From: Candidatus Obscuribacteraceae bacterium
GTDB taxonomy: Bacteria; Cyanobacteriota; Vampirovibrionia; Obscuribacterales; Obscuribacteraceae
Direction: 5' to 3'
DNA length: 64,000 nt
Assembly: GCA_044229845.1 (NCBI GenBank)
Contig: JBGASG010000002.1
Coordinates: 576,001 to 640,000 of the forward strand
A program made the translations under genes and the position numbers. This document shows, in pieces, positions 1 through 64,000 of this stretch; position 1 is the stretch's first letter, and every line of letters starts with the position of its first letter. The notes under the pieces were generated by a model. The model searched no databases, was not told the DNA's origin, and saw nothing but the letters and a program-made list of their open reading frames with translations.

Positions 1-5
1 CTCCA

Positions 6-383
6 TTGCGCGAGATTGTCTTCAAGACCCTGGTCCCGATGTTTTCCGAGACCCGCGTGCTTGACCTGATCGTCGTCGCCGCGCTCTCCGGCTTTTGCGA
101 AGAGGTGTTTTTCCGCGGCATCGTGCAATCTCAGTTTGGACTGTTCATCGCGGCTCTCGCCTTCGGACTGTTTCATGACCCGACCTTCCGGCACGTGCCC
201 TACGCAATCCTGGCGTTTCTCTCAGGGCTGTTCTTAGGTTGGCTCTACATGGTCACCGGGAATCTCTGGGTGCCGATTACCGCTCACACAGTCCACAACT
301 TGATTTCTCTTTATATTCTGCGATTTAAGATAAAGCCCCCCGACAATCCGCTCGAGGACTCCACTTCGGTGAAAGCGCCATAA
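6..383 (+). CDS. CPBP family (Abi/CAAX) intramembrane metalloprotease, probably 5'-partial
   Basis: EEVFFRG, FGLFH and HTVHN motifs; hydrophobic helices. Confidence 0.88.
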   Translation: MREIVFKTLVPMFSETRVLDLIVVAALSGFCEEVFFRGIVQSQFGLFIAALAFGLFHDPTFRHVPYAILAFLSGLFLGWLYMVTGNLWVPITAHTVHNLISLYILRFKIKPPDNPLEDSTSVKAP

Positions 384-415
384 CAGCGCTATGATACTCA
401 CAGGGAGAACGAGCG

Positions 416-1654
416 TTGGCAATTTCGATTCCTGAGGGTTTCGGGCGCAATGTCGGCCTGATTGCTTACAAAGAGATTCTTTACGGATCTCGCGATCCCG
501 ATGTGCTGATATACGGCTTGCTGCTGCCCCTGATTCTTTACCCGATCATGTTTATCGGGTCGGGCGAATTTGCCTTCTGGCTGCTCGGTCAATTCGAAAA
601 ACGCATTGCCACCATCGGCGTCACCTACACTCCCGACCTGCGCTACGAAATCGTCAAACACTCCCTGCAGGAAGTAAAAAACTTCAAGGTCGTCGATTCC
701 ACAGATCCGCAGTCAGACCTCAAAAGTCATCGCGTCGATGCCGTAGTGATCTTCGATCAAGAGAAGAAACATCGCGTCTTCATCAAACTACCCGGCGCCA
801 ACTTAATAGACAAAACCAGTCTGCTGGCTATGGCTTCGATCCTCTCCGAACAGGAAAAGCGCATCGACCAAGCAGCGAAGGATGCCGGTATCACCAAAAG
901 CGACCGCCAGATATTTACGACCAAAACTATCGACGTCGCCCCCAGCACATCGCAACAAAAAGTCGTGCCACTGGAGGAATTGCGAGGTATTCCCGTGGCG
1001 ATCCTGGCTTGCGTACTGCTGGTCTGGGTGCACGTGGCGTTATGCGCAGGACCACCGGCAGCGGTGATGTTTGCCGAAGAGCGCGAAAAGAAGACCCTGG
1101 AGACGACGCTTTTGCTGCCGCCCACCCGCATGGTCGTGGTGCTCGGCAAATTTCTCGCCACCAAGCTGATCGCGCTCGGATCTGGATCTATGTATCTGGT
1201 CGGCTTCGGCATTACGTTTCTCGCCCTGGAGTTTAGCGTGCACGCGCGCACCGGCAAAGGCAGCATCATGGCATCGATGATGCCGCAGGTGGTGGTATCG
1301 CCGGAGTCGTGGGTAATGCTGGCAGTCACCATCTTGCTCTCCAGCGCCGTCTGCGCAGCCGTCTATCTGGCATCTACCGTCAAAGCCAGTACGTTCAAAG
1401 AAGCGCAGGCCTACATCACGGTGCCGGTGCTCTTCTTCAGCTTCATCCCCTTCATGGTGCTGGTGCCGGGCATCGAATTGGATATCTGGACGGCACTGGT
1501 GCCGGTGCTAAATTTGTTTCTGACGCTCAAACGCGGTGAGCCCCACCTGCTCTATACGAGCATCGCCGTCATCTCCATGCTGGGCATCATCATCGGCTGC
1601 CTCTATTTCTGTGCTCACTCACTGAATGTCAAAGCATCACAAAATCTTGGCTGA
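416..1654 (+). CDS. ABC-2 type permease, NatB-like
   Basis: N-terminal YKEIL..RDP plus TM helix, extracytoplasmic loop, AEEREKKTLETTLLLP motif, GKFLA, TFKEAQAY. Confidence 0.85.
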   Translation: MAISIPEGFGRNVGLIAYKEILYGSRDPDVLIYGLLLPLILYPIMFIGSGEFAFWLLGQFEKRIATIGVTYTPDLRYEIVKHSLQEVKNFKVVDSTDPQSDLKSHRVDAVVIFDQEKKHRVFIKLPGANLIDKTSLLAMASILSEQEKRIDQAAKDAGITKSDRQIFTTKTIDVAPSTSQQKVVPLEELRGIPVAILACVLLVWVHVALCAGPPAAVMFAEEREKKTLETTLLLPPTRMVVVLGKFLATKLIALGSGSMYLVGFGITFLALEFSVHARTGKGSIMASMMPQVVVSPESWVMLAVTILLSSAVCAAVYLASTVKASTFKEAQAYITVPVLFFSFIPFMVLVPGIELDIWTALVPVLNLFLTLKRGEPHLLYTSIAVISMLGIIIGCLYFCAHSLNVKASQNLG

Positions 1655-1666
1655 GGTTTAGAAGAT

Positions 1667-2419
1667 TTGTCGATAGAAGTAAAAGATCTGCGCAAGAAAT
1701 TCTTTGACCCCAATCGCGGTGAGTTTTTTGCTGTCGATGGTGTCTCGTTCGATTGTCAGCCGGGTAAAACATTCGGGCTGCTGGGTCCGAACGGCGCCGG
1801 CAAGACTACCATCATGCGCCTGATTGCCACCATTCTCGAGCCGACCTCCGGCACCGTCGTGGTCGAAGGCTTTGATGTGACGAAACAACCGGCGGCGGTT
1901 CGCAAACATATCGGGTTTCTTTCCGCCGACACAGGACTCTACGAGCGCCTGACGCCCCGCGAAATCCTCACCTACTTCGCCCGACTCAATCAAGTGCCGG
2001 AGGCGAAAATCGCGGCTCGCGTCAACGAAGTGATCGAACGACTGGCGATCACTCCTTTTGCTTCAACGCTCTGCGACAAGCTTTCTACGGGCATGAAACA
2101 GCGCGTCTCCATCGCCCGCGCCATTGTGCACGACCCACCGGTTTTGATCCTTGACGAACCGACTTCGGGGCTGGATGTGATCGGTATTCGCGCCATTCAC
2201 GACTTCGTCAATGAGTGCAAGCACAAAAACAAATGCTTGCTCTTCTCCACGCATATCATGGCGGAAGCGGAAAAGTTGTGCGACCAGATTGCCCTGCTGC
2301 ATCACGGCAAGATATTTGCCGTCGGCACCCTCGATGAACTGCGAGCCGAGACCAATGAACATTACCTCGAAGATGTCTTCTTGAAGCTGGTGCCGGAGGG
2401 CGCGGATGAACTGGTCTGA
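1667..2419 (+). CDS. ABC transporter ATP-binding protein, NatA-like
   Basis: Walker [10 protein letters not shown], signature LSTGMKQR, Walker [13 protein letters not shown]-loop STHIM. Confidence 0.92.
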
Positions 2420-4373
2420 CATCGGCATAGTCTTCCGCAAAGAACTGCTGCAAACCACGCGCAACAAGAAAACGCTGGTGGTGATGGTGCTGATTTTAAT
2501 CATGCAACCACTGATAGTGGCGCTCGCCGCTAAGGTGCTGGAGAACAGAATTACCAATCGCATGCCGCCGCCTTTTACGCTGATCATCGTCGGAGCTGAT
2601 GCCGAGTGGGTTGCGAAGTGGTTTACCGACAGCAAGGTGATACACACCGACGTGCGCCCTGACGGCAAGCTGCAAACCATACTGGAGCAGGCGGTAGCTA
2701 AGGGCAGCGATAAGATCGTGCTCTCCGTTCCTGCAAAGTTTCGCGAGCAAGTCGAAACCCACGCCGCCAAGGTGCCGGAGCTGGACATTTACGCGGACAA
2801 CCGGCAGGACAACGGACGGCAGATGCGCCTGGTCAACGAGCGCCTGGTTCGCGCCCGCCGCGAATTGTCCGAAGTGATCATGAAAAAGACCGACGTGCCG
2901 GAGGTGCTGCACAGGCAGCTTGATGTTCGTTTGGCTACCGTAGCCAGCAACCAGCAGCGCGCCGGCGCCCTGATCGGCGTCTACCTGCCGATCGCGCTGG
3001 TGATGATGGTGATGACCGTCACTCTATATGCATCGACAGATTTGCTGACCGGTGAGCGAGAACGCGGAACACTAGTGCTTCTGATGGTGTCCCCAGTCGC
3101 GCGCCGAGACATACTAATCGGCAAGATGCTGGTAGTCGTGGGTCTGGCTGCGTTCGCCAGTGCCTTGCTCATTCTGCTCAATGTGGTCTTCCTGCACTTT
3201 ACCGTCCACAAAGCCATTGATACAGCGGGTTTCTTCGACTTTCGCATTCCGTGGAGATCAGCTTTCCTGTCGATTTTGCTGGTCATGCCGCTCGTCCTGT
3301 CGTCCAGCTCAATCTCGATGGCGGTTGCTTCCTACGCGCGCAATTACCAGCAGGCGCAGTCTTATTACACCCTCCTGCTCTTGCTGGCGCTGCTGCCGGC
3401 ATCGGCTCAACTCCTGCCGACCATTGAGTATCCACCGGCTATAGCAATTTTTCCAATCGCCAATATCAGCATTTGTGTGCGCGACCTGTTCACTGGTCAG
3501 TTGCAACCGGGTCTCTTGATTGCGACGGTTGTTTCGTCCTGCCTGTACGCAGCGGGTCTGACTTATGTTGCGCTGCGGCTTTTCGATTCTGAGCACTCCG
3601 TCTTCCCTCAGGACGAGCCCGCGGGAAGCGCTCGTGGCTTCCGGAGACTGACGCTCACCTACCTGAGCTGCGTGTTTCTTTTCTACTTCACGGTCGGTCA
3701 AGCAATTCAGGCGCAGGATGTATTGGTTGGAATCATCGTTTCACAGTTTCTTCTGATTGCCGGACCCAACTTCCTCTACGCCCTCTGGATGAAACTGCCC
3801 GTCAAAGAATTTCTGGGCTTCAAGAAACCTCTCAACTGGCGCTCGCTCGTCGCCGCACCGTTTCTTGCCCCGGCAACCATTGCAGCCAGCAGCGCCCTCA
3901 TGGCAGTGCAGGATCTGTTCTTGCCGTCGCCGAAGGCACTGGAGGAAATGATGATTTCACTGATCATTCCTCCGGGCAAACCGATCTGGTTGGTGTTCGC
4001 GGCGATTGCTGTGACACCGGCGATCTGCGAAGAAATTCTGTTTCGCGGCGCAGTGCAGCGCAGCCTGTTAAAGTCCCTGACACCGCGAGTCGCGCTGATC
4101 TTGACGGCGGTGGCGTTTGGACTTTTTCACATGAGCACATTCAGGTTTCTGCCGACCACTCTGCTCGGACTGGCATTTGGTTATTACTCCTGGCGGCAAA
4201 ATTCCATATACCCGACGATTATTCTGCACGGCTGTCATAACGCGCTGGCTACCGCCATGGTGGTCTACCACCTGAACATCATGTCCGCTCAGGGATTGCT
4301 CGTGCTGGCGGCATCATCGGCAGTGGCGATATTTATTTTGCGTTCGAATCAGCGCCAGTCCGTTCAGGCGTGA
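2406..4373 (+). CDS. NatB-like ABC permease fused to a C-terminal CPBP intramembrane protease
   Basis: GERERGTLVLL and RNYQQAQSY permease motifs; C-terminal CEEILFRG, FGLFH and HGCHN. Confidence 0.88.
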   Translation: MNWSDIGIVFRKELLQTTRNKKTLVVMVLILIMQPLIVALAAKVLENRITNRMPPPFTLIIVGADAEWVAKWFTDSKVIHTDVRPDGKLQTILEQAVAKGSDKIVLSVPAKFREQVETHAAKVPELDIYADNRQDNGRQMRLVNERLVRARRELSEVIMKKTDVPEVLHRQLDVRLATVASNQQRAGALIGVYLPIALVMMVMTVTLYASTDLLTGERERGTLVLLMVSPVARRDILIGKMLVVVGLAAFASALLILLNVVFLHFTVHKAIDTAGFFDFRIPWRSAFLSILLVMPLVLSSSSISMAVASYARNYQQAQSYYTLLLLLALLPASAQLLPTIEYPPAIAIFPIANISICVRDLFTGQLQPGLLIATVVSSCLYAAGLTYVALRLFDSEHSVFPQDEPAGSARGFRRLTLTYLSCVFLFYFTVGQAIQAQDVLVGIIVSQFLLIAGPNFLYALWMKLPVKEFLGFKKPLNWRSLVAAPFLAPATIAASSALMAVQDLFLPSPKALEEMMISLIIPPGKPIWLVFAAIAVTPAICEEILFRGAVQRSLLKSLTPRVALILTAVAFGLFHMSTFRFLPTTLLGLAFGYYSWRQNSIYPTIILHGCHNALATAMVVYHLNIMSAQGLLVLAASSAVAIFILRSNQRQSVQA

Positions 4374-4552
4374 GCGATCACGGAATCGTGCGGAGTTGCG
4401 GTGTCCAATTTTGTGCCGTTCCGGGTATACCCATGTACCAATGGCGAAACGTCCCCGCATAGCCTAGTCTGGTGAACCCCGTCCCTCATGTCCGCGCATT
4501 TCCGTGCGCGGTCGTGGTAGCCGGACGCACCAAAGCGTGCGGAGGAATTATC

Positions 4553-5494
4553 ATGTCGCCACAACCCGAGCTGGATGCGACTTATCGCCCAGCTGAAAAT
4601 CTTCACTACGAGTCTCAGCCGAATCTCGACAATCTACAAGATTATCGTTTGCCGTTGACTCCGGTGCATAGCCAGGAATCCATTGCCGCAGTCAAGGACT
4701 CTTCGAAGTCGAAATCGGATCACGGCGGCAGCGGCTTGCTGCGCGATGTGGTTTCCATCGGCTCTTATGGATTGACTATGCTCGCTCTGAGTAAATTCAC
4801 CCCACTACCAACGACTGTCAAAATGGCGGTTGGTCTTGTCACCGCCGGTGCCACCAGCGATGTGCTCAAAGACGGCCGCTTAAATGGACCGATTGCCGAC
4901 TTCGGTACGTACGCTCGCGGAGCAGGCATGGCTCTGGCTGCCCACGGAGTGTGGCAGATGGAAATGGGTTCGAGCATGGCGGCGGGGTCGGGAAGTTATG
5001 CTCGAGCGATGCAGCTTAGAGCATCCGGACTGGAACCGATTGCACAAGTCTCAACCAAGGACACTGTCCTTGCATACTTGAATCCCGCCAACATCTTCGG
5101 ACGAAATAATGCTGCTGCCGTCGAGGTTGCATCCCTCCTGTCGCCTGAAGGGCTTATTGCAATGCAAAAGAACGTCGCCGCCTCTAACTTCTATCGACGA
5201 GTTGGAGGAGCCTTGCTCCTATCGACTGCCGGGCAGGTAACCAAATTTGCGGACGGCAGCGTGGAGTTTAAGAGCATTCCCAATGCCATTGAGAAGACTG
5301 CGGCTTCAGGGCTTCTCTTTTCTGCTCTAACCAATGTGGTATTTCCGATTCACAACTCAAAGATAGGCGTCATTCGCAATGTGCTTGGCTACAAGTATGT
5401 ATGGGACTACCAGAATAACGACGAGTTGATCCCGAGTGTGAAATTGCCGAAAATCGATCTGCCATCGGCGATCACGGGAGCAGCTGATCAATAG
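4553..5494 (+). CDS. hypothetical protein with Gly/Ala-rich hydrophobic helices
   Basis: Long ORF; GGAGG RBS upstream of ATG 4553; no recognised motif. Confidence 0.6.
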   Translation: MSPQPELDATYRPAENLHYESQPNLDNLQDYRLPLTPVHSQESIAAVKDSSKSKSDHGGSGLLRDVVSIGSYGLTMLALSKFTPLPTTVKMAVGLVTAGATSDVLKDGRLNGPIADFGTYARGAGMALAAHGVWQMEMGSSMAAGSGSYARAMQLRASGLEPIAQVSTKDTVLAYLNPANIFGRNNAAAVEVASLLSPEGLIAMQKNVAASNFYRRVGGALLLSTAGQVTKFADGSVEFKSIPNAIEKTAASGLLFSALTNVVFPIHNSKIGVIRNVLGYKYVWDYQNNDELIPSVKLPKIDLPSAITGAADQ

Positions 5495-5545
5495 AAGCGG
5501 ACCAGAGTATACTTTTGGACTCTCCCAGAAATCTGAGGATTCGTC

Positions 5546-6499
5546 ATGAAAGCAGCTTGGCGCCGAGCATTGTCTGTCGCGGTTGTCGCGGGTTTCGTCT
5601 CACTTGGATTGACATCATGCGGAAAGGTGCCGGACTTCAGCGCCGCAGGGGCTCCCGATTTCGACAAGGCGGTCGACCCGCAATCTAAAGACACTGTTGT
5701 CAATAATTGGGAGATTCAAACGCTCACCCCGACTGGCGTCGATGAGAAAGCGATGAAGGTTCTCAAGGAAACTGTCGGCTCACCTTTGCAGCCCTTCAAA
5801 GAATCGGATGAGGCACGGCTGAGTAAAGCGTTCACCGATGCAGCCAGCCAACCGGGGCAGCCCGCCGGTAATGACAGCGGCGACGATGGAGATGACTCCG
5901 GCAATGGCGGTGGCGACGCTGCCGCAAGTGGCACACCGCCAGCGCAGCCGCAAGATTCGAATGCGCAAGCAGCAGCCACCCCACAGACTGCGCCAACACA
6001 AACCGCTGTAATGGATCAGTTGGCGGGCGGACCAGCCAAAGCACTCGGCGTCATGGCTGCGTTCAAAGATCCCAACAATGAAGACATCGGCATCCGCTAT
6101 GTGGAGATGTTGCGCAAGAAACTACCACACGGCTACATCGTGTTTATCACTGACAGCGACAAAGAAGGCGCGGGTTTCTTCGACGGCAACATCACCGTCA
6201 TGAAGAGCAGCGACCCTTACGAAATGATCAAAGCAGCCGGTACCGCAGGTGGTGGCTTATTCCACTCGGCAGGCAACGACGAAATCGTCAAACAATTCAA
6301 AGAATGGAACAGCAAGTACCCGCTGCACATAGTTAAAGCCAACCACGACACAGTGATAGCAGTTCTCGACAAAGTGCCGGAAGACCCGGACAAGCTCGGC
6401 AGAGAGGTGCATAAATTTGCGCCCGGTGACGGCAGTGCTAAAGCCAGCGACTTTATAGATGATGTGCGTCAGCGTCGCATTTATTGCTGGTGGGATTAG
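5546..6499 (+). CDS. lipoprotein with C-terminal DUF4253-like domain
   Basis: Lipobox LTSC after a signal peptide; acidic/Pro-rich linker; ends YCWWD as typical of DUF4253. Confidence 0.7.
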   Translation: MKAAWRRALSVAVVAGFVSLGLTSCGKVPDFSAAGAPDFDKAVDPQSKDTVVNNWEIQTLTPTGVDEKAMKVLKETVGSPLQPFKESDEARLSKAFTDAASQPGQPAGNDSGDDGDDSGNGGGDAAASGTPPAQPQDSNAQAAATPQTAPTQTAVMDQLAGGPAKALGVMAAFKDPNNEDIGIRYVEMLRKKLPHGYIVFITDSDKEGAGFFDGNITVMKSSDPYEMIKAAGTAGGGLFHSAGNDEIVKQFKEWNSKYPLHIVKANHDTVIAVLDKVPEDPDKLGREVHKFAPGDGSAKASDFIDDVRQRRIYCWWD

Positions 6500-6671
6500 A
6501 TAGCCTGCGATCTATCTGATCCGTAATTCCCCCACCCTTCTTCTTGACATTTTGCATGCACCATCGCATGATCGATCCTCTTGCCCGCACTAACAAGAGA
6601 AAGCGCCCGAAGGGCGCTGATCGTCCCGCGCATAATTTGGTTTCTGCTGCCCATCTTCCTAGGAGCGGAAC

Positions 6672-8168
6672 ATGCCGTCGCATGCTTCAAACGCAGAATT
6701 TTGGATGGAGTCGGAACAGGCTCTTGCCTCGATTCACCCGTCCGGCGATTTATTTGACCGTCTCAGCACGGCGCGTGCCCCTGGGGTGGTGCCGACAGCT
6801 CCCCTAGATACTCTCTGCAGCTATCCTGGTTACGCCGGCTTTTCCTTGAGTTCTGCCGAAACTGAATGCGTGCAGTCTGCGTATTTTCGAGATCTGAGCA
6901 AAGTGAATTTTGTCTTCGCCGGATCAAAGGATCCGCAGATGTCGTCGGCGAATTTAATTCTCGATGAGCAAGGGCGTTTGGTAGTGAATGAGGACAACCC
7001 TCCAGTAGATGGTCAGCCAATCGTAGTTGGAATTGAAACCCAAGAGAATGAGTCACAGGCTCGCGAACAATACGCAAACCAACTGCAGAAGCAAACTGTG
7101 CAAGAGCTAGTACAACTGTGGCTCAAGAGCCACCCAGACAAATCAATGGCCGACATACCGGAAAGTTGGAAGAGCGTACTTGACTCTCATCCAGACGAAA
7201 CAGGAGCGAGTGTGTCGCCTGTCCCTCACGGAGGCAGCACTGGCGGTGGTGGCAGTAGCCACGGCGGTGGTGGCAGTAGCCACGGCGGTGGTGGCAGTAG
7301 CCGCGGCGGCGGTGGCAGTAGCCGCGGTGGCGGCGGTCACAGAGTTGATCACAGTGGTACCAGTGTAGACCGGCAATCCGGGCAAGGCGTCGAGTTTCAG
7401 CCCCACGTTCCCAACACTCCGGAGGCAAATCAGTTTTTGGACAAAGTCCAGACAGCAGTCAGCGAGAACCAGCGCGGACAGCCGGCCGACCGCGAGACTA
7501 TTAAAACCGGGATCGAGTCAGGCATGGCAGCTGGCTTCAGAAGCGAGTTGGGACTGGCAGTTTGCGCCGACTTGGCTTGCGCGATTGGACCGGAAGCACT
7601 CAAACAGGCGCTCAATAACCTTGGGAGCCCCGATAGTGTCGAGAAAAACGAAACCGCAGCTCTAAACAATTTAGCCTCCCAAGTTCAGCTTCAACTGCCC
7701 AATGCATCTGAACGCATTAGTGCGTTGAAGTCGAACTTCAGTCATGAGACAAATGTCGATTTCGGTATTCCAGCCGGCGTAGAAGAGTTTTTGCAAGTCG
7801 CGCTTGCTCAGCAGGGCGACCCATATGTGCCGAATGCTCAAGGACCAAACCAGTTCGACTGTTCCGGTCTGGTGTACTACGCGTTGCACGAGTGTGGCGT
7901 GGAAGGAAGTCGGACATCGGCACGTGGATATCAGGCTCGCTATGCCGACAGCGCCGTCAGCGAAGACCAGCTCCAGCCAGGAGACCTTGTTTTTTACTGG
8001 TACAAAAATGATAGAGGCATCCCAGAGGGCAAAGCTTCGCACATCGAAATCTATCTTGGCGATGGAAAAACAATGGGCACAGACAGTCCTAAAGAGGGTG
8101 CCCGGGTGGAACCGCTGGACAGACAACACTTTATAGGTGCCGCTCGCGTCGAAGCGCTGCAAGCTTGA
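6672..8168 (+). CDS. NlpC/P60 (C40) peptidase-domain protein with unknown N-terminal region
   Basis: QQGDPY...FDCSGLVYY, LQPGDLVFY and SHIEIYLGDG at the C-terminus. Confidence 0.85.
   Translation: MPSHASNAEFWMESEQALASIHPSGDLFDRLSTARAPGVVPTAPLDTLCSYPGYAGFSLSSAETECVQSAYFRDLSKVNFVFAGSKDPQMSSANLILDEQGRLVVNEDNPPVDGQPIVVGIETQENESQAREQYANQLQKQTVQELVQLWLKSHPDKSMADIPESWKSVLDSHPDETGASVSPVPHGGSTGGGGSSHGGGGSSHGGGGSSRGGGGSSRGGGGHRVDHSGTSVDRQSGQGVEFQPHVPNTPEANQFLDKVQTAVSENQRGQPADRETIKTGIESGMAAGFRSELGLAVCADLACAIGPEALKQALNNLGSPDSVEKNETAALNNLASQVQLQLPNASERISALKSNFSHETNVDFGIPAGVEEFLQVALAQQGDPYVPNAQGPNQFDCSGLVYYALHECGVEGSRTSARGYQARYADSAVSEDQLQPGDLVFYWYKNDRGIPEGKASHIEIYLGDGKTMGTDSPKEGARVEPLDRQHFIGAARVEALQA
7242..7325 (+). 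repeat. 21-bp tandem repeat x4 encoding a GGGGSS(H/R) linker
   Basis: ggcggtggtggcagtagccac unit repeated with minor variation. Confidence 0.9.
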
Positions 8169-8313
8169 GTCTTCGATTCATATTTTAGTTTGGTACCGGC
8201 AAGCTCTGCAGTTGAATCGCTGTAATATCGCAGGTGGTGCGCTGCGACAAACGCATTGGGAGCAATCTGAGGTCCCTGTCGTCTAGAGAGCTAAAGACGA
8301 GGAGGCATCACCT

Positions 8314-8685
8314 ATGAATAGCAAGAACCTGATTGCGACTGTCGCGTTGGCTTCATTGACCATGCTGCCGGCATTGCCGGTCGAGGCGCAAGGATTTTTC
8401 GATATGCACCAGACCAGCAACATGGGCAACATCAATCGTAAGCAAAGCGAAGTGCGAGCTCGCATCGAGTTCGCTCGCAGCCGTGGTCAGCTAACCGCGT
8501 TCGAATACAATCGCTTGATGCGAGAGTTCAATCAAATAGCACGCATTGAGGACCGATCCAGAACGAACGGACTCAACTGGTATGAACGATCTCAGCTGTT
8601 GAGTCGCCTGGACAATCTCAACCAGCAAGTGACGCGCCAGATGCATGATCGCCAGACGGCAGGTCGCCCGCGTATCTTCTGGTAA
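8314..8685 (+). CDS. secreted hypothetical protein
   Basis: GGAGG RBS, signal peptide ending VEA, Arg-rich helical body. Confidence 0.75.
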   Translation: MNSKNLIATVALASLTMLPALPVEAQGFFDMHQTSNMGNINRKQSEVRARIEFARSRGQLTAFEYNRLMREFNQIARIEDRSRTNGLNWYERSQLLSRLDNLNQQVTRQMHDRQTAGRPRIFW

Positions 8686-8727
8686 GCAAGCGCAAGCAGC
8701 GGCTGCCTGAGCAGTTCGCAAGTAGAC

Positions 8728-8762
8728 CAAAGGGCTCGTCCAGTAAGCGGACGAGCCCTTTG
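8728..8762 (+). terminator. 14-bp stem hairpin, probable intrinsic terminator
   Basis: caaagggctcgtcc-agtaagc-ggacgagccctttg. Confidence 0.65.
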
Positions 8763-8876
8763 CTTCCTGACAGCAACCCGGACAAAAGTTTAACCTTGGG
8801 CGCGGAATCATCTGAGGAACACGGACGTCGAGAGGCCCAGTGCCGCAATGGCAGAGATTTGAATTGAGGAGATACG

Positions 8877-9293
8877 ATGAAAACTACCCTCGCACTGCTT
8901 ATGGCAGCCGCAATTACTATCGGCGGGTTCCAGGCTGCAAATGCACAGAACGCCCCCCTGAACGGCTACGCCAGCAATGGATCTTTTTTCGGCAACCTTC
9001 TGAATGGTGCCGGGTTTAACAATGGCTACAACAACGGCTACAACCCTTATCTGAATGCCGGCTACGGCAACGGATACAACGGTGCGTACGCCGGCAACGG
9101 CAATGGCTATGGATACGGCAACGGTGGCGCCTGCCAGCAGAGACGACATCACAAGAAGAATGCAATCCGCAAAATGCAACGCCGCATGCAAAGACAAGCT
9201 ATGCAAAACCAATATGGTGGCGGATACGGCGGATACGGGAATGGCTGGAACAACGGCTATCAGAATGCAGGCAATGGTCGCTGGGGATTCTAA
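8877..9293 (+). CDS. secreted Gly/Asn/Tyr-rich low-complexity protein
   Basis: GAGGAG RBS, signal peptide ending ANA, repeated NGY/GYG. Confidence 0.75.
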   Translation: MKTTLALLMAAAITIGGFQAANAQNAPLNGYASNGSFFGNLLNGAGFNNGYNNGYNPYLNAGYGNGYNGAYAGNGNGYGYGNGGACQQRRHHKKNAIRKMQRRMQRQAMQNQYGGGYGGYGNGWNNGYQNAGNGRWGF

Positions 9294-9333
9294 TTAGTTT
9301 CACCACTAACAGATATCCCTGAGATCTAAATGG

Positions 9334-9374
9334 CGAGAACGGCGACGTTTCCTCCGCGCCGTTCTCGTTTCTTT
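9334..9374 (+). terminator. intrinsic terminator
   Basis: cgagaacggcg...cgccgttctcg stem followed by tttcttt. Confidence 0.65.
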
Positions 9375-9494
9375 GGCGCCCGTTTGGGTTTGCACGGACA
9401 GGTGCGGTTCATTAACTGATCTCGACCGCCCATCCAACAAGTCCAATCCCTCGATAATCCAGAGTACGAAGTCCAAGCATTTCAGAGACACGCG

Positions 9495-10442
9495 ATGACA
9501 ACGGCACAGACACAACTGCAGCAGGCATCCCCGGTTATCAGCCGGAACAATGTGCTGGCACGTCTGTGGCAGTACCAGCGCGAGCGGTTTCCCGTCTTTG
9601 CTCACGGGTTGTTAGTTGCCGCTTTCAGCTTTTCAGGTGTATGTCTCTCGGCGATCCTGCGTGGCAGCGAGCAGTTGCCTAGCGCTGCCACGCTCTTTGT
9701 CGCCTTTGCTTGCGCTCTCAGTTTCTTCTTCCAATTGAGAGTTGCTGATGAGTTCAAAGACGCGGAAGAGGACGCACAGCACAGACCTTATCGGCCAGTC
9801 CCCCGTGGGCTGGTCAGCCTGGGCGAACTGCGCGCGGTCGCCATTTTGACCGCAATCGGACAGGTTGTCCTCTGTCTGCTTGTTAAACCGGATTTGATAC
9901 CACTTCTGGTCGGAACGTGGGCTTACCTTGGACTGATGACCAAAGAATTCTTCGCGGCAGAATGGTTGCGCAAACACCCGGTCGTCTACATGTGCAGCCA
10001 CATGCTGATCTTGCCGATCATCGATTACTTCATCACCGCCTGCGACTGGCTGCCGGGCAATGCCCCGCATGGGCTGGTCTGGTTTCTCGCAGTCAGTTTC
10101 TTCAATGGTCTGGTCATCGAAATCGGACGCAAGTTGCGCAGTCCGCAAGAAGAGGAAGCCAACGTCGAAACCTACAGCGCCCTCTGGGGACTTAAATCAG
10201 CCAGCTCGATTTGGGTAACGATGATGTTTGTCACTGCAGTGTGCGCCACCATCACTGCCATGAGCTACGGTATGGCACCGATGACCGGCGGCATTCTGGC
10301 GGCGTTGCTGTTGATAATCGCGGTGATGGCACCGAAAACCGCTTCGCGATTCGAGGCGTTGTCGGCCGTCTGGACCTTAGTCCTCTACCTGAGCGTTGGC
10401 ACGGTTCCGATGCTCTGGATCAGATTCCTCTCCGCAAACTAG
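9495..10442 (+). CDS. UbiA prenyltransferase family membrane protein
   Basis: RVADEFKDAEEDAQHRPYRPVPRG Asp-rich motif; many TM helices. Confidence 0.85.
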   Translation: MTTAQTQLQQASPVISRNNVLARLWQYQRERFPVFAHGLLVAAFSFSGVCLSAILRGSEQLPSAATLFVAFACALSFFFQLRVADEFKDAEEDAQHRPYRPVPRGLVSLGELRAVAILTAIGQVVLCLLVKPDLIPLLVGTWAYLGLMTKEFFAAEWLRKHPVVYMCSHMLILPIIDYFITACDWLPGNAPHGLVWFLAVSFFNGLVIEIGRKLRSPQEEEANVETYSALWGLKSASSIWVTMMFVTAVCATITAMSYGMAPMTGGILAALLLIIAVMAPKTASRFEALSAVWTLVLYLSVGTVPMLWIRFLSAN

Positions 10443-10457
10443 CAAACGAGTGCCATC

Positions 10458-13049
10458 ATGCAATTTGTCATCACCATCGACAACGCGATCACCAACGAAA
10501 ACATGCAACGCCTGGGCGGCAAAGGCAAGGCACTGGCATCGCTTATCAAGGCTGGCTTCTCGGTGCCGGCGTGCATCGCGGTGGTGCCCGAAGCATTCGA
10601 TGGCAATACAGTGAACGGTGAAGCCGCCAAACAAATTGCCGCCTCCGTCGCATCGTTGCGCAGCGGTTTCTTCGCTATTCGCTCCTCTGCTGCAGATGAA
10701 GACGGAACCGCACATTCATTCGCAGGGCAGCTCGAAAGTTTCCTCTGCGTGAAACCGGAGGATGTTCTCCAGAGAGTCATTGACGTCTTCAATTCGGCAT
10801 TTGCAGAACGAGTCATCGCATACAGACAAGAGCATTGCCTGTCGGGCGAGTCCCCGATCCCGACTGTGTTGATTCAGGAAATGGTGCATGCCGATTCGTC
10901 CGGTGTCGCCTTCAGCGCCGACCCAACCGCAAATACCGACCGTTCGGTAATCGGGGCAGTGTACGGGTTGGGAGAGGGACTGGTGTCGGGACAGCTCGAT
11001 GCCGACACATATTTTGTTTCCGGCGAACTCATCGAACGCGACATCGCTAGGAAAACAACCGCCTATCATCTGGCTACCACCGAAAGCGGTGGCATCGAGT
11101 TGCGGGCAGTCGATGAGCTGAGCGCCAGAAAGAGCGCGTTGACCGACGAGCAAATCAAGGCGGTCAGCCAATTGGCAATCGCCTGCGAAGCCCATTTCAA
11201 GACGCCGCAAGATATCGAGTGGGCTTATGCCGAACGTCAACTTTACCTTCTGCAATCGCGCCCGATCACTACGGCGATCTCGCGACCCGCTGCGAAGGAA
11301 GAGTTACGCATATTCGACAACAGCAATATCGGCGAAAGCTATAACGGCGTCACCACTCCGCTCACGTTCAGTTTCGCACGCAGAGCATACGAAAACGTAT
11401 ATCTGCAATTCTGCCGCATCCTGCAAGTCAATGAGAGAACCCTGCAACGAGAAAAGCAGGTCTTCGCCAATATGATCGGCTTGATTCGCGGTCGCATCTA
11501 CTACAACTTGATCAGCTGGTATCGTGTGCTGGCGCTGTTACCCGGTTATGCGTTCAATGCTCCCTTCATGGAGCAAATGATGGGCGTCAAGGAACCGCTT
11601 CCTCAAGAAGTCAAACTCGCGCAGAAGAAGCCGCGACGCCTGGAACGCTGGCTCGATTGCATCGCGCTCGCCTGGTCGCTGCTTGGTCTGATTGCTTCAT
11701 TCGTCACATTGAAATCGCGCATTGCCAAATTCTATGTCCGATTGAATGACGCGTTGAAACCGGTCGAATTGAAAAATATGTCAATCGACCAACTGCTCGG
11801 CTATTACCACTTGCTGGAAGCGAAGCTGCTTTTGCAATGGGACGCGCCTCTGGTCAATGACTTCTTCGCCATGATCTTCTACGGCGTCCTCAAGTCTCTG
11901 ACTCAACTGGTTCTGTGGGATGCGCAATCCAATCTGCATAACGATCTACTTGCCCAGACAGGCGACATTATCAGCGCAGAGCCGGCGGCACGAATCGCAA
12001 AAATGGCTAGGGTGGCGTCAGCGGATCCTTCGCTGGTCGATGTGCTCTGCAACAAGTCGCTGTCAGTGATCGAAAGACGCCTGAAGCAAGAGCCCGAGTT
12101 CAAGACAATGATTGATGCATATCTAGAGAAATTCGGCGACCGTTGCATCGGCGAACTCAAACTTGAAAGTCCGACGCTCCTCGATGACCCGCTGCCCCTT
12201 TTGCGGTCGGTCGGTCAGATGGCATCTCGCATCGCCAGCGGCACCCGCGCGAACCGCCGGCAAGGTCGATTGATCAGACGGCGTGCCGAGCAACGAGTTT
12301 TTGGCGGCGGACGCATGACTCCATGGGAGAAGGCAGGCTACGCCTGGGTGCTGCACAATGCGCGAGAAACAGTGCGCAATCGCGAGAACTTGAGATTCGA
12401 ACGCACCCGAGTCTTCGGACGTGTGCGGCAGATATTTGTGGAGGTCGGCAAACGACTGCAGCAACAGAATTTGATCGACGACTACCGTGATATCTTCTAT
12501 CTCGAGCTGTCCGAGATCATCGGGTTCGTCAATGGCACCGCCACCACCTTGTCACTGCGGTCACTGGTGGCAGTGCGCAAATCCGAATTCGATCAATATC
12601 GCGCCGAGGACGAACCGCCTACCCGCATCGAAATACGCGGCGCCGCAGGTATCCCCGCCGCGACGGCCACTAGATTGGGCAACGAAAGCAAGAGCACGTC
12701 AGCAGAATTGCGCGGCATCGCCTGCTGCCCCGGCGTGGTGCGCGGACCGGTGCGCGTCGTGCATGACCCTAAAGACGCCGTGATTCTGTCCGGCGAAATA
12801 CTTGTCGCCAAGCGCACCGATCCAGGTTGGATAACTTTGTTTCCCGCTGCTTCAGGCTTGCTGGTCGAGCACGGCAGCCTGCTTTCCCACTCGGCGATTG
12901 TGTCGCGCGAACTGGGACTGCCGTCGATAGTGTCGGTTTCGGGCATCTGCGACGAGCTCTCCACCGGCGACATCGTCGAGTTCGACGGCAGCTCCGGCAA
13001 CATTCGCGTAATCGCCAGACACGACGCCGGCACCGCAAGCGTGGGTTAG
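10458..13049 (+). CDS. PEP-synthase/PPDK superfamily enzyme with rifampin-phosphotransferase-like architecture (ATP-grasp, central domain, C-terminal phospho-His swivel)
   Basis: GGKG, RSSAADED..SFAGQ, GLGEGLVSG, DIEW, LQSRPIT; C-terminal TDPGW and LSHSAIVSRELGLP. Confidence 0.9.
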   Translation: MQFVITIDNAITNENMQRLGGKGKALASLIKAGFSVPACIAVVPEAFDGNTVNGEAAKQIAASVASLRSGFFAIRSSAADEDGTAHSFAGQLESFLCVKPEDVLQRVIDVFNSAFAERVIAYRQEHCLSGESPIPTVLIQEMVHADSSGVAFSADPTANTDRSVIGAVYGLGEGLVSGQLDADTYFVSGELIERDIARKTTAYHLATTESGGIELRAVDELSARKSALTDEQIKAVSQLAIACEAHFKTPQDIEWAYAERQLYLLQSRPITTAISRPAAKEELRIFDNSNIGESYNGVTTPLTFSFARRAYENVYLQFCRILQVNERTLQREKQVFANMIGLIRGRIYYNLISWYRVLALLPGYAFNAPFMEQMMGVKEPLPQEVKLAQKKPRRLERWLDCIALAWSLLGLIASFVTLKSRIAKFYVRLNDALKPVELKNMSIDQLLGYYHLLEAKLLLQWDAPLVNDFFAMIFYGVLKSLTQLVLWDAQSNLHNDLLAQTGDIISAEPAARIAKMARVASADPSLVDVLCNKSLSVIERRLKQEPEFKTMIDAYLEKFGDRCIGELKLESPTLLDDPLPLLRSVGQMASRIASGTRANRRQGRLIRRRAEQRVFGGGRMTPWEKAGYAWVLHNARETVRNRENLRFERTRVFGRVRQIFVEVGKRLQQQNLIDDYRDIFYLELSEIIGFVNGTATTLSLRSLVAVRKSEFDQYRAEDEPPTRIEIRGAAGIPAATATRLGNESKSTSAELRGIACCPGVVRGPVRVVHDPKDAVILSGEILVAKRTDPGWITLFPAASGLLVEHGSLLSHSAIVSRELGLPSIVSVSGICDELSTGDIVEFDGSSGNIRVIARHDAGTASVG

Positions 13050-13058
13050 GAGAGCATC

Positions 13059-14186
13059 ATGTCCGTTTCTCAAACAGTCTTCCGCCCCGAATCAGCAGCC
13101 GCCATCTACCCGCGTATCCGCTATGCGCAATGCTGGGAAGACGCCGACATCCTGCTCGAAGCCCTTGCCGTTCAACCGGGTGACGTTTGCCTGTCAATCG
13201 CGTCAGGAGGCGAAAACTCGCTCTCGCTGTTAAGCCAGTCGCCAGCCAAGGTGATTGCAGTCGACTGCAATCCCTCGCAGCTAGCCATCTTGGAACTGAA
13301 AGCCGCCGCGTTCCGCAACCTCAGTCATGCCGAACTGCTGCGCTTCCTCGGCTCGCATCCGGCAACCCCGTCCGAGCGCCGCGAATTCTACACCTACTGC
13401 GCCCCCGACCTGGCGCCCGCAACAGCCCGCTACTTCCGAGAAAACGTTCACCTCATTGAGGCGGGTATCAACCACGCCGGCAAGTTCGAGGACTATTTCA
13501 GGCTGTTTCGCCAGACGCTGCTGCCCCTGATCCACGACCGGAGGACAGTTGAACAACTGTGTGCCCCGCGGTCTCTGGAGGCTCGCCGTGCGTTTTACTT
13601 AGAGGTATGGAATACCTGGCGCTGGAGAGCGCTGTTCTCAATGTTTTTCTCAAGGAAGGTTATGGGCAACGCCGGACGCGATCCAGCATTATTCAAATAT
13701 GTCGAAGGAGATTGCTCTTCGCGTATTTTGGGTCGCGTCCGGCACGGGCTCACGGAAGTGGCACCGGAATCAAACCCATATCTTCAGTGGATTCTTTTTG
13801 GCGAACATCGCAAAGGCGTGTTGCCCCATGCACTGCGTGAAGAAAACTTCCAGGCTATCCGCGACAACCTCAGCAAACTGGAATGGCATTGCCAGACGAT
13901 CGAAGAGTATTTGGAAGCCAATCCGACAACCCGAGTCGACTGCTTCAACCTGAGTGACATCTTCGAATACATGAGCGAAGCTGAATATTCCGAGATGCTG
14001 GATACACTGATCGGTGCCTCCGCTGACGGTGCCCGATTGGCTTACTGGAACATGCTGGTAGACCGCCAGGCGCCAGCAGCCTACGCTGATCAAATCACCA
14101 CCCACGAACAGAAGTCGCAAGAGCTACTGGCAGCTGACAAGGCATTTTTCTACAGTGCCTTCAGACTGGAAACGGTACACAGATGA
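13059..14186 (+). CDS. DUF3419/BtaA family SAM-dependent (3-amino-3-carboxypropyl) transferase
   Basis: YAQCWEDA, SIASGGEN, AVDCNPSQL..LELK, LSDIFEYM. Confidence 0.85.
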   Translation: MSVSQTVFRPESAAAIYPRIRYAQCWEDADILLEALAVQPGDVCLSIASGGENSLSLLSQSPAKVIAVDCNPSQLAILELKAAAFRNLSHAELLRFLGSHPATPSERREFYTYCAPDLAPATARYFRENVHLIEAGINHAGKFEDYFRLFRQTLLPLIHDRRTVEQLCAPRSLEARRAFYLEVWNTWRWRALFSMFFSRKVMGNAGRDPALFKYVEGDCSSRILGRVRHGLTEVAPESNPYLQWILFGEHRKGVLPHALREENFQAIRDNLSKLEWHCQTIEEYLEANPTTRVDCFNLSDIFEYMSEAEYSEMLDTLIGASADGARLAYWNMLVDRQAPAAYADQITTHEQKSQELLAADKAFFYSAFRLETVHR

Positions 14187-15508
14187 ACGCCTGGATCGCG
14201 ATAGTTTCTGTCCTCGCCGTTCTGCTCGCGTCGATCTCACTTTTGCGCTGGTATCAGATATCACAAAAACCGCACCCGGAAATTGTGCGCAAGCTTTTGC
14301 ACGTGATTATGGGTTCGGTCACCATCACGTTTCCGTGGGTGTTTCACGAAACCTCGCCGGTCTGGCTGTTAGCCCTTGTCTCCGCGTGCACGCTCGGCGC
14401 CATCAAATACCAACCTCGCCTGAAGGAATCAGTCGGCAGCGTCGTTTGCGCAGTCGAGCGCAGAACGTACGGAGAGATCTGCTTCCCACTGGCTGTTGCG
14501 ATTCTCTTCAGCGTCGCACACACGCAGCCGCTTCTCTATTGCGTACCGATGGCAATTCTCTCAATTGCCGATGCTTCATCGGCGCTCGTCGGCATGTTTT
14601 ACGGCAAGCACAAATATTCAACCAGTGAAGGCAACAAAACCGCAGAGGGCTCGTTGACGTTCTTCGCCATCGCCAGCCTGGCTACTCTGGTTCCGCTTCT
14701 GGCTATGGGAGTCGGTATCGAGCGCGCAGCGCTCATCTCGCTGCTGCTCGGCTGTCTGGTCACCCTATTTGAAGCGATCGCGTGGCAAGGTCTGGACAAC
14801 CTCTTCATTCCGCTGAGCGCATACGCGATGCTGCTCACTGGTCTCACCACTTCAATCGGAATGCTTGCCGAGCAACTTGGTGTCGCCTGTCTGCTGCTTC
14901 TGGTCGCGATACTTCTGCGCGGCCGCACCAAGCTCAACGACAGCGCCGCACTCGGTGCCGCGCTTTTCTGCTACCTGAGTTGGGCAATTGGCGGCTGGAT
15001 GTGGAGCATTGCACCATTGACGGTGCTGGCGGCGCATCGCCTGATCTTGCCGGCAAAGTATCGCAGACAAGACGCCCGACCGCACACGATTCACGAAGTA
15101 ATCTGGGTGGCTTCAGCAGGCTTCTTCTGGCTGTGGCTGAGCAAGACAACCGCGCAGTCATTCCTTCTCCCGTACACTCTCACCTATGCCGCACAGCTGG
15201 CCTTGATTGGCTGCGCACACGCCACCATGCCACAAGCCCAGTCTTTGAAAACCAACGCTGCAGTGCAATCATGTTTTGTGGCGTGGAGCGCGTTGTTTCT
15301 CCCGTTCGCGCTGACTACCGGTTTCTCGCCGGAGGCAGTCGCGTTTTCATTCTGCTCCCTGCTCGCCATGCTGATTTGCGCCGCCGCCTTCCTGGCGCTG
15401 CACCGCGGCGAGGCAAATCAATTTCACAGCGTCACGCGCTGGGCTCAGCAAACAGGCGTGGTGGCAGCCTGCTCGGCCGCGGTCTTTGTAATTCTCCAGT
15501 TGACGTAA
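14183..15508 (+). CDS. CTP-dependent polyprenol/phytol/dolichol kinase-like membrane protein with additional C-terminal TM region
   Basis: RKLLH, IADASSALVG..YGKH, KTAEGS, GLDNLFIP; ATGA overlap with upstream gene. Confidence 0.8.
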   Translation: MNAWIAIVSVLAVLLASISLLRWYQISQKPHPEIVRKLLHVIMGSVTITFPWVFHETSPVWLLALVSACTLGAIKYQPRLKESVGSVVCAVERRTYGEICFPLAVAILFSVAHTQPLLYCVPMAILSIADASSALVGMFYGKHKYSTSEGNKTAEGSLTFFAIASLATLVPLLAMGVGIERAALISLLLGCLVTLFEAIAWQGLDNLFIPLSAYAMLLTGLTTSIGMLAEQLGVACLLLLVAILLRGRTKLNDSAALGAALFCYLSWAIGGWMWSIAPLTVLAAHRLILPAKYRRQDARPHTIHEVIWVASAGFFWLWLSKTTAQSFLLPYTLTYAAQLALIGCAHATMPQAQSLKTNAAVQSCFVAWSALFLPFALTTGFSPEAVAFSFCSLLAMLICAAAFLALHRGEANQFHSVTRWAQQTGVVAACSAAVFVILQLT

Positions 15509-15521
15509 GGAACTCACCATC

Positions 15522-16415
15522 ATGCCTGTACAAACTCAGATCACCAGAAGCGAACCAGACAAGGTCATCAGTCTGCCTGGTGCCGGTTGCTCGCTTTGGT
15601 GGCGCCACACTCCCGGACTCGATGGAGCAAAGCTCGGCTTCATCGGCCGGTTTGCCGCCGACAGCGCAACAGCATCGACACATATCCTCGATTACGCCTG
15701 CGACCTATTAAAAGAGAATGGCGTCAATCTAGCAGTCGGTCCAGTTGACGGCAACACCTGGAACAGCTATCGCTATACCACCTGGTCATCCGGCCAAGCA
15801 CCATTCTGTCTGGAGCCGCAACATCCCGCGCAGTATCCTCGGTATTTCCAGCACGCCGGGTTCTCGCCGCTGGCGACCTACTACTCGTCAATCACCCATG
15901 ACTTGCACAGCGACAGAAAAGTGGTGGCAAAGCTAGAGGAGAAACTGGCGCGAGCCGGCGTCACCATCAGACAGATCGATGCCGCCAATTTTGACGGCGA
16001 ACTGCTCAAAGTTTTCCAACTGTGCGAGCAAAGCTTCAAAGACAATTTTCTATATTCGCCAATCACGCAAGCTGAGTTTCTTCAGCAGTACGCCGCCGTC
16101 AAGCCGCTGATTCAGCCGCCTCTGGTGCTGCTGGCGGAGGTCGACAGCGAGCTGGTCGGCTTTGTCTTCGCGCTGCCCAATATCAACGATGCTGAACGCC
16201 GGACGATCATAGTAAAGACTCTGGCTCGCTTGCCGCAACGCGAGCTTGCCGGTCTCGGGCACTTGCTTTTGGCACAAGTCCACGAAGCAGCGCAGCAGAT
16301 GGGTTTCAAGCAAGCCATTCATGCCCTCATGCATGAGTCGAACAACTCGCTGGCGCTGAGCAATCGCTATGCCGCCAAGTTTCGTGAGTATGCGCTGTTT
16401 GCGAGGAGCCTCTAA
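15522..16415 (+). CDS. GNAT-family acyltransferase-like protein
   Basis: GPVDGNTW..YR, VGFVFALP, VKTLAR...AGLG acyl-CoA-binding-like motif, HALM. Confidence 0.75.
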   Translation: MPVQTQITRSEPDKVISLPGAGCSLWWRHTPGLDGAKLGFIGRFAADSATASTHILDYACDLLKENGVNLAVGPVDGNTWNSYRYTTWSSGQAPFCLEPQHPAQYPRYFQHAGFSPLATYYSSITHDLHSDRKVVAKLEEKLARAGVTIRQIDAANFDGELLKVFQLCEQSFKDNFLYSPITQAEFLQQYAAVKPLIQPPLVLLAEVDSELVGFVFALPNINDAERRTIIVKTLARLPQRELAGLGHLLLAQVHEAAQQMGFKQAIHALMHESNNSLALSNRYAAKFREYALFARSL

Positions 16416-16417
16416 TC

Positions 16418-17965
16418 ATGAATGTCTACAAGAAACTGCTAGAGCAACTGGCGATGCGCCCCGATGCCACCGCAATCATCGATACGAAGGGTGACAGCGT
16501 CAGGCACACCTCCTATGCACAATTGGTTCATCAAATTGAACAGGCGGCGTCCAACCTCGAACGCAAGGGCGTATACAACGGCGACACAGTTCTGCTGTTG
16601 CACGGACTGAGCCTGGAACTGTACGTGGCACTGCTGGCGCTTCTCAAAATCGGTGCCACGGCCATGGTCATCGACCCTTCGATGCCAGCCGAAGCTCTCA
16701 AGCGTTGCTGCCAGATCGCGCAACCAAAAGCAATTATCGGCGGTGCCAAAGGTTTGGTGTTCGCGTTGTTCAATCAGGACCTGCGATCGATACCGCGTCG
16801 CATTGGATTGAGCCGCATTTTGCGCAGCGCTCAAGGCGACCTCAGCGAAACCTTCATCGCCTGGCCCGAGACACCTGCGTTGATCACGTTCACCAGTGGC
16901 AGCACCGGCATACCCAAAGCGATCTGCCGCAGTCATCAGTTTCTTCTCGACCAGCACGAAGCATTGCACAACGCCCTCAACTTGCAATCAGGTGCAGTAC
17001 AACTGGTGACGCTGCCTGTCTTCGTGCTCGCCAATCTGGCATCAGGCGTGACCAGTGTTCTGCCCAACACGGATATCAGCTTGCCTGGTCAGGTCAATGC
17101 GCGCGCCATCATCAACTACATACAGACAACCGGTGTCACCGAGATTCTCGCATCGCCTGCCTTTGTCGAACGACTCTGCGATCATGCGCTGGCTCATCGT
17201 CGCGCACTCCCAACTATCGAGCGCATCTTCACCGGTGGCGCACCGGTCCTGCCTCGCAGCTACCGCAACATGCAGGAGGTCTTCCCACGTGCCACCATTT
17301 ACGGTGTCTATGGTTCAACAGAAGCAGAGCCGATAGCAAAGATAAATCTCGACGAGATTAGCGCCGAAGATATGGAGGCAATGTCGAACGGCGCGGGATT
17401 GCTGGCGGGGTACTGTGATGGTTCCGTCCAGCTAGCCATCATCGATAGCAACTGGCAGCCGACACCTGAGCAACAGTGCGACTTGAAAGCACATGCTTTA
17501 GGTGTGCGACAAGTGGGCGAAATAATTGTCGCCGGCAGACATGTGGTCAAGTCGTATTTAAACACCGAGCAAAACGCCGAAAGTAAAATCCACCTGAATG
17601 GCGAGACGCTCAGCCCCACGGTGTGGCATCGCACCGGCGACGCCGGTTATCTGGACGAACAGGGACGCCTCTGGTTGCTGGGACGGGTCTCCACGCGTAT
17701 CGATGACGAATTCGGTGTGCTCTACCCGCTGGCATGCGAAGCGCAAGTGATCGAACAGACTGCAGTGAAACGCGCAGCCATCCTCAATCGCGGCTCCATG
17801 CGGACGATGGTCATCGAAAGCCGCGACAGAGCTGCGGCTCCGGCGCTCAAGCGCATCGCCAGCCGCGCGCATATCCAACGCATAGTTTTCGTGGACAGGT
17901 TGCCAGTCGACAAGCGGCACAACTCGAAAATCGACTATCGCGCCTTGCATAAAGTCCTATCTTGA
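16418..17965 (+). CDS. ANL-superfamily AMP-forming ligase, OleC-like
   Basis: FTSGSTGIPK, YGSTEAEP, WHRTGDAG, LPVDKRHNSKID. Confidence 0.88.
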   Translation: MNVYKKLLEQLAMRPDATAIIDTKGDSVRHTSYAQLVHQIEQAASNLERKGVYNGDTVLLLHGLSLELYVALLALLKIGATAMVIDPSMPAEALKRCCQIAQPKAIIGGAKGLVFALFNQDLRSIPRRIGLSRILRSAQGDLSETFIAWPETPALITFTSGSTGIPKAICRSHQFLLDQHEALHNALNLQSGAVQLVTLPVFVLANLASGVTSVLPNTDISLPGQVNARAIINYIQTTGVTEILASPAFVERLCDHALAHRRALPTIERIFTGGAPVLPRSYRNMQEVFPRATIYGVYGSTEAEPIAKINLDEISAEDMEAMSNGAGLLAGYCDGSVQLAIIDSNWQPTPEQQCDLKAHALGVRQVGEIIVAGRHVVKSYLNTEQNAESKIHLNGETLSPTVWHRTGDAGYLDEQGRLWLLGRVSTRIDDEFGVLYPLACEAQVIEQTAVKRAAILNRGSMRTMVIESRDRAAAPALKRIASRAHIQRIVFVDRLPVDKRHNSKIDYRALHKVLS

Positions 17966-18021
17966 GCACTGTCGGGTAAGATAGATCTGGAAACACCCTC
18001 TCCGACTCACGGCCATTGCAC

Positions 18022-18738
18022 ATGGCTCACCAACAGATCGACAAGACCGACGAGTCTTCGCAGCGCGTTGCGGATCTGATCGCCGCATGCGCACACGATT
18101 TGCGTGCGCCGCTTTCCGGGAATGCATCGCTTCTGGAATTGATGCTCGCCGAAGAGTTCGGATCGTTGCCCGACCAGGCGAGGGATGCATTGCAAGTGAT
18201 GTTGTGCGGCAATCGCAGCATGCACCACACTCTGCAGCTTCTGGTCGATGTATTCCAGCTTGAAGCAAACCAGGGCGAGCTGCTGCACATCGAGAATCAA
18301 ACTGTGTCCGGCGCTGTTCAAAGCGCCGCAGAATCTATGGATAGTGAATCGCAGGCACGAGTCAATTTAGATGTCGCACCGCACATAAGCGTGCGAGCGG
18401 ATCGAGAGGCACTGCAAAAGGTTTTTTCGTTGTTGTTTGCCAGTTGCCTGCGCAAGAACGCACCGGAACAATGCCTGCATGTCACAGCCGCTTCCACGGG
18501 TATCCAGACACGCATCGATATTGCCGGCGCGGCAGTGCCACTGCAAAACCTCCCTGATTGCGAGGCGTTCAAAAGCTTGTGCGGCAGTGCGCCGCGAAAA
18601 AAGCTACCGGCCGGGTCCGTGCTTTCGTTCTATCTCTCTGCGCTCATGGTGCAGCTGCAGCGCGGACAAATGGTGGCAGAACGACACGCCGATGACACCA
18701 CTACCGTTAGTATTACTTTGCCGGCGGGTGCACCATGA
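18022..18738 (+). CDS. sensor-less HisKA protein with degenerate ATPase domain
   Basis: H-box AHDLRAPL intact; N, G1 and G2 boxes not recognisable. Confidence 0.7.
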   Translation: MAHQQIDKTDESSQRVADLIAACAHDLRAPLSGNASLLELMLAEEFGSLPDQARDALQVMLCGNRSMHHTLQLLVDVFQLEANQGELLHIENQTVSGAVQSAAESMDSESQARVNLDVAPHISVRADREALQKVFSLLFASCLRKNAPEQCLHVTAASTGIQTRIDIAGAAVPLQNLPDCEAFKSLCGSAPRKKLPAGSVLSFYLSALMVQLQRGQMVAERHADDTTTVSITLPAGAP

Positions 18739-19388
18739 AAACCGCCACTGTGTTTGTCATCGAAGACGACGAGCTGATGCTGGCTGGACTGCGGGCCTCG
18801 CTCGGACGACTCCATCATCTGGAAGTCTTAGGCAGCGCCATGGACGGTCGGCAGGGTCTGGACAACGTCCTCAGGATGCGGCCAGACATTGCCATCGTAG
18901 ACATTGGTCTACCTTTCATGGACGGCATCGAAGTCACCGAACGCATCAAGCATCAACTCGATCACTGCAAAGTGCTGATGCTCACATCACACGATGACGA
19001 CAACAACTTGTTTTCTGCCTTCGCCGCCGGCGCCGATGGATATGTATTGAAAGACTCCGGCATCCAGACCCTGGATCTGGCAATTAACACGGTGCTGGGC
19101 GGCGCCGTTTGGTTGGACTCACGCATTGCCAAACGTGTGTTGCAATACGCGATTGTATCCGCCGCACTGTCACCACCGGCTGCCGTCGAACCGATCATCA
19201 AACTGACTGAGCGAGAAACGGAAGTTCTACGCTTCATGTGCGACGGCATGACTAACGCGGAGATCGCCGAGAGGTTGAATCTGACCACCGAAACCGTCAA
19301 AACTCACGTCAGCAAAATCATGCACAAGCTGGCAGTCAACGATCGCACGCAAGCCGCTGTTAAAGCCGTGCGCTCACACCTGATCTAG
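18735..19388 (+). CDS. NarL/LuxR family response regulator
   Basis: IEDD, VDIGLP.MDG, MLTS, YVLK; LTERETEVL...TVKTHVSKIMHKL HTH. Confidence 0.93.
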   Translation: MKTATVFVIEDDELMLAGLRASLGRLHHLEVLGSAMDGRQGLDNVLRMRPDIAIVDIGLPFMDGIEVTERIKHQLDHCKVLMLTSHDDDNNLFSAFAAGADGYVLKDSGIQTLDLAINTVLGGAVWLDSRIAKRVLQYAIVSAALSPPAAVEPIIKLTERETEVLRFMCDGMTNAEIAERLNLTTETVKTHVSKIMHKLAVNDRTQAAVKAVRSHLI

Positions 19389-19589
19389 TCACCAGACGTC
19401 GTCGTCGCCTTTCAAGAAATAAGTGACCAGTCCACCGAGCAAACAGATGCAACCGGCGATCAGCATGAACGAACTGGTGACGTTGGTGACGGCGGTGTCT
19501 ACCCCTTCCTGCCCCATGCGCAACACCTGCGAGATGACGCAAAGACCGATGCCCGTCGCCATCATCGCAATCGGCATGATCTTCTTCAC
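19389..19589 (-). CDS. small two-TM membrane protein
   Basis: GTG start after GGGAGA; two hydrophobic helices; directly downstream of the aspartyl protease gene. Confidence 0.6.
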   Translation of the reverse strand: MKKIMPIAMMATGIGLCVISQVLRMGQEGVDTAVTNVTSSFMLIAGCICLLGGLVTYFLKGDDDVW

Positions 19590-19603
19590 GGCTGGCTCTC
19601 CCT

Positions 19604-20911
19604 TTACTGTTTCTTGAAGTGAATCAGTTTGTTCTCGGAATCGATGGAATAAGTATACTCCCCAAAAAACTGCTGTCCGAGCAAGGGGCGATCCATATGG
19701 GTGTCTTCGATGGCGGAGACCCAGGGCGAGTACTGAGTAATCGGACCCATTTTGATGCTGTCGACCTGAAAACCGTAACCCATGGTATCCCCGCCGACGC
19801 CACTGTGACGTTCTTTCCGGTAATCGGAAGGAATATCGATATTGAGTTTCTTCAAATGCGACATGGCGAAGGCGCAAACGCCACCAGCCCCGGTATCAAA
19901 GATCATTTCACAGGGCTTGTTGTTGACGAATGCATTGACGATCATGTGCCCGCCGCTCCAGCGAAACGGCACGGCATAAGGATCGCGCGATGCCGACGCA
20001 GAACTGGTTGCTCCGCCGGCGCCTTTCTTTTTCAAAACCAACTGCGAGTTTTGCGTATCGACCGTCACCGAGTAGGGCGCGAAAAACGTCTGTCCAAGCA
20101 AGCCTTCACAGGGCAAGTTGTCTTGAATGACGACCGGAAAATTTTTCCTGTACAAGCCGCCCACTTTCAGGTCGCAGGCTTGCGACCAGGTATTGCTGAC
20201 GCGGCTGCCCACACCGGCTGATTTCCCTTCGATGCCTTTGGCGGCTGGGCGTGAGATACCCAGTTGGGCCATGTGATTTTCGCCGACCACCGTCATTGGT
20301 GCACCGGTGTCCACGATCATTTCCAGCACCTGGTTGTTGATCAGCACATTGACTTTGATACCGTCGCGATCTTTGACAAAGGGAATTCTGACGTCGGTGG
20401 GTAATGAAGCCACTTCGGCCGCCGAAGTCGTATTCTTCAGCCAGCGCTCGGTATTGAAGCCGCGACTGCGACCGTCATCGCCTGCGTCATTGTCATTGTC
20501 ATCACCACCACCCGCTTGTTGCTGTCCCGTCGGCGCCACATAAGTACCGGCAGGATACTGACCGCCGGTGCCGGCCGCGCCGGGAGTGCGCGCCAGTACA
20601 GATCGCGCCAGTTGTCCTTGCTGAGTCGAACCAAAGTTGTCGCTCAGATATTGGAAGAGCTGCCGCGCGCGAGCACCGTTATTGCTCATGTAGTGGGAAA
20701 GTGCGCAGTAGTAAAGAACATTCGGATTGCTCGGTTGTGTCTGTAGAGCTTTCTCGAATTGCTGAGCCGCGCCGCGGTAATTTTTAGCCGAATACAGCTT
20801 GACGCCGGCATCGAAGACCGGATCGGCAAAAGACGGCGAGCCGCCCAACCAGATTGCCAGTGCCAACCCCAAAGCAGTCACCCAGCTTGTGTTTCGCGAA
20901 ACGGAACGCAT
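19604..20911 (-). CDS. secreted TPR protein with two retropepsin-like aspartyl protease domains
   Basis: Signal peptide; TPR; IVDTGA...LLGQTF and IFDTGA...LLGQQF. Confidence 0.85.
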   Translation of the reverse strand: MRSVSRNTSWVTALGLALAIWLGGSPSFADPVFDAGVKLYSAKNYRGAAQQFEKALQTQPSNPNVLYYCALSHYMSNNGARARQLFQYLSDNFGSTQQGQLARSVLARTPGAAGTGGQYPAGTYVAPTGQQQAGGGDDNDNDAGDDGRSRGFNTERWLKNTTSAAEVASLPTDVRIPFVKDRDGIKVNVLINNQVLEMIVDTGAPMTVVGENHMAQLGISRPAAKGIEGKSAGVGSRVSNTWSQACDLKVGGLYRKNFPVVIQDNLPCEGLLGQTFFAPYSVTVDTQNSQLVLKKKGAGGATSSASASRDPYAVPFRWSGGHMIVNAFVNNKPCEMIFDTGAGGVCAFAMSHLKKLNIDIPSDYRKERHSGVGGDTMGYGFQVDSIKMGPITQYSPWVSAIEDTHMDRPLLGQQFFGEYTYSIDSENKLIHFKKQ

Positions 20912-21089
20912 GTGCGAAAGACCTCGTTATTTCAACCCGCATAAAATATGCGCTGTAAGAGCCTATTCTAAACCTCTAAAAGGCTAAGAATACCGTGTTT
21001 TTTACGTTCCACCCCGGGCAGTAAAGTGCCACCGTATCTGGTGCTGAACGCGGTGAGAGTTTCGTCACGAAAATTCTACCGTCCAAAAG

Positions 21090-21118
21090 AAAAAAGCCCG
21101 GCAGTGCCGAGCTTTTTT
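21090..21118 (-). terminator. intrinsic terminator after HU gene
   Basis: aaaaaagcccggcagtgccgagctttttt hairpin with A/T tracts on both sides. Confidence 0.7.
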
Positions 21119-21138
21119 TCGTATGACTAGCCGAGCGC

Positions 21139-21555
21139 TTACTTGCGACGTTTCGCAGGTTTCTTCTTGGCTGCAGGCTTACGCGCAGGAGCCGACTTCT
21201 TAGCCGCAGGCTTCGAAGAACCGGACGAGCGTTTCGGGCCTTCAGTGATCGATTTCGAAAGTGGGGCCAATCTTGAGCGTCCATCAACGATGGATTTCAA
21301 TTCCGCACCCGGACGGAACGCGGGAACGCGTGCCGCTTGGATGGTGATCTTCTTGCGAGGATCTTGCGGATTGACGCCTACGCGTGCTCTGCGATTACGA
21401 CGTTCGAACGTGCCGAAACCGACCAACATAACACGATCGCCTTTGCTCATAGCACCGGTTACGGTGTGCAAAATTGCGTTCAGCGTGTCATGCACGGCTT
21501 GTTTCGTTTGTCCTGTCGACTTCGCGACTTCATCCACTAGCTCTGCTCTGTTCAT
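21139..21555 (-). CDS. hup: HU family DNA-binding protein with Lys/Ala/Pro-rich C-terminal tail
   Basis: MNRAELV, GFGTF, R.GVNPQ, VPAFRPG; tail KPAAKKSAPARKPAAKKKPAKRRK. Confidence 0.92.
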   Translation of the reverse strand: MNRAELVDEVAKSTGQTKQAVHDTLNAILHTVTGAMSKGDRVMLVGFGTFERRNRRARVGVNPQDPRKKITIQAARVPAFRPGAELKSIVDGRSRLAPLSKSITEGPKRSSGSSKPAAKKSAPARKPAAKKKPAKRRK

Positions 21556-21672
21556 ATTTCCTCCACACAGCACACCAGGATTGGGTTTCCTTGAAACCTT
21601 GCGAATAGTATCACCGCGTTTTTCTCAGCGCAAGTAGTAGGAGAATGCATATATCATTATTCTGGAACGCAA

Positions 21673-23115
21673 ATGAATCACTCGCACGACACCATCGCAG
21701 CAGTCTCAACAGCGCCAGGAGTGGGCGCGATCGCGATCGTGCGCTTCTCCGGATCGCAATCGCTCGAGATCGCGCTCGAGATTTTTGCACAGACCGCCGA
21801 TCACGCGCAAACCCGCGCCCGTCAGCATTTAAAGCCTGAGGACGAGATTCAGATTAAATCGCATCATGCGACTCACGGTTTTATCTTCGACCCCGACACC
21901 GGCGAAGTCCTTGATGAAGTCGTGCTCACAGCCTATTGTGCGCCCCGAACATATACAGGAGATGATCTGATCGAAATCGCCTGCCACGGCAGTCCGCTCA
22001 TTGCGCAATCTATCCTGAGCCTCATTCTGCGCCGCGGGGCGAGGCTTGCAAGAAACGGTGAGTTCACCGAGCGAGCTTTTTTGAACGGACGAATTGATCT
22101 CACGCAAGCCGAGGCCGTGCTCGATTTGATCCAGGCGAAAACGGCAAGGCAGGGGCGTGCGGCGATTTCGGCATTGACCGGACATCTTGGCGAGCAGATC
22201 AGTCACGTGCGTGCGGAATTGCTCGCATTGCTCACTCGTATCGTTGCCGGTCTGGATTTTCCAGAAGAGATAGGAGACGCTCCAGAACCGGAAGTCGACG
22301 AAGTTGTCAGCAGAAACAAATCAAAACTGGCGGCACTTGCGAGCACCGCCCGCAGTGGAAAGTTTTTGCGCGAAGGATTGAAGCTCGCGATCGTCGGTCG
22401 CCCGAACGCGGGCAAATCAAGCCTGCTCAACCAGCTTTTGAAATTCGAACGCGCCATCGTCACGGACATTCCAGGAACGACTCGCGATTCACTGGAAGAA
22501 CTTCTCGATTTAAATGGCGTGCCGGTGATTCTCATAGATACAGCAGGCATCAGGCTTACAGAAGACAAGGTTGAAAAGATAGGAATCGAGCGCAGCAAAC
22601 GCGCCATCGCGGAAGCCGATCTGGTGGTCTTCGTTGTCGACCTCGAAACAGGTTGGGGCGATGCGGAAGTCGAAATCGAAAAGCTGCTCAGCCGCGATGC
22701 AAAGCCCTTTTTGTTGGTAGGCAACAAAATCGATTTGCTCAACGGCGATCTATCTAAATGGACCGACATAGAAAAAGAACACGCTTGCGATCTGGTCGGA
22801 CTGGCCGCGAAGGTGGCGATTTCCGCGAAGAACGGACAGAATATGGCAGCGCTGACTTCGGCTGTCGAAAGCTGGGTGTTCGCGGATAATGCGCGTCGAG
22901 AGGGGCCTTCGCTGAACAGCCGTCAGGCTGACCTCTGCATCAGAGCGATGAGTGCACTTTCGCTGGTCGAACAAACGCTTGCGGCCGGGTACCCTCAAGA
23001 TTGCCTGGCCACTGATCTGAAAACAGCCGTGGATGCGCTCTCTGAGATCTCGGGCGAATCAGTGACCGAGGAAGTGATCACCGAGGTCTTTGCCACCTTC
23101 TGCATTGGAAAGTAA
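21673..23115 (+). CDS. mnmE: tRNA modification GTPase MnmE
   Basis: DTIAA, GEFTERAFLNG, GRPNAGKSS, PGTTRD, DTAG, NKID, ends FCIGK. Confidence 0.97.
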   Translation: MNHSHDTIAAVSTAPGVGAIAIVRFSGSQSLEIALEIFAQTADHAQTRARQHLKPEDEIQIKSHHATHGFIFDPDTGEVLDEVVLTAYCAPRTYTGDDLIEIACHGSPLIAQSILSLILRRGARLARNGEFTERAFLNGRIDLTQAEAVLDLIQAKTARQGRAAISALTGHLGEQISHVRAELLALLTRIVAGLDFPEEIGDAPEPEVDEVVSRNKSKLAALASTARSGKFLREGLKLAIVGRPNAGKSSLLNQLLKFERAIVTDIPGTTRDSLEELLDLNGVPVILIDTAGIRLTEDKVEKIGIERSKRAIAEADLVVFVVDLETGWGDAEVEIEKLLSRDAKPFLLVGNKIDLLNGDLSKWTDIEKEHACDLVGLAAKVAISAKNGQNMAALTSAVESWVFADNARREGPSLNSRQADLCIRAMSALSLVEQTLAAGYPQDCLATDLKTAVDALSEISGESVTEEVITEVFATFCIGK

Positions 23116-23118
23116 GTC

Positions 23119-23661
23119 ATGGCGATTTTGAAGTCGGAAGAAACTCAGTGCCCCACGTCCCTGGAATTGACCTTCGTCAGAGAACGGTCCGGCGCCGACG
23201 CCGTTCATGCGGCTGCGTTGGCCGCGCAAACAGGGGCCGGTGCAGTGATGCCCCTGGCGGGGACCGCGCAGGTTAAGGGCGCCGACGACCAGACCTGGGC
23301 GTACGTGGCGTTCAATCTGGTGAGCGGGGGCAATCGGCTGACGACGCCGGAGGGCGCCGATTTTGTCTTGTGCCGCCGGCCTGCCGACGAAGTGGCTAAG
23401 CTTGCCGATCTATTAGATCAGTTTGCTGCGAAAAAAATCGAACGCGTTCTTTTCGAGCCCTCTGAGCCGTCGTTCGAAATTTCGGTGGAGCGCACGGCGC
23501 GCGGCGGAATCAAAGTGGAAGCGTGGCTCGATGCCGGCAATGCTACGACCGCCATCTACACCTGGGACGCTGCCGGAATTCGTTTTTACACAACAGACGA
23601 GCATGTAGTATCGTTCACTCGGGAGCTCAGATCTGAATTTCAGATCGCACCGGCACCCTGA
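23119..23661 (+). CDS. hypothetical protein
   Basis: ORF 3 bp after mnmE; protein-like composition. Confidence 0.65.
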   Translation: MAILKSEETQCPTSLELTFVRERSGADAVHAAALAAQTGAGAVMPLAGTAQVKGADDQTWAYVAFNLVSGGNRLTTPEGADFVLCRRPADEVAKLADLLDQFAAKKIERVLFEPSEPSFEISVERTARGGIKVEAWLDAGNATTAIYTWDAAGIRFYTTDEHVVSFTRELRSEFQIAPAP

Positions 23662-23686
23662 ACGCCCCACCCGAAAAGAGACGGAA

Positions 23687-24046
23687 ATGGAAAGTACGCT
23701 CGACCTGTCGAAAATCGAACTGCACGCTGGTTTGTATGCGGAGCAAAGCGGCTTCCACGAACTGCGGGAAAGACTGGAATCCGAGGGCTTCACGGTTTTC
23801 GTCTGGCAGGACTCGCCGGGCACGTCCTATCAGAATTTGACCAAACCAACCGACGAGCTGATTGTGGTGTCGCAGGGCCGCATCGTCATCACCGTCGGCG
23901 ACATGGAATATGGGCTTTCGGCGGGCGATGCCCTGACCATGCCCGCCAACACCATGCACAACGCCCAAAACGTCGACCATATGGCGTGCTGCTATTTCAT
24001 CTGCACGAAAGGGGGCGACGCCCCAATTATGAAGCGCCCCGAATAG
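23687..24046 (+). CDS. cupin domain protein
   Basis: W.DSPG..Y, E..VVSQG.I, L..GD.L.MPANTMH. Confidence 0.75.
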   Translation: MESTLDLSKIELHAGLYAEQSGFHELRERLESEGFTVFVWQDSPGTSYQNLTKPTDELIVVSQGRIVITVGDMEYGLSAGDALTMPANTMHNAQNVDHMACCYFICTKGGDAPIMKRPE

Positions 24047-24188
24047 CCACACCTGGGCGGGTTTGCGCCTGCCTACGTAGAACCAACATTGACCTGGTCA
24101 TCGAAATATCCGACGATGCAGTGGTTTAACGCGGAAAAGCCGCAACCGCAGGCACCTGCGTCCCAATTGGCACCGAGACTAGGTTCAC

Positions 24189-25220
24189 ATGACTGGCGAA
24201 TTTGGATTAGGCTCAGACAGCTACAACTCAGAAGTAACCCGCACAGGCGGTCCCGGTACCTCCTACCTGGACCAATACCTGAGCTCCCCGGGCAGCAATG
24301 GTGAAGGCATCACGGACCCGCGTTTTTCAAACGACGGTCGTGGCATCGTGACCACCGGGCAAGCACCGGGCACCGACTATGTGGCACAGTCCACCCAGCG
24401 CTGGGAAGTCCAGCAAAACCGCAATGGGTTGGGCGGTAGCGCCCTCGAACTGCGTTACGGCGACCCCGACTTCCAGGCAAAACTGGCGGGCAGCCGCGCT
24501 GAGACCCTGAAAATTACAGGCTTGCCGACCAACGTCGGAATCTCCGAGTGGGCGGACGACAAAGGTTTCTTCATCTGGTTTGCAGACGGGCAGGCGCAAC
24601 ACCAGCGCATGTACCTGCCATCCAGTTTCAAGAACATCGAGGTTAACGGCTACAAGCAGAACGTCGATGAACTGAAGCTAATGACCGCCGATTCGATGAT
24701 GGCGGAATCCAAAGGCACGAAGGGGCAACCGGGCTTCTACAGCTTCAGCGGACGCACCAGCCCTCTGGACTACGGCAAGAAACTTGCCGGAATCGCCGGA
24801 CAGTCGCTGGCGGCGGAAGAGAAATTCCTGCGCGACGGCATCGCCGCGTCGCCTAACAATCCTTATTTCCACATCTACTTATCAGATGTGCTGCTGGCTA
24901 AAGCGATTCAGCCCGTGCTGCAGCAACTGCAAAGCAATCAACCGCTGCAGACCAACAATCCGCAGACTCTCGCCCTGATCGACGAGTCGATCAAAGAGGC
25001 AAAGCTCGCCCAGCAATACGCCGCGCAAGGCGGCAACCTGCGTGTGGTCGACACCCAAAGATCACCGCTCATGAGCCCATTTGGGTTGAACCCCTACTTC
25101 TATAACCCCGACATGTATTGGGGTGGCGCGCTCTATCAGTCGTGGCAACGCGAAGTTTCGCTGACCATGATGAAGGGACTGATTCAATCTGGATTACTCG
25201 ACAAGCTCGAATTGCCATAA
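24189..25220 (+). CDS. hypothetical protein with a C-terminal TPR-like segment
   Basis: 343-aa ORF; GIAASPNNPYFHIYLSDV is TPR-like. Confidence 0.7.
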   Translation: MTGEFGLGSDSYNSEVTRTGGPGTSYLDQYLSSPGSNGEGITDPRFSNDGRGIVTTGQAPGTDYVAQSTQRWEVQQNRNGLGGSALELRYGDPDFQAKLAGSRAETLKITGLPTNVGISEWADDKGFFIWFADGQAQHQRMYLPSSFKNIEVNGYKQNVDELKLMTADSMMAESKGTKGQPGFYSFSGRTSPLDYGKKLAGIAGQSLAAEEKFLRDGIAASPNNPYFHIYLSDVLLAKAIQPVLQQLQSNQPLQTNNPQTLALIDESIKEAKLAQQYAAQGGNLRVVDTQRSPLMSPFGLNPYFYNPDMYWGGALYQSWQREVSLTMMKGLIQSGLLDKLELP

Positions 25221-25301
25221 ACGCGCGACCTCCTGAGAACTACAACGGCTCCGCCAGTCGGGTTTGCTATGATCAAGCCAGTTCAAGGCGAGACGGTTTA
25301 A

Positions 25302-26486
25302 GTGAAGTCGCTGAGCATACTGGGATCTACCGGCTCGATCGGCAGGCAAACGTTGGACATTGTGCGTGCGCATGTCCATTCCGGACAGCTGCGCGTCGTC
25401 GCACTGGCCGCCGGCGAAAATAGCCTGCCCCTGCTCGCCGAGCAAATCAAGCAGTTTCGTCCTGAGATGGTCTGTCTGCCCAGTGCCGCTTCTCTGGAGA
25501 AACTCAAGGAAGCCTGCGGCATCGATTCGAAATCGACGGAATTTGTCTTTGGCGCCGAGGGGTTGGAACAGGTGGCAGCGCACCCGAACACGGACATCGT
25601 CGTCTCGGGCGTTGTGGGATTCCTGGGCGTCAAACCGACCGCCGCCGCCATCCGCGCCGGCAAGACAATCGCGCTCGCCAACAAAGAGACCCTGGTTGCG
25701 GCCGGCGCCGCCATCATGCCCATGGTCAATAAGTACGGCGCCCGCATAATTCCTGTCGACAGCGAGCACTCGGCCATCTATCAATCACTCACCGGATATG
25801 GTGCCCGCGATCTGAGATCAATTTGGCTCACCGCATCTGGTGGCCCCTTCCGCACCTGGACGCGCGAAGCGATCAGCAATGCCACCGTGGACGATGCGCT
25901 CAAGCATCCCAACTGGTCCATGGGACAGAAGATCACCATCGACTCCGCAACCCTGATGAATAAAGGGTTGGAGATCATCGAAGCGCGCTGGCTGTTTGAT
26001 GTTTCTGCCGAGAAGATCAAAGTGATCATTCATCCGCAATCTATATTGCATTCGGCTGTCGAATTCGTGGATGGATCGGTCGTCGGGCAGATGGGTATTC
26101 CCGATATGCACCTGCCGATTCACTATGCGCTTTTCTGGCCGGAGCGGACCGAGGGCAAAGCCGGCGTGATTCCGCCGCTCGACTTAGTCAAGCTGGGGAC
26201 TCTTACTTTCGAAGAGCCGGATACCGAGCGTTTCCCTTGCCTGGCGCTTGCACAAGAGGCCGCAAGACATGACGACACCCGCCCCTGTGTTTTAAACGCA
26301 GCCAATGAAGTGATAGTCGAAGCTGTATTGAAGCGCCGGCTACGGTTTGCGGACATACCCCGATATGTGGAAAAAGTCTTGGATCTTCACCAACCCATTA
26401 CCGATCCCACTCTTGACGATATACTTGAGTGCGATTCATGGGCAAGAACGGCGGCAGCCGACCAAATTGGAGCACTAGCGAAATGA
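25302..26486 (+). CDS. dxr: 1-deoxy-D-xylulose-5-phosphate reductoisomerase
   Basis: LGSTGSIG, LANKE, PVDSEHSAI, TASGGPF, HPNWSMGQKITIDSATLMNKGLE. Confidence 0.98.
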   Translation: MKSLSILGSTGSIGRQTLDIVRAHVHSGQLRVVALAAGENSLPLLAEQIKQFRPEMVCLPSAASLEKLKEACGIDSKSTEFVFGAEGLEQVAAHPNTDIVVSGVVGFLGVKPTAAAIRAGKTIALANKETLVAAGAAIMPMVNKYGARIIPVDSEHSAIYQSLTGYGARDLRSIWLTASGGPFRTWTREAISNATVDDALKHPNWSMGQKITIDSATLMNKGLEIIEARWLFDVSAEKIKVIIHPQSILHSAVEFVDGSVVGQMGIPDMHLPIHYALFWPERTEGKAGVIPPLDLVKLGTLTFEEPDTERFPCLALAQEAARHDDTRPCVLNAANEVIVEAVLKRRLRFADIPRYVEKVLDLHQPITDPTLDDILECDSWARTAAADQIGALAK

Positions 26487-27130
26487 CATCCGGAACGAAA
26501 ATGACAAACGTAACCGTGATCGACCATCCCCTCGCGCAGCAACAGCTGACACGTCTGCGTGACTACCAGACACCGACCAGCGAGTTTCGCCGGCGCGCGC
26601 TCCTGTTGAGCAGTTTCCTCGCCTACGAAGCGATGCGCGACCTGACGGCTCGCGAAGCCGGAGTGGAAACGCCGCTTGGACCAGCCAAAGGCACGGTCAT
26701 CGGCGACTATGTCGTGGTCGCACCGATCCTGCGCGCCGGACTGATTCTGGCGGAAGCCGCTCAAGAAATCATGCCGCCCACCGCCCGCGTCTATCATGTC
26801 GGGCTGCGCCGCGACGAAGAAACGCTGCAAGCGATTTCCTATTACAACAAGCTGCCCGATACCCTGCCGGCCGACGCCAAGGTCTTCGTGCTCGACCCGA
26901 TGCTGGCTACCGGCGGTTCCGCCGTCGCTGCTATCCAACTTTTCGCCAAGCTGGGCGTCACCCAGGTGCACCTGGTTTCCTTCCTGGCAGCGCCGGAAGG
27001 CATCAAGCACGTGGTGAAGAATTTCCCCAACATCAAGATCACGACGGCTGCCGTCGACGATCACCTCAACGAGCACGGTTACATCGTGCCCGGTCTGGGT
27101 GATGCGGGCGACCGCATCTTTGGGACATAA
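26483..27130 (+). CDS. upp: uracil phosphoribosyltransferase
   Basis: DHPL, PILRAG, LDPMLATGGS, YIVPGLGDAGDRIFGT; ATGA overlap with dxr. Confidence 0.97.
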   Translation: MTSGTKMTNVTVIDHPLAQQQLTRLRDYQTPTSEFRRRALLLSSFLAYEAMRDLTAREAGVETPLGPAKGTVIGDYVVVAPILRAGLILAEAAQEIMPPTARVYHVGLRRDEETLQAISYYNKLPDTLPADAKVFVLDPMLATGGSAVAAIQLFAKLGVTQVHLVSFLAAPEGIKHVVKNFPNIKITTAAVDDHLNEHGYIVPGLGDAGDRIFGT

Positions 27131-27250
27131 TCAAACTGTTGCCTGACCGCCTAATTTGTCGATGGCAAGCGTAGACACTCTACTCAAAGCAAATCGGCAA
27201 GAACGAAATCAGTCTAAGTCCATATCTCAACACGACCACAAGGAGCGTTT

Positions 27251-29644
27251 ATGAGAAGGGCAGTTGCCTGCTTTGTCACACTCGTATTGTTGCTGTCGAC
27301 GGGTGCAATCAGTTCGCCCGCTTACGCGCAAAGATCGCTGGCGGCACCGCTGTGCCAGAGCGGCAGCAAAGCGTATAACGAGGGCAACTATCGAGAAGCT
27401 CTACGCATCTTCCAGGAAGTGGTGACCATGCAGGGGCTCACGGCGGCCGAAGAAGCGACGCTTTTGCAGAGCATCGGCGAGTGTCAAAGATCGCTTGGAC
27501 AGTTGAAAGAGGCTGAAGCGAGCCTCAAAAAGTCGCTGGTCGCAATGGACAAGCTGCCGGCAAAACAACGTGACTATCTGAGTGTATTCAACTCAATCGC
27601 TCTGGTGGATCAAAGTCTTGGTCGATTCACAGAAGCCGAAGCGATGTGGAAGCAAGCCGAACAAAACGGCAAAGCTAACTCCATGCCCATGGCACTTGTC
27701 TATAACGGACTGGCGCGCCACTACGGATTGTGGGGCAAAAACGCGGAGGAGGATGATTACCTGACGCGCGCCGGCAAGTTGGCGCTCAAGTTTCCTGACA
27801 CGCTCGCTAAACCCTACTTTTTGCTCAATGCCGGGCAGTATCTGGAAGAGCGCGGCAAGTATGCGAAAGCCGAGGAGACGTACAAGAGCGGCATCGAAGC
27901 CTGCACGAAACAGCGCGGTCCGAATCACTTCTATAACGGATTCCTCTGGACCGACATGGCGGAACTCTATCGCAAGGAAGGCAAGTACAAAGAAGCCGAG
28001 GAAGCACTGCAACATGCCAAAGCAATTTTTGAAGCACAGGGATTTTCAGATCATCCGGAGTTGTTGCAAACGCTGATTCGTCTTGCTGAATTAAAACGGG
28101 ATCAGGGTAAATATGTCGAAGCCCGCAAGTTGGTGGAATCGTCATTGCAGGCTGCGCAAAGAACATTCGGCGGCGACGACAATCAATACGTCGCCAAAGC
28201 TAAAGACTGCCTCGGCACCATCTACCGCGAAGACGGACGATATGACGATGCGAAGAAACTGTTTGAGGAGTCGTTGCAGAATTATCGAAACATGTTCGGA
28301 AGAGATACGGTGGCATCAGCTGAAACCATCCGTCACCTCGGATTTGTGCAGGAAGATCTGGGCAATTACACGGAAGCGGAGTCGCTGCTCAAAGAGTCCG
28401 AGAGGATTATAGAAACCATAGCCGGTCCAGAACATCCAGCCCGCTCGAAAGCGGCAATGGCACTTGGGCACCTTTATATTCACCAGGGCAATTACGAACA
28501 AGCGGAGCCGCTTCTCAAGAAAGCTCTGGCGTCAACAGAAAAGACGCTCGGCGCAGATAACGTCATCACCGCATCTGGTGCACACGAATTAGGTGATTTG
28601 TACTCCAAGCAAAGTAAGTATGCCGACGCTCAACCTTATCTGGAGAAAGCGCTGTCCATCGACGAAAAGATTTACGGCGACAAGGCACCGCAGGTAGCGG
28701 CCGACTTGACCGCGCTGGCGACCGCTCTGGGCGCATTGGGACAAGCGGACAAGGCGTCGGACCTGTTGAAGCGCGCCGCCGATATCAAAAACGTATTGCC
28801 TGGCGGCAGGACTGATGAACTGGCGGTTCCGCAAATTCTGGTTGGTTCGAACAGCGATCGCCCGGTGAGGGATAAGTGGGCACTGGTCATTGGCATCAGC
28901 AACTTCAAAGACTCGTCGATCAATTTGAAATATGCAGCCAAGGATGCCACTGACTTCAAAAACTTCCTGGTCAACAAAGGACATTTTAGGAACGATCATG
29001 TGAAACTGTTGACCGACGAACAGGCAACACAGGCCAACATTCTGTCCATGCTGGGCGAGGGCTGGTTGCACACGCACGTCAAGAAAGACGACCTGGTGGT
29101 TGTGTACATCTCAAGTCACGGCAGCACGGCGAGTAAGGATTCTGACGGCGATAACTATGTCGTCGCGCATGACACCAACAAAAATAGTTTGATAGCAACG
29201 GGCATCCGCATTCAAACATTGTCGAAGATGATTGCGCAGCAGGTCGATTCAGACAGGGTAATCGTCATTCTCGATGTGTGCCACAGCGGCGCAGCCATCG
29301 AGGGACAGAAAGGACTGACGCGGACGGGCGGAGTCGACGCCACCGCGATCAATGTCGGCGCCGGGCGGATGGTTATGTGTTCGAGCATGTCGAATCAAGT
29401 TTCGTGGGAATCGAAAAACTACGACAACAGCGTGTTCACGCGCCGACTGATCGAGGCATTGCAAGCCGATGCAACCGGCACGAAGATGCTGGATGCATAT
29501 AAGAGATTGCGTGTGTCGGTGGAGTCGGAAGTGCTGCGCGATCGCGGAAACTTGCAGACCCCCGTGCTGGTCAACAAAGCCTGGGAAGGCGGCGACATCT
29601 CAATCGGCGTCGTGCCGACAGCGCAGAAAGAAGCAAGTAATTAG
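27251..29644 (+). CDS. secreted TPR-repeat protein with C-terminal caspase (peptidase C14) domain
   Basis: Signal peptide, many TPRs, KWALVIGIS, YAAKDA, YISSHG, ILDVCHSG. Confidence 0.9.
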   Translation: MRRAVACFVTLVLLLSTGAISSPAYAQRSLAAPLCQSGSKAYNEGNYREALRIFQEVVTMQGLTAAEEATLLQSIGECQRSLGQLKEAEASLKKSLVAMDKLPAKQRDYLSVFNSIALVDQSLGRFTEAEAMWKQAEQNGKANSMPMALVYNGLARHYGLWGKNAEEDDYLTRAGKLALKFPDTLAKPYFLLNAGQYLEERGKYAKAEETYKSGIEACTKQRGPNHFYNGFLWTDMAELYRKEGKYKEAEEALQHAKAIFEAQGFSDHPELLQTLIRLAELKRDQGKYVEARKLVESSLQAAQRTFGGDDNQYVAKAKDCLGTIYREDGRYDDAKKLFEESLQNYRNMFGRDTVASAETIRHLGFVQEDLGNYTEAESLLKESERIIETIAGPEHPARSKAAMALGHLYIHQGNYEQAEPLLKKALASTEKTLGADNVITASGAHELGDLYSKQSKYADAQPYLEKALSIDEKIYGDKAPQVAADLTALATALGALGQADKASDLLKRAADIKNVLPGGRTDELAVPQILVGSNSDRPVRDKWALVIGISNFKDSSINLKYAAKDATDFKNFLVNKGHFRNDHVKLLTDEQATQANILSMLGEGWLHTHVKKDDLVVVYISSHGSTASKDSDGDNYVVAHDTNKNSLIATGIRIQTLSKMIAQQVDSDRVIVILDVCHSGAAIEGQKGLTRTGGVDATAINVGAGRMVMCSSMSNQVSWESKNYDNSVFTRRLIEALQADATGTKMLDAYKRLRVSVESEVLRDRGNLQTPVLVNKAWEGGDISIGVVPTAQKEASN

Positions 29645-29801
29645 GTCTCTTGTCGGCTCTGCCTTCGGGATTATCCTTCGACGCGGCAACATGGTGTCCT
29701 TTGATGTCCATGGCACTGGTCAGTTTCTTCACGACCTTGCCGCTGGTTTTTCTTTGCCACGTTTCCCACTCGACCTTATCGCCTTTCTTGAAGTTTGCCA
29801 T
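29571..29801 (-). pseudogene. DUF2945/HVA1-like small protein with apparently replaced C-terminus
   Basis: FKKGDKVEW...SGKVVKKLT...KGH.VAASKDNPE matches the family; the rest diverges and overlaps the caspase stop. Confidence 0.55.
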
Positions 29802-29803
29802 CG

Positions 29804-30322
29804 CTAGTGCCCTCTCACCGACGAACCAAGATCGAGCTTCTCATGCACCGCGCCTTCGTCTTCGTAGGGCTTGCCGGTTAGTTTCGCTTTGGCGAAACCC
29901 AACAGCATAATCATCGGGCTGGTCGGCGAGTCCCACAACTCAGCCTTCTGCGGCACCACTTTCAGTACCGCGATATTCGGATCCTCCGGACCTTTCGGAA
30001 ACCATGCTGCGTAGAGCGGATTCCACAACTCTTTGACCAGCTCCGGGTCGCTGACAGCTTCAGCGGTTCCACTGACTGACAGATAGGTATTTGATTTTAT
30101 GTCTGAAAAACTCAAACCTATTTGATTGTCGTGCTCGATCTCGCGGATCTTGCCGGAATTGAACTCGGTCAAAAAAAGAAAGGTGCCATCGAACTTCTTC
30201 TGCACCGACATCGGACGGCTGTGTATTTGTCCGTTGTCATCGCGCGAGTTCATCATGCATATATCTATCTCTTTGGCGCGTTCCCAAATGGATTTCAGCT
30301 CAGCTGACAAAGCTTCGGACAT
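29804..30322 (-). CDS. pyridoxamine 5'-phosphate oxidase-like general stress protein (YdaG/Gsp26 family)
   Basis: HSRPMS, YLSVSGTA, LWNP...AWFPKGPEDP, AELWD. Confidence 0.88.
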   Translation of the reverse strand: MSEALSAELKSIWERAKEIDICMMNSRDDNGQIHSRPMSVQKKFDGTFLFLTEFNSGKIREIEHDNQIGLSFSDIKSNTYLSVSGTAEAVSDPELVKELWNPLYAAWFPKGPEDPNIAVLKVVPQKAELWDSPTSPMIMLLGFAKAKLTGKPYEDEGAVHEKLDLGSSVRGH

Positions 30323-30660
30323 AATCGTTTCCTCCCCGGCTCGGATTGATTTCGACGCCCCGAAGCAGGAAGGGTTCCTAAGTGAACGACCAGTGAACTC
30401 AAGAGTACACGCAAATTTGGCTTGCACCAAACTGGTGCACCGGATTTGGTACCAGCACTTGGCGCACCCTCTTCTTCCTAGTCGATGGCGGACGCCGTAG
30501 TTTCTTCCCGCACGCCACCCCCGCCACCCATCCTCATGCGGTAAGCAGTCTACATATATAGGACAAACCCCAATTGACGGGTTGATGAGATGTCGGCTTG
30601 AATGAAATTGGTAAGGCGCCCAGAGCCGTTCCCAGAGACATACAATAAGGCATACGAGCA

Positions 30661-31392
30661 ATGCTTCGCGTCTGTTTAATCGACGACGAATACGACGTCA
30701 CCGAAATCCTAAAGGAAGAACTCGAGGCGACTTCCGATCAGGTCCGTGTTACCCGCATCGCCCACAACATCGAGGAAGCGAAGCGGATAATCGACACGTT
30801 CCTGCCACTGATCGACTGCTTTATAGTGGATATGACTATGCCCGCGAGCGCGACTTCAGACAGACTGGAGCGCGACGCCGGACTACTTATACTCAGCTAT
30901 CTGCGGCAGACTAAACACTTCGCCGGGACGATCATCATCCTCACCAACTCCTGCGAGTTCGATGACGGCAAGAAAGCATTCGAAATCGGATGTGACGTTT
31001 ACCTGTGCAAGTCGCGGCAGCTGGATGATCTGATCGATGCTATCCAGTTTTGCATGCAGCGCCGGCTAGATGCTCCGGATCTGCAGCACTTCTTCCTGCC
31101 GGAAGAGATAACCACACGCGAAGCCCGGCTGATGGAAATGCTTTACGACGGGGCGTCATGGCAAGACATCGCATTTGCCCTGCGCTACGGCAATGCCGGC
31201 GCGGCGAGGATCGCCGCCGAGGACACGTTCAATAAATTACTGGCGTGGCATGCCGTCGCGCCGCCGATCGACAAGAGACGCGACGTTGCCATGCAACTTT
31301 GGAAATGGCGGCACGTCAGCCACGCCCCCGCGTGGGAGGTCGTAGCGGAGGTTCCGCATCGCACCAGTATTAGCGAGGAAACTCGCCACTAA
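30661..31392 (+). CDS. response regulator with divergent C-terminal HTH-like output
   Basis: LIDDE, VDMTMP, ILTN, YLCK; ITTREARLMEML...IA. Confidence 0.75.
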   Translation: MLRVCLIDDEYDVTEILKEELEATSDQVRVTRIAHNIEEAKRIIDTFLPLIDCFIVDMTMPASATSDRLERDAGLLILSYLRQTKHFAGTIIILTNSCEFDDGKKAFEIGCDVYLCKSRQLDDLIDAIQFCMQRRLDAPDLQHFFLPEEITTREARLMEMLYDGASWQDIAFALRYGNAGAARIAAEDTFNKLLAWHAVAPPIDKRRDVAMQLWKWRHVSHAPAWEVVAEVPHRTSISEETRH

Positions 31393-31403
31393 GGAGCGAG
31401 AAG

Positions 31404-31607
31404 CTAGTCTTCCAGTTTGAAGCCGACCTTGATGGTGACTTGAAATTCGGCGACTTCGCCTTCTTTGATCAGTCCGCGCTGGTCGACGACTTCAAACCAG
31501 CCCAGGCTGCGCAGCGTCTTGGAAGCGCGCTTGACTGCCGACTTAGTCGCTTCAGCGAAACTGTTGGGCGAGGTGCCGACGATTTCGGTCATTTTATAGG
31601 TTGCCAT
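31404..31607 (-). CDS. dodecin (flavin-binding)
   Basis: YKMTEIVGTSPNS...A.KTLR.L.WFEV...RG...FQVTIKVGFKL. Confidence 0.93.
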   Translation of the reverse strand: MATYKMTEIVGTSPNSFAEATKSAVKRASKTLRSLGWFEVVDQRGLIKEGEVAEFQVTIKVGFKLED

Positions 31608-31776
31608 ATGCGATGTCCTCGATTGCAAATTGAGAATTGGAATACGATTTAATCTGCTTGGCATGGCGCAGCGGAGGCTCTTAAAGCAACGTTTTACATG
31701 CCTGGTGATAACGCACGTGCCGATCGTGGATAATGCCACTTCCAGTCCAGATTCGAGCATTAGAAAGGAGCGGGCG

Positions 31777-32793
31777 ATGGCTACCAAAACCACGACCAGA
31801 GCATTCGAACTTACCGATTTCGACTTCGACCACATCGTTGCTAAAGATCGCGAGCTGCCCGCACTCGGTTCTCACGACGTGCTCGTCAAGATGCATGCAG
31901 TGTCGCTTAACTACCGTGACTTCCTGGTCGCCAAAGGGCTTTATTCGCGCAACTTGAAGCTGCCGTTGATCCCGCTGTCCGACGGCGCCGGCGAAGTTGT
32001 CGAAGTGGGCAGCGCCGTCACTCGCGTCAAGCGCGGCGATCGCGTCACTCCAATTTTCATGCAGGGCTGGATTGCCGGCGAGTGCAACAAACGCGCCGCC
32101 AACACCGCACTCGGTGGCGCCATCGACGGCGTTCTTGCGAGCGAACGTGTCTTCAACGAAGAGGGTCTGGTGCACGTGCCATCTAACCTTTCGTATGAAG
32201 AAGCAGCGACTTTGCCGTGCGCCGCAGTAACTGCCTGGCATTCACTTTTTGAGAAACGTCCGATCGTACCCGGCGACGTAGTGTTGACTCTGGGAACCGG
32301 CGGCGTATCGATCTTTGCGCTGCAACTGGCTAAGGCTGCAGGCGCCAAGGTGATCATCACATCCAGCAGCGATGAGAAACTGGAACGCGCCAAGAAACTT
32401 GGTGCCGACATCTTGATCAACTACAAGAAAGAAGCAGACTGGGACAAGCCGGTGCTGAAGGCGTTTCCTGACGGTGTCGATCATATTATTGAAGTTGGTG
32501 GCGCCGGCACACTTGATCGCTCGCTGAAATCAATTCGCATCGCCGGACAGATTAGTTTGATCGGATTGCTGGCACAGGGTCAGTTCGATGCCACCAAACT
32601 TCTGATGAAGACGGCTTGCATGCAAGGCATCTTTGTCGGGTCGCGTGAGATGTTCGAGCGGATGAACAAGGCCATCGAAACTCACGAAATCAAACCAGTA
32701 ATCGACAAGACTTTCAAAGTCGATCAGATCAAAGAAGCACTCGAACTGATGGTCGGCGGCGGACACTTTGGCAAAATCGTCCTGAAATTCTAA
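31777..32793 (+). CDS. NAD(P)-dependent medium-chain dehydrogenase/reductase
   Basis: SLNYRD, PLSDGAG, ATLPCAAVTAW, GTGGVS, HFGKIV; AAGGAG RBS. Confidence 0.92.
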   Translation: MATKTTTRAFELTDFDFDHIVAKDRELPALGSHDVLVKMHAVSLNYRDFLVAKGLYSRNLKLPLIPLSDGAGEVVEVGSAVTRVKRGDRVTPIFMQGWIAGECNKRAANTALGGAIDGVLASERVFNEEGLVHVPSNLSYEEAATLPCAAVTAWHSLFEKRPIVPGDVVLTLGTGGVSIFALQLAKAAGAKVIITSSSDEKLERAKKLGADILINYKKEADWDKPVLKAFPDGVDHIIEVGGAGTLDRSLKSIRIAGQISLIGLLAQGQFDATKLLMKTACMQGIFVGSREMFERMNKAIETHEIKPVIDKTFKVDQIKEALELMVGGGHFGKIVLKF

Positions 32794-32831
32794 CCGCGGC
32801 CGAGCGGCTGGGGGGGGCTTCTGACGCCGCC

Positions 32832-32981
32832 TTGGAAAAAGTTGTTCTATACGATAACAAGGTCGCCGGTGGCAATAACTTTCGGCAGCGGCCGAAACGT
32901 GCGCCACTACCGAGATACAGGCTTCCTAACCAACGAGGACCCGTCTATTTGGCAGTTATCGTATAGAACAACTTTTTCCAA
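32832..32981. repeat. perfect 27-bp inverted repeat enclosing 96 nt
   Basis: ttggaaaaagttgttctatacgataac (32832-32858) and gttatcgtatagaacaactttttccaa (32955-32981). Confidence 0.92.
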
Positions 32982-33036
32982 AGGCGCGGATTGGACCACT
33001 CCGACACGATATACAAGGGATAAAATCAGGAAAAAA

Positions 33037-35127
33037 TTAGTGGCGCGGTAAAATTTTGCCCGCGCGGCGCACAGCATCCGCCTCGGCAACGCGTCCGTCG
33101 TCGCGCAATGCGCGAATGTATTCATCGAGCGCCCACTTATAGAGAACGCTGTCGGTGTATCCGCGAGAGATTCTGCGCACCGCAACCATAGCCACGGACT
33201 GCGCTTCTTTGTAATTCCTGATCTCGCGCAGATAGCGAGACTTCATGACCAGCAGTTTGTCTTGCCTGCCCAGAGAAGCACGGTCGTCCCACTTGATCCA
33301 CGCGGCTACAGCTTCGTCCACAAGTTTGATCGCCTTGGGATAATCACGCGCTGCCGCCGCCACGTGCGCCGCGGCTTCCAGAGCCTGCGCCTGTAGATCG
33401 AACGGCGCCTTCGGCAACAAAGCCACAGTTTGATCGGCTATGCGTGCTGCTTCAGTGTAATCACCCATCTGCGAATACAAATCGATTCCCTCGCGCATTA
33501 CGCCCAGGCGAAACTCATCTTCCGGCGCATATTGTTTCTCACAAACTTTTGCCAGGTGCTGGAAGTACTTGCTGGAGTCTTTAAAATTGCCGCACCACAA
33601 ATTTGATCGACAGAGGCTCATCAGCGGCTCGGCGGATTCCTTGCTGTCCACGCCGTATTTCTTCTCGACCAACTCCAACCACTTCGTCAGGTAGGGCTGA
33701 GCCTCAACTTCGAAATTGTTCGAGTAATAGTTATTGCCCGCCTCTTTGTACGCGTCGATGAGACTGAGGTCACGCTTACTCTCCGGTCCCTTCATGGCGA
33801 TAGCGAATTGCGCGTCGAAAGCAGATTTGATATGCGGAGCCGTGTGCTGCGTGCGCATTTGTCGAATGTACAGCTTTTCCATCTGCCGGCACAAAGCGAT
33901 CATCTCGGGGGTGTCTGTTTGTCCGTGCTGCTGCATCCAGGCGAACGCCTTTTTGCCGGCCGCTTCAGCCTTGTCGTTGTTGTTCTTTGCGTCCTCAGCT
34001 TTGAATTCATCGACGAGTCGGGCAGCCATCTGACGGTCGTTCAACGGAATCGTGCTGGAATGACCGGCAAGAACGGCAATCACCACAACAAGCGCCACCA
34101 CAAACGGTGCCGGCGACATGCGTAAACGCAGACCGCGCATCATGCTGCGAAACGAACCCGACTCCGACTCAATGGAAGTCAGAACATCAAGTGCTTCCTG
34201 TATTGTTTGATAGCGCCGCTGCGGTTCTTTAGCCAGGCAACGAGAGATGAACTCTTGCAGTTCCAGCGGAATGCCACCTTCGGTAATGCGTTGCTGCACG
34301 TCGCTCTGAACGTGCTTGCTCATGATTTCGAATGCGGTGGTGCCGTCAACTGCTTTCTTGCCGCAAAGCATCTCGAAAAGCACGCAACCAAGCGAATAAA
34401 TATCGGTGCGCACATCCAGCGATTGACCGAGCACTTGCTCAGGGCTCATGTAGGAAGGCGTGCCGACCATATAGCCACTGCTCGCCACCTGTTCTTCCTT
34501 GTCGAGATCGAGCGTCTTCGCGAGACCAAAGTCGATCAGCTTGACGCGCTCGAGATCACCGGTCTTCATCACCATGATGTTGCTTGGTTTCAGATCGCGG
34601 TGAATGATGCCGCTGCGATGCGCTTCCTGCAAGCCTTCACCAATTTGCTTCGTCAGATTGATTGCGCGCGCCACGCTCATCGGACCTTCTTCGTTGAGCA
34701 CCTTGTTGAGGCTCTTGCCTTCAACAATTTCCATGACCAGATACGGTTGCCCGTTGCTGGTGATACCGAAGTCGTAGATGCGGCAAATATTGCGATGCAC
34801 GAGGCGACTGGCTAGACGCGCTTCGGTGCCGAAACGCTGGATCTTCTCAGCACTGGAGACAAGGTCTGTGCGCAAAAGCTTGAAGGCAACGGGCCGATCG
34901 AGTTCCACCTGATGAGCCCGGTACACCATGCTCGAACCACCCGCCCCAATCAGGTCGAGCACCTCGAATTTCTCGTCAATCAGTTTGCCAATCAGGGGAT
35001 CGCGTGTTATCGGCAACAAGATACTGTTGTCGTCACCGCAGGTTATTGAATCGTCGTCGGCAGCAAACCGGCGAGCGCAACCTGGGCAATACTTTTCTGG
35101 GGCGATCCCGTGCGGGCACATGGCCAC
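33037..35127 (-). CDS. Hanks-type Ser/Thr protein kinase with TM helix and C-terminal TPR-like region
   Basis: GAGGSSMVY, VAFK, HRDLKPSN, DFG, GTPSYMSPE; N-terminal CPH..CPGC. Confidence 0.92.
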   Translation of the reverse strand: MAMCPHGIAPEKYCPGCARRFAADDDSITCGDDNSILLPITRDPLIGKLIDEKFEVLDLIGAGGSSMVYRAHQVELDRPVAFKLLRTDLVSSAEKIQRFGTEARLASRLVHRNICRIYDFGITSNGQPYLVMEIVEGKSLNKVLNEEGPMSVARAINLTKQIGEGLQEAHRSGIIHRDLKPSNIMVMKTGDLERVKLIDFGLAKTLDLDKEEQVASSGYMVGTPSYMSPEQVLGQSLDVRTDIYSLGCVLFEMLCGKKAVDGTTAFEIMSKHVQSDVQQRITEGGIPLELQEFISRCLAKEPQRRYQTIQEALDVLTSIESESGSFRSMMRGLRLRMSPAPFVVALVVVIAVLAGHSSTIPLNDRQMAARLVDEFKAEDAKNNNDKAEAAGKKAFAWMQQHGQTDTPEMIALCRQMEKLYIRQMRTQHTAPHIKSAFDAQFAIAMKGPESKRDLSLIDAYKEAGNNYYSNNFEVEAQPYLTKWLELVEKKYGVDSKESAEPLMSLCRSNLWCGNFKDSSKYFQHLAKVCEKQYAPEDEFRLGVMREGIDLYSQMGDYTEAARIADQTVALLPKAPFDLQAQALEAAAHVAAAARDYPKAIKLVDEAVAAWIKWDDRASLGRQDKLLVMKSRYLREIRNYKEAQSVAMVAVRRISRGYTDSVLYKWALDEYIRALRDDGRVAEADAVRRAGKILPRH

Positions 35128-35170
35128 ATACCTAAACCGCTACCCCAATATTATGCCCATCCGCGGCGTT

Positions 35171-36907
35171 TCAATCTTGGGACGTCGCTGATAGGTTCTG
35201 GCGTTCGATGAACTCAACGGCGGCAGAGATTGTCGGAAAAACGCTGTCTTCCGACAGGCGCTGCCCCAGACCGGTTTCTTGACTGCGAAACTTGAGCATA
35301 AACGTCTTCGGGCGGGCGAACAGAAGTTGTATGCCGCGTTTCTCCAGTTCAATAGAAAGTTCTTCTATCGATTTGGCGCCTGTCGCGTCCATCTGCGATA
35401 TCGATTCCAGACTGAGCAGAAACCATTTTGGGCATACTTCCGCCGTCTCGACAATCTGTCTGACGCGTGTTTTGAAGTAATCGCAGTTGAAGAACACCAG
35501 CGGTCCCTCGAACCGCCAGATGAGTATGGCGGGATCCGTTTTTGCATCCGGCGAGAGCGAGATGTCGTTGTATCCGTCCATCCCCGGTATCACACCCAGC
35601 GTTGTGTCCTCTGGTTTATAGATGCGCACCAAAACGATTATGAGCGCCAATGCGATCGCCACCGCCACACCGGGCAGAACTCCCAGCGTCAACACACCGG
35701 CCGTCGTCAGCAACGAGAGCCGCCACTCGAACGGGTCTATCACCTTCAGTTCTTTGTAGGAAGAAACATCTATCAGATGCCAGGCTGAATAAATCAGGAC
35801 GGCGGCGAGCGCCGCCAGCGGCAGTAGTCCCAGGGCCCCGGAAAGGAACATGACCACACAGGCGGTGGCAATTGCTGCCACCACCGAGGACAACTGCGTC
35901 TTGTTACCACTGTCCACATTGACGGCAGTACGCGAGTCGGCGCCAGTTATGGCGAATCCACCGGAGAATCCCGAAGCCAGATTGGCAACACCCAACGCCA
36001 GCATCTCGCGGTTTGCATCGATTGTCTGTCCGAGGCGGGCGGCGAAACTGCGAGCAGTCAACATGCCGCTCGTAAAACTGACAATCACCAGTCCCAACGC
36101 GCTGACGAGCAATCCTTGCCCGGCATGATAGCTGACCTGGGGGACAGCCAGGCGCGGCAAGCCGGCGGGCACGTGTCCGACCAGTTTGATGCATGACTCG
36201 GGACCCAGCAAATAATACGCACCGGCTGCGGCTGCTGTCAGCGCTATCAGCGAGTATGGAGCACGCGGAAAGAAGCGTTTTAACAGCAGGATCAGAACAA
36301 TGGTGGCAGCACCGACAGCAAGGCTCGGCAGGTGAAATTCTCGCATGCGGCTCACCAATTCGATGATAGAGGGAATGAAGTCGCTGTTCTGCAAAGCCAT
36401 GCCGAGTAGTTTCGCCATCTGCCCGACAATGATACTGGCCGCGACACCATTGAGAAATCCGATCAGAATTGGTCGCGCGAAGAAATTTACGATAAAACCC
36501 ATGCCGCGCCAGCCGCCGAGAATCATCAGCATGCCGGCAGTTAGCGATAATCCCGCTGAGAGGGCCACATATTTGACCGGATCGCCGAGTGCCAGGGGCG
36601 CCACCAGGGACGCCACCATCGTGCAAGTAGCCGCATCGGGACCGACGACGAGTTGTCTGGATGAACCGAGAAACCCGTAAACGACCACGGGCAGAATGCT
36701 GGCGTACAAACCCACCTCAGGCGAGAAACCAGCCAGTTGGGCATACGCCACTGCAGTGGGCACTTGCACCGCCGCCACCGAAACCCCGGCGATCAAGTCG
36801 CGCGGAAGCCACTCCAGCTTGTAGTGCTGCAAGTCGCCGACCAACGGACTGATTTTTGCGATCCCCACAGACTGGCGCCTCACGCGTAGGTCCCTTTCGT
36901 GTGGCAA
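35171..36907 (-). CDS. SulP family anion transporter with STAS domain
   Basis: DLIAGVSVAAV.VP..VAYA.LAG, GSSRQL..GP, SRTAVN, F.GPLVFFN STAS. Confidence 0.93.
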   Translation of the reverse strand: MPHERDLRVRRQSVGIAKISPLVGDLQHYKLEWLPRDLIAGVSVAAVQVPTAVAYAQLAGFSPEVGLYASILPVVVYGFLGSSRQLVVGPDAATCTMVASLVAPLALGDPVKYVALSAGLSLTAGMLMILGGWRGMGFIVNFFARPILIGFLNGVAASIIVGQMAKLLGMALQNSDFIPSIIELVSRMREFHLPSLAVGAATIVLILLLKRFFPRAPYSLIALTAAAAGAYYLLGPESCIKLVGHVPAGLPRLAVPQVSYHAGQGLLVSALGLVIVSFTSGMLTARSFAARLGQTIDANREMLALGVANLASGFSGGFAITGADSRTAVNVDSGNKTQLSSVVAAIATACVVMFLSGALGLLPLAALAAVLIYSAWHLIDVSSYKELKVIDPFEWRLSLLTTAGVLTLGVLPGVAVAIALALIIVLVRIYKPEDTTLGVIPGMDGYNDISLSPDAKTDPAILIWRFEGPLVFFNCDYFKTRVRQIVETAEVCPKWFLLSLESISQMDATGAKSIEELSIELEKRGIQLLFARPKTFMLKFRSQETGLGQRLSEDSVFPTISAAVEFIERQNLSATSQD

Positions 36908-37006
36908 TTAATTTAGCGCATATGCCGCATCTTTGGATCTGAAACCTTCCGCTGGCGACTCTCGTCTATGCCACGGTCCAGCTAATCGAAAACCGGAGAC
37001 AGAAAC

Positions 37007-37243
37007 ATGGTCACAGAAGAACTGAACAACGCCCAGGATCCAGACGCCAACCTCGGCGCCGTTGCCGAAGAGGATGATGAGATCAAACATCGTGCCGGCA
37101 ATGAAACGTCGAATGAGCCGCTGCCCGGCGAACGCGCGGAACAGCCCAGCGACAAGTCGGGTCTCCCCGCCGAGCAGAAGGAAAGCGAGGAGCGTAAGAA
37201 GCACGAGCACAAGAGCGACGGCTCCAGCGGCTGCAAACACTAA
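37007..37243 (+). CDS. small acidic hydrophilic protein
   Basis: GGAG RBS; highly charged, disorder-like composition. Confidence 0.55.
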   Translation: MVTEELNNAQDPDANLGAVAEEDDEIKHRAGNETSNEPLPGERAEQPSDKSGLPAEQKESEERKKHEHKSDGSSGCKH

Positions 37244-37309
37244 GTTCGGCGAGAGCCGCCCGCTGCTGGAAAGACAGTGAAGCCAGGCGCCCATGGGGCG
37301 TCTGGCTCA

Positions 37310-37527
37310 TTGATTGGATTGGACACTAACGTACTCGTCCGCTACATCGCCCAAGATGATCTTCAACAATCCGCGAAAGCCACCAAATCACGTTAGTCGA
37401 AATTGTTTGGGTATGCGAAAGCTGCTATGCCGCAACGCTGGTAGCCGCTGGCAGCACAGCCACTGTCACATTTGATAAGAAAGCCGCGAAAGCCGGCATG
37501 ACTCTTCTGAAGCAATCGCTTAAGTGA
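37310..37527 (+). pseudogene. PIN-domain (VapC-type) toxin relic
   Basis: Translates MIGLDTNVLVRYIAQDDLQQSAKATK, then in a shifted frame ITLVEIVWVCESCYAA...TVTFDKKAAKAGMTLL. Confidence 0.8.
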
Positions 37528-37557
37528 AGAAACGCCTCCCGGGTGGGAGGCGTTTCT
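37528..37557. terminator. 13-bp stem terminator downstream of the acyl-CoA dehydrogenase gene
   Basis: agaaacgcctccc-gggt-gggaggcgtttct. Confidence 0.75.
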
Positions 37558-37585
37558 CTCGAACTTATTGCTCGGGTACCAGAGA

Positions 37586-38791
37586 CTAGCCGGCGGCGCC
37601 GACTGTAGCCAGTGCCGTCGGTGCGCCGGTGGGCTTGCCGTTGGCATAACGAATACCAAGGGCATCTTGCGCAATGATCAGGCGCTGAATTTCGCGGGTG
37701 CCTTCGTAGATGTTGAGCACTTTGGCATCGCGGAAATAGCGTTCCACAGGATACTCATCCGAGAATCCGTAACCACCGAAGATTTGCACTGCGTTGTGGG
37801 CAGCGCGGTTGGCTGCTTCGCCGCAGAACAGTTTGGCGATCGAGGTCTCCAGTGAGTTGCGCACGCCCTTGGTCTTCAGGTGCGCGGCGCGCAGATAGAG
37901 CAGGCGACCGGCTTCGCAGTCTGCCACCATGTCGGCGATCATGGCTTGCACTTGTTGGTGCTCACCGATCGGTACTCCGAAAGTGCGGCGCTGCATGGCG
38001 TACTTGGTGCACTCATCGATGCAACCTTGCACCAAACCGATGGCGCCGGCGGCTACGGAAAAGCGACCATTGTCCAGGGCGGACATGGCGACGGCGAAGC
38101 CATCACCGACTTTGCCGAGGATGTTTTCTGCCGGTACGCGAACGTTATCCAAGAAGAGCGACGATGTGTCGGAAGCGCGCAGACCAAGTTTGCCTTTGAT
38201 CGGTTGCGCTTCGAAGCCTTTGGCTTTGGTGTCGACGATGAAGCAGGTGATGCCTTTGTGTCCGAGTTTGGGATCGACGGTGGCGAACACCAGCGCATGC
38301 GTGGCGATCTTGCCGCAGGAGATCCAGGTTTTCTGACCACTCAACAGATAGTCGTTGCCATCTTTGACGGCGCGGGTCTGCTGGTTGGCGGCGTCACTGC
38401 CGGCTTCCGGTTCGGTCAAGCCGAAGCAGCCGAGAAACTCGCCGGTGCACATTTTGGGCAACAAAGCTTTCTTCTGCTCCTCCGTTCCCCACTTCAAGAT
38501 GGTCAGTGCCACCAGTGAAGTCTGGACGGAGAACAGTGTGCGGGTCGAGGAGCAAATGCGGTTTACTTCCTCGGTCATCAAGCCGTAGGCGATGTAGTCC
38601 ATGCCGAGACCGCCGTATTTTTCCGGCACCGGGCATCCCAAGAATCCTTCAGCGAAGATTTTCTTGGCGACGTCCCAGTCGAACTTGCATTCGCGGTCGT
38701 TAGACTGAGCAACAGGAGCCACGTTGCGCTCCATAAACTCGCGCATGTGTTTGCGCATCGAAAGTTGCTCAGGGGTGAAATCGAAGTCCAT
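37586..38791 (-). CDS. acyl-CoA dehydrogenase
   Basis: GCFGLTEPEAGSD, GQKTWIS, KLGLRASDT, YEGTREIQRLII. Confidence 0.93.
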   Translation of the reverse strand: MDFDFTPEQLSMRKHMREFMERNVAPVAQSNDRECKFDWDVAKKIFAEGFLGCPVPEKYGGLGMDYIAYGLMTEEVNRICSSTRTLFSVQTSLVALTILKWGTEEQKKALLPKMCTGEFLGCFGLTEPEAGSDAANQQTRAVKDGNDYLLSGQKTWISCGKIATHALVFATVDPKLGHKGITCFIVDTKAKGFEAQPIKGKLGLRASDTSSLFLDNVRVPAENILGKVGDGFAVAMSALDNGRFSVAAGAIGLVQGCIDECTKYAMQRRTFGVPIGEHQQVQAMIADMVADCEAGRLLYLRAAHLKTKGVRNSLETSIAKLFCGEAANRAAHNAVQIFGGYGFSDEYPVERYFRDAKVLNIYEGTREIQRLIIAQDALGIRYANGKPTGAPTALATVGAAG

Positions 38792-38805
38792 TTGAATCCT
38801 CTCCT

Positions 38806-40353
38806 TTACTCTTGGGTTGCATGGGTGTCGATTTGAGCTTTCTGCAACCGACCGGAGTAATCGACATATATAGATTTCCACTCGGTGAACTGATCGATGG
38901 CGGTGGTGCCGGCTTCACGGTGTCCGTTGCCGGTTTCCTTGACGCCACCGAACGGCAGTTGAATCTCGGCGCCGATGGTCGGAGCGTTGATATAGACGAT
39001 GCCCGACTCCAGTTCGTGCATGGCGTCGAACGCGCGGTTGACGTCTTGCGTATACATAGAGAGAGACAAACCGTATTTGGTGCCATTGGCGACTTCGATC
39101 ATCTCTTCGTAAGAGTCGACCGGAATCAGGTCTGTAACTGGTCCGAAGATTTCTTCTTGTTCGATGCGCATGCCTGCTTTCACATCGCCGAAGATTGTCG
39201 GCTCGTGGAAGCAGCCTTCGCCGAACTTGCCGTCCGTGAGAATGCGACCGCCGTGAAGCAGCTTGGCGCCTTCTTTCTTGCCAATCTCGACGTAGCTGTT
39301 CACCGACTCCAATTGCGACTTGTTCACAACCGGGCCGATGTCATTGGCCGGATCGAGACCATCACCGATCTTCATTTGCGCCGTGCGGGCAACAAACTTC
39401 TCAGCGAATTCTTTATAGCGCGATCTGTGGATGATGATGCGGCTGGCGGCGGTGCAACGTTGTCCGGCGGTACCGAAGGCACCCCAGACAGCGCCTTCCA
39501 CTGCCAGGTCGACGTCGCCGTCGTCCATGACGCAGATGGCGTTTTTGCCGCCCAGTTCGCAGGAGACTTTCTTCATCAGTTCGCCGCAACGACCGGCAAC
39601 GCGCTTGCCGACATCGGTGGAACCGGTGAGGGAGATGGCGCGAATATGCTCGTTCTCAACGAGGGTCATGCCGACTTTGCTGCCGGAGCCAGTCACGTAG
39701 TTGAGGACGCCCGGGGGCAATCCGGCGTCTACCAGAGCCTGCACAAACATCAATCCGCAAAGCGGCGTGTCGGTGGCCGGCTTGAAGACGACGGTGTTGC
39801 CGGCGACCAACGCAGGAAGAATCTTCCAGCTGGGGATGGCGACCGGGAAGTTCCACGGGGTGATCATGCCGACCACACCGATCGGTTGGCGGATAGCCAT
39901 GGCGAACTTGTTGCGCAGTTCAGACGGAACCGTTTGTCCCATCAAACGACGTCCTTCGCCGGCCATGAACTTCGCCATGTCGATGGCTTCTTGCACATCG
40001 CCGCGGGCTTCTTTGATCACTTTGCCCATCTCGCGAGTCATGACGCGCGCGATGTCTTCTTTGCGGGTCTCGAGCAATTGGGCCGCTTTCAATATGATGT
40101 CGGCGCGCTCGGGAGCGGGCACGCGCTTCCACTCTTTAAAAGCTTTGGCAGCCGCATCGCAAGCGGCGTTCACATCTTCCGGACCGGACGATGCGAAGTG
40201 ACCAATTACTTCTTTGAGGTTGGCCGGGTTGTAGCTGTCGAACGTTTCGCCGCTCTTGGCTTTCACCCATTTGCCGTTGATAAAGTTGTGGTGTACTTCA
40301 GCCTTGCCGGACTTGGTGTCAGTCTGCTCGCGGCTTTCTGTCTTGGTGCTCAT
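38806..40353 (-). CDS. aldehyde (semialdehyde) dehydrogenase
   Basis: ITPWNFP, TGST, ELGGKN, GQRCTA, EEIFGPV, PFGG. Confidence 0.95.
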
Positions 40354-40430
40354 ACGCTCTCCTGAACTCTGTTAGTTCGTTCGTGTCGTTGTTGGGGAAC
40401 TCAAACCTGATAGATAGTTGGTCAGATCGA

Positions 40431-41735
40431 TTACTTGACGCCGGCGATCGCCTTTTCGAGAATCGCCAGACCCTTGTCGAGGTCTGCGTCGCTGACGTTC
40501 AGCGGCGGAATCAGTCTGATCACGTGACCGCTGGTGCCGCAGGTGAGAACAAGCAATTTGTTCTTGATGCACTCGGCGGCTACCTTGTCTGCAATGTCGT
40601 GGCTCGGGCTGCCATCCGGCTCGTTGAATTCGATGCCGATCATCAGACCCAGTCCGCGCACTTCACCGACAGCCTTGTTGCCGGCGGTAGCTTTCTGCAA
40701 CCGTTCAACAATCTGCTTGCCGAGTTTAGCGGCGCGCTCAGGAAGTTTCTCGCTTTCCATCACATCGATGGTGGCAAGAGCGGCTGCGCAAGAAACCGGG
40801 TTGCCACCAAATGTGGAACCATGGCGTCCAGGCTGCCACTTCTGAGTGATTTCTTTGCGGGAGATGAAACCAGAAAGCGGCATGCCGCCGGCGATAGCTT
40901 TCGCCATCAACATGATGTCGGGTTCGACGTTCGAATGCTCGACGGCGAACATCTTGCCGGTGCGACCGAAACCGGTTTGCACTTCGTCGGCGATCAGCAG
41001 GATGCCGTGCTTGTCGGCGATATCACGCAGGCGCTTCATGAAGCTGAAGGGCGGGACGACATAACCGCCTTCGCCTTGCACCGGCTCAACTAAGAGAGCC
41101 GCGATTTGCTCGGGGTGAACCAACTGAGTGAACAGTGCATCGAAAGCACGAATGCACTCGTCGACCAGGGCTTCCGGATTGCCGCGGTGGCTGGAGCGGT
41201 ATTCATATGGGAAAGGCAGGGTGTAGATCGAACCCGGCAGCGGCTCGTACATTTCGCGGTAATAGAGCTTGCTGGTGGTCAGAGCCGTAGTCATGAGGGT
41301 GCGTCCGTGGAACGAACCCTTGAAGTTGACGATTGCCGGACGGCGAGTGACGTACCGCGCCAGCTTCAGGGCGCCCTCGACGGCTTCGGCGCCGCTATTG
41401 GCAAGGAAGACCGAGTCAAGTTTGCCGGGGGCAATCTCGGCGAGCTTCTTGGCCAGGTCGATGTAGGGCTTGTTATGAGTGACCACCGAAGTGTGCATCA
41501 ACTGTGCAACCTGCTTCTGGACCGCTTCCACGACCTTGGGATGGCAGTGCCCGACGCTGTTCACGGCAATGCCTGTCGCAAAATCGAGGTAGGCGTCACC
41601 GTTCATGTCATAGATGTACGACCCTTCGGCGCGCTCAGCGACAATATGCGCGGTTCTGGACAGAACCGGGTTCACATGCGCTTCGTCGAGCTTGAGGTAG
41701 GCCTCATTCTTGTCTGTTTTCGAAACCGTCACCAT
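40431..41735 (-). CDS. class-III PLP aminotransferase, GabT/DavT-like
   Basis: SGAEAVE, FHGRT, EPVQGEGG, DEVQTGFGRTG, MAKAIAGG, TFGGNP. Confidence 0.92.
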   Translation of the reverse strand: MVTVSKTDKNEAYLKLDEAHVNPVLSRTAHIVAERAEGSYIYDMNGDAYLDFATGIAVNSVGHCHPKVVEAVQKQVAQLMHTSVVTHNKPYIDLAKKLAEIAPGKLDSVFLANSGAEAVEGALKLARYVTRRPAIVNFKGSFHGRTLMTTALTTSKLYYREMYEPLPGSIYTLPFPYEYRSSHRGNPEALVDECIRAFDALFTQLVHPEQIAALLVEPVQGEGGYVVPPFSFMKRLRDIADKHGILLIADEVQTGFGRTGKMFAVEHSNVEPDIMLMAKAIAGGMPLSGFISRKEITQKWQPGRHGSTFGGNPVSCAAALATIDVMESEKLPERAAKLGKQIVERLQKATAGNKAVGEVRGLGLMIGIEFNEPDGSPSHDIADKVAAECIKNKLLVLTCGTSGHVIRLIPPLNVSDADLDKGLAILEKAIAGVK

Positions 41736-42118
41736 CGCTGTCTCCTTCTGGTATCCGGCTAATCGGGGCTTTCCGCACCGGGCGTCCCCTGAGATGAGGC
41801 GCCGGCGGCAGTTTCCCGCCCTAGTCTGATCCACTCAGCAGACAACCATATTGCAAGCCCGCTAAAACGGGCTGATTGCCTGCCCCTCTGCTTTAAATGA
41901 CCTCAGATCTTAGCGCACAAGCGCTTTTCAAACCCCTGAAGCGCGCTAATCAAGCAAGATTCGACCCGCTATGGCTGTCATTGCCCGCGTGCACAAAGTT
42001 TGCACGCCTCAAAAACGGGCACCCGTGGACCTTTGCGGTTTTCACAATTTTTTCACGGTCGCAGGCTTATGCTGGGCTCGTTAGGCAGGACCCTGGGTTG
42101 GTCTCTAGCGGGGCGGAA

Positions 42119-42433
42119 ATGAATCCAATCTCTGATAGGCGGGGTGTACCCGCGCGAGTCTTAGGGTCGCTTCTGGCGCAAGCCAGAGTCATAGCTGACT
42201 ACCAATTTCTGGCTGAGCACTGCGGTGTCACCCGGGAAGAAATAGATGCGGTCACGGACGACGATCAATCTACCACCATATCCGGTGCAGCCTGGGCAGC
42301 GCATCGCACCACATGCGAAACCGCCGACGATGCAAAAGAACTGTTCGGCGCCGCGCTTGGGGCGAACGCACGCGTGCGTTTCCTCGACAGCCTGCGCTCC
42401 GACCTCAGCGATTGCAACTCGGCCATCGCCTAG
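42119..42433 (+). CDS. hypothetical protein
   Basis: Short ORF filling the gap before the convergent gene; no motif. Confidence 0.4.
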   Translation: MNPISDRRGVPARVLGSLLAQARVIADYQFLAEHCGVTREEIDAVTDDDQSTTISGAAWAAHRTTCETADDAKELFGAALGANARVRFLDSLRSDLSDCNSAIA

Positions 42434-42440
42434 GCGGCCG

Positions 42441-45400
42441 CTATTCCATTTGTTCGTCTTGCGCAATTTGAATGGACGTGAACGCGTCTTTGATCGCGGT
42501 GTTGATGCGAATCAGCGCTTGCTCGGAAGACTTGCGCACCAGATAGGCATCCTCTTCCAGACGTGAGATCAATTCTTCTTGCAGTTGCTTGGCCCGCTCT
42601 TCCAGACTGGCGACGCTGGCATTCAGTGACTCGTGGATTTCTTGAGCGGCTTCGGAAGTTTTGGCATCCATGCGTTCCAAAACCGACTCACGCTCGTTCA
42701 ATAGATCCGCGTCGCCTTCGATATTGGCGGGGTCGCACAGCACTCGCACCGAGCGGTCCATTTCGGAAATCTGTTCTTCGGTGCGCTGGAATTTCGCCTT
42801 CGCATCCTCAATCGTGTCTTCGACGAAGGCGCGGAAGTCCATGTCGCAGCGGTCGGCATCGAAGCGCTGACGCTCCTCGACCGACTCGCGAATCTTGCTG
42901 GTCTGAACGATGACATCGGAGATTTGCTGTTTCTTGTCGTCCAGAATAGGCGCGAACTCTTCGATGATCTGGGCGGCTTTAGCTTCCAGGTCCGAAATCA
43001 ATTTGCTCTGAAACTCGCTGATCAACGCCCGCAGCGTATCGCGGTGCGTACGCAACTGCGGCGTCAACTGAGTCTGCACCGCATCCAGGCGAGCCGTGAC
43101 GAAATCCAGCTCTGCCGCCTGAATAGATTGTCCAAGTCGGGACAACACATCTTGATTGATGTGGTCGAGTTGTTTGCGGGCGCGGTCGTAGACCTGTCCC
43201 AGCTGGTTGTCCAGGTGTTCGTAGTTATCGCGCAGCGATTCGGCGGTGGACTTACTGCGGTCCTGCACCTGCTCGTTGACGTGCTCGATGATGCCGTCCA
43301 GTGCAAATGAATAGTATTCGTTTGCTTCCGTAAACTGATTGAGCAGCGACTCCATCAGTTGCCGCAAGTCAGCCATGGCTTTGGCACGCTGCGCATCGCT
43401 CGTTTCCTGGAAAGACCGCGCCAGCACTTCCGCTCGCACGCGCACTTCTTCGAACGACTCGTTGAGAGACTCGGTGAGCGACTTGTTTTTCTCATCGACG
43501 GCTTCTTCGCCTTCTTCGACGAAACGCTCGATCGCGTCGCGTCCGACGACAGCCTTCTGTCCTATGTCGACGCGCACATCGTTCATGGCTTGTTGCAGCC
43601 GCTCGGTCAGATAAGTGCGCAGTTCGTTGGTCTTTTCGATGCTGGCTTTTTCCGATTCGCGCACTTTCTCGACGGCAGACGAAAACGCGGAATTCAAAGA
43701 TTCGGAAATCTCTTCCAGCTGCTCTTCCAGCTTCGCGGACGCTTTGGTTGCCTGTTGCTCCAGCTTGGAGACCAGTCCGGCAACGCCGCTCTTCACGTTG
43801 AGCGGGTCTTTGAGGGCGCTGATACGGCTCTCTCCGAGCGGTCCCTCGGCTCTCTTCTTGCGCGGCGGCACGGCGGCGATCGACGACGGCGGCTCGATAC
43901 GCACCGGTTCCGGCACTTCGCGGGGCGGTTCCGGCTCTTCCGGTTCGGCTCCGAATGTGGCCAGAATCGGGTCGATCTTGGGCACGGAGATTTTCACTTG
44001 CGGCGGCGACGGCGGCGCGTCAGCATCGCTGCCTGCGCCCTTCACTTCCACAGGTCGCACCACTGACGGTGGCTCGATGTGCGGCTTTTGAATCTCAGTC
44101 GTAAACTCCGAGACGGGCAGCGGAGGCATGCCGGCATCGGCAGGCGGCGCCGGCGGCAATCCGGATCCCATAAAATCAATAGCCGGCGCGGCAGCCGGTA
44201 TTTCTGGCGCGGGCGCGGCGGTGCTTGTATCTGCAGCCGCAGCAGCTGGCGCCGGGGGCGCAGCGGGCGGTGCCGGTATTGTCGGTGCTGTCGGTGCTGT
44301 CGGTGCAGGTGTTGCCGGTGCAGGCGGTGTCGCCGCCGGTTCCGGTTCGCCGCCGCCGAATATATCTTGTGGCACCGGCGGTGGTGCCGGACCGCCACCA
44401 CCCAGCTTGGCAAGCGAATCCATGCCGGCGAACTTAGGCGGTTGCTGAGTCAAGCTACCCAGTAGTTTGCTGAAGCCGGTCGGTCCGCCGCTGCCGTCTT
44501 GGGCAGCATCACCACCGGGCGCATCCCAGGGCGAGGGTCCGCCGGGGGCAGAACCTGCTTCAGCGGCAGCAGCTGGTGGAGTTGACGGTGCATCGACAGG
44601 TGTTGGTGCCGCTTGCGGTGCGGTTTCCGCCGTATCTGCCGGCGGCGTCGCCGCTGCAGCCGGAGCCGCGCCGGCGTCGGCAGGTTGTTTGGATGGCGGC
44701 ACGGGAATCTTGATGGCCAGGCGACCGGGACGGGTGCTCGGCACCGGCGGTGGTGCGGGAGCTTCGACCGGCGGCGGTGGCGGGGCTGGCGGCACCGGCA
44801 ATTCGCTGGTGGCAGCAGTTGTGGGAGCAGCTGCAGGCGGAGTAGGCACAGACTCGGCAGACGGCATGTCCATTCCACCTTCGAAATCAGGCACTGGCGG
44901 TACACTTGGTTGGGCACCACCGGCGGGTGGCAGATTGCGCGGACCCAGTGAAGCCAGGATACCCGGACGTCCACCACCACCACCGGCGGCGGCAGGCGGT
45001 GTTGGTACGGCTGGCGCTGCCGGAGCTTCGGCAGCCGGCTGCGGCTGCGGTGCTTGCGGCACCGGCATAGACGGAATCTGCGGCATCGGAATTTTGATCT
45101 GGGGCTTCGGCTGGCTGGTGGTGATGGCTTCGCCAGGAGCGCCCGGGTCGGGAGTCTTGTTGTTGAGCGCGGCAGCTTCCGCCGCTTCCACAATCGCGCC
45201 CAGCAGAGCATCCTTGGCGTCGACACCAGGATTACGCTTCTGGAACTTAGCCAGCATCGGCATCGCGTCCATGGTCGCTTCCTGGTCGTCTTCCTTCTCT
45301 TCCAGATCCATATATAGGGCGGCGCGTTCACCGGTATTGGTCTTCGCAGCCGTTGCCACTTCCCCTGTCTCTTGCGCGCCAGCAGAACGTTCGTTGGTCC

Positions 45401-46049
45401 CCTCAAGGGCAACGAACACTTCGCGCATGTCAGGCAGCTTGGTGCCGGCCGGCGGCTCTTTGTCCGAGAAAAGCAAGAAGGCCAGTTGACCCGGATCGAG
45501 CACCGACTCGGTGAAACCCGGATCCATCTGCATGCCCAGCGTCGTTAAAAAAGTCATGACGGGATCGGGCAAATTCAATTGGTTGGCGCTGCGTGAACCT
45601 GAGCCGCCATACCGTGCCATCATCTCAGCCAGGCGCACATCGATCGTGTCGTCAATGTCCTGCTGTCTGCGTCCTACCGCATAGTAGAAGCCACCACCAT
45701 TGGATTTGGCGATTGCTGCCTGCACGGCAAGAAACTGTTCCAGCGGCTGCGTGTCGTACCGATCACCGGAAACATTGATGGCCATCAGCTGACCACCCTC
45801 GCCCTTGAGAATCAAGCACGCCTGCGCGACTTTAAAAGAATCGCCTTCCGAAACACCGATACCGCTGGTGGAGTCACCCCAGGGGCTGTAAATAGGATCG
45901 AGGAAGAAAAGCACATCGCCTGAACGCAGATTCTGCGCGTGGCGGGTCGCCCATACCTCCGGTGTGATGGTCGAAGACGGCTGCCAGTAACGAAGATACT
46001 GGCGCATCGTCTGGAAAGGTAGATTCTGCTGAAAAAGCAGGAAGCTCAT
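42441..46049 (-). CDS. 1202-aa protein: N-terminal globular domain, long Pro/Ala-rich linker, C-terminal hendecad helical rod
   Basis: Composition changes visible in the translation; 11-residue hydrophobic periodicity from about residue 765. Confidence 0.85.
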   Translation of the reverse strand: MSFLLFQQNLPFQTMRQYLRYWQPSSTITPEVWATRHAQNLRSGDVLFFLDPIYSPWGDSTSGIGVSEGDSFKVAQACLILKGEGGQLMAINVSGDRYDTQPLEQFLAVQAAIAKSNGGGFYYAVGRRQQDIDDTIDVRLAEMMARYGGSGSRSANQLNLPDPVMTFLTTLGMQMDPGFTESVLDPGQLAFLLFSDKEPPAGTKLPDMREVFVALEGTNERSAGAQETGEVATAAKTNTGERAALYMDLEEKEDDQEATMDAMPMLAKFQKRNPGVDAKDALLGAIVEAAEAAALNNKTPDPGAPGEAITTSQPKPQIKIPMPQIPSMPVPQAPQPQPAAEAPAAPAVPTPPAAAGGGGGRPGILASLGPRNLPPAGGAQPSVPPVPDFEGGMDMPSAESVPTPPAAAPTTAATSELPVPPAPPPPPVEAPAPPPVPSTRPGRLAIKIPVPPSKQPADAGAAPAAAATPPADTAETAPQAAPTPVDAPSTPPAAAAEAGSAPGGPSPWDAPGGDAAQDGSGGPTGFSKLLGSLTQQPPKFAGMDSLAKLGGGGPAPPPVPQDIFGGGEPEPAATPPAPATPAPTAPTAPTIPAPPAAPPAPAAAAADTSTAAPAPEIPAAAPAIDFMGSGLPPAPPADAGMPPLPVSEFTTEIQKPHIEPPSVVRPVEVKGAGSDADAPPSPPQVKISVPKIDPILATFGAEPEEPEPPREVPEPVRIEPPSSIAAVPPRKKRAEGPLGESRISALKDPLNVKSGVAGLVSKLEQQATKASAKLEEQLEEISESLNSAFSSAVEKVRESEKASIEKTNELRTYLTERLQQAMNDVRVDIGQKAVVGRDAIERFVEEGEEAVDEKNKSLTESLNESFEEVRVRAEVLARSFQETSDAQRAKAMADLRQLMESLLNQFTEANEYYSFALDGIIEHVNEQVQDRSKSTAESLRDNYEHLDNQLGQVYDRARKQLDHINQDVLSRLGQSIQAAELDFVTARLDAVQTQLTPQLRTHRDTLRALISEFQSKLISDLEAKAAQIIEEFAPILDDKKQQISDVIVQTSKIRESVEERQRFDADRCDMDFRAFVEDTIEDAKAKFQRTEEQISEMDRSVRVLCDPANIEGDADLLNERESVLERMDAKTSEAAQEIHESLNASVASLEERAKQLQEELISRLEEDAYLVRKSSEQALIRINTAIKDAFTSIQIAQDEQME

Positions 46050-47779
46050 GGGGTACCTTCTCCCTGTCCAGGCGGTCTCTTCTCTGTCCTGGTGACGCGA
46101 ATCTTAGGATTGCGACGCACCTCGCCTTCCGGCTTGGCCTCGGGAGGTTTCTCCTCAGCATCTTTGTCTGCGGCGGCAGCGCTATCATCTCTGTCAGCGG
46201 CAGCAGCGCTATCATCTCTGTCAGCGGCGGCAGCACCCGTGCTGTCGGAATCTTTGTCCTCGTCCGTCAATGCCGAAGCGATTTCCGAAAGCATGCTGCT
46301 CTCGTCGTCACCGGACTTGGCTGCCGCGCCATCGCTGTCTTTGCCGTCTTCCTCGCCCTTCTCGCCACGCGGCAGAGCGATGCGTTTGCTCTTAGCCGGT
46401 ACCGGTGTAGTTTCCAGCTTCAGCGAAGAGTCACTGGCACCGCCACCGGTGCCGGCTTTGAGAATAATATCCAGCGCCATCTGTTTGCGGGCGTTAACCC
46501 GGTCGATAAAGACTGTCGCCAACGCTTCTATAGATGCGATGCGCTCTCCGGAGATCGTCTTGAACTCGGAGGCGGCCCCTTCCTGTGCGGTGGTGATGGC
46601 AGTTTCCGCCTCCGCGCAAATGCTCTTCAGCTCTTCCAGCGTCTTGGTGGCCAGTGAATTCAGTTTCTCACCGAACTTGGACTGTACATCCTCCAGCTCG
46701 TTCCAGATTTCCTGCACCAGGCGTCCGCGCTCGTCATCGAGCTCTTGCCTGAAAGTCTCACCCGATCTGATGCGGCGGGTCAGCTCATCGGTAAATGCCG
46801 TCATGTGCACGGTGCCCGACTTGCGCAAATCTTGTTCACGGTCGGCCAGATGGCTGATTATCGACTCGGCGAGGCTATCCATGTCGCGGCTCAAGTCTTG
46901 CGTTTTCATCGATAGATCGGCCATCGATGACTCGTGCAAGCTCTCCAGATCGGAAGCCGCCCGCACGGATGCATAATCGAATGAGCCGTTGGAATCATCG
47001 AGCGACTGTTTGAAGCTGTGCTGCAGATGCTCTTCGGCATCGTTGGTTTTTTCGGTAGCACCACGCAACAGCCGCTCGAGCACTTGCTTGATCTCAGTTT
47101 GCCCCTCGCGCGAGAAATTGGCGAAGCCCTTGGTGCAGGTGCTCAAGTTTTCGACGATGCGCTCTTCAGCATAGGTGACGCTGGTTTTTACCGAGCTCAA
47201 GTGTGTGAAGTAGGAGCCGAACAGTTTGTTTTTGGCTTCGTTTTCGTCTTCGACCAGCGTATGGAGGTTTTCTTCCACAGCCTTCTGCGATTCATCGACG
47301 GCGACGTTGCCGGTATCTTTGATTTGCTGTGCAGCCGACAAGCCATGGCGCAGCAAATTGGTGTGCACATCGTTGGCTTCCGCATCATGCTGGTCGGTGG
47401 CATCTTTAGATACGTCAGCCAGTCTATGCCCGGAAGAAACTTTCAGGTGATTGACCGACTCGGAAAACTTCTTTGTCAAAAGCACCAGTCCTTCGACAAG
47501 GTTTTTGACGCACTTTTCGTTTTCATGAATTTCCGACGCCACAGCTTTCTCGATACGTTCCAGTCCGCGATCGAGGTAAGCGCGCAGCTCTTCTTCCAGC
47601 TGCGCCGTTTTGTCTTCCAGCAGCTTGCGCGCCGCCGGCTCATCTTGAGTGTGTGTCGTCAGGTGACTTTCGGTAGCCTGTTCAATAGCATTCTTCTGGT
47701 TGACCTCGAGTTCTTCGAGGCGCTTTTCACCAGCGTCGAATATATCTTGAAGGCTCTTACCAGAAACGTTCACTGCCAC
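46046..47779 (-). CDS. hendecad helical-rod protein with acidic disordered tail
   Basis: 11-residue periodicity over about 440 aa; AAAADRDDS repeats in the tail; ATGA overlap with next gene. Confidence 0.85.
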   Translation of the reverse strand: MAVNVSGKSLQDIFDAGEKRLEELEVNQKNAIEQATESHLTTHTQDEPAARKLLEDKTAQLEEELRAYLDRGLERIEKAVASEIHENEKCVKNLVEGLVLLTKKFSESVNHLKVSSGHRLADVSKDATDQHDAEANDVHTNLLRHGLSAAQQIKDTGNVAVDESQKAVEENLHTLVEDENEAKNKLFGSYFTHLSSVKTSVTYAEERIVENLSTCTKGFANFSREGQTEIKQVLERLLRGATEKTNDAEEHLQHSFKQSLDDSNGSFDYASVRAASDLESLHESSMADLSMKTQDLSRDMDSLAESIISHLADREQDLRKSGTVHMTAFTDELTRRIRSGETFRQELDDERGRLVQEIWNELEDVQSKFGEKLNSLATKTLEELKSICAEAETAITTAQEGAASEFKTISGERIASIEALATVFIDRVNARKQMALDIILKAGTGGGASDSSLKLETTPVPAKSKRIALPRGEKGEEDGKDSDGAAAKSGDDESSMLSEIASALTDEDKDSDSTGAAAADRDDSAAAADRDDSAAAADKDAEEKPPEAKPEGEVRRNPKIRVTRTEKRPPGQGEGTP

Positions 47780-47783
47780 CTCG

Positions 47784-49205
47784 CTAATCCGCCCCGAACG
47801 ACAACATAGCCTTGCGATACGCTACGACCGTGATCTCCGCATCGCGTCCGGCTTTCTCTATCTGTTCGAGCTGCGATTCCAGCTCGGTGCACTGTTTTTG
47901 AAACTCCTTCATCGCCCGCTCTACATCTTTAGCCATCATGCGGCTTTCGCGTTCGAGCAATTCCACGGCACCAGCTTTGGTGCTCTCGATGCGCTGGTTA
48001 AACCCATCGGTCGACTTGACGAAGTCGCTGAGCAAAGTCTCGGAAGCACTGCGCACCGACTCGGTCAATCCGGCGCCCCAGCGCTTCAGGTGCGTGGTCA
48101 ACTGATCGCGCAACTTCTGATCTTTATGCTGGCGAGCAATACCTGTATAACGCAAGTCCGCATTGTGCTCGCTGATATATGTTTCGAGGCGCTTGAGCAG
48201 AGTTTCCAGTTTCTCCAGATATTCGCGTTCGAGCGCTCGCAAAGAAACTTCCAGTTCGCTACGCGTCAAACGAATCTTTTCCTGCGCCTGGTGTGTCAGT
48301 TCGCCCAATTCGTTGCGAGCCTGAGCGCCGACGTTAGCCAGTTTCGTCTCATAAGCTTCGCGCAGCACGGTACTCAAGTTGAGCAGCGAACTGTCGAAGT
48401 TGTCGCAGACTTCGCCGACCTGTTCTTTGAAATTGTCATTGGCGCGATCCAGTGCTTGCAGCGCCGTAGACTTTGCTGCTTTCACGGAATCAAGTCCGAC
48501 TTCGCTCTTCAAATTGAGCTGCTCGATAGTTTCTTCACAGCGCACGCTCAGATCGTCAGCCAGTCCATCGGTCTTGCCGCGCAGTTGTTCCTGGCAATCG
48601 GAGAGCGTGCGCGAAATCTGGCCGCGCGCGGAGTCGGTTTTGTCGACGATGCTGCCGGAGACCTGTCCCAACTTTTCCGCCAGCATGATTTCTGCCTGAT
48701 CTCTGCTGGAATCGATCGATTGACTGCTTTCGTCAAGAAACGTCTTGAGCGCCTTGATCGTCACATCGGAAGCGCTGCGAATCTGGCGCTCCGGTTCTTC
48801 GAGATAGGTGCGCAGTTCGGACATGCGCGTTTCGATCAAAGTGGCTATTTTCGATTCCAGCTCAGAGGAGTGATTGGCCAGCCTAGAACGCACATCGCGA
48901 CCGGATGCAAGTATTGCTTCCACTTCCGCCCGCTCGGCTTCGGAAAGCTCCTTCATGAGCTTCTCTTTGTCGCGCAGCAGATCTTCTAAATTGCTTTTCA
49001 CGCAGTAGTCGAACCGGCGCGACACGGCGCGCAGCTCTTCTTCAAATGATTTACCGAGGCTGTCGCTGAACGTAATTAAGTGCTCGGTGTAAGTCGACAC
49101 CGATTTCTCAAGCTCGACGCTGGCTTTTGCCAATGCCTCGAGCATCTGCTTAGCGGTTGAGTCAAAATTTTCAGCTGATTGTGACTTGCTGGTTGCCATT
49201 GCCAA
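47784..49205 (-). CDS. hendecad helical-rod protein
   Basis: Uninterrupted 11-residue periodicity over about 200 aa; 4 bp from the next gene; alternative ATG at 49199. Confidence 0.85.
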   Translation of the reverse strand: MAMATSKSQSAENFDSTAKQMLEALAKASVELEKSVSTYTEHLITFSDSLGKSFEEELRAVSRRFDYCVKSNLEDLLRDKEKLMKELSEAERAEVEAILASGRDVRSRLANHSSELESKIATLIETRMSELRTYLEEPERQIRSASDVTIKALKTFLDESSQSIDSSRDQAEIMLAEKLGQVSGSIVDKTDSARGQISRTLSDCQEQLRGKTDGLADDLSVRCEETIEQLNLKSEVGLDSVKAAKSTALQALDRANDNFKEQVGEVCDNFDSSLLNLSTVLREAYETKLANVGAQARNELGELTHQAQEKIRLTRSELEVSLRALEREYLEKLETLLKRLETYISEHNADLRYTGIARQHKDQKLRDQLTTHLKRWGAGLTESVRSASETLLSDFVKSTDGFNQRIESTKAGAVELLERESRMMAKDVERAMKEFQKQCTELESQLEQIEKAGRDAEITVVAYRKAMLSFGAD

Positions 49206-49480
49206 AAGCGTCTAAAAACGACCAAAATCCCCAGTCATATAGGTTATGCCCACATCGAACCTCATATCTTATGCAAAATCGCCTAAAACCCGCCAGTAGG
49301 CTAGCCAAGCGGTCGCCGCCTAAATGCGGCTCGCCTGAGAAAACACGCGCCAGTGCTGACAAATGCAGGAAGTCAAGAACCGCTCGAAAAATTCGCGGTT
49401 ATTCCGAATATTAAGCAACCGCGTCTGATAAGGTTTCGCGGTCGCCGATAACGTCAGAGCTCAAGCGATATCGCTTCAGT

Positions 49481-52063
49481 TTATTTGACGCGACCGAGGG
49501 TCGGGCGGCGGCCGGTTTTGGTTGCACCGGTCACTTTTCTTTTGCCGTTTTTGCCGTTTCGTTCGCTTTGTTTGACTCTGGCGCTCGCTTTAGCGCTTGC
49601 CTTGCGGGTTGATGATGGCTTCTTGGTAGATCTTGCGGCGGTTTTGGATTTAGTAGCGGCACTCTTGACCGGCACCGTCTCTTTCCGTCCAGCTTTGGCG
49701 GTGGATTTCGGTTCGGCTTTCTTATCGGCTTTGCTGTCCGCTCTATTGAATGACAGTCTGAAGACCTCATCCAAGTGCGCGACCGGGATTAGCGTCAATT
49801 TTTCAGTGACGTATTGCGGGATGTCCTGCAAATCCTTTTCGTTGCCTTTTGGGAAAAGTACCGTGGTGACGCCGGCGCGCACTGCAGCCAGGACTTTTTC
49901 GCGCAGACCGCCGATGGAGAGCACGCGTCCGCGCAGGGTTACTTCGCCGGTCATGGCCAGACCCGGGCGCACAGCACGCTTGGCGAGCGCCGAGAAAAGC
50001 GCAACCGTAAGTGCAATACCAGCCGAGGGACCATCTTTGGGGATGGCGCCTTCCGGGATGTGTACGTGGATGTCGATGTGTTCCTGGAACGACGGGTCAA
50101 CGCCCAGACGGTCGGCGTGACTGCGTATATAGGTGAGCGCCGCCTGCGCCGATTCCTTCATGACGTCGCCGAGTTGTCCGGTCAACTGCAATTTGCCTTT
50201 GCCGGACATGATGTTGACTTCGATGGAGAGAATTTCGCCGCCGGTCTCGGTCCAGGCCAAGCCGTTGACGATGCCGATACGCGGACCGGGCCCGTGCACT
50301 TCTTCTTCGCGCAAAATCTTCGCCGGTCCCAGATACTTTGGCACCATAATCGGTACCATCTTCACGAGCGTGGAAGGTTCCATAACCACCTGGGTCGCCA
50401 CCTTGCGGCAGACGGTGGCTACTGCGCGTTCCAGCGAACGCACACCCGACTCGCGCGTGTACTCTTGAATGATCTTGCGAATCACATCTTTGGGCACCAC
50501 CAGCTGTTTCTCTTTCAGCCCGTGACGATCCATAGTCTTGGGAATGATGTGCTTCTCGGCAATCGCCACCTTCTCTTCTTCTGTATAACCGGAGAGACGA
50601 ATGATCTCCAGCCGGTCGTGCAGCGGTCGCGGAATATATTCCAGCGAGTTGGCGGTGGCGACGAAGAAAACTTCCTTCAACGAGAACGGTGCATCGACGT
50701 AGTGATCCACGAAATTATCGTTCTGATCCGGGTCGAGCACTTCCAACATGGCGGCGGTCGGATCGCCCATATAACTGCGGGTCATCTTCTCGATTTCATC
50801 GAGCAAAATAACCGGGTTGCGGGTGCCGGCTTGTTTGACAGCCTGCATGATGCGTCCCGGCATGGCACCAATATAGGTGCGGCGGTGTCCGCGAATTTCC
50901 GCTTCGTCGTTGACTCCACCAAGGCTGATGCGCACGAACTCACGGTTCATGGCGCGCGCAATTGATTTGACCAGACTGGTTTTGCCGACGCCGGGCGGAC
51001 CGACCAGGCACAAAATAGTCGCTTGCGGCTGCTTCGAAAGTTTCCGCACCGCCAGATATTCGATAATCCGCTCTTTGACCTTTTCCAGCCCGTGGTGATC
51101 GGCATCGAGAATTTCCTGCGAACGACGCAAGTCGAGAATATCGCGGGAACGCTTCGCCCAGGGCAGTGACACCAGCGTGTCCAGATAAGTGCGGATAACG
51201 GCTGCCTCAGCCGTTTGCGGCATCATTTTCTCGAGGCGGCTCAACTCTTTGTTGGCTTTCTCGAGCGCGATACCGGTGACTTTCGCTTTGGCGATCTTCT
51301 GCCTGTACTCAGCAATTTCGCCGACCGCTTCGCCTTCGGCATTCAGCTCTTCCTGAATGATTCGCATCTTCTCGCGCAAGTAATATTCGCGCTGCGTCTT
51401 CTCTAAATTGAAGCGGACGCGGTCGTGAATTTGCTGTTCGAGAAACGCCAGCTCCAACTCGCGTGAGAGCAGCGATCCTACGTATTCAAGGCGTTCGGCG
51501 CTGTTGATGATCTCGAGGCACCGCTGGCGCTCGGCAACATCAAGTCCAAGATACGTGGCGATGATGTCGGAGAGGCGCCCTGGTTGTCCGATTCCGGAGA
51601 CCGCCAGGAGCGACTCCGGATTGATCTTCTTGGTCGATTTGACGTACTGCTCGAATTTCTCCACCGTCAGGCGAATCAGAGTCTTGGTGTGGTTATCGTC
51701 GGGGACGACTTCGTCCTGTTCGATAACACTAGCCGTTAAGTGAGACTCGCCCTGGTAGAGCGCTTCCACACTGACACGACACGAACCTTCCACCAGCACC
51801 TTGACGGTGCCGTCCGGCAGCTTGAGCATCTGCATTACTTCAGCCAGCGTGCCGATGCGATAGACATCATCAGAGGTCGGCTCTTCCACGTCCGGATCGC
51901 GCTGGGCGACCAGCACGACCAGCTTGTCGTCCCGCAGCAGCGCCTGCTCGAGCGCCGAAATGGACTTGGCCCGGCTGACGAACAGCGGCGTCACCATCTG
52001 CGGAAATACCACCACGTCACGTAGCGGAATCAAAGGGAAAATGGTGTTGCTGATGTCCGCCAT
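49481..52063 (-). CDS. lon: ATP-dependent protease La (LonA) with basic C-terminal tail
   Basis: [37 protein letters not shown] catalytic Ser, GGLREK. Confidence 0.97.
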
Positions 52064-52104
52064 GGCAGGAACAAACGCTGAATCAGTAATTGGTGGTCAG
52101 CTCC

Positions 52105-53400
52105 CTATGCGATCTCGCCCTTCAACTTGCCCGTGGGCAACTCGAGGAGTTCGGCCGTCGACCGTTTTTCGACCATCTCTTTATTGATGTGTACGGTCTT
52201 GATGTCTGAACGCGATGGCACTTCGTACATGATGTCGAGCATGATCTCTTCGACAATGGCGCGCAGTGCCCGGGCACCGGTTTTACGCTTGATGGCTTCC
52301 TCGGCGACTGCTTTGATGGCCGGCTCGTCGAATTTCAGTTCGACACCGTCCAGCGAGAGCAGTTGCTGGTACTGCTTGAGAATGGCGTTCTTCGGCTCGA
52401 CGAGAATACGCACCAGCGCATCGACATCGAGCGAATCGAGCACGGCAAGCACCGGCATACGACCGACGAATTCCGGAATCAAGCCGAACTTCAGAAGATC
52501 ATCCGGCACCACATCTTTGAGGATGCGGCTGGCGCGCTGGTCGCGCTCCCAGGCCGTCAGTGGTGCTTGCGATCCAAAACCGATGTTGCGGTTGCTGGAG
52601 ACGCGGCTTTCCACAATCTTGTCCAATCCGACGAAGGCACCACCGCAGATGAACAGGATGTTCTGCGTGTTGATCTGAATGAACTCCTGGTGCGGGTGCT
52701 TACGTCCGCCTTGCGGAGGAACGTTGGCAACCGTGCCCTCAATCATCTTGAGCAGCGCTTGTTGCACGCCTTCACCGGAGACATCGCGGGTGATCGAAGT
52801 GTTCTCCGATTTACGCGAGATCTTGTCGATTTCGTCGATGTAGATGATGCCGCGCTCGGCTTTCTTGATGTCGTAATCGGCAGCTTGATAGAGACGCAGC
52901 AAGATGTTTTCCACGTCTTCACCGACGTATCCCGCTTCTGTCAGCGTGGTGGCATCGGCGACGGCGAACGGCACATCGAGGAACTTCGCCAGCGTCTGCG
53001 CGAGCAGCGTTTTGCCGCAGCCCGTCGGTCCGATCAAAAGAATATTCGACTTTTGAATTTCGACTTGATCGGTCAGATCGCTGTTGTGGTTGATGCGCTT
53101 GTAGTGGTTGTAGACAGCCACTGAAAGCACTTTCTTGGGATCGGTTTGACCGATGATGTGCTGATCGAGGAAACCTTTGATTTCCTGCGGCTTCGGCACA
53201 TCGACCAGTTGCGGTACGCCAGACTCTTGAGGAGCCGCATTCGGACCGCCTTCAAACAGTTCTTCGTCGAGGATCTCATTACAGAGGTCGACGCATTCAT
53301 CGCATATGTAGACTCCAGGCCCAGCGATCAGCTTCTTCACCTGATCTTGGCTCTTTCCACAGAAGGAGCATTTGAGTCTGTTGTCGGATTGCTTAGGCAT
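52105..53400 (-). CDS. clpX: Clp protease ATP-binding subunit ClpX
   Basis: CSFCGK zinc-binding domain, [33 protein letters not shown]. Confidence 0.98.
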
Positions 53401-53482
53401 GCGTTGTGTACCTTCCTATCTCGTCTTGAGAGCAGAGCAGACGTAATCTACCGCACGAGCGGTTCCGGTCCGTTTGTCCTTT

Positions 53483-54151
53483 CTAGACGGCAGCCATATG
53501 CGGCTGATCCAATTTGACGATCACCTCGTCGACGATTCCATATTCTTTCGCTTCTTGAGCGGTCATGATGTTGTCGCGGTCGGTGTCTTTCTCGATTTGT
53601 TTGACCGATTGACCCGTATGCGACGCCATCAGTTCGTTGAGTTCGCGCTTGATGCGAATGATTTCGCGAGCGGCGATTTCGATGTCGGTTGCTTGACCCT
53701 GCGCACCACCGAGCGGTTGGTGAATCAGAATGCGCGAGTGCGGCAGAGCCAGGCGCTTGCCTTTGGTGCCTGCGCAGAGCAGGAACGCACCCATTGAAGC
53801 AGCCTGCCCGAGACAGATGGTGGAGACTTCCGAGCGGATGTGCTGGATAGTGTCATAAATAGCCATGCCGGCGGTTACCGAGCCGCCCGGGCTGTTGATA
53901 TAAAGTCTGATGTCCTTTTCCGGGTCTTCGCCTTCCAGCAGGAGGAGCTGAGCGACCACCAGGTTGGCTACGGTGTCGTCAATTGGCATACCCAAAAATA
54001 CGATGCGCTCGCGCAGAAGACGCGAGAAGATGTCGAAAGCTCTTTCGCCCCGCGCCGTCGTTTCGATGACGGTCGGCGGGTAGTAAGCCTGGGGAGTCAT
54101 GCTCCAGATATCGTATATGTCTTGCATCGACGGACGTTTGTTATTGAACAT
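53483..54151 (-). CDS. clpP: Clp protease proteolytic subunit
   Basis: [27 protein letters not shown]. Confidence 0.97.
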
Positions 54152-54269
54152 GGTGAGTTTTGTTTGTCTCCTACTGGTTTATTAGATATTAGATTCTAGT
54201 TAGTTTAAGGCAACGATACCCTGTTGTCAGATTTAGTCAAGGCTTGACACTTGGGAATCCTCGCCCCAT

Positions 54270-55715
54270 CTAGGCTCCAGCGGTCTCTGCCGTTTTCTCG
54301 GCGGATTCTTCGGACTCCTGTTTTTCCTTGTCGGCATCCTTCTTCTTGTCAGATTTCGGTTTAGCAGATCCAGCGCCTTTTTTGCCTTTATCCTGCCCTT
54401 CCTCTTCATCCGACTCAGGCACATAAGTGATCTGCGCGTGACTCAAAAGAAAGTCCACGACTTTGCGGGTTAGAGCTTCCTCCATCGACTGTCGTTTAAG
54501 CTCTTCAAAAAAGCGTCTCAACTCTTCGTTGTGGGCAAGTTGTTCTATTGGAACATTATACCTGGCAACCATCTCCATCAGATAAGGCCGCCATTCTTCG
54601 TCGGTTACGCTCATGTTCTCAGCACGCACAATGGCACCGAGAACCAGCGAGGTACGCACGCGATTCGTGGCTTCCTCGCGGATTTCCGCGTATTTATCCT
54701 TGTACTCATCCGTCTGTATATACTCGTCCCACTTCTTGCGCTGCTGCTCGATCATCCGCTTGTGGTGCTGAAGCAGGAGGTTCGACTCACGGTCAATCAT
54801 GCTGTCGGGGATGGCGACATCGGCCCGTTTGACGATCTCTTCCACCACGGCTTTTTGGGCACGGGCTTCGTTTTCCTGACGCAGCTCTTCTTCCATGCGC
54901 TGGTTGAGGGCTTTCTTCAATTCATCCAGTGATTCCTGTCCGACGCTCTTGGCCAGCTCATCGTCGATGTCCGGCATCTGGCGTTCGCGCAGCTCTTTGA
55001 GGTCGACTTTGAACTCGGCATCCTTGCCGGCCAGCTCGGTGTTGCGGTATTCGGTCGGGAATGTGGCTTTCACTTCGGTCTGCTGACCGGGTTCTTTGCC
55101 GATCAACGCTTCGCAGAAGCCCGGCAGGAAGTTGCCTTCTTTGACTTCCAGCAAGAGCCCTTCGGCTTTTCCGCCTTCGACCAGCTCGCCGTTGACGAAA
55201 CATTCGAAGTCGAGCAAGACGGTGTCGCCTTCTTTAATCGGGCGCGGGTCGACTTTCTTCAGGTCGGCTTTCGCTTCGGCGATGCTCTCGAGCGCCTTGG
55301 CTTCGGCTTCGGGGGGCATTTTGGCTTCTTCAGCGGTGGCGGCGACGCCTTTGTAGTCGCCCAGTTTGACTTCGGGACGCACTTCGAACGTGGCCAACAG
55401 CTTGAGAGGCTCACCCAGCTCGAAGTTCGGCGGGTCTATTTGAGGCTCGGTGATCACATCGAGCTTTTCTTCGTAAATGGCTTGCCCGAGAACCTCAGGA
55501 ACCAGGCGTTCAAGGGTTTCTCGCTTGATAAAGTCCACGCCGACCATCTTTTCGACGATGTTGCGAGGCGCCTTGCCCCGGCGGAATCCTGGGATGTTGA
55601 TGCGCTGGCTGAGTTGTTTGCAGGCCACTTCATAGGCCTTCACCGCGCGTTCAGACTCAACTTCGACGTTGAGCTTGACGATATTTGTGCCTTCTCGATC
55701 CAGCGTGACCTTCAT
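54270..55715 (-). CDS. tig: trigger factor
   Basis: IPGFRRGKAP, FKBP-like domain (FLPGF...TFPTEY...LAGK); position upstream of clpP-clpX. Confidence 0.96.
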   Translation of the reverse strand: MKVTLDREGTNIVKLNVEVESERAVKAYEVACKQLSQRINIPGFRRGKAPRNIVEKMVGVDFIKRETLERLVPEVLGQAIYEEKLDVITEPQIDPPNFELGEPLKLLATFEVRPEVKLGDYKGVAATAEEAKMPPEAEAKALESIAEAKADLKKVDPRPIKEGDTVLLDFECFVNGELVEGGKAEGLLLEVKEGNFLPGFCEALIGKEPGQQTEVKATFPTEYRNTELAGKDAEFKVDLKELRERQMPDIDDELAKSVGQESLDELKKALNQRMEEELRQENEARAQKAVVEEIVKRADVAIPDSMIDRESNLLLQHHKRMIEQQRKKWDEYIQTDEYKDKYAEIREEATNRVRTSLVLGAIVRAENMSVTDEEWRPYLMEMVARYNVPIEQLAHNEELRRFFEELKRQSMEEALTRKVVDFLLSHAQITYVPESDEEEGQDKGKKGAGSAKPKSDKKKDADKEKQESEESAEKTAETAGA

Positions 55716-56090
55716 GTCGAACATCCCTCTCCATGTGAGTTTTTGGTTTTTCGCGGGCGAGCCTGGCTATGAACTGCTTCCGCCGCTGGGCTCCCGGCGA
55801 GGCCTGATGCTTGGGGCATTGTGCTGCACGAGCCGCTTGTTTTGCCGCAAGCCGTGCGCTCCAGGCCGGAGGGGATTGTAGCACAAAAGGCTTGCAAAGC
55901 CGCATGTAGTCGGGCTTAGCGATGATTGAGCTGCGCCCGAAAGGGGCACGGATTCGTTGCCGGATTTGAAGTTGTGTGTAGCGCAGCCGTTGTTCGCCGT
56001 GTTCGCCGCGTTCCCGTCCGTCCGCCGGCGCATCCTTCGCGGCTGCTCAATGCATGGGCAAGCACCATCTGACAACCGGGAGCGATGATC

Positions 56091-56180
56091 TGTCAACTTA
56101 CCAGCCCTGTTTGTTGACAAAACCGGCGTGCGGAGGCGGGTTTGTCAACTTACCAGCCCTGTTTGTTGACAAAACCGGCG
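56091..56180. repeat. 38-bp direct repeat x2 (52-bp period), each copy with an internal inverted repeat
   Basis: tgtcaacttaccagccctgtttgttgacaaaaccggcg at 56091-56128 and 56143-56180. Confidence 0.9.
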
Positions 56181-56202
56181 CGCCGGAGGCTGAAGAACGG
56201 CT

Positions 56203-56718
56203 CTACGGCATCGGGAGCATGATCGGGCGCTGGTGGGCGATGATTGCCGCGATGATGAGCGCCAGGTTGATGGTCAAAAATATCCCGAGCAGGCTGGAGC
56301 CCAGCATCAGTTGCCAGGTCAAAAGCGCCTGCCGGGGATGAAACGTGGTGACGATGCCGAAGCGGTTGGCGACGTACATCAAAAGTGCCAGTCCGACCAG
56401 GACGTCGGCGGCGAGAACGACGTTGACGCGCAGGTTTTCCAGTTGCGGCACCAGCAAAGTGCCCAGTGCGATGGTGCAACAAATGAGCAGGGCGATGGCT
56501 GTGGCCTTATCGCTGTCACGGACCGCGACTTCGTTGTCGCGCGATACGCTGCTCACATAGCGCAGGGCAGCCAGACTGCTTCTCCAGCGCGAGCGGCGGT
56601 TGATGACTTGCTCGGCCGGCAGACGCAAGGTTTCGACCGTGCCACCGGCACCCTCGACGGCGGTCGATTTGCCTGCGGCTTCATCAGCGGGTTTCTTTGC
56701 CGCTTGATCGTCTGACAT
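56203..56718 (-). CDS. membrane protein of unknown function
   Basis: GGAGG RBS; three hydrophobic segments. Confidence 0.7.
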   Translation of the reverse strand: MSDDQAAKKPADEAAGKSTAVEGAGGTVETLRLPAEQVINRRSRWRSSLAALRYVSSVSRDNEVAVRDSDKATAIALLICCTIALGTLLVPQLENLRVNVVLAADVLVGLALLMYVANRFGIVTTFHPRQALLTWQLMLGSSLLGIFLTINLALIIAAIIAHQRPIMLPMP

Positions 56719-56990
56719 GTAAGCCTCCCAAAGACCGCTCTTGTGCGCCGCCGTACTGAGTATAGTCGAAACAAATCGCGCGAAAAGGTTTCGTCAGCTC
56801 CTTAATACCCAGCAGGCTAACTTCTCTAAGCTTATTCGGCGAAGATTTCTTATGGAATGTAATAAAACCGCGACGCCACCCCGCTGCCAAGGGTAGATAA
56901 GACGGACAGGGGCGGGCGCACCCGGACGGCGCCGCGATCGCCGATCAGTGTCGGATAATCAATCGGCGGGCACCACGTGCGGTATCACCC

Positions 56991-57572
56991 TCAGAGCGAT
57001 CCGGCGCTGCTTGTGCCATTGCCGGCGCCACCAAATTCGGCGGCAGCATCACGCAAAAACTGCTGCGCCTGCGCCGGATTCTTCAGTTGAAAAATGCGCA
57101 GGCGCGCACTTTCAGGCGATCGCAGCAATTCCTGATATTCACGTCGCCGTCGATGATAGGTCGTCAGCCCCCATAACAACACCGAGTCCCTGGTCATAAA
57201 GCTCATGCGCCACGATTCGCGGTTGCCTTTCCACAGTTCCTCTTGCGAGAAAGCGCGGCGCACCGTGCGCGAAAAGAGCCGCCACATGACCAGGTGAAAG
57301 TCGAAGTCCAGCCAGCACACGGCATCCGCGCGCTGCCAGACGAAGGGGCGCGCTTTGGAATAATTGCCGTCCACCACCCAGGCGGGCGCACTGGTGGCTT
57401 GATCGACCCGCGTGAGAAAGACATCGTCGGCAGCCTCGACCCAGTTCGGCTCCCAGTGCAGCGCATCCAGCTCGATGTGGGTGATGCCGCGCGCGGCCGC
57501 CAGCCGGCGTGCGAATGTGGTCTTGCCACTGCCGCTTGTACCAACTACAACGAATCGTCGCAGACTATCCAT
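56991..57572 (-). CDS. adenylate-kinase-like P-loop protein (topology modulation protein/FlaR family)
   Basis: GTSGSGKTT, ELDALHWEPNW, WVVDGNY. Confidence 0.85.
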   Translation of the reverse strand: MDSLRRFVVVGTSGSGKTTFARRLAAARGITHIELDALHWEPNWVEAADDVFLTRVDQATSAPAWVVDGNYSKARPFVWQRADAVCWLDFDFHLVMWRLFSRTVRRAFSQEELWKGNRESWRMSFMTRDSVLLWGLTTYHRRRREYQELLRSPESARLRIFQLKNPAQAQQFLRDAAAEFGGAGNGTSSAGSL

Positions 57573-57647
57573 TGAAGAAACGGCAGGCGCCCCTGGAAAC
57601 AACAACGCCGCGTTTCTCAAAAGAAGCCGCGGGCGCAGTGGAAAAAA

Positions 57648-57722
<75 letters not shown>

Positions 57723-57739
57723 AATAGTGGTGAGGAGTG

Positions 57740-57769
57740 ATTATAGCGCGCTATCAAATTAGCGTGCAA
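57740..57769 (-). promoter_or_regulatory. sigma70-type promoter for tRNA-Gly
   Basis: TTGCAC-18 nt-TATAAT on the minus strand just upstream of the tRNA. Confidence 0.7.
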
Positions 57770-57805
57770 CGTCCTGTTTAAGAAACGTCATTCCGGTCCG
57801 GTCGT

Positions 57806-58936
57806 TTATTGCACAACCTGAATAATCGGGGTTGTCGGCGCCACGATGCCTGCCGGTTGCACCGGCGAACCGGCGCCGTTGCCATTACCGTTACCGGTCT
57901 GGGATGCCTGCGCAGCTGCGGCAATCTGGGCAGCCGTCGTAGGCGCCGGAATCGAGAGATTCGACGACTTGACTTGCGGTCGGCGTGCCAGACGGTCTTC
58001 GACTTCGGAAAGCACCCGCACCACTTGATAGGCGTTATTGGCATCGGTGCGCGGGCGCTGCCCGGTGACGACGCAATTGAGGAAGTGCTCGCACTCCAGT
58101 TGCAGCGGCTCGGCATCCGAATAAGACGGATACTCGACCACCATGCCACCGGACTTGGTGAGGCTGTGCAGCGCCAGTTTGTTTTCGGATGCGGTGTCAT
58201 TCAAGACTGCCGTCTTCAAACTGCCGTTGACGGTGAGGCGCACCAGTTTTTGCGGATCGATCCAGCTGTTGCGCACTTGACCGGGCACGCGACGGGCACC
58301 GGCGATCGGGAACACCAGATCGAGGTAAGCCACATCGACCAGTGAGTCTATTTGTGTGTCCCAGCCGCCGACGCGATCCACTTCGGGATGTTCGCAATCG
58401 AGCAGGTAAGACATCATCGAAATATCGTGTGGTGCCAGATCCCAGAGCACGCTCCAGTCACGTCTGCCCGTGTTGAAGTTCATGCGATCTGATCTGATAA
58501 ATCGCAGCTCGCCCAGTTCGCCGTCGCGAATCAATTCTTTCAAGCAATTGACGGCAGGATGGTAGAGAAGCAAGTGACCGACCATCAAGATCAGTCCGCG
58601 CTCTGTTGCCAGTTTGTCCAGTTCTTCCGCGTGGCGGGTGTCCCGCGCCAACGGTTTCTCAACATAGACGTGTTTGCCGGCTAACAATGATTGTCTGCCG
58701 AGTTCGAAGTGGCTGTCGCTTGGTGACGCGATCACAACTGCTTTGATCGATTCATCCTTCAACACGCTTTCGAACTGATCGGTGATACGCACACCGGGGT
58801 GCTCGCGACGCACCACATCCAGGCGAGCCAGGTCAATGTCACATACGCAACCCAGTGCTCCCAAATGAGCAAAGTTGCGGACGAGATTTTTGCCCCAGTT
58901 GCCGAAACCTATTACTGCTACTTTTGCTGATTCCAA
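57806..58936 (-). CDS. Gfo/Idh/MocA family oxidoreductase
   Basis: GFGNWGKN, HVYVEKP, MVGH, DLAPHD; low-complexity tail; TTG start uncertain. Confidence 0.9.
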   Translation of the reverse strand: MESAKVAVIGFGNWGKNLVRNFAHLGALGCVCDIDLARLDVVRREHPGVRITDQFESVLKDESIKAVVIASPSDSHFELGRQSLLAGKHVYVEKPLARDTRHAEELDKLATERGLILMVGHLLLYHPAVNCLKELIRDGELGELRFIRSDRMNFNTGRRDWSVLWDLAPHDISMMSYLLDCEHPEVDRVGGWDTQIDSLVDVAYLDLVFPIAGARRVPGQVRNSWIDPQKLVRLTVNGSLKTAVLNDTASENKLALHSLTKSGGMVVEYPSYSDAEPLQLECEHFLNCVVTGQRPRTDANNAYQVVRVLSEVEDRLARRPQVKSSNLSIPAPTTAAQIAAAAQASQTGNGNGNGAGSPVQPAGIVAPTTPIIQVVQ

Positions 58937-59069
58937 TGCACAACTCCGCAACTCGGAAAGATTCGCGTGCAAATACGGCTGCAATAACAACAACCTTTGA
59001 GCCTATTCAAGCGCACAGATGTCTCTTTGAAATTTATCAAGATTAAGGTCGGACGAGACTTCGGCCGAT

Positions 59070-59351
59070 TTAACGTCGCTTGTTGACAGCTTCGCTAAAT
59101 TCTTTGCCAACTTTGAAACCCGGCACACGCTTGGCTGGGATTTCCAGAGGCTGATTGGTCTTGGGGTTTCTCCCCGTGCGGGCCTTGCGCTGGCGCACTT
59201 CGAATGTACCAAATCCAACAAGCGTTACTTTTTCGCCGGATGCAACACGTTTAACGATGGTTTCCATCATCTTATTAATGACGGTTTCGGCATCCTTTTT
59301 GGTGGTGCCGGCTTCCTTCGCAATAACGTCTACCAACTCAGCCTTGTTCAC
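59070..59351 (-). CDS. hup: HU family DNA-binding protein, canonical length
   Basis: NKAELV, LVGFGTF, RTGRNPKT, VPGFK. Confidence 0.95.
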   Translation of the reverse strand: MNKAELVDVIAKEAGTTKKDAETVINKMMETIVKRVASGEKVTLVGFGTFEVRQRKARTGRNPKTNQPLEIPAKRVPGFKVGKEFSEAVNKRR

Positions 59352-59566
59352 GCAGAAGTCCTCTTGTGTTGTGTGAAGTGGTACCAGGGACACCGGCGGA
59401 CAACAACTCGACATCGGTGTTTCGCCGAGCACTTTATAGACGAAGCTACGCGATGGCGATAGCAAAACCGGCTATATGCTTGCGATACACGATTTTGCCC
59501 ATGCTAGCATAAAGTGGATAGCTGGCAATGTTCACCTTCCTCTTTTCAGGCGAGAAATTACTAATC

Positions 59567-60748
59567 ATGCTTGCGCCACGCCAACCCATTGTTGCTTCGG
59601 TGAGGCGCGACGCGTGGGTCGAAATTGATCTTCTGGCACTGGAGAAAAACGTTGCCACCATCAAGAGCTGGTGTTCGCCGCACACCAAGTTGATGGCCGT
59701 CGTCAAAAGCGATGCTTACGGACACGGCGCTGTCGGCGTCGCGGAAGTACTCACCGCATCCGGTGCTTCATGGTTGGGCGTTGCATCGGTCGACGAAGGC
59801 TGCCAGCTGCGCGGCGCCGGTGTCACACAGCCGATCCTCTTGCTCAGTCCGGCGCCATCGTGGGCAATTACCACCGCGCTCGAAGCTGATCTGCAACTGA
59901 CGGTTTTGAATCGCTCGCAGATTGAAGACATTGTCAAAGAGGCGGCGCGGATAAACAAACCGGCCAACGTGCATTTAAAGGTCGACACCGGCATGCACAG
60001 GTTGGGGGCGCTGCCTGAAGATGTGCCTGACTTGCTGTCGACAATTGCGTCGGAGAAAGCGCTGCGGCTGGCCGGAATTTTCAGTCATCTAGCCAAAGCC
60101 GACGAAGCCGAATTCACCGGCAAGCAAAATGCGCAATTCCAGCGCCTGCTTGATATGGTGGCAAAGTCGGAAAGCCAGCCGCGGCTGGTGCACCTGGCAT
60201 CCGGTGATGCAACGCGGCGGTTTCCCGATACGCATTACGACATGGTGCGCGTCGGACTGTATTTATATGGATTAGAAGCGCGGGCAGTATCAGATGTGGT
60301 GACACCGGCCATGTCGGTGCGCGGGCGCATCAATCATTTGCAACACATAGAAACCGGTCAGTCGGTCGGTTACAACCTGACCTGGACGGCACAGCGACCA
60401 ACGCGCATCGCATCGATTCCGATCGGCTATGCCGACGGCGTCGACCGCGGACTGTCCAATAAGATGAAAGGGCTTTTGCTCGGACAGGAAGTAAAACAAA
60501 TCGGGCTGATCAGCATGGACCAGATGCTTTTCGACGTCACGGATGTTGCCGATGCCGATGAAGGTGACGTGATTACACTGATCGGGGAGGAGCACGCGCT
60601 GAAGTTTCGCGCGCGCGCCGGACACAAACAACTCTATCTGGCGGATTGGGCGGCCACGCTTGATACCATTACTTACGAACTGGCCTGTCGACTGCGCGCA
60701 CGCATGCCAAGAATGTACACGCGCTCGGTGCCGGCACACGAGGGCTAG
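59567..60748 (+). CDS. alr: alanine racemase
   Basis: AVVKSDAYGHG, KVDTGMHRLG, PIGYADG, ISMDQ, TITYE. Confidence 0.96.
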   Translation: MLAPRQPIVASVRRDAWVEIDLLALEKNVATIKSWCSPHTKLMAVVKSDAYGHGAVGVAEVLTASGASWLGVASVDEGCQLRGAGVTQPILLLSPAPSWAITTALEADLQLTVLNRSQIEDIVKEAARINKPANVHLKVDTGMHRLGALPEDVPDLLSTIASEKALRLAGIFSHLAKADEAEFTGKQNAQFQRLLDMVAKSESQPRLVHLASGDATRRFPDTHYDMVRVGLYLYGLEARAVSDVVTPAMSVRGRINHLQHIETGQSVGYNLTWTAQRPTRIASIPIGYADGVDRGLSNKMKGLLLGQEVKQIGLISMDQMLFDVTDVADADEGDVITLIGEEHALKFRARAGHKQLYLADWAATLDTITYELACRLRARMPRMYTRSVPAHEG

Positions 60749-60757
60749 CAAAAAAAC

Positions 60758-61369
60758 ATGGCGGCACAACTGGGAGTTTTTTGCGGAACGTTCAATCCGA
60801 TTCATGTCGGGCATCTTCTGATTGCCGAGTTTGCCTGGGATCAGTTCGAGCTGGACAAAGTAATCTTCATTCCCAACTCGACGCCGCCGCACAAGAACAA
60901 GGACATCCTCGACAAAGAATCGCGCTACGAACTTGTGCAGGCCGCCATCGCCAACAACGAGCATTTCCAGATCTCGCGCATCGAGATGGATCGCGAGGGA
61001 CCTTCATACACGGTGGACACCCTGACGCAACTCAAGTCGCAGTGGGGAGAAGATACGCAGCTCAACTTGATCATCGGTCAGGACAATCTCGGCTATCTGA
61101 CCGAGTGGCATGACGCGCCGCGTCTTTTCAAACTTTGCCGCATACTGGTGGCATCGCGGCATCTGGTGAAAGCACCGCGTCAGGAGTCCGATGCCGAACT
61201 GAAAGCCATGGCACCGCCCGGCGCCAACGTCGAAATAATTCATTTCCCGGATTTTCCGGTGTCTTCCTCCGAGATACGCAATCGCTTGCGCGCCGGCGGC
61301 ACGGTGCTATATCTGGTGCCACCGGAAGTCAACCACATACTGCTGGAGAAACAACACTATGTCCGGTGA
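60758..61369 (+). CDS. nadD: nicotinate-nucleotide adenylyltransferase
   Basis: GTFNPIHVGH, PPHK, SYTVDTL, IIGQD, VSSSEIR. Confidence 0.95.
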   Translation: MAAQLGVFCGTFNPIHVGHLLIAEFAWDQFELDKVIFIPNSTPPHKNKDILDKESRYELVQAAIANNEHFQISRIEMDREGPSYTVDTLTQLKSQWGEDTQLNLIIGQDNLGYLTEWHDAPRLFKLCRILVASRHLVKAPRQESDAELKAMAPPGANVEIIHFPDFPVSSSEIRNRLRAGGTVLYLVPPEVNHILLEKQHYVR

Positions 61370-62000
61370 CAACTTCGCGCACACCCCGGTTCCTGAGACG
61401 CATATCAATGGCATTCCGGTGAATGTGACGAGCGACTTTCTGCGTGAGTGGGTGCGCCCGCGCGTCAAGCCCAAACGGTTTCGTCACATCGAAGGCGTAG
61501 TGGCAGTGGCGAAGAAACTGGCCAAGCGCGCGCACTGCGACGAACATCTAGCCGAGATAGCAGCCTGGGTGCACGACTGCTGCAAGCACATCAAAGATGA
61601 TGAACTGGTGCGCATGGCGCGCGAATACGGGCTGGTGCTCACGGATCTGGAAGCGCACCACGGACACTTGCTGCATGGACCGGTGGCGGCGGAAGTGGCG
61701 ATGCACGAACTGGACATCACCAATGAAGACGTGCTGAATGCCATAGCTGAACACACTCTCGGCGCGGTGCCGATGAGCACTCTTTCGAAAGTCATTTATT
61801 TGGCGGACGCACTGGAGGAGAGTCGCCCGAAAGATTTCCGGCAACCGATCTGGGATGCGCTGGATTTCGAAGGCACCTGCGACCTGGACAATGCGTTGGT
61901 GGTGGCATGCGAGCAGAGCATCAGGCATCTGATTGCCGCCGGTAAGCCGGTACACCCGCGAACGGAAGAAGTGCGCGACTACTACGCCAATCTTCAGTAG
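61359..62000 (+). CDS. yqeK: HD-domain Ap4A hydrolase, YqeK family
   Basis: RFRH, HDCCK, LLHG, HT.G, YLAD..E..R; follows nadD. Confidence 0.88.
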   Translation: MSGDNFAHTPVPETHINGIPVNVTSDFLREWVRPRVKPKRFRHIEGVVAVAKKLAKRAHCDEHLAEIAAWVHDCCKHIKDDELVRMAREYGLVLTDLEAHHGHLLHGPVAAEVAMHELDITNEDVLNAIAEHTLGAVPMSTLSKVIYLADALEESRPKDFRQPIWDALDFEGTCDLDNALVVACEQSIRHLIAAGKPVHPRTEEVRDYYANLQ

Positions 62001-62010
62001 ATCGGGAGTT

Positions 62011-62244
62011 TTATTTATCCGGGGCGGCGGAGACGTCGCTAGCTTTTTCTTTGTCACGCTTGTGTGCCTGGGCACCGGCAAGCAGCATGAACAGCCCGAA
62101 AAACAACAATACAAAACCCCAGATGAGATTGAGGTTGGATTGCAGCCCCGGACTCATGTGGGACGGCATGAGGATGCCGTAGACAATCAAAACGACACCG
62201 TTGATGACGAAATATGCTCCGATTACTGTTCGCAGTTCAAGCAT
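62011..62244 (-). CDS. small two-TM protein associated with the symporter
   Basis: ELRTVIG..F, NLNLIWG; directly follows the SSS gene. Confidence 0.75.
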   Translation of the reverse strand: MLELRTVIGAYFVINGVVLIVYGILMPSHMSPGLQSNLNLIWGFVLLFFGLFMLLAGAQAHKRDKEKASDVSAAPDK

Positions 62245-62259
62245 GTTGGTTTCGTTTCC

Positions 62260-63867
62260 TCACCAGAAGATGATGTTGAAGATGAGGGCGAAGACGAGGA
62301 CGATCACAGCGACGATGGCGGGTTGTTTATACCAGGGCAAGTTCGCTACTTCAATGGGAGAAGCAGTTCCCCAGACCAGTCCCTGCAGTTCTTCGATGGG
62401 TTTCGGCTTGGTAAAGAAGGTCACCAGAACGGTAACGACGAAACAGATCGTCCAGGCGATGGTCGAACGCCAGAAGTTGCCCGCCATTTCAGAACCATAA
62501 TGGAGCATGCCGGCCTGTTGCATCCAGAAAAGAACGCCGGCACCGAGGGTGCCGCAAACCAGTCCGATGAACGCGCCCCATGGTGAGGTGCGTTTCCAGA
62601 ACATACCCAGTAAGAAAGTGGCGAACAGCGGCGCATTGAAGAATGAAAAGATGGTCTGCATGTAGTCCATGATGCTGGCGCTGTTCATAACCAGATACGC
62701 CGTAAAGATGGAAACGACGATACCGGCTGCGGTGGCAATGCGTCCCACCCACAGGTAATGCTTGTCGCTTTTGTCTTTGCCAAGATAAGTCTGATAGATG
62801 TCGTAGGTCCAGACCGTGTTGAAGGCGGTGATGTTGCCTGCCATGCCGGACATGAAGCTGGCGAGCATGGCGGTCAAGCCAATTCCCAGCATGCCCGGTG
62901 GGTAGAACTGAGCCAGCATGAGAGGCAATGCCTGGTTCCACGACAGGTCGGTCTTGTTGGTGCCCAGTCCGGGCACCAGCACCAGTGCCAGCATACCGGG
63001 TACAACTGTGATGAACGGAAACAGCACTTTCGGAAATGCTGCAATCAAAGGAGTGCGCTGAGCGGCGGGCAAACTTTCGGCGGCCAGCGCTCGTTGAATG
63101 ACGAGAAAGTCGGTGCACCAGTAGCCGAAAGACAGCACGAAGCCCAGTCCGGTCACCAATCCGATCCAGTCGATTTGCATCGGGTTGTGGTAACTGGCGG
63201 TGTGCGCCCACAAGTTGCCGTAGCCGGGCGGCATCTTGGCGATCATCGCCTGCCAGCCGCCGGTCTTCATCAATCCCAAAATTGTCAGCGGCACGAAACC
63301 GAGGACGATCAGGAAAAACTGCAGCACTTCGTTGTAGATAGACGAAGTCAGGCCACCAAGCATGGTGTAAGCCAGAACCACGGAAGCAGAAACGATGATC
63401 GAGGCGTTCATGTCCCAGCCTAGCAACAGCTTGAACACAAGCGCCATCGCGTACATGTTGATGCCCGACATGAGCACCGTCATCACCGCGAAGGAGACGG
63501 CATTGAACGCGCGCGTCGGTTCGTTGAAACGCAGTTTCAAATATTCGGGCACGCTGCGGATGCGCGAACCGTAGTAGAACGGCATCATGAAAACAGCCAG
63601 GAACAGCATGGCGGGAATAGCGCCCACCCAATAGAAGTGAGCCGTCATGATGCCGTACTGGGCACCATTGGCAGCCATACCCATCACTTCGATGGCGCCC
63701 AGGTTGGCAGAGATAAATGCCAATCCTGTGATCCAACTGGGAATCGAACGACCAGAGAGGAAGAAATCCTCGCTGTTCTTCATGTTGCGCTTCAGTGCAA
63801 TGCCGATGCCCAGAACAAACGCGAAGTAAATTCCGATGATCAGGTAATCGACAAAGCCAATATTCAC
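62260..63867 (-). CDS. sodium:solute symporter (SSS family)
   Basis: DFFLSGRS, ANLGAIE, SVPEYLKLRF, GGL.SS.YNE.LQF, QRALAA. Confidence 0.93.
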   Translation of the reverse strand: MNIGFVDYLIIGIYFAFVLGIGIALKRNMKNSEDFFLSGRSIPSWITGLAFISANLGAIEVMGMAANGAQYGIMTAHFYWVGAIPAMLFLAVFMMPFYYGSRIRSVPEYLKLRFNEPTRAFNAVSFAVMTVLMSGINMYAMALVFKLLLGWDMNASIIVSASVVLAYTMLGGLTSSIYNEVLQFFLIVLGFVPLTILGLMKTGGWQAMIAKMPPGYGNLWAHTASYHNPMQIDWIGLVTGLGFVLSFGYWCTDFLVIQRALAAESLPAAQRTPLIAAFPKVLFPFITVVPGMLALVLVPGLGTNKTDLSWNQALPLMLAQFYPPGMLGIGLTAMLASFMSGMAGNITAFNTVWTYDIYQTYLGKDKSDKHYLWVGRIATAAGIVVSIFTAYLVMNSASIMDYMQTIFSFFNAPLFATFLLGMFWKRTSPWGAFIGLVCGTLGAGVLFWMQQAGMLHYGSEMAGNFWRSTIAWTICFVVTVLVTFFTKPKPIEELQGLVWGTASPIEVANLPWYKQPAIVAVIVLVFALIFNIIFW

Positions 63868-63894
63868 AGTTACGTGCTTTCGCGCTACTGGCGA

Positions 63895-64000
63895 TTACGC
63901 ACTGAAATCGTCTTGCGAGCCGAAATCACCACCGCCGCCGCCGGCGCTGTCTTTCTTGCTGCCGAGCAAACGCAGGTTGGTGCCGTGTATATACGGGCGG
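63895..64000 (-). CDS. ssb: 3' end of single-stranded DNA-binding protein (partial)
   Basis: RPYIHGTNLRLLGSKKDSAGGGGGDFGSQDDFSA* resembles the last OB-fold strand plus Gly/acidic tail of SSB. Confidence 0.65.
   Translation of the reverse strand, partial: RPYIHGTNLRLLGSKKDSAGGGGGDFGSQDDFSA

Follow-up and report, generated by a model that had tools for sequence, protein, structure and literature searches.

The window, a stretch of 64,000 nucleotides from a Candidatus Obscuribacteraceae bacterium, contains six co-oriented open reading frames (ORFs) on the + strand, separated by intergenic gaps of 15, 9, -4, 13 and 2 bp. In order, they encode a membrane enzyme with a UbiA fold, assigned to the Spt7-type subfamily (315 aa; 9495..10442); an ATP-dependent dikinase of the Spt1 clade with RPH/PigC domain order (863 aa; 10458..13049); a DUF3419/BtaA-like SAM-dependent transferase (375 aa; 13059..14186); a membrane protein with an N-terminal domain of the phytol/dolichol-kinase type (441 aa; 14183..15508); a tandem GNAT of the YghO/bacterial ceramide N-acyltransferase family (297 aa; 15522..16415); and an ANL adenylating enzyme nearest to the OleC group (515 aa; 16418..17965). 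The ORF coordinates match exactly the six co-oriented genes and gaps described in a sequence-only reading of this DNA, and four of its assignments were likewise upheld: the RPH-architecture dikinase, in which PPDK_N (PF01326) and C-terminal PEP-utilizer (PF00391) domains are present; the DUF3419/BtaA gene (PF11899, E 2e-69); the GNAT, weak in Pfam itself (E 6e-4), whose fold is that of a tandem GNAT (Z 19.8, rmsd 3.5, 257 aligned); and the prenol-kinase-like protein, which has no Pfam family and is backed by profile, fold and Atlas evidence.

The GC content of the block is similar to that of the remainder of the window, and a promoter/terminator scan gave no excess over shuffles (4 versus 5.1; 10 versus 10.6). 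The block was partly covered by contigs in 4/4 sludge or biofilm metatranscriptomes at a depth of ~2-11, with one contig spanning the GNAT-ligase junction; such contigs carry no strand information, cannot demonstrate a single transcript and may derive from DNA, and they were therefore not taken to prove operon transcription. Downstream lies a sensor-fragment/regulator pair. Of the relatives examined, only the one of the same genus carries this pair behind the ligase, and on that ground it was rejected as a member of the system.

Neighborhoods were compared across 80 loci retrieved by searching with the DUF3419 alignment, the best 80 of 589 confirmed, a set that is therefore biased toward close relatives. 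Within it, all six genes occurred together in 49/80 loci and in 40 of the 50 loci with full flanks, spanning at least 13 phylum-level groups; this bears out the co-conservation across phyla that the earlier reading had put forward as its test. Partner counts among these best 80 loci were 72 for the kinase, 72 for the dikinase, 65 for UbiA, 60 for the GNAT and 58 for the ligase, and all 422 gene matches lay on a single strand. The association of the genes in these loci is beyond chance. UbiA never occurred without the dikinase (0/65 loci), and the dikinase was found in 12 of the 13 loci fetched with an Spt7-type profile. Genes of lipid type also adjoin the block, each in 1-3 of the 80 loci: phosphatidylserine decarboxylase (L059), PAP2 (L045, L088), MMPL (L022, L052, L059) and CdsA (L095). 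Among related genomes the operon is patchy (13/41), occupies differing chromosomal sites and is split or partial in some. Cultured carriers include Brevibacillus laterosporus, Roseinatronobacter sp. S2 and several cyanobacteria. A search of mainly open-access literature found no description of the six-gene operon, PMC12419801 and PMC9933511 proving irrelevant, in keeping with the earlier statement that no characterised pathway combining these genes is known.

The dikinase retains the order of ATP-grasp, central and C-terminal phospho-His domains that it has in common with RPH and PigC/RedH, and its catalytic motif is intact, with His811 in the conserved phospho-His motif. It differs from these enzymes in the central substrate domain, which scored 39 bits for PigC, 71 for RedH and 45 for RPH, whereas PRK06241.2-2, an uncharacterised family, gave 359; RPH/PigC family models gave 303-335 bits, under their cut-offs of 999-1350. 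A resistance or pyrrole-condensing role was rejected on these low central-domain scores. In comparison with the protein that occupies the Spt1 position in an spt-like cluster (Spt1 and Spt7 comparisons used such proteins, rather than those of Salinispora), the dikinase aligned over its full length at 32% identity (913 columns, E 2e-127). A central-domain profile gave 216-325 bits for Spt1/ICMT-type proteins versus at most 28 bits for six other dikinases, and a quick tree, which carried long-branch warnings, grouped the dikinase with Spt1-position proteins (SH-aLRT 97). By these comparisons, the dikinase appears to belong with Spt1 of the salinipostin-type phosphotriester clusters, with a substrate domain in common.

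Its partner was called a UbiA prenyltransferase in the sequence-only reading. The family stands (PF01040, E 5e-13, 49.3 bits against a cut-off of 34.2), whereas the canonical activity fits less well: what we take to be the marks of a canonical UbiA prenyltransferase, an NDxxD first motif and an Asp-rich second motif, both seen in the aligned structures, are absent here (NDxxD in 0/50 sequences), and the protein instead carries the Spt7-type motifs RxxDExKD (50/50) and, replacing the second motif, ExxRK (48/50). The first Asp-rich region is retained in altered form. A profile comparison with the actinomycete Spt7-type family gave a 98.9% match (E 2.5e-17, 276 columns), at a low identity of about 21-25% to Spt7-position proteins, and in a search of the genome this protein was the sole match to the Spt7-type profile (59 bits, against 14 for the next). 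The closest solved structures are true prenyltransferases, DGGGP synthase (E 2e-5) and chlorophyll synthase (E 0.002). With two altered motifs in common, the protein appears to belong with Spt7 of salinipostin-type clusters, and we predict that it forms phosphoester bonds (or transfers alkyl groups).

The profile of the membrane kinase family detected a short kinase-like gene, presumably phytol kinase, in 5/5 cyanobacterial genomes (86-122 bits), and Atlas gave the name phytol kinase (score 0.85); no PDB sequence matched the profile. A CdsA-type cytidylyltransferase was rejected by its profile score of 1.8 bits, despite weak fold matches to CdsA (best Foldseek E 0.13, prob 0.92) and CarS (Z 6.4). 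All invariant columns lie upstream of residue 218, in an N-terminal domain of about residues 1-220, and shorter forms of 223-289 aa exist among the loci. The N-terminal alignment with the short cyanobacterial kinases and a weak C-terminal DUF92 signal (11/48, best E 0.002) recall phytol salvage by VTE5 and VTE6. Unlike VTE6, the phytyl-phosphate kinase with intact DUF92, the protein lacks what we take to be the conserved DUF92 motif (0/48), and the C-terminal half is missing in several loci, which makes a monophosphate the more likely product. By sequence, this is a phytol-kinase-type lipid kinase with a degenerate, dispensable DUF92-like C-terminal half; a VTE5-VTE6 fusion making the diphosphate alone was accordingly rejected, leaving the dikinase as the presumed enzyme for the second phosphorylation.

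The DUF3419 protein is predicted to add a 3-amino-3-carboxypropyl group. BtaA forms an ether bond to diacylglycerol, and the protein shares 27-28% identity with a rhizobial BtaA whose gene lies beside that of a methyltransferase. Although it has this homologue in common with BtaA/BtaB betaine lipid (DGTS) synthesis, it forms a separate subfamily that goes with five or six further enzymes, and the BtaB methyltransferase is absent: one rhizobial BtaB-position protein had no match in the genome or the 80 loci. BtaA/BtaB methylates the amine, whereas the six-gene block probably acylates it. DUF3419 also occurs in other gene contexts and has no solved relative (no PDB sequence match to the profile), which leaves room for another reaction.

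Kinship of the GNAT to YghO and ceramide synthase had been overlooked. A profile comparison with E. coli BL21 YghO gave 98.6% (E 5.7e-16, 257 columns), and plasmid matches of the GNAT carry the name yghO and adjoin sphingolipid genes; yghO is listed as an acyl-CoA N-acyltransferase homologue (PMC9386255). The GNAT is related over its full length to YghO, which is predicted to be a ceramide N-acyltransferase, and a role in N-acylation is predicted for it too. Bacterial ceramide synthesis (Spt, bCerS/YghO, CerR) has in common with the block a YghO-family tandem GNAT and an adjoining acid-activating ligase. It differs in that serine palmitoyltransferase, ACP and CerR are not in the six-gene cluster (serine palmitoyltransferase and CerR are also absent from the recurrent neighbors of the 80 loci), that identity is 22-25% and that the amine for acylation would here come from SAM-derived homoserine. 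Two distant AOS-family matches (30-34%) lie on other contigs of the genome.

OleC acts on beta-hydroxy acids, and the ligase had been described as an OleC-like adenylating enzyme. The AMP-binding domain is clear (PF00501, E 1e-49), adenylation motifs are kept in 55 rows and the best-matching named ANL families in NCBIfam are those of the OleC group; the scores, however, fall far under the OleC cut-offs (220-243 bits against 850-900) and under that of PRK09274 (394 against 478), and no OleA, OleB or OleD was among the recurrent neighbors. We predict that the ligase activates a fatty (3-hydroxy) acid. A seventh gene overlooked earlier, encoding a class I HMG-CoA-reductase-like protein, occurs in 52/80 loci; it was not found in this genome (88% complete) or in nine family relatives with the operon (0/10). 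In this protein the presumed catalytic residues are kept, and two positions that we take to serve the HMG carboxylate are changed (50/50 and 48/50) relative to a mevalonate-operon reductase.

The clusters closest in their phosphate machinery are those of the antimalarial salinipostin (spt1-9) and the spt-like clusters of actinomycetes, whose Pfam set and order are given in PMC8209734 and matched by our locus L173. They have in common with the block the Spt1-clade dikinase, the Spt7-motif UbiA and an AMP ligase, together with a kinase step and, in most cases, a reductase acting on a thioester. They differ in their AfsA/Spt9, ACP, NDP kinase and male-sterility reductase, in place of which the block has DUF3419, the YghO-type GNAT and the CTP-type membrane kinase, and elsewhere the HMG-CoA-reductase-like protein; the block is also spread over many phyla. 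AfsA (PF03756) was absent from the six genes and scanned flanking genes and was not a recurrent neighbor in the 80 loci, and the Spt5 reductase (PF07993), Spt6 NDP kinase and Spt4 ACP were absent from the six genes and recurrent neighbors, as clustered with ORFs under 120 aa, such as ACP, omitted. In a smaller type of cluster, made up of AfsA, a methyltransferase, the dikinase and UbiA (L139, L161), no NDP kinase is seen, which leaves the dikinase-UbiA pair and a monophosphate source as its entire phosphate machinery. In the salinipostin paper, the NDP kinase Spt6 forms the pyrophosphate, what follows is put forward as a proposal, no reaction is reported for Spt1 or Spt7 and phosphotriester closure is stated as an open question; an activation step by the dikinase is therefore our inference. 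Known products of Spt1/Spt7 clusters are lipophilic, cyclipostin-like phosphotriesters with no prenyl group; in seven strains that carry spt-like clusters, phosphotriesters went undetected (PMC11877004).

With moderate confidence, we propose that the six genes build a phosphate-linked, N-acylated amino-acid lipid by means of this salinipostin-type dikinase and UbiA-fold pair. From the observed gene set, co-conservation, family kinship and motif changes, we infer the following chemistry. A lipid alcohol would be phosphorylated by the CTP-type membrane kinase and the monophosphate converted to a pyrophosphate by the dikinase via His811 and ATP; the UbiA-fold enzyme would then let a second hydroxyl attack, giving a linear or cyclic phosphodiester with no CDP intermediate. 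DUF3419 would transfer aminocarboxypropyl from SAM to a phosphate oxygen or hydroxyl, and the new amine would be acylated by the YghO-type GNAT with a fatty acid activated by the ligase. In most lineages the alcohol may arise from a 3-hydroxyacyl thioester via the HMG-CoA-reductase-like gene; in this lineage, which is without it, the alcohol would come from the host's pool. Clues to the order of steps are a kinase-UbiA fusion (L059), a second dikinase where the kinase is absent (L035, L061) and a reductase fused to an EcKL-like kinase domain (L179, E 0.0014), in whose genome the membrane kinase had no match. Counting against phosphoester chemistry are the low identities to Spt1- and Spt7-position proteins (32% and about 21-25%), the absence of AfsA, the prenyltransferase structures nearest to UbiA and the seven strains in which phosphotriesters went undetected. 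Three loci also count against it: L052, with full flanks and UbiA missing; L100, in which DUF3419 stands with a dikinase of another kind and UbiA is absent; and L065, where kinase and reductase are both missing. The product is likely an undescribed lipid, phosphate-linked and amino-acid-bearing rather than prenylated, made by a route unlike textbook phospholipid synthesis. Of the steps foreseen in the sequence-only reading, phosphorylation, aminocarboxypropylation and acylation of a lipid-like product fit the evidence; prenylation is not the best reading, as the dikinase-UbiA pair is found in phosphotriester clusters with a prenyl-free product.

The main rival, which we regard as possible yet less probable, keeps ether or prenyl transfer: kinase and dikinase would produce an alkyl or prenyl diphosphate, UbiA would move the chain to an O or C acceptor with loss of PPi, and DUF3419, ligase and GNAT would supply an N-acyl homoserine head, yielding a phosphate-free ether aminolipid. 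The above-cut-off PF01040 match, the nearest UbiA structures, the persisting first Asp-rich region, the phytol-kinase-type kinase and the ether bond made by BtaA favor it. The missing NDxxD, the ExxRK second motif and the unprenylated phosphotriester of the clusters holding the nearest UbiA relatives oppose it, as do the lack of a prenyl-diphosphate synthase among recurrent neighbors and the poor performance of saturated alkyl diphosphates as carbocation donors. An improbable variant of the phosphoester chemistry has as its product a low-abundance lipophilic phosphotriester, a signal or serine-hydrolase inhibitor rather than a structural lipid; such are the known Spt1/Spt7 cluster products, and the patchy distribution and differing sites, the P450, MFS or MMPL genes in some variants and the low RNA-contig depth would suit it. 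Two of the six enzymes are, however, integral membrane proteins, the GNAT and kinase are of membrane-lipid families, conservation of the neighborhood does not extend to regulators or exporters, and the pathway is kept in a 1.8 Mb genome (G031). That the block is a decaying remnant after reductase loss in this lineage is quite unlikely: the absent reductase, split or partial blocks and low-scoring GNAT and kinase copies in G018 (66 and 194 bits) hint at decay, but reductase-less blocks are intact in G001, G003, G006, G018, G020 and the 99% complete G031, catalytic motifs are intact, and synonymous exceed non-synonymous codon changes relative to G001 (GNAT 39:11, ligase 132:35). Least credible is an alternative mevalonate route, in which the reductase would give mevalonate and OleC-like decarboxylation via a beta-lactone and two kinases would give isopentenyl diphosphate for UbiA; it draws on the reductase-like gene and OleC's beta-hydroxy acid substrates, and is opposed by the altered HMG-carboxylate positions, the lack of HMG-CoA synthase among recurrent neighbors, the lack of a reductase in 10/10 family genomes with the operon, and the unexplained DUF3419 and GNAT.

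The phosphate-linked aminolipid reading may extend further, although we hold the extension only tentatively: the block could represent a widespread CDP-independent route to a new phospholipid class, with PEP-synthase-like pyrophosphate activation, UbiA-fold joining, an N-acyl homoserine cap and possibly a neutral phosphotriester, and the same module could be the missing ring closure of salinipostin and cyclophostin. A role is thereby proposed for three orphan families, the PRK06241-type dikinase, the PRK13592-type UbiA and the BtaB-less DUF3419, which are linked to the phosphotriester closure left open in the salinipostin paper. On the same reading, many of the bacterial 'HMG-CoA reductases' encoded elsewhere than in mevalonate operons, the lone Vibrio gene among them, would use another substrate. 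If the proposal is true, the UbiA fold would extend to enzymes that form phosphoesters, and a phosphate-linked aminolipid so far unrecognised would be produced in more than 12 bacterial phyla, with activation as a pyrophosphate in place of CDP.

The block (9495..17965, forward strand) encodes a UbiA-fold protein (9495..10442), a dikinase (10458..13049), a DUF3419 protein (13059..14186), a 441-aa predicted membrane kinase (14183..15508), a GNAT (15522..16415), and a ligase (16418..17965). When re-measured, the lengths and spacing of these six co-oriented ORFs (15, 9, -4, 13, and 2 bp) were identical to those in the sequence-only reading, and Pfam confirmed its UbiA, dikinase (PPDK_N with C-terminal PEP-utilizer), DUF3419, and AMP-binding assignments. 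The GNAT was matched weakly by Pfam and the 441-aa protein not at all, and none of the six proteins reached cut-off in an NCBIfam scan. Below cut-off, the nearest families of the UbiA (PRK13592) and dikinase (PRK06241.2-2) are both uncharacterised, and the OleC group is nearest to the ligase, a sub-threshold likeness to which the earlier OleC-like label is now confined. The predicted fold of the 441-aa protein is confident (pLDDT 93), and its invariant residues all lie within the first 217 positions, a stretch to which a short kinase-like gene from 5/5 cyanobacterial genomes aligns; the C-terminal half, missing in several loci, gave a weak DUF92 signal and lacks the DUF92 motif. CdsA was rejected as its identity because the N-terminal part does not align with CdsA.

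The GNAT, modeled as a tandem GNAT fold, provides the link to the ceramide pathway through homology over its full length to E. coli BL21 YghO, whose gene adjoins serine palmitoyltransferase, ACP, ligase, and reductase genes. PMC9386255 lists yghO as the acyl-CoA N-acyltransferase homologue for dihydroceramide synthesis, and PMC11087976 describes bCerS as the acyltransferase (see also PMC10191378). The DUF3419 protein is a BtaA homologue (28% identity to rhizobial BtaA), but BtaB was not found in the window's genome or the best 80 of 589 loci. DUF3419 genes also occur in other settings: a second one in the window's genome (contig C21, 7021-7932; 26% identity) lies in a DUF2071/methyltransferase/DoxX-like cluster present in related genome G022 too, and others accompany KAS III, reductase, MBL hydrolase, and F390-synthetase-like genes (L137:4829-11167) or an iron-redox enzyme and SAM decarboxylase (L138:7261-9490).

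Loci were fetched from species genomes with an alignment of 42 DUF3419 relatives, and the best 80 of 589 confirmed were taken. These 80 represent at least 13 phylum-level groups, as named in the records; the complete six-gene set is present in 49 (40/50 where flanks are long), bearing out co-conservation across phyla, and all 422 gene matches share one strand with their neighbors. Individually, the kinase and a dikinase each occur in 72/80; the counts for UbiA, GNAT, and ligase are 65, 60, and 58. A class I HMG-CoA-reductase-like gene is found in 52 of the 80, immediately ahead of UbiA in 50, and the commonest order is reductase-UbiA-dikinase-DUF3419-kinase-GNAT-ligase (27 loci), followed by a permutation starting GNAT-ligase (13). 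The operon UbiA was detected in 13/41 related genomes. None of the 10 operon-bearing genomes of the window's family, its own (88% complete) included, gave a reductase match, and intact copies of the block occur in six relatives, one of them 99% complete, which makes the form with six genes a stable variant. In two class-mates the reductase is present and adjoins UbiA.

With salinipostin (spt) clusters the operon shares an Spt1-type dikinase and an Spt7-type UbiA. In the plasmid collection, the only matches to both outside the operon are neighbors on a Streptomyces clavuligerus megaplasmid, where genes for AfsA, a membrane methyltransferase, an oxidoreductase, and a NUDIX hydrolase surround the pair; Streptomyces, Nocardia, Tsukamurella, and kin have relatives of this UbiA. 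This cluster (L139:13066-20433; likewise L156, L160, and L161), whose methyltransferase is isoprenylcysteine-methyltransferase-like, is a candidate for making a methyl phosphotriester, for instance cyclophostin, the genes for which were unidentified according to a 2020 preprint. Among loci fetched with the Spt7-type profile (7/8 genome matches and, of 24 loci from metagenomes, the longest 6), 12/13 contain the dikinase. One (L173) encodes a dikinase, AMP-ligase fusion, ACP, PF07993 reductase, NDP kinase, AfsA, nitroreductase, and UbiA-like protein, agreeing in Pfam set and order with the spt-like clusters in PMC8209734 (Spt1 PF00391+PF01326, Spt2 PF00501, Spt5 PF07993, Spt6 PF00334, Spt7 PF01040, Spt9 PF03756); its Spt7-position protein had no Pfam match at E 0.001.

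Over 913 columns, the window dikinase has 32% identity with an Spt1-position protein, the comparator coming from an spt-like cluster and not being Salinispora Spt1. With a profile of the central substrate domain, scores were 216-325 bits for seven dikinases of Spt1 or methyltransferase type and at most 28 for six others, the domain scored 39-71 bits on PigC, RedH, and RPH models, and a quick tree, which carried long-branch warnings, unites window-type with Spt1-/methyltransferase-type dikinases (SH-aLRT 97). The operon and Spt7-type UbiA profiles match at 98.9% over 276 columns and share RxxDExKD (50/50 and 24/25 rows) and ExxRK (48/50 and 25/25); NDxxD is in none of these 50 and 25 rows. No UbiA lacks a dikinase in the 65 UbiA-bearing loci among the best 80 of 589. 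According to the salinipostin preprint, Spt6 was shown to make butyrolactone pyrophosphate, and ring closure with phosphate loss and condensation with the Spt2/4/5 fatty alcohol are proposals, so it is genomic context, not assay, that ties the pair to phosphoester chemistry.

Our preferred reading, to which we give about an even chance, is that the product of the block is an N-acyl-homoserine lipid with a phosphate linkage. The membrane kinase would phosphorylate first, the dikinase would then activate, and the UbiA-fold enzyme would form a phosphodiester, followed by aminocarboxypropyl transfer and, last, N-acylation. The phosphorylation, aminocarboxypropyl transfer, and acylation of the sequence-only route are thus kept, and its prenylation gives way to phosphodiester formation, as NDxxD is absent and the UbiA is Spt7-type and paired with a dikinase. 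Against this phosphate-linked reading, we know of no reaction for Spt1 or Spt7. In two loci, L052 and L100, a dikinase also occurs without the UbiA, and the nearest solved UbiA structures are prenyltransferases, which favors ether or prenyl transfer by UbiA, a possible but clearly less probable rival. Further counting against the preferred reading, the salinipostin preprint has the Salinispora pyrophosphate made by an enzyme other than Spt1/Spt7, and PMC11877004 reports no phosphotriester detected in seven spt-like strains. That the product is a signal or inhibitor, not a membrane lipid, we consider unlikely.

Decay of the block is very improbable, as GNAT and ligase codon changes relative to a same-genus genome (L116) favor purifying selection; the first four genes are nearly identical there, so their codon changes are uninformative. 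This near-identity, beside sharp divergence over 15522-17965 (171 synonymous codon changes), suggests recombination at the operon's 3' end. RNA contigs cover portions of the block at low depth, weakly supporting expression. The region's deepest (depth 34-61) lie over a Gly/Asn/Tyr-rich ORF (8877-9293; no Pfam match), one of two small ORFs just upstream (the other 8314-8685) with signal-peptide-like starts, preceded by an NlpC/P60 peptidoglycan hydrolase with a Gly-rich repeat linker (6672-8168). Downstream by 50 bp, on the operon's strand, are a short histidine-kinase-like protein (HisKA, sensor absent) and a NarL-type regulator (18016-19388), a pair conserved no further than genus, and then a TPR protein with two retropepsin-like aspartyl protease domains (19604-20911, minus strand).

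The reductase of the seven-gene form retains catalytic and NADPH motifs, and two positions that we take, from their roles in the human enzyme, to bind the HMG carboxylate are altered (Ser to Glu in 50/50; Lys to non-polar or Thr in 48/50); a mevalonate shunt is barely credible. A lone reductase gene in Vibrio and Photobacterium (L103:13983-15245; about 60% identity to the operon clade) has the same alterations, and mevalonate genes were not found near it; a distinct reductase-like gene adjoins an ABC1 kinase and wax-ester synthase (L190:6171-10700, in the L088 genome).

Variant loci all come from draft genomes, so their absences are tentative. L059 has a kinase-UbiA fusion with GNAT and phosphatidylserine decarboxylase next in line; L178 is an Actinomycetota version, and another (L179:4138-17087) has the reductase fused to a C-terminal weak EcKL-type kinase domain, an embedded ABC exporter, and no membrane kinase found. 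The kinase was likewise not found in L035:933-15285 and L061:1100-13717, nor were kinase and reductase in L065. The verrucomicrobial loci L035, L061, and L100 contain a PigE-like aminotransferase fusion, a second, unrelated dikinase, and a SnoaL protein within the block, possibly an amine-based version. Together, the variants suggest an order of alcohol, monophosphate, and dikinase-UbiA step, in which reductase and kinase form a supply module that can be exchanged and the other five genes are the core.

As the sequence-only reading had it, no described pathway combining the six genes was found in the literature searched, mostly outside subscription journals. The operon is real and widespread, belongs to none of the spt, BtaAB, ceramide, ole, and phytol-salvage systems, and, by analogy, probably works like an spt phosphoester module coupled with enzymes of lipid families.

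Follow-up and report, generated by a model that had tools for sequence, protein, structure and literature searches.

Gene organization

The window (the whole stretch of DNA analysed, 64,000 nucleotides) carries on its minus strand three closely coupled genes, termed A, B and C, each of which encodes a long helical rod with an 11-residue (hendecad) repeat. The three ORFs are all present as initially annotated, with a gap of 4 bp between A and B (47780-47783) and an ATGA overlap at the B-C junction. The features of the locus are as follows.

47784-49205, minus strand: gene A, ORF of 473 aa, rod only; hendecad helix at about residues 12-468
48120..48158, minus strand: hinge loop in gene A (about residues 350-362), where the AlphaFold2 model shows the helix interrupted
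46046-47779, minus strand: gene B, whole ORF, 577 aa
46448..47779, minus strand: rod of B, residues 1-444; hendecad register without break, nearly proline-free
46046..46447, minus strand: tail of B, residues 445-577; acidic, low complexity, predicted to be disordered
42441-46049, minus strand: gene C, whole ORF, 1202 aa
45390..46049, minus strand: head of C, residues 1-220; predicted permuted papain-like NlpC/P60 (YiiX/BcPPNE-like) fold
43800..45389, minus strand: linker of C, about residues 221-750 (about 530 aa); Pro/Ala/Glu/Ser-rich
42441..43799, minus strand: rod of C, about residues 751-1202; hendecad helix
49481..52063, minus strand: lon, upstream neighbour at this locus, outside the A-B-C system

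The C head (220 aa), the C linker (530 aa), the acidic B tail and the register breaks of the rods are features beyond those of the initial annotation. The lon gene, which we take from its sequence features to be the end of tig-clpP-clpX-lon, stops 275 bp before the start of A. Scans for promoters and terminators at the locus gave counts no higher than those in shuffled sequences, and no RNA contig bridging lon and A was found among the pieces listed.

Distribution and gene neighbourhood

The genome studied here falls within the Obscuribacterales. The C head is present in 94 of 107 genomes of this order, with no match in G017 (98% complete) and G079 (93%), and in none of the 143 genomes tested from other orders. 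None of 200 other genomes of the phylum contained a full-length relative of A, with partial matches only in 16. A word-based homologue search with A retrieved 20 proteins out of 7999 scored, of which the named ones were hypothetical proteins except for one automatic RmuC label, and a locus scan with a single protein returned one locus.

The gene order A-B-C is kept in all 97 loci examined (96 by script, one by eye), and the co-conservation looked for by synteny was thus found. The operon is mostly single-copy, with up to four divergent copies in one genus; genome G084 carries four intact A-B-C triplets. The trees are congruent and the sites have housekeeping surroundings. The position downstream of lon holds true here, but lon precedes A in only 8 of the 97 loci, and lpd does so in 55; the usual site lies amid genes that, to judge by sequence features, are pyruvate/2-oxoacid dehydrogenase, lipA and desaturase-like. 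The neighbours are metabolic or protease genes, and nothing links the operon to cell shape, division or membranes. An ADP-ribosyltransferase-like gene (gene D) lies 3' of C in 54 of the 74 loci with room for it; in the genome studied here (88% complete) no tblastn match to gene D was obtained.

Hendecad periodicity and rod composition

The hydrophobicity spectra of A, B and C peak at 3.665, 3.665 and 3.68 residues (power 47, 46 and 31), as anticipated for an 11/3 periodicity, whereas 200 shuffles reached a power of at most about 6 at 3.667; power at 3.5 was about 1 in all three. Among the 8247 stop-to-stop frames of the genome, A, B and C rank 1, 2 and 4 by 11/3 power, and the hendecad segments quoted initially were located at A208-252, B10-32 and C763-796. 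Breaks of the register lie near A350-362, C997 and C1104-1115. The hydrophobic face is broad (5 of 11 positions); core position a is 78-89% LIVMFWY with little Ala, which amounts to up to 17% only at position h. The median number of prolines per rod is 3.5, 0 and 3 (A, B and C), the net charge is about -16 to -21, and a clear Lys/Arg rim is absent. A 22-residue period has a power of only 0.2-1.4. The prediction that A, B and C lack a transmembrane helix held, with a mean hydropathy never above 0.88 in any 19-residue stretch; no stretch above 1.6 occurs in 54 homologues each of A and B, and the high-hydropathy stretches of the C homologues are all inside the head. Modelled alone by AlphaFold2, A is a long helix (pTM 0.25) with a break at the hinge.

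The motif ELRxYL is indeed found in all three rods (A130, B64 and C809), but in only 1 of the 54 homologues per family, the window's own copy, and is thus without meaning. The three rods had also been proposed to be paralogs that build a heteromeric rod some 65 nm long, a proposal whose two halves fared differently. Paralogy was not borne out, as pairwise HHalign gave 96-98% for the true pairs and 93-97% for reversed-sequence controls, and no colinear offset surpassed shuffles of 11-residue blocks (p 0.3-0.58). The rod itself is supported by synteny, locked lengths, co-located deletions, parallel covariation and a weak complex prediction.

Matches to SMC or tape-measure families, which would have spoken against a new system, were looked for and not found. 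SMC, Rad50 and SbcC proteins, which have heptad arms and a split ABC-ATPase head with Walker A, were rejected on the lack of any SMC family in Pfam or NCBIfam, the low power at 3.5, and a Walker A pattern found in a single one of the 54 A homologues and in none of the 54 for B or for C; a phage tape-measure protein, expected to match phage families and to lie in a tail module, was rejected on the count of PHROGs families (none at E 0.01 for A, B and C) and on the housekeeping neighbours. Tripartite alpha-pore-forming toxins of the ClyA/HBL type, whose helices form compact bundles and include a hydrophobic hairpin for the membrane, were likewise rejected: no such Pfam family and no hydrophobic stretch were seen, and the long helix modelled for A contrasts with a compact bundle.

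Locked lengths and co-located deletions

In the sets of 54 non-redundant homologues per family, with a median identity of 20% to the window, the rods are locked in length. Between fixed anchors, B measures 430 aa in 44 of the 54 homologues and the C rod 444 aa in 41 of the 54. The loop at about residues 350-362 is the sole length-variable site of the A rod, and Pro997 of the C rod is kept in 53 of the 54 homologues. The nine divergent paralogous loci carry deletions at one level across the chains (B 329-345 and C-rod 359-362 in nine of nine; A 351, 11 residues, in five of nine); since the two paralog groups that carry them are sisters in the tree, the co-located deletions may represent one event. 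The appendages vary widely, the B tail from 0 to about 380 residues (median 16) and the C linker, predicted from its composition to be disordered, from about 80 to 1200 residues (about fifteen-fold; median about 670).

Inter-chain covariation and complex prediction

Charge anti-correlation was computed for 54 paired sequences (effective number 38) and peaked on parallel diagonals at offsets of +12 for A-B (z 4.1), -2 for A-C (z 3.9) and -15 for B-C (z 4.1). These offsets close into one register, because -2 minus 12 is approximately -15. Out of roughly 670 parallel offsets, they take ranks 1, 1 and 1 in a subset of 35 sequences, and 4, 1 and 3 in the other 19. When 11-column blocks were shuffled 1000 times, the register closed in 3 trials and the summed z was matched in none; a z of 3.9 for a single pair was reached in 4.4% of shuffles. 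No A-B signal was seen in the last third (z 0.8). Within the subset of 35, an antiparallel offset of A-B came out marginally higher than the parallel one (3.6 vs 3.4). When relatedness was left uncorrected, A-C and B-C each lost their peak at two of four smoothing widths. Covariation of side-chain volumes did not converge on a consistent register, and no within-chain antiparallel (fold-back) diagonal stood out (best z 3.3 for charge and 3.5 for volume).

With ESMFold2, the C-terminal three quarters of the three chains scored 0.52 against 0.02 for the best control, the controls being unrelated proteins rather than other hendecad rods. Of 157 solved complexes, 116 attained the mark applied, as did 2 of 215 mismatches; the range up to 0.60 held only 18 of the 157 solved complexes and both mismatches. 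At least 84% of contacts were shared between runs, the pLDDT of the partners was 73 or more, and the score of C fell to 0.02 when chain A was replaced. The prediction thus weakly supports a heteromer, and together with the covariation it suggests that the chains may bind each other directly in a parallel orientation.

The head of gene C

The model of the C head (pLDDT 88) matched best to YiiX (Z 7.2; rmsd 4.0 over 133 aligned residues) and BcPPNE (Z 7.1; rmsd 4.3 over 148), Z values of about 7 being in the range called common by the fold-comparison tool; the next match was at Z 5.2, with further papain-like folds below. Foldseek placed the YiiX/BcPPNE family among its top rows, none with E <0.001. 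The head also shares with YiiX/BcPPNE the GD-hydrophobic strand and the helix order (pairwise profile alignment, P 4e-4), and we assign it with moderate confidence to the permuted papain-like NlpC/P60 (YiiX-like) fold. A Pfam search with the head gave no family and only scattered weak rows, a sequence search of the PDB gave one weak row, and the best score in an Atlas search was 0.89, which is regarded as a lead.

The catalytic set of YiiX is described as a Cys/His dyad with Glu and Tyr, and YiiX carries a bound fatty acid (PMC3142127). In contrast, no conserved catalytic Cys or His was found among 90 sequences of the C head, and no column exceeded 40% His. Cys forms a column at a single position (190; 51%), one helix beyond the expected site, which is occupied by Pro163 as mapped by profile alignment rather than by superposed coordinates. 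The invariant residues are W33, G44, G151 and R153. A hydrophobic ligand tunnel is a further mark of permuted NlpC/P60 (YiiX) enzymes. Given the loss of the catalytic Cys and His, the head is enzyme-like yet probably inactive; it further differs from YiiX/BcPPNE in the lack of a Pfam match and in its fusion to a linker and a rod.

Proposed structure and alternative explanations

The explanation that we consider probable is that A, B and C are obligatory chains of a single parallel hendecad rod that carries a YiiX-like head on a leash and serves as a strut or tether. The three proteins would form one cytoplasmic, almost straight parallel coiled coil some 65 nm long, to which each chain contributes about 440 residues. 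The chains would be present in equal numbers, as in a heterotrimer or in a multiple of it, for example (ABC)2. We infer a register of about A(i), B(i-17) and C(i+741), within 3 residues, with a hinge common to the chains about three quarters along the rod; partners may be chosen through complementary flanking charges. The role of the rod would be that of a strut or tether of fixed length, and the probably inactive head, on its long, variable and disordered leash, would bind a ligand or partner, for which an acyl chain or a lipidated protein is our first guess. The head ligand, any polymerisation of the rod and its cellular job are matters of conjecture. A more far-reaching version, a laminin-like obligate heterotrimer whose 65-nm hendecad rods polymerise via their conserved termini to give a cytoskeleton common to the order, with disordered side arms as spacers, a pseudo-enzyme head that anchors the rod to lipid or lipidated proteins and perhaps regulation by gene D, is put forward tentatively as the less probable case.

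A network resembling intermediate filaments, co-polymerised from homodimers, heterodimers or fold-back hairpins with no fixed three-chain unit, after the model of FilP/Scy or ZicK/ZacK, is considered unlikely. Heteropolymers of this kind assemble interdependently and without nucleotides. A rod with variable disordered arms resembles the neurofilament triplet, and lateral packing within a filament might also yield inter-chain covariation. FilP and Scy of Streptomyces resemble A-B-C as long cytoplasmic hendecad rods from nearby genes and proposed scaffolds, and are described as hendecad-rich cytoskeletal dimers of a DivIVA-like superfamily, with Ala cores and an N-terminal GYDxxEVD motif; dimeric hendecads in general are said to require Ala cores, a higher oligomer forming otherwise (PMC9858780). 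By periodicity (3.665-3.68), A, B and C are hendecad rods as well, but their cores are Leu/Ile rather than Ala and they covary as three different chains; the GYD motif is absent from the three proteins of the window and no DivIVA family matched in Pfam. ZicK and ZacK of Anabaena, from the same phylum, are likewise encoded by adjacent coiled-coil-rich genes and are described as an obligate heteropolymer of interdependent assembly (10.1101/553073), with two components against three here. The covariation of A-B, A-C and B-C in one closed parallel register, the lack of a fold-back diagonal, cores without the Ala of dimeric hendecads, and the loss of the C score on replacement of A in the model all argue against such a network.

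A coat of exchangeable-apolipoprotein-like amphipathic helices on a membrane, lipid body or storage granule, with the head binding acyl chains, is improbable and fits the evidence least well among filament, polar scaffold and lipid coat. The broad hydrophobic face, the fatty acid in YiiX, the usual site amid the pyruvate/2-oxoacid dehydrogenase, lipA and desaturase-like genes named above, weak Pfam scores for Phasin (27.6; cut-off 28.8) and ApoLp-III, and Apolipoprotein (PF01442) scores of 50.3, 14.8 and 50.7 bits for A, B and C are in its favour, but the latter are under the curated cut-off of 90. Apolipoproteins A1, A4 and E bind lipid and have 22-residue repeats punctuated by proline; the rods have no such period, few prolines, a negative net charge and no clear Lys/Arg rim. 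A coat would also leave the locked lengths, the three obligatory chains and the inter-chain charge pairing unexplained, and PhaC_N was not found in five of five genomes searched, three of them operon carriers. A search for WS/DGAT gave no match anywhere, controls included, and carries no weight here.

The idea of a signal-conducting or length-measuring machine part like the ZorA tail, acting with gene D in defence or stress, appears very unlikely. All three rods weakly match ZorA tail regions (best E 2.5e-9), though NCBIfam ZorA scored 22.6 bits against a cut-off of 190; the frequent gene D and the up to four divergent copies in one genus would also suit this idea. Typical defence islands differ from the near-universal, mostly single-copy housekeeping placement and congruent trees of the operon, and gene D had no match in this genome. 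The cytoplasmic tail of ZorA, a bundle of helices described as about 70 nm long (PMC11946911), is comparable in length, but ZorA is homopentameric and sits with ZorB on a membrane motor, whereas A-B-C are three soluble chains; no MotA-like membrane domain or adjacent ZorB, i.e. neither membrane segment nor motor partner, was seen in A, B, C or the neighbours.

Comparison with other systems and significance

In animals, long coiled coils that combine three different chains are well known, for instance in laminin, and fibrinogen is built on similar lines. No bacterial one was described in the literature searched; a 2023 survey of hendecad families, reportedly by Martinez-Goikoetxea and Lupas, may list these proteins. 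The long arm of laminin is described as one interrupted coiled coil of three different chains, with globular domains on some (PMC6744579). Laminin differs in being animal, extracellular, heptad-based and disulphide-linked, and the likeness is an architectural analogy with no homology claimed. The growth pole ring protein (GPR) of Agrobacterium is membrane-anchored. It shares long continuous helices and apolipoprotein-like scores with A-B-C and is described as a scaffold, but as one protein of 2115 aa in a hexameric ring (PMC8262873).

MreB was found in five of five genomes, A-B-C carriers and non-carriers alike. Being near-universal in one order of uncultured, non-photosynthetic cyanobacterial relatives, A-B-C is a candidate defining structural trait of that order. 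With a testable register, a hinge and natural paralogous sets that would have to sort their own partners, it lends itself to studies of how hendecads pack and how chains are selected.

Gene organization and periodicity

Genes A, B and C constitute a real, order-wide and undescribed three-gene system. Sequence-level evidence points to a rod of three parallel chains, and C carries a head, not anticipated, that is read as a pseudo-enzyme. The genes, and a small neighbouring frame, are located in the window as follows.

47784-49205, minus strand: A, 473 aa, a rod (helix with 11/3, or hendecad, periodicity) without further domains
46046-47779, minus strand: B, 577 aa, a rod and an acidic tail of variable length
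42441-46049, minus strand: C, 1202 aa, a head of 220 aa, then a linker rich in Pro and Ala (about 80-1200 aa long in 54 homologues) and a C-terminal rod
41897-42433, plus strand: small open reading frame convergent with the 3' end of C; no Pfam match

The three open reading frames are present as described in the initial annotation, with the segments quoted from them, the 4-bp gap and the ATGA overlap, and A, B and C were likewise found to be free of membrane segments. The proposed 11/3 periodicity is borne out by hydrophobicity spectra, with maxima at 3.665 for A and for B and at 3.68 for the C rod (power of 47, 46 and 31, respectively, versus at most about 6 at 3.667 across 200 shuffles); heptad power is about 1, and of the 8247 long frames of the genome A, B and C come first, second and fourth in this signal. 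The ELRxYL motif, which the initial annotation noted in all three rods, is confined to the window's own copy (1/54 homologues in each family). The three had also been taken for paralogs, which the alignments do not support: reversed ones score equal to the true pairs. A common origin is possible, sequence being unable to discriminate.

Distribution and synteny

The nearest named record to the window genome is a Candidatus Obscuribacterales genome. Single-protein searches detected A in 24, B in 23 and the C rod in 23 of 27 genomes of the same order, and none of them in 13 genomes outside it; elsewhere in the phylum, a search of 200 genomes gave no full-length match to A and partial ones in 16. 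The C-head profile matched in 94/107 genomes of the order (36/39 of the high-quality ones) and in none of 143 genomes drawn from the other orders in its class. Against 1.84 billion representatives it retrieved 116 proteins, including two that are repetitive noise; 10 of the 116 were looked up, and the three that carry an organism name are all Obscuribacterales. Genomes of the order without a head match include G017, G079 and G117-G119, and three of these five are 93-98% complete; G017 and G079 also have no match to A, and G118 has one weak, unrelated match. These genomes are a useful set for asking which trait vanishes with the operon.

For synteny, 96 loci were fetched (18 via a match to A, 78 via the C head), a set that omits most sites cut upstream by a contig end. 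The comparison of gene order suggested in the initial annotation gave a uniform result, with A-B-C kept in 97/97 loci, window included (96 by script, L113 by eye). The placement downstream of lon did not generalize: the gene upstream of A is lpd in 55 loci, lon in 8 and other or unassigned in 31, and three loci are too short (gene names go by sequence features). At one site (L125, G000:C8:466000-477000), a run of lipA, dehydrogenase-complex, lpd, aldehyde dehydrogenase and desaturase genes has no A-B-C after lpd, the position that the operon takes in those 55 loci; either the operon moved or copies were differently lost. Genomes of one genus (g13) carry up to four divergent, complete triplets, for example the four of G084 (L047-L050), two of which flank PAS-receiver-Hpt protein genes.

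The rod trees of A, B and C have 32-34 of 34-35 well-supported splits in common, which is what co-inheritance alone would yield. Contigs from four RNA runs (three studies) span A, B and C and run across the two junctions between them, which fits transcription; DNA in the RNA libraries may also explain them.

Rod lengths and charge covariation

Of the 97 loci, 78 hold complete triplets (the other 19, being cut, split or unassigned, were set aside), which a limit of <90% identity reduced to 54. At a median identity to the window sequences of only 24% (A), 20% (B) and 20% (C), the distance between fixed anchors is 430 aa for B in 44/54, 444 aa for the C rod in 41/54, and 447-453 aa for A, with one variable loop, in 45/54. 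In nine divergent paralogous loci, residues are missing from B (329-345) and from the C rod (359-362), and five of these also lack 11 residues at A 351; the two deletion-bearing paralog groups are sisters, so the co-located deletions may be a single event.

Charge anti-correlation was summed along each parallel and antiparallel diagonal with correction for relatedness, without which the peaks are lower. The best diagonal is parallel in every pair, at offsets (alignment numbering) of +12 for A-B (z 4.1, weakening in the final third), -2 for A-C (z 3.9, a value attained by a single pair in 4.4% of shuffles) and -15 for B-C (z 4.1), and the three close to within one residue. The same offsets rank 1, 1 and 1 of about 670 in a 35-sequence subset, where an antiparallel A-B offset is slightly ahead of the parallel one, and 4, 1 and 3 in the remaining 19 sequences. 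Closure arose in 0/100 row permutations and in 3/1000 relatedness-keeping block permutations; no block permutation matched the summed z. Side-chain volume gave no covariation signal between chains. The pairwise signals expected from a trimer are the same as those from an (ABC)2 ring.

Structure prediction

A alone is predicted as long helices (pTM 0.25) with a break at the hinge (loop at about 350-362) and a low-confidence break near 200. A prediction of the complex, for which the initial annotation had proposed AlphaFold-multimer, was performed by ESMFold2 with the C-terminal 337 (A), 328 (B) and 329 (C) residues, and scored 0.52 versus 0.02 for the best control (none of the controls being a hendecad rod); contacts agree between runs to 84% or more, and partner pLDDT is at least 73. 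The mark is reached by 116/157 solved complexes and 2/215 mismatches, and at ≤0.60 by only 18/157 solved complexes but by both mismatches; the prediction lends weak support to a heteromeric three-chain rod.

The C head, modelled by AlphaFold2 from a 19-row alignment (pLDDT 88, pTM 0.87), has as best matches among 48,161 chains YiiX (Z 7.2, rmsd 4.0, 133 aligned) and BcPPNE (Z 7.1, rmsd 4.3, 148 aligned), followed by a drop to 5.2; Foldseek placed the same family near the top, with no E as low as 0.001. Catalysis in such enzymes relies on Cys, His, Glu and Tyr (PMC3142127, in extract). Across 90 sequences of the head, His stays at or below 40% in every column, Pro163 lies near the expected Cys site (mapped by profile alignment alone), and W33, G44, G151 and R153 are kept at 97-100%. 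We read the head as a putative binding module, a pseudo-enzyme.

Proposed assembly and alternatives

The heteromeric rod of about 65 nm put forward in the initial annotation gains from the synteny, the fixed lengths, the closed parallel register and the weak ESMFold2 score. In the reading that we consider probable, the three chains, made from one transcript, would co-fold into a straight rod of parallel helices. It would be about 440 residues long (about 65 nm, taking 0.15 nm for each residue), with a hinge at three quarters of its length, and the mutual register of the chains would fix that length. The rod would serve as a strut or tether, with the C head extended on a leash of freely variable length. 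The head ligand, end-to-end polymerisation and cellular role are conjecture.

LIVMFWY make up 78-89% at core position a, 44-58% at e, 40-52% at h, 32-35% at d and 23-37% at i, and large core residues favour more than two helices, according to the extract of PMC9858780. A filament built from dimers or hairpins is unlikely beside this core and the parallel closure. We give equally little credit to a lipid or granule coat; a fatty acid is bound in YiiX (PMC3142127, in extract), and the head comes closest to that family in predicted fold. Less probable still is a ZorA-like or defence role together with gene D, the gene after C. The ZorA tail resembles the rod in length (PMC11946911, in extract), and gene D directly follows C in 54/74 loci with room; tblastn found no match to it in the window's genome.

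Gene D (L022:14319-14975, plus strand) and its homologues are well conserved, measure about 215-240 aa and share an HGT[NS] motif; leads (Pfam ART-PolyVal, E 0.019 in 1/3; Atlas 0.91-0.92) point to an ADP-ribosyltransferase fold.

Comparison with known systems

A match to SMC or tape-measure proteins, which the initial annotation named as counter-evidence, was not found; nor do A, B and C belong to PF01442 or to the DivIVA-like, ZorA or tripartite pore toxin families. Among the matches listed for hendecad or heterotrimeric bacterial coiled coils, Obscuribacterales/Vampirovibrionia and the Melainabacteria cytoskeleton, no description of the system was found (a 2023 hendecad survey lies outside that coverage). 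In the extracts of the respective sources, the closest in working include the coiled-coil scaffolds FilP/Scy (PMC9858780), ZicK/ZacK (10.1101/553073) and GPR (PMC8262873), and the chain architecture is like that of the laminin long arm (PMC6744579).

Genomes of family f6, in another order, code for soluble proteins that measure 2000-2400 aa, contain an extended 11/3 stretch and have only partial and weak similarity to A:

L143:3522-10238
L144:5111-11107
L145:4671-11924

Each of these genes adjoins the same 461-aa gene.
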